Of a stretch of DNA of 16,009 nt, positions 1-16,009 are shown in pieces. The stretch is taken from the NCBI GenBank assembly GCA_040752695.1, contig JBFMGO010000128.1, positions 1 to 16,009 of the forward strand, written 5' to 3'. The notes below the pieces were generated by a model that searched no databases, was not told the DNA's origin, and saw nothing but the letters and a program-made list of their open reading frames with translations. A program made the translations under genes and the position numbers. The stretch comes from a bacterium. GTDB lineage: Bacteria > SZUA-182 > DTGQ01. Within the stretch, counting starts at the first letter, position 1. Every line of letters starts with the position of its first letter.

Positions 1-183
1 GCATTATTTTTCCTCCAATCGGTCGATATTAGGATATGCTTTATCCTTACCCGGGGTAAGAAGCTGTCTTATTGAGAAATCCGATACTCGTTACTCTTAA
101 TATTTTTAACAAACTGTAAGTATTTATTAAGGAAATGCTTTTTTATTCTTCATCATTTGAGGTTTAAGCCAAAGGGGGGCGGT

Positions 184-2850
184 ATGAGGCGCAGGACAGA
201 ACTTATTTGTATTTGCGTGCTGGCATTTCTCTGTATACTTACTCCACAGGCAAAAGGAGCACGATTAGAGGAAGGCTTAAGACCCATGTCTATGTCTGCC
301 TTCAGACAGGGTCTCGGCAATACTTCAATAACCGGTACCATCGGCTCTTTCAGGTCTGGCAGGTTTTTTTCCGGCTCCGGCACATCAGATGCTGCTTACG
401 AAAATATGGGGCAATATTTAATCGAGATTGATCCACTTACGCTCCAGATCAAGAGCCCGGATAGTATGTGGAAAATCGGTAATGGCAGAAACCTATACCC
501 TTCCGGCAATACAGCCTGGGAACTGAATGGCACCGGTATGGATACAGGTATCTCTTTTCTCCAAACCAATAGGAGGGCCCTGGGATCGCTCAGGACAGGT
601 GTTTATCATATCGACCTGGATACAGGAAGATTAACCAGGCAGTCTAATCTGAAATCCGGCTCCTACCGGGGATTTGCTCAAGATGGGAACAGTTACTATG
701 CTTCTGATGGCCAAACCATCTTTCTGCTCACCGGAGGGAGTATCGAGCTCCCTGAGGACATTGACAGCCTGGACTTGGTCCTGGGCAGTATATCGGACAG
801 CGGTAAATTCCTGCTGGCCGCCACCCAGAACTCCAGCGCCTGCAGTGTCTGGAAGATCCCTCTGGACTCAGGAGGCGACTTTGCAGGTACATACAGCCTG
901 GTCACAACGGTCAGCCATGACGAATCGAGCGTATCGACGAGCCCGGCCTGCTATGCAGGTATCTCCTATGCGCAAATTTCCTGGCCGGATGAAGGAGGCA
1001 GCCTGAAGGAGGTCCTTTACCTCAGCAGTGATTATTTCGATTCGGATGCCTCTGACGAAATAGCCATTATCGACTTCCAGACTGGCGCCATACTGAACCG
1101 CGTTCATTCTGCGGAGTCAGGGCTCTCTCTGAGTGAACCGGTCACCCTGACCAACGGCAGCATGACCGATTATCTGATTTGGGCCAATCCTCGGGGCATA
1201 CAGGGCGTTGACAGCCGTTTGTTCATCATCGGCGATTTTTGTTTTACCCTTTGTCAGCCCTCCGTAAATATCAAAAAGTATGTCTCCGTAGATGGTGGAA
1301 CAACGTATGTGGATGCTGACACCCCCTCTGGTCCTTACGCGCTGGTGGGAAGCGATCTTTATTTCAAACTGGTCGTGACCAATACCGGGCTATGGAAATT
1401 GGGCAATATCACTCTTCAAGACACCGATTTTAGCTTGAGTAGCTGTAGCATACCGGAATCACTGGCTTCCAAAGCTTCATTTACTTGCGTGATCGGGCCC
1501 ATTAAAGCCCTCGCCGGTCAGCAGACCGACACCAGCACAGTCACCGCCCAGACAAGATTCTCCGTGTTAACCGGTAAAGTTTTTTCTGATACCGACGACG
1601 CCAATTACTTCGGCGCTGATCCTGGCATTAAGATTGAGAAGACACCTGCAACCCAGACCATACTCAGCGGCGGCACTGCAACCTTCACTATCAAGGTGAC
1701 CAACATAGGTAATGTCACTTTGACGAATGTAACCTTAACTGACACACCACCGTTTTCCGGCTGTACTCCGCCGATTCCATCCCCGTTCACTCTGGCTCCT
1801 GGTACAAGCCAAACCTTCCAGTGCACGGTATCCAATGTGACTCAAAGCTTCACCAACGTCGCCACAGCCACCGGTACACCGCCAGCAGGCCCCAACGTGA
1901 GTGCAACAGCCACAGCCCAGGTGATTGTGAGCCAGCCAGGTATCAGTATTACGAAAACGCCCTCAACCCAGACCATAGTCAGCGGCGGCACCGCTACTTT
2001 CAACATCACGGTGACCAATACCGGTAATGTTCCCCTGACCAATGTGAATGTGACCGACGTGCAGGCACCTGGCTGTGCTCGTACCATTGGAACCCTGGCT
2101 GCCGGAGCGAGCTCTACCTATTCCTGCACGGTATCCGGTGTGACTCAAAGCTTCACCAACATCGCAACAGCCACCGGTACACCGCCAGCAGGCCTCAACG
2201 TGAGTGCAACAGCCACAGCCCAGGTGATTGTGAGCCAGCCGGGTATCAGTATTACGAAAACGCCTGCAACCCAGACCATAGTCAGCGGCGGCACCGCTAC
2301 TTTCAGCATCACGGTGACCAACACGGGCAATGTTCCCCTGACCAGTGTGGCAGTGGCCGATACTCTGGTCCCTGGCTGTGCTCAGACCATCGGAACCCTG
2401 GCTGTTGGAGCGAGCTCTACCTACACCTGTACGACGGCCGTTCTGACCGCAGGCTTCACCAACACCGCAACAGCCACCGGTACACCGCCGGTAGGCTCTA
2501 ACGTGAGCGCAACAGCCACGGCTGACGTGGTTGTAGAAGAACCAGCCCCGGGCATCAGTATTACGAAAGAGCCCCTAACCCAGACGGTGGCCAGTGGTGG
2601 CACGGCAACTTTTACCATCACGGTGACCAACACGGGCAATGTTCCCCTGACCAATGTGGGAGTGGCCGATACGTTCTCTCCCTGTGACAGGGTCATTGGA
2701 GACCTGGCTGTCGGAGGCGTTTCTACCTACCCCTGCACGGTATCCGACGTGACTCAAAGCTTCATCAACACAGCAATAGCCACCGGCACACCGCCAGCAG
2801 GCCCCCCTAACGTGAACGCTACAGCCACGGCTGACGTGGTTGTCCAATAG
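184..2850 (+). CDS. Secreted/surface protein, about 888 aa: signal peptide, putative beta-propeller-like N-terminal region, then about 5 Thr-rich Ig-like DUF11/DUF7507-type repeats
   Basis: ORF track 157..2850. Start moved to ATG 184, which is preceded by AAAGGGGGGCGGT and gives a signal peptide MRRRTELICICVLAFLCILTPQAKG. Repeated motif PGISITKTP..QTI.SGGTATF.ITVTNTGNVPLTNV.V.D...C...C....FTN.ATATGTP is typical of DUF11/DUF7507-like repeats. Confidence 0.85.
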   Translation: MRRRTELICICVLAFLCILTPQAKGARLEEGLRPMSMSAFRQGLGNTSITGTIGSFRSGRFFSGSGTSDAAYENMGQYLIEIDPLTLQIKSPDSMWKIGNGRNLYPSGNTAWELNGTGMDTGISFLQTNRRALGSLRTGVYHIDLDTGRLTRQSNLKSGSYRGFAQDGNSYYASDGQTIFLLTGGSIELPEDIDSLDLVLGSISDSGKFLLAATQNSSACSVWKIPLDSGGDFAGTYSLVTTVSHDESSVSTSPACYAGISYAQISWPDEGGSLKEVLYLSSDYFDSDASDEIAIIDFQTGAILNRVHSAESGLSLSEPVTLTNGSMTDYLIWANPRGIQGVDSRLFIIGDFCFTLCQPSVNIKKYVSVDGGTTYVDADTPSGPYALVGSDLYFKLVVTNTGLWKLGNITLQDTDFSLSSCSIPESLASKASFTCVIGPIKALAGQQTDTSTVTAQTRFSVLTGKVFSDTDDANYFGADPGIKIEKTPATQTILSGGTATFTIKVTNIGNVTLTNVTLTDTPPFSGCTPPIPSPFTLAPGTSQTFQCTVSNVTQSFTNVATATGTPPAGPNVSATATAQVIVSQPGISITKTPSTQTIVSGGTATFNITVTNTGNVPLTNVNVTDVQAPGCARTIGTLAAGASSTYSCTVSGVTQSFTNIATATGTPPAGLNVSATATAQVIVSQPGISITKTPATQTIVSGGTATFSITVTNTGNVPLTSVAVADTLVPGCAQTIGTLAVGASSTYTCTTAVLTAGFTNTATATGTPPVGSNVSATATADVVVEEPAPGISITKEPLTQTVASGGTATFTITVTNTGNVPLTNVGVADTFSPCDRVIGDLAVGGVSTYPCTVSDVTQSFINTAIATGTPPAGPPNVNATATADVVVQ
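1624..2847 (+). repeat. Four intragenic tandem repeat units of about 300-315 bp (about 100-105 aa), plus a divergent unit at about 1255-1620
   Basis: Unit starts GGCATTAAG/GGTATCAGT/GGTATCAGT/GGCATCAGT at 1624, 1939, 2242 and 2551 (spacings 315, 303, 309). About 200 nt from 1822 and from 2125 are nearly identical. Confidence 0.95.
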
Positions 2851-2895
2851 AAAATGCCCCTGACTCCTGACAACGTCAGTTGACAGCATTCATAG

Positions 2896-2930
2896 AGGGG
2901 GAGCAGATAAATTATCTGCTCCCCCTTTTT
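2896..2930 (+). terminator. Rho-independent terminator of the surface-protein gene
   Basis: Perfect inverted repeat AGGGGGAGCAGATAA-A-TTATCTGCTCCCCCT (2896-2926) followed by TTTT, 45 nt after the stop codon and between convergent genes. Confidence 0.9.
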
Positions 2931-2976
2931 ATATGAAAATCCCCCAAGCTCCTTTAGAAAATAGTGGGTGTTTCCT

Positions 2977-3951
2977 TTAAAACTCAGGGGTATAGTCCGC
3001 AGAATTTGAATCCAGATCCTGAAGGAAACCGTTCTCGAAGCCCAGCCCAAGGAAGTGCTCTTCCACCTCCTGATACTCGTCGGGATTGAGTCTGCGATCA
3101 AGGTCAGGTGTCTGGCAGGCCCGATAGACCGGATAGTATTGGGACATCAGGGAGACATAGGTTTGAGTACCCAGATTCCGGGCAATCCAGGTGAGAATTT
3201 TTTTGCTGTTTTCCACCTGCCCCGGCAAGATCAGGTGGCGGATGATCATCCCCTTGTGCATGATCCCCTCCCGGTCAAAGACAGGCACATCACCCACGAT
3301 TTTTTGCATGGCGGCTATCGCCCTTGCGGCATGCTGAAAATAATCGGGCAGCCGGGAGAATTTGACGGCCAGATCATTGTCGAAATATTTAAGGTCCGGC
3401 AGGAATACATCCACCAGGCCCGACAATCTCTCGATGACTGACGCTTTCTCGTAGCCATTGCTGTTCCAGACAATGGGGAGCACGCCGTTGGGAGCGGCAT
3501 CGGGGGAACTGACGGAAAGGTTGACGGGGAGGAGCCCGATGGAGCCGATCTCCTGCTTCAGACGGGGTAAAATCTTAAGGAGCCTGCCTGAGTAATGCGT
3601 GGGCGAGACCAGGTTCAGGTTGTGCACCCTGGTGGTTTCGATAAATTGCCTGCACGCGGTGATAAAGTCTGCATCCTGATAGATACTGCCCTGGTGGAGC
3701 TGTGAAATCCGGTAGTTCTGGCAAAAGAGGCATGAAGCATTGCAGTGGGAGAAAAAAACGGTCCCTGAGCCCCGTGTGCCGCTGATGCAAGGCTCCTCCC
3801 AGAAGTGGGCCATAATCCTGGCGATTTTAAATTCCGCCGGAGCCTTGCAGACCCCAAACCGGGCAATCCGGTCAGCCCGGCACTCGAACGGACAGCAATC
3901 ACATCCGGTCGCCGCGCCTTGGTGCTGTCGTGGTTTCATCATCTCGATCAT
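2977..3951 (-). CDS. PflX-like radical SAM protein (PFL-activating-enzyme-like, COG1313 type)
   Basis: N-terminal CxxCPxxC...C cluster, HFWEEPCISGTRGSGTVFF followed by CNASCLFC (CxxxCxxC) QNYRISQ, NLNLVSPTHY, VWNSNGYE, DVFLPDLKY, IIRHLILPG and SLMSQYYP. Start overlaps the upstream stop (ATGA, 3948-3951). Confidence 0.88.
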   Translation of the reverse strand: MIEMMKPRQHQGAATGCDCCPFECRADRIARFGVCKAPAEFKIARIMAHFWEEPCISGTRGSGTVFFSHCNASCLFCQNYRISQLHQGSIYQDADFITACRQFIETTRVHNLNLVSPTHYSGRLLKILPRLKQEIGSIGLLPVNLSVSSPDAAPNGVLPIVWNSNGYEKASVIERLSGLVDVFLPDLKYFDNDLAVKFSRLPDYFQHAARAIAAMQKIVGDVPVFDREGIMHKGMIIRHLILPGQVENSKKILTWIARNLGTQTYVSLMSQYYPVYRACQTPDLDRRLNPDEYQEVEEHFLGLGFENGFLQDLDSNSADYTPEF

Positions 3952-5138
3952 TCATCCGCCTTTTGCAAAACGAAAAATTTCAGGTATCTTCCTTCAGGGA
4001 AGCTTAAATTGTAGGGGTGGTCATGCGGCTGCATGGTGCTGGCCAGGACTTTCACCGTACAGCGGGCATTGACTGCCGATTGGTGGAGAATCTTGATGAA
4101 GGTCTCCGTATCGATATGAGCGGTGCAGGAAGAGGCTGCCAAAAGGCCATGAGGAGGAAGCTTTTCCAGGGCCTTGGAATTGATCGTGGTATAAGCCTTG
4201 ATGGCATTCTTGACCTGCTCTTTATTTTTGGCAAAGGATGGCGGATCAAGGATAATCAGGTCATATTCATCCTGGGGCATGTTTTTCAGAAATTCGAACA
4301 CATCCTCCGCTATGAATTGATGTTTCCTGGTATTGATCCGGTTGGCCTCGAAGTTTTTTCTGGCATACTCCGTGGCCTTGGCCGAGATATCCACGCTGTC
4401 CACCCGTTTGGCACCGACCAGGGCAGCATAGACCGAAAATGCGCCGGTATAGGCAAAACAGTTGAGCACCCGTCTGTTCCGGCAGAATCTGGCCAGGAGG
4501 GTTCTATTCTCCCTTTGATCGAGAAAGAAGCCGGTTTTCTGTCCTTCCCGGAAATTGACCCAGAATTGGATGCCGTTTTCACGGATGAGCACTTCTTCCC
4601 GGTTTTCGCCGAATAAGAGCTGTTTGGGCTGGGTTTTCAGCCCCTCCTTCTGGCGAACGCCGACATCGCTTCTTTCGTAGATGGTTCCAGGCTGAAATAC
4701 CTCTTTGAGTGCCTCCACAATGGCCTCTCTCAGTCTGTCTATCCCCATGGTATGGAGCTGAACCACCAGAACATCCGCATACTTATCGACGATCAGGCCG
4801 GGGAGGAGGTCACTTTCGCCAAAGACCACGCGGTAAGAATCAGTGTCCGGGGGCAGAAACTCTTCCTTGGTGTGCCGAAGGGCCATAATCCTTCGCTGGA
4901 AAAAGCCCTTATTAATCTCTTCATCCTTCCAGCTCAGAATTCTGACTCTGATTTCCGAGTTTTTGTTATAATACCCTGTAGCCAAGAAGCGGTCCTTTTC
5001 ATCGTAAATCCCGCAAACCGCTCCATTGGCGGCATCTTCGGACACTTTTTTCACTCCCCTGGAAAAAATCCAGGGGTGCCCGGCCTGAAGGTTTTTTACC
5101 CGTTCGTTTTTAATAATGATCCTGGGTTTCCCGTGCAT
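3948..5138 (-). CDS. rlmI: RlmI/RlmK-family class I SAM-dependent rRNA methyltransferase (PUA domain plus MTase; m5C1962-like)
   Basis: GHPWIFS (PUA-like N-terminus), GESDLLPGLIVDKY, GQKTGFFLDQRENR, VLNCFAYTGAFSV, DLIILDPPSF, ASSC, DHP and PEGRYLK are all family hallmarks. Confidence 0.88.
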   Translation of the reverse strand: MHGKPRIIIKNERVKNLQAGHPWIFSRGVKKVSEDAANGAVCGIYDEKDRFLATGYYNKNSEIRVRILSWKDEEINKGFFQRRIMALRHTKEEFLPPDTDSYRVVFGESDLLPGLIVDKYADVLVVQLHTMGIDRLREAIVEALKEVFQPGTIYERSDVGVRQKEGLKTQPKQLLFGENREEVLIRENGIQFWVNFREGQKTGFFLDQRENRTLLARFCRNRRVLNCFAYTGAFSVYAALVGAKRVDSVDISAKATEYARKNFEANRINTRKHQFIAEDVFEFLKNMPQDEYDLIILDPPSFAKNKEQVKNAIKAYTTINSKALEKLPPHGLLAASSCTAHIDTETFIKILHQSAVNARCTVKVLASTMQPHDHPYNLSFPEGRYLKFFVLQKADE

Positions 5139-5186
5139 GTACCTTACCTTAGCTGTCCTCGCTGAATGTCCCCGCTGCTTTTTGCC

Positions 5187-6746
5187 TTACTCGGAAAAGA
5201 CAATGGCCTGATATACCTCTACCGTGGTCTTTGGGTCCTTCCATGCATCCTTGTGCATCCCTGCTTTCTGGGAAAGGCTTTCCAGGAAGTCATCTTTATC
5301 CGGCAACTGTTCCCAGACCTGGGGGAGGTAGGTGGCCCGGTGCCATCCCTGGCTCAGGATCACGCCATCGATCTGCGGCCGCAACTTTCGCTTCAGATCC
5401 TCGACATTGGAGAAATGGAGCTGCCTGGGCAGGGTAAGGATGCTGATTTCTATCTTAATCTGATCCAGTTCCTTTTTGCTCAGCGGAGAGAACCTGGGGT
5501 CGCGGAAGGCTGCATTAAAGGCATTTTTTTGCACACAGTCACACAGCCGCTCTTCCGGGATAATCGTGCCGATGCAGCCTCGTAATTGTCCGTTCTTGTG
5601 CAGGGTGACAAAGCAACCCCGCTTTTCTTTAACATAGGATGAGAGGTTCTCCGGCAAAGGATCGTTCTCCTCGTCCATCAGGGTATTGGCGATCTTGGTC
5701 CTGGCAAGGCCAAGGAGCATTTTCTGATCCGCCTCGGTAACGGATTCGGAGTGAGATGCTCCGGCATCCTTATCAAGAGCGAAAGCCATATCCTTATCCG
5801 CTGCCTTCTTCACTTCATTCTCGTTATCACCGGCCTTTGCCTCAGCTTTCGATTCTTCCCCACCCGATCCCGATTCACTGACAAAGGCAATGCTGGCATA
5901 TCCGACCACCCGGTCGGAGGGGCCTTCGGTATCTCCCGAATTCCGGCAGTCGATCAGTTTCCCCTGCCACCCCTTTTGCCGGGCAATCTCCAAAAGGACC
6001 AGAATGGGGATTTTACCGCAGGCTTCGCATTCGGCCACTTTGCCAAAGTCCATGGCAGTGATGGCTTCGACGCAGGATTTGTCCAGGATTTGAGCCTCTT
6101 TATAGGGGTAGTAATGGGAAAGGTCGGAACTGGCCACCACCAGGGTATGCTCGTCGATGAAGGGCAAAAGTGCCCTGGCTATGGGCAGAGGGTCTGCCTG
6201 GCCGATGGTAATGGGAACCAGGTCGAAATTTTTCAGCATTACCTGCAGGAAAGGCAGTTGCACTTCCAGGGAATGTTCCTTTTGGTCCATGACCAAAAGA
6301 GGTGAGAAAAGTCTCTGCTTTCGCAAAGTGGCGGCAATGGGAGAAAGAGGAATATCGCCCAAAGGGGTGCGATAGCAGTCTACATCCATAATCGAGGCAC
6401 TGTCAGCGCCTATGTAGTGGCTGGGTGCAAGAACGATGACGGTTTTGGTGGCAGGATCGATCTTTTGGTAGCCTGTGGCTGCTATCGGTCCCGAATAGAT
6501 GTAGCCTGCATGCGGAGCGATCAGCCCCCGGACCCTCCCTGATACAGGATTTCCCTTGCCTTCTTTCAAAAACCGCTGGATCATCCTCTCCAGTTTGCCT
6601 TTTTCCTCAGGGTAGAATTGTCCTGCAACTACAGGAAGCCTTACTTTCTTTTTATCCTTCTGTCCAGACTCGTCTTTGGCCTGGCTGGAGGAAGTAGAAG
6701 AAATGAGCAAAAGAAAAATGAAGCACAGATAGATACTATTTTTCAT
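5187..6746 (-). CDS. amrB: AmmeMemoRadiSam protein B/A fusion (MEMO1-like dioxygenase-fold domain plus AMMECR1 domain) with N-terminal signal peptide, about 519 aa
   Basis: MEMO motifs VAGQFYP, APHAGYIYSG, PSH, EHSLEVQLPFLQ, SSDLSHY, ACG, NSGD and VVGYA. AMMECR1 motifs GCFVTL, LRGCIG, DPRF, ATYLPQV and KAG. Start moved to ATG 6746, which has an AAGGAGG ribosome-binding site upstream. Confidence 0.92.
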   Translation of the reverse strand: MKNSIYLCFIFLLLISSTSSSQAKDESGQKDKKKVRLPVVAGQFYPEEKGKLERMIQRFLKEGKGNPVSGRVRGLIAPHAGYIYSGPIAATGYQKIDPATKTVIVLAPSHYIGADSASIMDVDCYRTPLGDIPLSPIAATLRKQRLFSPLLVMDQKEHSLEVQLPFLQVMLKNFDLVPITIGQADPLPIARALLPFIDEHTLVVASSDLSHYYPYKEAQILDKSCVEAITAMDFGKVAECEACGKIPILVLLEIARQKGWQGKLIDCRNSGDTEGPSDRVVGYASIAFVSESGSGGEESKAEAKAGDNENEVKKAADKDMAFALDKDAGASHSESVTEADQKMLLGLARTKIANTLMDEENDPLPENLSSYVKEKRGCFVTLHKNGQLRGCIGTIIPEERLCDCVQKNAFNAAFRDPRFSPLSKKELDQIKIEISILTLPRQLHFSNVEDLKRKLRPQIDGVILSQGWHRATYLPQVWEQLPDKDDFLESLSQKAGMHKDAWKDPKTTVEVYQAIVFSE

Positions 6747-6796
6747 AATCCTGCACCTCCTTGTGTTGTTCCCTTTCTCGGAAAATGAGAATATAT

Positions 6797-8008
6797 TCAA
6801 TCCCACCGGCCGCTTACGGCCTGTTTACAGAATTTGCACTTTCCCTTTTCCAGGTTAAGAGACAAAAGGGTATACCCCTTTCGTTTAACCACCACCTTCT
6901 TGCAGCCGGGGCAGATAACCTCGTCCCCCATACCCGGTACATTGCCGACATAGACATGGTGCAGACCTTCCTTTATTCCTGTTTCCTGCGCCTTTTGTAA
7001 AATTTCCACCGGTGTAGGCGGCAGCCGGGTGAGCTTGTATAAAGGGAAAAACCGGGGAAAATGCAACGGACAGTCAGGCCCCAGATTCTTGGCCAGCCAG
7101 CCGCACATTCTCTTGATCATCTCCATATCGTCCGTATAGGTAGGGATAACCAGGTTGATGATTTCCAGCCAGACACCTTTGCTGTGGAGGTTTTTAAGGG
7201 TATCGAGCACCGGATCGAGGTGACCGCCGTTCAGCTTGAAGTAGATATCATCGGAGAAACTCTTCAGATTGATGCTGGCAGCATCGATTACCGTACAGAG
7301 ACGGTCCAGTGCCTTCGGGGTGATGTATCCGTTGCTGACGTAAATATTTTTCAGTCCCGCGCTCCGTGCCTGTGTTGCGCTATCGACCATATATTCATAG
7401 AAAGTGGTGGCTTCCGAGTACGTGTAGGCCAGGCTGCGGCAGTCATATTTTTGGGCCAGCCTGACTACCTGATCAGGAGGCAGGTCCTGATTGCGGGTCT
7501 TATCCGGCGTGGTCTGGGAAATCTCCCAATTCTGGCAATTCAGGCAGTGAAAGTTGCATCCGGCAACAGCCAGGGAAAAGGCAGTGGTACCAGGGTAAAA
7601 GTGCAAGAGAGGCTTTTTTTCAACCGGGTCCGCATTGATGGTGCAGGGGTTGCCGTAGGAAATGGAGTACAGGGTCCCGGACAGGTTGACTTTGGTCCCG
7701 CATTTTCCCCTGCGGTCCGGTTTGATGAGACAGTGATTGGGGCAGGTCTGGCATTGGACTTCTTTCGATTTCAGCTTTTTATAAAAGTAAGCCTCCCGAA
7801 GGTGCGGATCTGAAGGGTCAAACGCGGCATCGGCCAGGGCCAGACTGAAAGGGGAAAGGGCCAGCCACGCCCCGCCGCAGGTCATACAGAGGCCGCGTTT
7901 CAGAAATTCCCGCCTGGTAGCGGTCCCAGGAGCAGCCCGGGACTGGTCCTTGACTTGAGTCCTTTGCTTCAAAGCCCGATTCGTATGTTGATTCGTATGT
8001 TGGTTCAT
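6797..8008 (-). CDS. amrS: AmmeMemoRadiSam system radical SAM enzyme with twin-arginine signal peptide, about 403 aa
   Basis: CQTCPNHC...GKC, DPVEKKPLLHFYPG, GCNFHCLNCQNWEISQ (CxxxCxxC), AYTYSE, VSNGYI, RFFPLYKL, YVGNVPG and C-terminal CPGC...CKFC. The real start is ATG 8008, overlapping the upstream TGA (ATGA) with GAGGAAGG upstream, not the ORF-track start at 8656. Confidence 0.92.
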   Translation of the reverse strand: MNQHTNQHTNRALKQRTQVKDQSRAAPGTATRREFLKRGLCMTCGGAWLALSPFSLALADAAFDPSDPHLREAYFYKKLKSKEVQCQTCPNHCLIKPDRRGKCGTKVNLSGTLYSISYGNPCTINADPVEKKPLLHFYPGTTAFSLAVAGCNFHCLNCQNWEISQTTPDKTRNQDLPPDQVVRLAQKYDCRSLAYTYSEATTFYEYMVDSATQARSAGLKNIYVSNGYITPKALDRLCTVIDAASINLKSFSDDIYFKLNGGHLDPVLDTLKNLHSKGVWLEIINLVIPTYTDDMEMIKRMCGWLAKNLGPDCPLHFPRFFPLYKLTRLPPTPVEILQKAQETGIKEGLHHVYVGNVPGMGDEVICPGCKKVVVKRKGYTLLSLNLEKGKCKFCKQAVSGRWD

Positions 8009-10272
8009 CGTGCCTTCCTCATCCGGGTAACAACCGCCAGACTGGCTGATTTGACCAGAGCTGCTGAAAGGAGCACACCCGAAATGCCGAATTGGGGGAG
8101 CAAAAATAAACTGGTCAGCAGGGTCCCGCAGGACGCGCCAGCCAGATCGGCCAGATAAAGCCCTCCCGTGATCCTGCCCGCCTGCCCGGCAAACTGGTGG
8201 GAGATGGCAACAAACTGCCAGCCCACAGCCAGGCCGGAGCCAAAGATGAGAAAAGGAATAATTCCGCACTGAATTATGGACAGGAAGGCTTCTGCATGAA
8301 ACCTTCTGCTGAAAACAGCAAGCCCCAAAACGAGGCAGGCCAGAAGGATGAGCATAACATCCTGAAAACCGGTTTGTCTGAGCGGGTCTTGTCTCCACTT
8401 TCGGGCAGCCAGGGCACCTGCTCCTAATCCTATCATAAAGAGCGTAACAAATAAAGAGATCCATAAGTAAACATAGCCAAAAATGATCTGGAAAAGGAGA
8501 AGCAGGGACAATTCCAGACACATTCCTGCATAACCGGAGGAGAACGTAACCAGAAGCAGGCTGTCTTGCCTGCAGGCTAAAAAGGCAAAAAGAGCGGCCA
8601 GTACGATCACCACGGCCAGTACCATCCAGCCCATACCCCCCGATTTTTTCAGCCACAGGTTCAAAAGATGCCGAAAAGCGAGGGGTGAAAGATCGGTATT
8701 GGGCAAAGCATCCTTTTCAGCCACCAGGCTCCCGATACGATCCATCCGAAAGGAATCTGTCATCTCGGACAACTGGTAGTCGGTAAGCCAGCGGGTCCTG
8801 ATGTCGAGCTCCGCCAGTTTTTTCCTTATTTCAAGACCTGGATTGTGCTCCTTGCCCAAAAGTGGCTTTCGGCTGGCAAGGAAATAGTGAGTTTCACCTG
8901 GGAAAAGAATGACATGGGGAAATACCTGGGTCAGTGCCGCATAAACGGACCGGTTTAAGCCCAGCCCCTCGGACTCGAGGTAGTTATCCGCACCGGTCAG
9001 GGTAAAAAATAATACCCCTTGAGGATTGAGGATATCGCGGGCTTCCTGGAAAAACTCCCGCGTATAGAAGCGATTGAGCTGGATGTTTTCCGGATCAGGG
9101 AGGTTGAGAATAAGACAATCGTAGTGAATGCGCTTTTGCCGCGCTTTTTTCATAAAGAGTCTGCCGTCACCCACATGGGTATGAACACAAGGGGCGTCCA
9201 GAGCCGTGCAGATCTTCTTTCCTAGGGACAGGATGGCAGGATCCAGCTCTACATAGTCGATCCAGTTCGGCTTATGCCTGAGGATTTCCGAAAGGGTGCC
9301 GAACACTCCGCCACTGATCAGGAGCACTCTGGCTCCGGCACCAACCTGCACCAAAGGGATATGACCAAGGGCCTCGGCCCGGTAATCACCGGTGGAAAAA
9401 AGGGGAATGCCGTCCGAGAGGACGTTTATCTGCTTGCCGCTGCGGGTTATGGCCAACTGGGCAAAGGGGGTATTCTTATGGAAGAGGATCTTCTGCCCAG
9501 GCGTCCGAAAGGTGAGGGTTGCCATATTGAGCGGGGCACTGAAGCAGATGAAAAGAGCTAATAGGACCGGCACCGGCCATAAGCATGGCGAGGAAAGCAG
9601 CACCGCCACCATGAGGTGAACCGAGCCAAGAGCTATCAGCACTCCCCAATGGGAGAAAAGGTATACGAAAAGGAAGCTGAACAAAACCCCTCCCAGAACC
9701 TCACCCCATAAATCAATGATGTATACGGTGGAGGGGGTATCCCGGCATAAGCTGTCGTGGAACGGGTTGTCCCTGAATGAGCTGTTGCAGGCTGCGCTGT
9801 CATGAAACAGCGCAGTGTGACCCTTATTGTGGCCGCCATTGTAGCGGTCTGGGGACAAAAGACTGGCTGCTGCGGGAATCATGGCTCCTGAGATGAGACC
9901 GTAGGGAAACAGGATCAGACTGCTGCCGATTAGTGCCGAGCCGATTCCCGGTAATTCACCTCTGATCCACAAAAGCGGCAGCACTCTGAAACCCGCAAGC
10001 TGCAGGAAGGGAATGACAGCCAGGAGCAGATGGCCGCAGAACAGCAGGCGACCGGCTTTTTCCCTCCCGACCAAGAAGACTCCCAAGGATGCACCGGAAG
10101 CCGTGGACAAAAGCCAGATGCCCAGAATAAGGCCGATTATCAGTTCGTTGCCGCCGAAAGTGGTAATACCCTCTCTGATGAGAATTACTTGAGTCACTAC
10201 GCAGGAGAACCCAACCGCGGCCAGAGATGTAATGATCTTGGGGGTTTTGGGTACGGGCATGGTATTGTTCAC
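8005..10272 (-). CDS. Polytopic membrane protein with a central spermidine-synthase-like (class I SAM-binding) domain (fused MFS-like/spermidine synthase type)
   Basis: Multiple hydrophobic segments at both termini (QVILIRE...GNELIIGLILGIWL...GASLG; LELSLLLLFQIIFGYVY; LYLADLAGASCG). Central VLLISGG, YVELDP, GDGRLF, YDCLILNLPDP, NRFYTREFF and LNPQGV. Start is GTG 10272 or ATG 10260. Confidence 0.85.
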   Translation of the reverse strand: MNNTMPVPKTPKIITSLAAVGFSCVVTQVILIREGITTFGGNELIIGLILGIWLLSTASGASLGVFLVGREKAGRLLFCGHLLLAVIPFLQLAGFRVLPLLWIRGELPGIGSALIGSSLILFPYGLISGAMIPAAASLLSPDRYNGGHNKGHTALFHDSAACNSSFRDNPFHDSLCRDTPSTVYIIDLWGEVLGGVLFSFLFVYLFSHWGVLIALGSVHLMVAVLLSSPCLWPVPVLLALFICFSAPLNMATLTFRTPGQKILFHKNTPFAQLAITRSGKQINVLSDGIPLFSTGDYRAEALGHIPLVQVGAGARVLLISGGVFGTLSEILRHKPNWIDYVELDPAILSLGKKICTALDAPCVHTHVGDGRLFMKKARQKRIHYDCLILNLPDPENIQLNRFYTREFFQEARDILNPQGVLFFTLTGADNYLESEGLGLNRSVYAALTQVFPHVILFPGETHYFLASRKPLLGKEHNPGLEIRKKLAELDIRTRWLTDYQLSEMTDSFRMDRIGSLVAEKDALPNTDLSPLAFRHLLNLWLKKSGGMGWMVLAVVIVLAALFAFLACRQDSLLLVTFSSGYAGMCLELSLLLLFQIIFGYVYLWISLFVTLFMIGLGAGALAARKWRQDPLRQTGFQDVMLILLACLVLGLAVFSRRFHAEAFLSIIQCGIIPFLIFGSGLAVGWQFVAISHQFAGQAGRITGGLYLADLAGASCGTLLTSLFLLPQFGISGVLLSAALVKSASLAVVTRMRKAR

Positions 10273-10368
10273 CTGCTGATGGTTATTGTGCGTTAGAGCT
10301 GCTTGTAACGTAAGGATATGGCCGGATTTTAACCTTCCCTGAGCGAAAATACAAGGCCTTTCAAGGTA

Positions 10369-10407
10369 GGGATCTATTATTTATTGGGATCTATTATTTA
10401 TTGGGAT
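10369..10407. repeat. 17-bp direct tandem duplication overlapping the stop of the DUF2723 gene
   Basis: GGGATCTATTATTTATT at 10369-10385 and 10386-10402, then GGGAT. Confidence 0.9.
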
Positions 10408-11942
10408 GGTAAAACCTGATAAAGAATTCCCTGCCTTTTAATCCGAAATTTCTTTAAAATCCATTCGGGGCTGTAATCCGGATGATCGGAAGTCAAGTAG
10501 AGCTTGTGCCCCTTCATGATGTAGAGGATATTTACGGAAGTCACCTCGATGCAGGCTGGAAAATCTCCCTGGACGCTTGGCAGGCCAGCAATGAACAGCT
10601 CCTTGCCGATAGCTTCGACATTTTGAAAATAAAGCAGAGTATTGATAATAGTATAATCCGGGAAAATTACCGAGCCTTCCTCCGCCTGCTCAAATACGTG
10701 CAGTGCGTACTTTCGTGCCCCGTAATAATTTCTTTTCGAGGGATTTAAGAAATACTGATAAGAATTCCGGTAAGGTATCTCGCGCTTCACTCCTATATTT
10801 ACTTTATACTTTTCTAAAAGAGCAGGTATTTTCTGAAAAATAAAAACAGGAGAGATGGCAGAAAGAAACAGCATAACCAGGATGCTTCGGCTCCATCCCT
10901 TATTACTCATGCGGCTTACCCTGTCAATGCCAAGGCCGGTGAGCATGGCCACGAAAATATACACGGGGAGGTAAAATACATACTGGTCCGCTACGGTATA
11001 GCGAAAAGCAAAGATAAAATAAATCAGAAATATCCCGGTAAAGAGAAGACGATAGTGCCAATTTCGTTCTTTCCAGAAATTCCCTGCTCCTGGAACTACA
11101 AAAAAGATGTGAAAAACCGGAAAATTTATTCCCAAAAACAGGATGAGATTTTTAAAATTCCTCCAGCAAAAGATGTGAGTATTGAAAACGTCATTCTTCC
11201 AGGCATTACTCCCGATGAGAGCCGATTTTAAGGTTAAAAAAAAGCTCCGGGTTTGAAAATATTCTCGGGCTATCAAAACCTCGTAGGGCAAAGCTCCCAG
11301 AACGGTCAAAGAGCACAGGATGAGGAAATCCCGGCCAGTGATTTTCCTGCCGCGTAACAGGATGGCAGAGTATGAAAAGTAAACAATCATGCTTAATAGG
11401 GCCATCAGGTGGTTACTGAGGTTAAGACCATTGACCCAGAATAACCAAAACAGATATTTTTTTTGCCCGGTCTTCAAAAATCGGGTCAAAAGGATCATTT
11501 CCGCCAGAAATAAAAAGGTATACAGTGTGTAAACCTCAGCAATGACTGAATTGGTCCAAAAGGTATGGCTGACCATCAGGGTCAGACAGGCCAGGATGGC
11601 ACCTGGCCAGTTGACTTCCCACAAACGGAGCAAAAGAAAAAGGCTGCCGATCGTCAAGGCTCCGAATATCGCGGAAATAAGATTGGCAGTATAGGCCGGA
11701 TTATGGAAAGGAAGAAGGCTGAAGAGCCTCCCTATCAGGATATACAGAGGATGGCTGAGGGCTAATCCCAGAGCCCCGACATAGTCGCTCAAATAAATTC
11801 GCAGTTGAAATATCGGGCTGTCATTCCACAGTGCATCGGGAGCTAATGTGTATACATAAAACGCTAAGGAGACGAAAGTAATAAAAAAAGAGCTCTTCCA
11901 ATAGGTTTTCTTGTCAACGGTTACACCCGTACTGGGACTCAA
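10398..11942 (-). CDS. DUF2723/TMEM260-like multi-pass membrane glycosyltransferase (GT-C fold, putative protein O-glycosyltransferase)
   Basis: Y..TLAP...W.DS, HPLYILIGRLF, N.ISA..GALT, FW..S..AEVYTL and GL.LSNH motifs match the DUF2723/TMEM260 N-terminus. Many TM segments. TTG start with AAGGAGG upstream. Confidence 0.8.
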   Translation of the reverse strand: MSPSTGVTVDKKTYWKSSFFITFVSLAFYVYTLAPDALWNDSPIFQLRIYLSDYVGALGLALSHPLYILIGRLFSLLPFHNPAYTANLISAIFGALTIGSLFLLLRLWEVNWPGAILACLTLMVSHTFWTNSVIAEVYTLYTFLFLAEMILLTRFLKTGQKKYLFWLFWVNGLNLSNHLMALLSMIVYFSYSAILLRGRKITGRDFLILCSLTVLGALPYEVLIAREYFQTRSFFLTLKSALIGSNAWKNDVFNTHIFCWRNFKNLILFLGINFPVFHIFFVVPGAGNFWKERNWHYRLLFTGIFLIYFIFAFRYTVADQYVFYLPVYIFVAMLTGLGIDRVSRMSNKGWSRSILVMLFLSAISPVFIFQKIPALLEKYKVNIGVKREIPYRNSYQYFLNPSKRNYYGARKYALHVFEQAEEGSVIFPDYTIINTLLYFQNVEAIGKELFIAGLPSVQGDFPACIEVTSVNILYIMKGHKLYLTSDHPDYSPEWILKKFRIKRQGILYQVLPSQ

Positions 11943-12035
11943 CCTCTTTAAACCCTCCTTGAAAAACAGCGCAGTTTTCCCAGAGTTTTCTATCCACGGC
12001 CTCTATATAACAGCAGATTGGTAATATAGATGGAT

Positions 12036-12065
12036 ACTATAAGTTTACTGGAACTGTCGATGCAA
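12036..12065 (-). promoter_or_regulatory. Possible sigma-70-type promoter for the DUF2723 gene and downstream genes
   Basis: Minus strand TTGCAT-N18-TATAGT with an AT-rich tract upstream, about 95 nt before the start codon. Motif match only. Confidence 0.35.
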
Positions 12066-12209
12066 AACAAATTTTTTTGTTGTGGGTGAATGAAATGCTT
12101 TTCTTGGCCTCATCCGTTTTGGTGACAATATAACTATGAGGACAATGTAAGGAGATTGGATGAAAAAATGAGGAATAACGGTTGAAGGACAATTTTATTG
12201 GAAGAGGGG

Positions 12210-12255
12210 AAAAATGATCGGGTGGGTGATTTGGGGTTATTCAAACCACCCACCC
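12210..12255 (-). terminator. Terminator-like hairpin ending the micropeptide transcript
   Basis: Minus strand GGGTGGGTGGTTTG-AATAACCC-CAAATCACCCACCC forms a 14-bp stem. The single non-Watson-Crick pair is G-U only on the minus-strand RNA. It is followed by GATCATTTTT. Confidence 0.7.
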
Positions 12256-12314
12256 AGACTACGTGAGATGATTGCTCCATTGTTTTTCCCCGTCTTTTTG
12301 AGGGTATGGTTTTC

Positions 12315-12386
12315 CTATTTAATGCCTTTGCGGGCTGACATAAGAAAGTAAAACAACGTTCCGAAAGCTCCGAAAAAGATACCCAT
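12315..12386 (-). CDS. Unannotated 23-aa hydrophobic micropeptide MGIFFGAFGTLFYFLMSARKGIK
   Basis: Extended Shine-Dalgarno AAAGGAGGTGA 5 nt before ATG, consensus sigma-54 promoter upstream and hairpin downstream. Below the ORF-track size cut-off. Confidence 0.7.
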   Translation of the reverse strand: MGIFFGAFGTLFYFLMSARKGIK

Positions 12387-12441
12387 GAAATTCACCTCCT
12401 TTACTGATAAAATTGATTAGTGACTTCAGGTATTATAAGAA

Positions 12442-12457
12442 TGCAACTGGTGTGCCA
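12442..12457 (-). promoter_or_regulatory. Sigma-54 (-24/-12) promoter
   Basis: Minus strand TGGCAC-ACCAG-TTGCA matches the consensus TGGCAC-N5-TTGCW with exact spacing. Predicted TSS is near 12431. Confidence 0.85.
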
Positions 12458-12486
12458 ATCTTTAAGATTTTAAAAGAGGCAATATT

Positions 12487-12499
12487 TTTCAAATGGTTA
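12487..12499. promoter_or_regulatory. Putative IHF binding site between the sigma-54 promoter and enhancer region
   Basis: TTTCAAATGGTTA versus WATCAANNNNTTR (one mismatch), with an adjacent AT-rich tract, at the position expected for sigma-54 promoters. Confidence 0.45.
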
Positions 12500-12733
12500 A
12501 CAATAGTAATTCCTCATGTGCTCTCTGAACGGGTCCTTTGTTTTTTGCGTTTTTGCAAGAATGATGAGATTGTTTATTGCAATATCGCCATTCTTTGTCA
12601 TTTTGCAACACCAATGAGCAAAATTGTCAGGTGCCAATCTCATCACGGGGTACGGAAACACAGAAATCGGTGTTGACACTAAAATTAAAGTCAGTAGAAG
12701 GGATTATGCACGGTGAAAGTCATTGATTCTGGG

Positions 12734-13600
12734 CTACGATGCTTTTTGAAGAAGATTCGTTTTATCTTTCTTTGAAAGAAGATTCGCCTTATCTTTCTTT
12801 GAAAGAAGTTCAAAGGTAAACATCCAGGCCATTAATCTAATCAATGGTACTTTTGTCAAGATTGAATCTAAGATATTTAAAAATGGTAACATGCCTGGGA
12901 TAAAGGCTCCAGCGATACTTGTAATGTGCCAATATCTTATTTCACCTAAATCAAAAAAATGTTTGGCAAAATGTACATCCTTTAAGCTTAAAATGTGATC
13001 TTTTTCCCATTCTGTTCTGGCGGAGGGTGTTAATATGCGGTACAGCTTCAGGATGAAGTTATAGTTCAGGGCTTCTATCGCAAGAATTCTTCCCCCGGGC
13101 GCAAGTATTCGTCTGAGTTCAGAGAGGGCATATGATAAATCCAGATGATGCAGCATACCTGAGCATATAACAGTATCTATACAATCATCCGGCAGATTCG
13201 TATCTTCAGCGTCACCTTGAAGGAAGACTAAATTAGTCAGCCCGAGCTTTTTGGCTTTTTCCTGAGCCCTTTGTATGGTATTGCGGCTTATGTCGATTCC
13301 AATGGCAATTCTGGCTCCTGCTTGAGCAGCTCTTATCGCGTTTCCTCCTTCTCCACACGCATAGTCCAGGAATACTTTATCTTTACTATGTTCAGCAATC
13401 CAATCCTCCATATATTCTGTTGATTTATTTATTGTTTCATAGAATTTGCCTTTCTCCCCCCATATGGCTGCCTGTTTTTCTGAGCTCCAATCGAAGAACT
13501 CAGATTCCTTCCGTTTTCTGTCCTCGAGGTTATTCATCCACTCTTCAGTGGGAATCTTGCTCAGTTTTTTCAATTGTGCCATCAATTCATTTGTATTCAT
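12734..13600 (-). CDS. Class I SAM-dependent methyltransferase (Methyltransf_11/UbiE-like)
   Basis: FLDYACGEG, IGIDIS, GDAEDTNLPDDCIDTVICSGMLHHL and LRRILAPGG. Start ATG 13600 preferred because AAGGAG lies upstream; it overlaps the GT4 3' end. Confidence 0.88.
   Translation of the reverse strand: MNTNELMAQLKKLSKIPTEEWMNNLEDRKRKESEFFDWSSEKQAAIWGEKGKFYETINKSTEYMEDWIAEHSKDKVFLDYACGEGGNAIRAAQAGARIAIGIDISRNTIQRAQEKAKKLGLTNLVFLQGDAEDTNLPDDCIDTVICSGMLHHLDLSYALSELRRILAPGGRILAIEALNYNFILKLYRILTPSARTEWEKDHILSLKDVHFAKHFFDLGEIRYWHITSIAGAFIPGMLPFLNILDSILTKVPLIRLMAWMFTFELLSKKDKANLLSKKDKTNLLQKAS
12749..12808. repeat. 27-bp in-frame tandem duplication at the methyltransferase C-terminus (LLSKKDKAN/LLSKKDKTN)
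   Basis: AAGAAGATTCGTTTTATCTTTCTTTGA followed by AAGAAGATTCGCCTTATCTTTCTTTGA, then AAGAAG. Confidence 0.9.
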
Positions 13601-14864
13601 AGGTCTTTTCTCCTTCATGATCATCTTTCTTCCGGCCCATGTGAAGGTAGATATGAAGTAATTCCCTGCTCAAAGCTTCAGGAGAGTAGTGAGAGTCATA
13701 ATATCCTCTGGCCGCCTTTCCCATTTCCTTTATTGTCTCTCGATGCTCCACGAGGGAACGGATTTTTTCTTCCAGCGCCAGCGAGTCTTTTGGCCGGACG
13801 ACAAAGCCGGTTTTCCCATCCTCAATCAGTTCGGGGATACCCCCCACTCTGGTCCCGATGACAGGTCTTGAATGAAAATAGGCTATAGAGATGACACCGG
13901 TCTGGGAAGCTCCCGTATAAGGGAGGACAACAACATCCGAGGCGGTAAAGATCGTGCTCACCTCAGCATTACTGATATAGCGGTTGATCAGAACGAGGTT
14001 ATCCCTGATGGAGGAACAGTCGCAATAGATCTGTCCCTCCCCTGCCAGAATAAGCTGTACCTCGCTGCCGGATCTGAGCAGCCGGTCCGCTGCCTGAATC
14101 AGATACTCCACTCCTTTGTATGACCGGATACGGCCGAAAAAGAGGATCTTGACAGTATTCCTTTTCAGGCCATCCAACTCCGGCGGCCAGCAGGGAGGAG
14201 TCCCTGCGGGAGTTTTATGGTCTGTAAAATCCTCCACGACATTCGACACCATATGGGTTGAGAAAATTCGTGACTGAGGGATATTAAACGTGGCGCTCGC
14301 CTCAGGGATATGAGACCGTGCATTGACATGGAAATAAGGGATACGTTTTAAGCATGTCTTTCTAATAAGATGATAAATCCTGTTATTGATCCTCTTCAAA
14401 GGTGGAATATTCGCTTCATGATGCGGTGAAGGGTCATGGATAGTCAGGATCTTGGCCTTAATATCCGGATTGAAGAAAGCCGCTGTCAGGACCTCGATAA
14501 CACTGCCTGTCGTATAGTGAACGATATCAGGATTTATCTTTTTGATGAGACGGGCACAGCGAAAGTGATACAAGGGATTGTATACATAGAAGAGTAATCT
14601 GCGAATCTTTTTGCCAAGATCGGTCTCATATTCCGTGAAGAGCACCTTGACCCTGCCGGAGGTAAAAAGCGATGCCTGGTACATTTTTTCCGTCTCCGGA
14701 GACCTGAGGGTAATAAAATAAATATCCAGGTCCAGAGAGGCCAGTTCCAGTGCCCTGAGTAACGCATAGGGTATTTGGGCTAAACCACCCCAGGCCTCCA
14801 TTCCCAGGAGGCAGATTCTCTTTCGATTGTTGCCAAAGGCTCCTGATTCTTTCTGCATAGGCAT
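13587..14864 (-). CDS. Glycosyltransferase family 4 (GT-B fold)
   Basis: GG...Y near the N-terminus, PDIVH, TIHD, ILFFGRIRSYKGVEYLIQA, SDVVVLPYTGASQTGV, PVIGTRVGGIPELIEDGKTGFVV. Confidence 0.92.
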   Translation of the reverse strand: MPMQKESGAFGNNRKRICLLGMEAWGGLAQIPYALLRALELASLDLDIYFITLRSPETEKMYQASLFTSGRVKVLFTEYETDLGKKIRRLLFYVYNPLYHFRCARLIKKINPDIVHYTTGSVIEVLTAAFFNPDIKAKILTIHDPSPHHEANIPPLKRINNRIYHLIRKTCLKRIPYFHVNARSHIPEASATFNIPQSRIFSTHMVSNVVEDFTDHKTPAGTPPCWPPELDGLKRNTVKILFFGRIRSYKGVEYLIQAADRLLRSGSEVQLILAGEGQIYCDCSSIRDNLVLINRYISNAEVSTIFTASDVVVLPYTGASQTGVISIAYFHSRPVIGTRVGGIPELIEDGKTGFVVRPKDSLALEEKIRSLVEHRETIKEMGKAARGYYDSHYSPEALSRELLHIYLHMGRKKDDHEGEKTYEYK

Positions 14865-14968
14865 CTGATTTTCTGTATACTTCCTGCATAGACATCGATT
14901 TTTCGGCAGTCATCTGAGCTTGACCACCGCATCCGCAATTGCTGTCGTATCCTGAACCTCTGCGTCAG

Positions 14969-15898
14969 TCACTCATTTTCCAGCATCAGGGCAAAGCTCA
15001 GGGACCGGGTGATTGGAAGCCAGGACACTTCCTCGATCCAATAAATAGTCACTCGCATATCCTTGATGACGGATATAATCCTTTTAACCAGTTCTTCAGG
15101 AGAGTAAATCCGTCCAAATCTATTCAGAAACCCGAATCTTCTGCAAATCGTGGCCTCATGGTCAAACCCGACCTGATCGAGGGAAAACATCGACGGATCG
15201 GTCAGGTTAGTAAAATCCCTGCTCAGATAGAGGGGAACGATGAAACACCTCCCGCCTGGCTTGAGCAGCCTCTGCGCTTCCATGATAAAGAGTGTATCAT
15301 TCTCCTTTTCAAAGTGCTCGAAAGTACAATGGAGAGTCATTTTATCAATTGATTTATCAGGCAAAGGAATATGAGCCGCATTGCATCCGATTTGATCTTG
15401 ATAGAAGCCCGGCCTGTAGGTCAGGTCCTGACAGTAGACTTTTCTCACCTGCTCCCTGATAAGATCGGGAAAGGGAGAGAGCCAACTCCCTACGTCAATA
15501 TAAGTATCAGTCTCTTTGAAACCGATGAGTTTGAGAGTTAAAAAATATTCCACTATTTTTTTATAACATGGGTCATGCCGGATGCCGTCTTGTCCCATGA
15601 ATTCTTCATATCTTTTCAAAAACTCATCGAACTCGTTCCGCTCAATGACGACAGAGGGACATTTTGTACCGGTTAAACTCTCCATACGTTCCCTGACAGC
15701 CATCTGTTCTGACTTGTTGTGACAGGTAAATCCCAGTTTTTGTGGCTCCCAGGGGTAGGTTTTCCAAAGATGGTACCAGTGCCTTTTCCCTAATGACCCT
15801 GCTTTATTGATTACTTTTTTGGTAAACCAGACTGCATAAGGATAGTGCCCTTCGGGTGCAAAAATTCTTTGAGAGATAAACTTGCCATCAGCTTTCAC
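14969..15898 (-). CDS. Class I SAM-dependent methyltransferase-domain protein, probably glycan-associated
   Basis: YIDVGS motif I, IPLPDKSIDKMTLHCTFEHF, RLLKPGGRCFIVP. GTG start with AGAGGAG upstream. Confidence 0.8.
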   Translation of the reverse strand: MKADGKFISQRIFAPEGHYPYAVWFTKKVINKAGSLGKRHWYHLWKTYPWEPQKLGFTCHNKSEQMAVRERMESLTGTKCPSVVIERNEFDEFLKRYEEFMGQDGIRHDPCYKKIVEYFLTLKLIGFKETDTYIDVGSWLSPFPDLIREQVRKVYCQDLTYRPGFYQDQIGCNAAHIPLPDKSIDKMTLHCTFEHFEKENDTLFIMEAQRLLKPGGRCFIVPLYLSRDFTNLTDPSMFSLDQVGFDHEATICRRFGFLNRFGRIYSPEELVKRIISVIKDMRVTIYWIEEVSWLPITRSLSFALMLENE

Positions 15899-15945
15899 GA
15901 AAAAAACTCCTCTTGGCCTTAGTACACATTGCGATCGTCACCTGC

Positions 15946-16009
15946 TCATCTACGGTTCTTTTTTGTCTTAAGAACCGGCAAGAGACCGTCAATACCAAAT
16001 ATAAGGTAT
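15946..16009 (-). CDS. Possible 3' end of an upstream gene truncated by the window edge
   Basis: One minus frame reads ...YLIFGIDGLLPVLKTKKNRR* to 15946. Another frame stays open to 15888, so the frame is ambiguous. Confidence 0.3.
   Translation of the reverse strand, partial: YLIFGIDGLLPVLKTKKNRR

Follow-up and report, generated by a model that had tools for sequence, protein, structure and literature searches.

A candidate SAM exporter beside leader-bearing AmmeMemoRadiSam proteins in a bacterial gene cassette

INTRODUCTION

Since the cytoplasm is where SAM and strong reductants are found, radical SAM enzymes are regarded as cytoplasmic. What would such an enzyme do elsewhere, and where would its SAM come from? 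The stretch of 16,009 nucleotides analyzed here (the window) raises this question. It encodes AmmeMemoRadiSam, a system of unknown function made up of AmrA (TIGR04335), AmrB (TIGR04336), and AmrS (TIGR04337), with a Tat-type leader on AmrS, a Sec-type leader on an AmrB-AmrA fusion (AmrBA), and a neighboring membrane protein with a SAM-binding fold. A role in cytoplasmic RNA or base modification has been proposed for AMMECR1 (PMC4075521); the export leaders argue against that role for the window's copy of AmrS and AmrBA, and action on rRNA or tRNA is unlikely for an AmrS outside the cytoplasm. We propose, with confidence and doubt in balance, that the membrane protein is an MFS-type SAM exporter whose outer SAM domain docks AmrS and hands over SAM, and that AmrS and Memo-AMMECR1 carry out extracytoplasmic radical chemistry.

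RESULTS

A three-gene cassette encodes an AmmeMemoRadiSam system and a membrane protein

According to the open reading frames of the window, three neighboring genes lie on the minus strand in the order membrane gene, amrS, amrB-amrA fusion (Table 1). The sequence-only reading had reported an ATGA overlap of amrS with a gene for a polytopic SAM-fold membrane protein, and we found this overlap in the plus-strand sequence at positions 8001 to 8012, TGGTTCATCGTG. The amrB-amrA gene starts 50 bp downstream of amrS. In profile searches, AmrS scored 339 bits against TIGR04337 (cut-off, 220), which places it in the AmmeMemoRadiSam AmrS family, and the fusion scored 238 bits against TIGR04336 (cut-off, 26) and 210 bits against TIGR04335 (cut-off, 99). 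Besides CxxxCxxC, AmrS has four-Cys motifs at its N and C termini, with Cys residues invariant in 72 rows; AmrBA has intact Memo His/Asp/Cys motifs and an intact AMMECR1 RGCIG motif.

Further downstream are an RlmI-like methyltransferase gene and a leaderless radical SAM gene that we take to be PflX-like; both (2977..5138, minus strand) are probably lineage-level neighbors and not part of the core. The GT-C-like (PF11028), GT4, and methyltransferase genes previously listed upstream are present. Scans of the cassette for promoters and terminators gave chance-level results, and no exported redox partner is encoded in the window.

Table 1. Features of the cassette and its downstream neighbors in the window
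Feature	Position	Strand	Remarks
Membrane gene	10260 (ATG) to 8005	-	Second possible start, in-frame GTG at 10272
14-TM membrane protein	8005..10260	-	Predicted MFS fold, 6+6 helices plus two extra carrying the spermidine-synthase-fold domain
SAM/adenosyl-binding Rossmann domain, residues ~250-540	8641..9513	-	Predicted on outer face
Loop A424-D-N-Y-L-E429	8974..8991	-	Predicted to dock beside AmrS cluster motif (complex prediction)
ATGA stop-start overlap, membrane gene TGA/amrS ATG	8005..8008	-	Sequence read
amrS	6797..8008	-	AmmeMemoRadiSam radical SAM enzyme, 403 aa; TIGR04337, 339 bits
Tat-type leader, AmrS residues 1-59	7832..8008	-	TIGR01409 and rule-based scan
TRREFLK within AmrS Tat leader	7898-7918	-	Starts at T31
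CxxxCxxC radical SAM motif, C151/C155/C158	7535..7558	-	Invariant in alignment
amrB-amrA fusion	5187..6746	-	519 aa; Memo 38-286, AMMECR1 347-517
Sec-type leader of AmrBA, residues 1-23	6678..6746	-	Hydropathy and homologue conservation
RlmI-like methyltransferase	5138-3948	-	Downstream of amrB-amrA
PflX-like radical SAM gene (name assumed), leaderless	3951-2977	-	Downstream of RlmI-like methyltransferase

The membrane protein is predicted to combine an MFS transporter with an outer SAM-binding domain

The membrane protein has 751 aa, 14 predicted TM helices, and a PF01564 domain, and its AF2 model has a pLDDT of 92. Using VIA-align, we matched this model to VMAT2 (Z, 27.2; rmsd, 3.6; 341 residues), SotB (Z, 26.7), and NorA (Z, 26.2), and MFS carriers made up most of the best 50 structural matches. 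The protein is thus predicted to be a full MFS transporter with two six-helix bundles, with transport as a candidate function. The modeled MFS fold alone fixes neither the direction nor the solute of transport; a role in SAM supply is plausible. The polar residues Q24, R29, E30, and Q591 in the TM helices are conserved in 99 to 101 of the 101 rows of the membrane alignment, and D705 is conserved in 97. The homologues were gathered with an FYTREFF pattern, so the FYTREFF columns, conserved partly by construction, were excluded as evidence.

Both the PF01564 match and the predicted similarity of the Rossmann domain to SpeE (Foldseek E, 3e-11) bear out the earlier assignment of a SAM-binding fold. 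The positive-inside rule favored an N-in orientation in all 101 rows, and the domain is predicted to face outside. A Foldseek search with the whole membrane model picked up the SpeE domain alone, and clusters in the ESM Atlas were annotated only as "hypothetical" or as PF01564 proteins with an aminopropyltransferase name.

In PMC3725402, D103 in the glycine-rich loop of plant spermidine synthase is described as selecting decarboxylated SAM (dcSAM) and D173 as the catalytic Asp; a D103I change abolishes aminopropyl transfer and enables use of SAM. The Asp of the dcSAM site is V319 in the window protein and is retained in 2 of 101 rows; the catalytic Asp position is N386. We therefore rejected aminopropyltransferase activity for the outer domain. 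The adenosyl-binding residues are retained (E338 in 98 of 101 rows, D365 in 100), and together with the residue changes this leads us to read the domain as binding SAM rather than dcSAM.

The outer domain might itself be an active SAM-dependent methyltransferase that is fed by its own MFS core and shares a periplasmic pathway with AmrS. V319 and T322 parallel the D103I and V106T changes that, according to the same paper, convert spermidine synthase to a methyltransferase, and position 386 is Asp in 58 of 101 rows. However, most distant rows carry A, G, N, or S at this position, few of them have T322, and the membrane gene follows two radical SAM families (see below). We consider this reading unlikely. 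It is rather improbable that the membrane protein instead imports inhibitory products (5′-deoxyadenosine, methionine, MTA, and SAH) from docked AmrS, with SAM arriving otherwise, e.g., bound to AmrS through Tat. Adenosyl-binding residues are retained while side-chain-binding ones are lost, and the MFS fold resembles importers as much as exporters, but retrieval of products leaves a multiturnover supply of SAM unaccounted for, and no second transporter recurs among the genes neighboring the cassette.

AmrS is predicted to dock on the outer domain

Our preferred reading, in which the outer domain delivers SAM, places AmrS on that domain. The proposed complex of AmrS with the membrane protein was supported by structure prediction: AmrS with the outer domain scored 0.86, compared to 0.00 for the best of three controls. 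Runs shared at least 94% of contacts, and the partner pLDDT was at least 88. Of 157 solved complexes, 116 attain the mark for this score, as do 2 of 215 mismatched pairs; for our own alignments, these counts apply only roughly. Conservation of the predicted AmrS interface hardly differed between leader-bearing (0.66) and leaderless (0.60) AmrS.

The best-defined predicted contacts beside the AmrS cluster motif are made by Y427 of the docking loop, and the pose may echo that of a peptide in a PFL-activase structure. The membrane protein could be the substrate of AmrS, activated or modified at the 424-429 loop as pyruvate formate-lyase is by PFL activase; among solved folds, AmrS is nearest to this activase, with the peptide complex 3cb8 among the matches. 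An invariant target residue is lacking, however. Position 427 has Tyr in 69 of 101 rows but in only 12 of the 44 distant ones, and position 423 has Gly in 12 of the 44, which makes this possibility very unlikely.

The membrane gene accompanies leader-bearing radical SAM enzymes

The preferred reading, with the membrane protein as a partner of exported AmrS, had been coupled to an expected genomic association between the membrane gene and signal-bearing amr genes, and this association was found. Exported-type AmrS and the membrane gene were both present in 45 of 130 genomes of a first phylum sample (AmrS only, 2; membrane gene only, 5; neither, 78) and in 21 of 80 of a second (0, 4, and 55, respectively), with the center genome left out, related genomes not independent, and thresholds chosen after the score gaps had been seen. 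The genome search overlooked at least one genuine AmrS (G183). Among the top 30 AmrBA fusions in one phylum sample, a leader was present on 19 of the 21 that came from genomes with the membrane gene and on 0 of the 9 that came from genomes without it.

In three of the five genomes with the membrane gene only, it lies directly upstream of a PflX-like radical SAM gene with a Tat leader, and it was present in all 12 genomes that carry this Tat-leader paralogue. The membrane gene adjoins amrS in just 27 of 54 loci, and in five inspected genomes (L093-L095, L199, and L200) it is near a leaderless amrS instead. No glycyl-radical enzyme partner recurs among the neighboring genes.

The upstream GT-C, GT4, and methyltransferase genes had raised the possibility that the exported system acts on a glycan or glycoprotein that they produce. 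These genes lie on the same strand, and a GT4 orthologue is near the cassette in one genome, of the same genus. Elsewhere the three genes are not linked to the cassette: no fetched locus has a homologue of the GT-C-like gene, although 41 of 54 loci include over 2 kb on the upstream side of this gene's membrane-protein neighbor. Glycosyltransferase families do not recur strongly near the cassette (one GT-C/TPR family is found in 4 of 156 anchor loci). The suggestion thus fell, and we regard it as highly improbable.

AmrS and AmrBA carry conserved export-type leaders

A Tat signal on AmrS and a Sec-type signal on AmrB-AmrA had been proposed, and both stood up. The AmrS leader scored 17.4 bits against TIGR01409, barely above the cut-off of 16.7, and passed a TatFind-like rule, scripted by us, that accepts RR or KR; the rule is passed by 40 of 2,751 long ORFs in the genome (1.5%). 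The leader has an S/T-RR-x-FLK motif, an h-region, and an AxA site, with A-L-A before D60 as the likely cleavage site, and a TatC gene was found in the same genome. The AmrBA start at 6746 is preceded by an AGGAGG site and begins a K-hydrophobic-SQA leader; hydropathy and conservation among homologues agree with a Sec-type signal.

Conservation of the leaders in orthologs had been fixed beforehand as a condition of the export reading. Of 116 AmrS homologues whose N-terminal Cys motif is intact, 94 passed the rule; most of the other 22 have RK instead, narrowly miss the rule, or come from truncated calls. Of AmrB or AmrBA proteins near cassette loci, 31 of 33 had a signal-like leader and 9 had a lipobox-like Cys. 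Some AmrS relatives have a Sec-like or anchor leader in place of Tat, and a few of the exported type have none, which makes export of a folded Fe-S enzyme harder to reconcile. Upstream of short leaderless AmrS genes, no clear twin-arginine ORF that could be a detached Tat piece was found in five loci; one locus (L197) has an anchor-like ORF there.

The same genome encodes a leaderless AmrS paralogue elsewhere, beside genes that, judged by their motifs, are presumably those for archease and RtcB. Two residues mark the leader-bearing type: P168 (89 of 90 leader-bearing versus 0 of 40 leaderless AmrS) and W304 (90 of 90 versus 6 of 40). The trees did not establish the expected single clade of exported AmrS. 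The two types were separated by one change in a FastTree tree of 139 cores (weak deep support), by two changes in a 34-row tree, and by one change in a careful 42-row tree, in which the split had support of 45/16 and appeared in 46% of bootstrap trees; for these labels, 18 rows were corrected by eye and L024 was dropped.

That the leaders merely tether the enzymes at the inner membrane face, with the system cytoplasmic like canonical AmmeMemoRadiSam, would suit the established location of SAM and low-potential reductant and the anchor-like or absent leaders of some relatives, but it is made most improbable by the Tat consensus with AxA sites, the lipobox-like Cys on AmrBA, the predicted position of the partner domain on the outer face, the CxxCH insert that one subgroup of AmrS carries, and the separate leaderless paralogue.

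DISCUSSION

In the SAM exporter model, AmrS would fold and gain its Fe-S cluster while still cytoplasmic and then, given the function of Tat, exit by way of its leader. AmrBA would exit by Sec, probably as a lipoprotein in many relatives. SAM would pass outward through the predicted MFS core and reach the spermidine-synthase-fold domain. Having presumably lost aminopropyl transfer, this domain would bind SAM and dock AmrS beside its CxxxCxxC site. An exported redox partner would reduce the cluster, as Tat-DUF362, FMN/4Fe-4S, and CxxCH features in relatives suggest. Finally, in the weakest step, Memo-AMMECR1 would present a substrate in the envelope for attack by a 5′-deoxyadenosyl radical; an exported protein or a membrane lipid is a more likely substrate than RNA or a glycan. 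Tentatively, with doubt having the upper hand, we extend this model to many anaerobes, which may run periplasmic radical SAM chemistry in which a dedicated MFS SAM exporter, by means of an outer domain that holds SAM, docks and recharges at least two Tat-exported families and electrons come from exported Fe-S, flavin, or heme c carriers. If the model is true, radical SAM chemistry gains a compartment, the periplasm, a candidate bacterial SAM exporter is named, and there is a handle on the long-unsolved function of Memo, AMMECR1, and AmrS.

Among the papers listed in literature searches, none described an exported form of AmrS; Burroughs et al. 2019, which deals most fully with the contexts of Memo-AMMECR1-radical SAM genes, or its supplements may already mention the variant. 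Phrase searches on topics such as secreted radical SAM enzymes and SAM exporters gave no paper. In plants, MFS proteins (GoSAMTs) are proposed (10.1101/2021.07.06.451061) to import SAM into the Golgi, a noncytoplasmic compartment. The likeness is an analogy only, and GoSAMTs serve methyltransferases and not a radical enzyme.

Membrane-fused spermidine synthases likewise join a TM region to a spermidine-synthase fold, but the window protein falls below the cut-offs of NF037959 (fused MFS/spermidine synthase; 28.6 versus 40 bits) and NF002956 (PRK03612; 104 versus 472) and is separated from other such proteins by a clear score gap; its domain sits between two MFS halves and lacks the aminopropyltransferase aspartates. 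PFL activase (a glycyl-radical enzyme activase) is close to AmrS in fold (Foldseek E, 2e-14; TM by target, ~0.8). However, AmrS is far below the TIGR02493 cut-off (49 versus 232), carries an export leader as well as the additional four-Cys motifs, and is not accompanied by a recurrent glycyl-radical enzyme. From AmmeMemoRadiSam as known, whose three neighboring components it shares, the window's system differs in its Tat and Sec leaders, the coupled protein with MFS and SAM domains, and the subfamily residues P168 and W304. A Tat-leader AmrS is found in a cultured sulfate reducer that is nonpathogenic, Desulfatibacillum alkenivorans (P0091).

The exported-type cassette

The sequence-only reading had placed a membrane gene, amrS and an amrB-amrA fusion (AmrBA) side by side, the first two overlapping by ATGA; the coordinates confirm this arrangement on the minus strand. 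AmrS, AmrB and AmrA all score above their NCBIfam cut-offs (339 against 220, 238 against 26, and 210 against 99, respectively), and these parts belong to AmmeMemoRadiSam, a known system without an assigned function. Within the window's fusion, the His, Asp and Cys motifs of Memo and the RGCIG motif of AMMECR1 are all intact, and they are almost invariant across 27 leader-bearing fusions. The window's genome (G000) is 96.6% complete and encodes TatC. Its single AMMECR1 is the cassette's own; it also encodes another Memo, whose N-terminus is hydrophobic, and another AmrS, which has no leader. Despite the latter, no leaderless Memo or AMMECR1 was found in this genome. The genes beside the leaderless AmrS probably encode archease and RtcB, judging by their motifs.

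Coordinates of the cassette and of other features (window positions unless a contig of G000 is named)
Feature	Position	Strand	Remark
Membrane gene	10260 or 10272 to 8005	minus	
amrS	8008-6797	minus	
amrB-amrA fusion	6746-5187	minus	
ATGA overlap	8005-8008	minus	membrane gene and amrS
Tandem duplication	about 7975-8005	minus	short; NQHT twice at amrS start
Insertion in membrane protein	about 9745-9850	minus	residues about 137-172
RlmI-like methyltransferase and leaderless PflX-like genes	2977-5138	minus	after the cassette
DUF7507/DUF11 protein	157-2850	plus	897 aa; four repeats; signal-like N-terminus
Upstream glycosylation and methyltransferase genes	11000-13000		GC 36-44%
Second Memo/AmrB	G000:C76:8969-10093	minus	stands alone; long Ala/Gln-rich repetitive linker
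Leaderless AmrS paralogue	G000:C28:51886-54918		upstream of archease- and RtcB-like genes

Co-occurrence of the membrane gene and exported-type AmrS

The membrane protein was used to collect 54 loci; amrS is present at 27 of these and all three amr domains at 18. We then looked for AmrS in the genomes behind 26 of the 27 amrS-less loci, and 25 have one; among 30 AmrS matches inspected there, a leader was visible by eye in about 21 genomes. For a less biased test, we used phylum samples around a Syntrophales record (G040) and a Planctomycetaceae record (G044), with search profiles for the membrane protein (A1) and leader-bearing AmrS (A2) and thresholds set at score gaps. Without the centre genome, the first sample (n = 130) had 45 genomes with both, 2 with AmrS only, 5 with the membrane gene only and 78 with neither; the second (n = 80) had 21, 0, 4 and 55. 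Fisher p-values overstate this co-occurrence because related genomes are not independent. Of the 48 exported-type genomes in the first sample, 39 showed the leader itself (7 others were assigned by profile coverage alone, and 2 were short or cut forms), as did 18 of 22 in the second. In two of the second sample's four exceptions, amrS adjoins the membrane gene, one copy missed by the search and one cut by a contig end; hence, the genome search has false negatives. The membrane gene lay near a leaderless amrS in five inspected genomes. As a control, we took the best 30 AmrBA fusions by score from a 131-genome sample: a leader was present in 19 of 21 genomes with the membrane gene and in 0 of 9 without it. 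The association of the membrane gene with leader-bearing amr genes was thus borne out.

A role in RNA base modification has been proposed for AMMECR1 in passages of PMC4075521, which contain no signal peptide or spermidine terms. A passage of PMC7159879 refers readers to Burroughs et al. 2019, and one of PMC10924467 deals with an unrelated matter. Our literature search found no description of an exported AmmeMemoRadiSam form; Burroughs et al. 2019 may cover the variant. We conclude that the exported-type cassette is a real, conserved, new variant of AmmeMemoRadiSam.

Export leaders and the AmrS subfamily

The AmrS leader consists of T31-RREFLK, an uncharged stretch and A-L-A, and its TIGR01409 score is barely over the cut-off. 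We took the 120 best AmrS homologues, 116 of which have an intact N-terminal Cys motif, and applied a scripted TatFind-like rule. Of the 116, 82 pass it with RR and 94 with RR or KR; most of the remaining 22 have RK, narrowly miss the rule or come from truncated gene calls. By comparison, 40 of 2,751 long ORFs in the genome background pass the RR rule. Near these loci lie 33 distinct proteins of the AmrB or AmrBA type; 31 have a hydrophobic leader over our threshold, and 9 have a lipobox-like Cys. Export-type leaders are conserved in homologues. About ten AmrS proteins have a Sec-like or anchor leader instead of a Tat leader, and several short AmrS of the exported type have no leader; both observations count against a simple export picture. 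Short forms lacking both the leader and the first strand occur at loci L057, L058, L060, L139, L147 and L252-L254. The 5 loci checked showed no clear case of a Tat piece encoded separately.

In catalytic-core trees, leader-bearing and leaderless AmrS split with 1-2 changes, compared with about 40 for shuffled labels in the large AmrS set. The two paralogues of the window's genome fall on opposite sides, and P168 is diagnostic (89/90 leader-bearing versus 0/40 leaderless). The branch that divides the two groups is weak. By these comparisons, leader-bearing AmrS appears to be a subfamily, with a single clade not proven.

A putative SAM-binding domain in a predicted MFS fold

The membrane protein model (pLDDT 92, pTM 0.91) has seven helices, a Rossmann domain (about residues 250-540) and seven further helices. 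We compared it with 48,161 solved chains. The transmembrane part of the model matches the MFS fold in full (best for VMAT2, with Z 27.2 and rmsd 3.6 over 341 aligned; SotB and NorA, Z 26.7 and 26.2), and the insert takes the fold of spermidine synthase (1uir, with Z 24.3 and rmsd 2.6 over 271 aligned). The positive-inside rule favoured an inside N-terminus in 101/101 alignment rows; since an odd number of helices precedes the domain, it is predicted to lie outside. Q24, R29, E30, Q591 and D705 in the transmembrane helices are almost invariant; a functional transport site would show such conservation, although it does not identify the solute. A low-confidence insertion with repeated FHDS-like words makes the window's protein longer than close homologues.

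An aminopropyltransferase role for the outer domain is unlikely from its residues: the Asp selecting decarboxylated SAM occurs in only 2/101 rows, and the catalytic Asp, kept in 58/101, is Asn in the window's protein. The adenosyl-binding residues are kept (E338 in 98/101, D365 in 100/101). PMC3725402 reports that spermidine synthase loses its activity and becomes able to use SAM when D103 is changed to Ile (D103I), with V106T helping; by motif alignment, the window's protein has V319 and T322 at the equivalent sites. Together, these residues indicate that the outer domain is likely a SAM binder rather than an aminopropyltransferase.

Predicted binding of AmrS to the outer domain

Complex prediction with mature AmrS (60-403) and the outer domain (248-545) scored 0.86, versus 0.00 for the best of three controls. 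Contacts agreed by at least 94% across runs, with partner pLDDT of at least 88. The score mark was reached by 116/157 solved complexes and 2/215 mismatched pairs, a calibration that is approximate with our own alignments. Binding of AmrS to the outer domain is thus supported by the model. Loop 424-429 is predicted to dock at AmrS 122-123, 147, 160-163, 171-172 and 197, beside CxxxCxxC. The closest fold to AmrS is PFL activase, and the docked region is presumably the peptide-binding region of that enzyme; the pose may therefore partly echo a PFL activase-peptide structure. Conservation along the loop is moderate (N426 in 84/101, Y427 in 69/101); because none of its residues is an invariant target among the 101 rows, docking is favoured over a substrate role. 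Conservation of the AmrS interface is barely higher in leader-bearing (0.66) than in leaderless (0.60) proteins.

A second Tat-leader radical SAM family

In three of the five membrane-only genomes of the first sample, the gene immediately after the membrane gene codes for a radical SAM protein with a Tat leader. It belongs not to AmrS but to a different family, to which the gene at 2977-3951 in the window is related and which we take to be PflX-like. G063 and G160 are membrane-only genomes outside this pairing. All 12 genomes with the Tat-leader paralogue also have the membrane gene. The paralogue immediately follows the membrane gene or lies beside Tat-AmrS at L202, L203, L204, L168-L179, L191, L230 and L250. 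The family is leaderless in the window and has a Tat leader in another phylum. Downstream of the cassette in assessable same-family genomes, the radical SAM gene occurs in 4/4 and RlmI in 3.

Electron supply and substrate

No electron-supplying gene for AmrS was found within the window. In relatives, a DUF362 gene is repeatedly found next to exported-type amrS (15/156 anchor loci, some overlapping), several copies having Tat-like leaders, and three genomes (L197, L123, L251) have a gene for an FMN-binding/4Fe-4S membrane protein ahead of amrS. A strongly supported AmrS subgroup (20 rows) carries an inserted CxxCH, followed further on by a His in 16 of them, in a pattern that resembles a haem-c motif. 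Insert and His lie after the first strand and ahead of the N-terminal Cys motif (L007, L014-L016, L030, L035, L039, L043, L044, L050, L052, L127, L128, L187 and L195).

A glycan or glycoprotein substrate had been suggested from the upstream GT-C-like, GT4 and methyltransferase genes. These are not conserved neighbours of the cassette in the fetched loci, and the idea is therefore without support. From the location and the open PFL-activase-like barrel, the substrate would instead be an exported protein or a membrane lipid presented by Memo-AMMECR1, the weakest step of the proposal. The GC content of the upstream genes, compared with about 52% in the cassette, is consistent with a separate origin. 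The 897-aa protein is probably a surface protein.

Follow-up and report, generated by a model that had tools for sequence, protein, structure and literature searches.

The E. coli gene pspG has a small product and makes use of IHF. It stands alone, and in the Psp regulon its sigma-54 activator has just one further promoter (PMC3041696, in part). The qrr genes of Vibrionaceae, with the LuxO site TTGCAWWWTGCAA, are likewise stand-alone sigma-54 units (PMC10162802, in part), and for the PEP-CTERM/PrsKR system a PrsR box ending in TTTACA is given in an excerpt of PMC1569441. Small membrane proteins that are induced by a regulator and act on kinases or transporters include MgrB (47 aa; see also PMC8404706, in excerpt), SafA, YoaI, MgtS (31 aa), MgtR (30 aa) and KdpF (29 aa), and the type I toxins include IbsC (19 aa) and TisB (excerpted text of PMC12648545).

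We compare these systems with family A, our name for a 23-residue microprotein encoded on the minus strand of the window (the whole 16,009-nt stretch of DNA analysed here) and its relatives. G000 is the window's own genome (6.05 Mb), G001 and G002 are the other two genomes of the genus, and L019, L020, L021 and L022 are metagenome contigs carrying family A. Like the MgrB/SafA/YoaI group, family A is tiny and hydrophobic, has its own regulated promoter and is predicted to act on a larger membrane protein; unlike that group, it is shorter (23 aa), has a sigma-54 enhancer with a dedicated site and shows no sequence relation to its members. With LuxO-Qrr it shares a stand-alone sigma-54 unit and repeated TTGCA...TGCAA palindromes with identical halves, but the spacer is of 4 bases in family A, whose sites fit that spacing with 0-2 mismatches and the 3-base spacing of the LuxO site only with 2-3, and the Qrr output is an sRNA whereas that of family A is a protein under codon-level selection, with no Rfam match. 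Like pspG, family A is a single-gene unit outside any operon with a small membrane product (predicted here), but it is much shorter, unrelated in sequence and without a pspA-type partner promoter, the other predicted promoter of the pair driving another microprotein instead. PEP-CTERM/PrsKR genes resemble it in being monocistronic, in combining a sigma-54 box with an upstream activator motif, in encoding a hydrophobic helix followed by basic residues and in often lying near exopolysaccharide genes (PMC1569441, as excerpted); family A, however, lacks the PEP motif, signal peptide and passenger domain, and its enhancer is different. The size, single hydrophobic helix and short basic end recall IbsC and TisB, from which family A differs in being single copy and under sigma-54 control, with a short leader without conserved SD occlusion and no antitoxin RNA seen in a consensus scan.

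The family A unit and its control region

All the elements given in the preliminary description were found on the minus strand of the window: a sigma-54 -24/-12 box (TGGCACACCAGTTGCA, 12457-12442), kept in 7/7 loci; an extended Shine-Dalgarno sequence (AAAGGAGGTGA, 12402-12392) 5 nt ahead of the ATG at 12386, with GGAGGTGA identical across the six aligned loci; the 23-codon ORF (MGIFFGAFGTLFYFLMSARKGIK then TAG, 12386-12315), with pN far below pS; and, 59 nt past the stop, a 14-bp 3' hairpin (12255-12220) that is likely a terminator or stabiliser. The hairpin passes a terminator scan, although its U-run is short and offset (ATCATTTTTC), leaving termination uncertain. From the -24/-12 spacing, transcription is predicted to start at 12431, and the RNA would extend for about 215-220 nt to the hairpin end and be monocistronic; of 200 shuffled versions, 199 fold less well than this predicted transcript (z = -3.29). 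That these signals are unlikely to coincide by chance was borne out by comparison with five locally shuffled genomes: exact sigma-54 boxes number 23 in G000 vs 2-7 in each shuffled genome, and the combination box + AGGAGGT + ATG occurs once in G000 vs none in any of the five. G000 encodes RpoN, five HU/IHF-family proteins and 41 matches to sigma-54 activator domains, 36 of them strong. Judged by its sequence, family A is a genuine, formerly uncalled gene with its own conserved sigma-54 control region, and its product is very probably a translated, functional peptide. As anticipated, gene callers miss it: none of the five distinct family A peptides was present among ~15 billion predicted proteins.

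The enhancer, the bending site and the sister gene described below did not figure in the preliminary description. Upstream of the box, on the minus strand, motif matching predicts three activator (bEBP) sites of the form TTGCA-W4-TGCAA: site 1 at 12595..12608 and site 2 at 12577..12590, with two mismatches each and together forming a 32-bp inverted repeat, and site 3 at 12545..12558, with one mismatch and its centre near -120. In 5/5 family A promoters a predicted site with 0-2 mismatches falls between -119 and -130, and the 14-bp palindrome recurs in all eight promoters examined (five of family A, three of family B), with two or three copies of at most two mismatches in seven of them and one in the eighth. 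All eight also have an IHF-like bending site 40-53 nt ahead of the sigma-54 box (12487..12499, minus strand, in the window), which we take to be such from the IHF consensus as generally known. Both kinds of site are predictions from motif match plus conservation, and on this basis TTGCA-W4-TGCAA appears to be a new enhancer motif. The locus thus has the parts of a sigma-54 unit, namely a conserved -24(GG)/-12(GC) box, upstream sites 100-200 nt away, a bending site between them, and RpoN and activators in the genome. An orthology profile over a partial locus set (15 activator loci each from G001 and G002, and 10 each from G003-G005) singled out no candidate family A activator among the 36 in G000.

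The 14-bp hairpin is retained in the five aligned loci with a native 3' end, its alignment showing one compensatory event (U-A to C-G) and a single replacement of G-U by A-U, and consensus folding of an alignment that included a non-homologous G002 row gave a covariation term of +1.28, i.e. no net covariation support. The hairpin-like stretch of G002 was rejected as non-homologous, as it matches an IS-like end at G000:C17; since the 3' end of G002 is an IS-like element, its hairpin row was discounted and one compensatory event remains. That element, resembling an IS end and 86% identical between L018:1-127 (G002:C72) and G000:C17:65998-66130, is inserted about 20 nt past the family A stop in G002, at a contig edge, and has a single truncated copy in G000; its start reads as presumably IS21-like. 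A second ATG ahead of the hairpin was also discarded, opening 10-11 codons in L019, L020 and G001 and lying in a different frame in G000. Rfam gave five weak matches for the window region, all far below cut-off.

Distribution and selection

Family A was found at seven loci, in 3 of 20 genomes of the phylum (G000, G001 and G002, one genus) and on the four metagenome contigs, and the complete unit, with activator sites, IHF-like site, box, SD and a 23-24-codon ORF, is present in all seven. The view of a stand-alone sigma-54 unit for a conserved hydrophobic micropeptide thereby held up. To our knowledge, family A has no cultured host. A DNA search of 41 genomes gave G002 as the sole strong match outside G000, and a protein search gave no strong family A match in the other 17 genomes of the phylum, eight of them at least 90% complete. 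Four weak matches in the phylum, lacking a start, SD or promoter, were rejected as family A, and two further weak ones were left out of the count. Pattern scans confirmed 4 of 177 stretches in metagenomes (L019, L020, L021 and L022), none of 34 in viral contigs, and one match in GTDB, the G001 contig itself. L021 and L022 encode the G001 peptide and were excluded from the statistics, which use the five distinct peptides.

Eighteen of the 23 residues are invariant over these five peptides, substitutions are hydrophobic-for-hydrophobic in nearly every case, and the variable DNA columns fall at codon positions 1/2/3 in the proportion 6/1/17. In all ten pairs pN (0.04-0.14) is below pS (0.30-0.81), with Fisher p from 2e-2 to 2e-7, the ten pairs not being independent. 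Selection thus acts at the protein level on family A. Neighbouring large genes have pS of 0.49-0.70 and pN of 0.15-0.20; the similar pS indicates no clear extra RNA-level constraint on family A, and the lower pN of family A indicates a peptide more constrained than those genes. That codons 6, 7 and 9 never vary in their third position hints faintly at constraint on the RNA. Within the window's intergenic region, L020 matches only 12501-12209 and L019 only 12470-12209, limits that mark promoter to hairpin as a conserved block; the alignments show the block from enhancer to hairpin conserved, by sequence comparison, while the flanks change. In-frame stops occur 10-30 codons upstream in all five distinct copies, so the ORF does not represent the remaining end of a disrupted gene. 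The relatives thus retain the ATG, frame, SD and promoter with synonymous-biased change, as the preliminary description had proposed to check; of the paralogous copies that it also proposed to look for, G000 has none beyond chance.

Sister unit and candidate regulon

A model of the family A region detected a second site in G000 (C127:13850-14054, E 7.5e-9), the match spanning enhancer, IHF site, box, SD and the first four codons. When the model was restricted to the promoter and trained on the four copies from outside G000, the window came top (E 4e-15), C127 followed (4e-4) and no other site scored below E 1; with the box omitted, the C127 match weakened to 0.21. The C127 ORF, which defines family B, encodes 37 aa with a hydrophobic N-terminus (G000:C127:13981; L054:6044-6154, plus strand), and orthologues of 38 and 39 aa occur in G001 and G002 (L055:7751-7864, minus strand, and L056:7638-7754, plus strand), all behind the same enhancer, IHF site, box and SD. 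Family B shows purifying selection (p 7e-3 to 3e-6) and is found only within the genus. An incomplete match to it in G002 (E 0.004), with no sigma-54 box in view, was set aside.

An enhancer matrix scan of G000 returned 11 sites above threshold, only those of the window and C127 being near a sigma-54 box, and both of these promoters belonged to the training set of the scan. In G001 and G002 the strict 32-bp enhancer pattern picked out the family B promoters alone, and it had no match in G003-G005. Families A and B are co-regulated by prediction from these shared sites, and their promoters possibly derive from one duplicated promoter. The peptides share a Met-x-Ile-Phe start and a Leu-x-Tyr motif, and comparison of the two family profiles was not significant (probability 1.7%). 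Downstream of family B in 3/3 genomes come a conserved protein of 111 aa, predicted to be exported or membrane-bound, and then a FeeM-like acyltransferase, the latter about 1.5 kb from family B and with its own sigma-54-like box. A long GC-rich stem without Rfam match lies 60-200 nt past the family B stop in G001 and G002 (L055, L056), not in G000.

Four microprotein families predicted to be sigma-54-driven and conserved between genomes were seen. A tentative reading, which we put forward as possible rather than probable, is that a dedicated sigma-54 activator has as its whole output two membrane microproteins (23 and 37-39 aa), as a protein-coding counterpart of LuxO-Qrr with a LuxO-like palindrome one base longer, in a lineage with a wider layer of sigma-54-driven microproteins. 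Such a candidate two-gene regulon would be composed solely of microproteins. At E 10, Pfam and NCBIfam gave no match for the five family A peptides and two weak antiporter-subunit matches for one of the three family B peptides; the ESM Atlas gave no usable match for either family; and a combined A+B profile against 1.84 billion representatives had a single match, the G001 family B peptide itself. Among the literature matches listed, none gave an account of the family A peptide or its enhancer, although supplementary small-protein catalogues could hold it. By these comparisons, family A appears to be a microprotein family that is new and restricted to one genus, and the design of its candidate sigma-54 micro-regulon is unusual. 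A signature of sigma-54 box, IHF site and SD can recover real microprotein genes from uncultured genomes.

Possible action of the peptide and alternative readings

The family A peptide has 17-18 uncharged residues followed by RKGxK, with a predicted N-out/C-in topology. On a helical wheel, the small or polar invariant residues G9, G2, Y13, G6, S17 and T10 cluster in one arc, hydrophobic positions that vary (12, 5 and 16) occupy the adjoining one, and invariant Ile, Phe, Ala and Leu lie elsewhere; the moment of residues 1-18 exceeds that of 96.6-99.8% of 5,000 shuffles (0.2-3.4% reach it). This faced pattern resembles a helix packing on a partner, from which we infer that positions 5, 12 and 16 would face lipid, and G2, G6, G9, T10, Y13 and S17 a partner. 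A crude sum on the Hessa scale is +0.2 to +0.9 kcal/mol, i.e. a short, marginally hydrophobic stretch, and the peptide could therefore lie on the membrane surface instead of crossing it.

We consider it somewhat probable that family A is a target-binding single-helix membrane regulator, most likely feeding back on signalling or transport. An enhancer-binding protein would occupy the TTGCA-W4-TGCAA sites, IHF would bend the DNA so that the activator loops to sigma-54 RNA polymerase, and the polymerase would start near 12431 to give a transcript about 220 nt long that carries a strong SD; here activator binding, IHF looping, the start and the monocistronic RNA are taken from established sigma-54 biology. 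The peptide probably enters the inner membrane as a single helix, where its invariant small-residue (Gly/Thr/Tyr/Ser) face would bind and adjust a larger membrane protein. As target we would guess a transporter or sensor kinase that sits in the membrane and belongs to the same signalling circuit, with the peptide as feedback or connector in the manner of MgrB, SafA and YoaI, and family A would act alongside the co-regulated family B peptide. Of the functions first proposed, small membrane regulator stays the best reading, given a length below 50 aa, protein-level selection and one hydrophobic segment; no sequence match to a named small-membrane-protein family was found, and no co-travelling partner gene among the family A loci compared. 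If the peptide does modulate a sensor or transporter, small-protein feedback control would extend to sigma-54 circuits.

In the window, family A is flanked by a methyltransferase/GT4 block on one side and a TMEM260-like GT-C gene on the other. The latter (10398-11942, minus strand), for a TMEM260-like protein O-mannosyltransferase, has a lower GC than the block below and is likely a later insertion. The usual downstream neighbour of family A is a spermidine-synthase-like gene heading an AmmeMemoRadiSam block, the exception being L020, and this block is a boundary where variable DNA accumulates. Elsewhere in the window, the methyltransferase gene has at its 3' end a near-tandem duplication of 24 nt (12750-12810, minus strand), which yields a repeated tail LLSKKDK, and 157-2850 (plus strand) encodes an 897-aa secreted protein with four DUF7507/DUF11-type repeats.

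The position of family A after glycan-cluster genes in G000, G001 and G002 would suit an accessory subunit or regulator of surface-glycan enzymes, as initially suggested, but the adjacent upstream gene differs (methyltransferase in G000, O-antigen-ligase-like in G001 and L021, an unclassified membrane protein in G002), L019 and L020 have no glycan neighbours, and the GT-C gene is missing from the position in G001, L019, L021 and L022 and adjoins family A only in G000, which makes this role quite unlikely. In L019 the upstream gene is a histidine kinase (one of five distinct contexts; the G000 orthologue is on another contig), and L020 has an Ig-domain protein upstream and a convergent ABC binding protein downstream. 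Short hydrophobic peptides can be pheromone precursors, and family B is found about 1.5 kb upstream of the FeeM-like acyltransferase in all three genomes; a precursor of an exported or modified signal peptide is nonetheless very improbable for family A, with which no modifying enzyme, protease or exporter co-travels and whose conservation spans the full length without a leader/core split, the FeeM-like gene having moreover its own box. The earlier idea of a modified-peptide substrate was dropped accordingly, as no conserved modifying enzyme adjoins family A and neither the co-conserved enzymes nor the leader/core layout of RiPP precursors was seen. A hydrophobic helix with a basic cluster is also the shape of sorting tails, PEP-CTERM genes are often monocistronic under sigma-54 (excerpt of PMC1569441) and G000 has five PEP-CTERM matches; against a free-standing sorting tail (an exosortase or rhombosortase decoy) or a remnant of a longer gene are the absence of a PEP motif and of a longer protein, the upstream in-frame stops, 0 matches among 6,425 long-ORF tails of G000 and an enhancer unlike the TTTACA-ending box, and we hold this reading highly improbable. 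An attenuator leader peptide was rejected as well: Phe5 and Phe12 vary, and in L020 the next gene is on the opposite strand, with no fixed operon.

Two further readings have little in their favour. The peptide might act alone, self-associating via its glycine face and perturbing or depolarising the membrane like a type I toxin or amphipathic stress effector, silenced by its need for sigma-54 activation and not by antisense RNA. Its size, hydrophobicity and basic tail match type I toxins (PMC12648545, in part), its strong facial moment fits lone membrane action and sigma-54 control provides a tight off-state (PMC1569441, in part); but no convergent promoter for an antitoxin was seen, the two sigma-70-like sites (vs 2.2 by chance, in a consensus scan that misses many) both pointing away, 17-59% of shuffled leaders fold as well as that of family A in occluding the SD, the gene is single copy per genome and absent from viral contigs, and the peptide has no charged or strongly polar pore face, so that we regard lone action as unlikely. 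A base-pairing RNA, as the additional or main function, would resemble Qrr sRNAs under a similar sigma-54 enhancer: the stand-alone sigma-54 unit, strong hairpin and sister copy are Qrr-like, the enhancer is similar to the site that LuxO uses at qrr genes (PMC10162802, in part), and hardly any change is seen in a 14-nt block over codons 6-10. This is very unlikely, however, given codon-patterned sequence change, no Rfam match in the five related loci, no complement of the 14-nt block elsewhere in G000 at one mismatch and the lack of net covariation support.

Other sigma-54-linked small ORFs and circuits were seen in these genomes. Family C, a hydrophobic ORF of 23 aa preceded by a sigma-54 box and SD (G000:C68:1800, minus strand, L060; G002:C19:2662, plus strand, L057), comprises a pair 59% identical (pN 0.19, pS 0.49, p 0.035) and in G000 directly follows a kinase-activator pair. 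Family E, a 56-aa hydrophobic-then-amphipathic ORF with a sigma-54-like box and SD (G000:C11:73370, plus strand, L059; G003:C35, L058:6969, minus strand), is conserved across two genera with a strong synonymous bias (p 6e-10) and adjoins a B12-type radical SAM gene. A 35-aa ORF with one hydrophobic segment follows a sigma-54 box near an activator gene (G000:C74:10637, plus strand; L061:5638). At L028, L029, L035, L038, L049, L050, L053 and G000:C222:1842, sigma-54 boxes precede a stretch that is G-rich and SD-like, after which no start codon comes at the usual spacing; these loci are candidate sigma-54 sRNAs or cases of non-ATG initiation, and L038/L053 and L028/L029 appear to be homologous. 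Finally, a sigma-54 activator without an N-terminal sensing domain (G000:C4:5027-6340) lies directly past a ClpB-like and two small heat-shock genes, as it does in G001, which suggests a sigma-54 heat-shock circuit.
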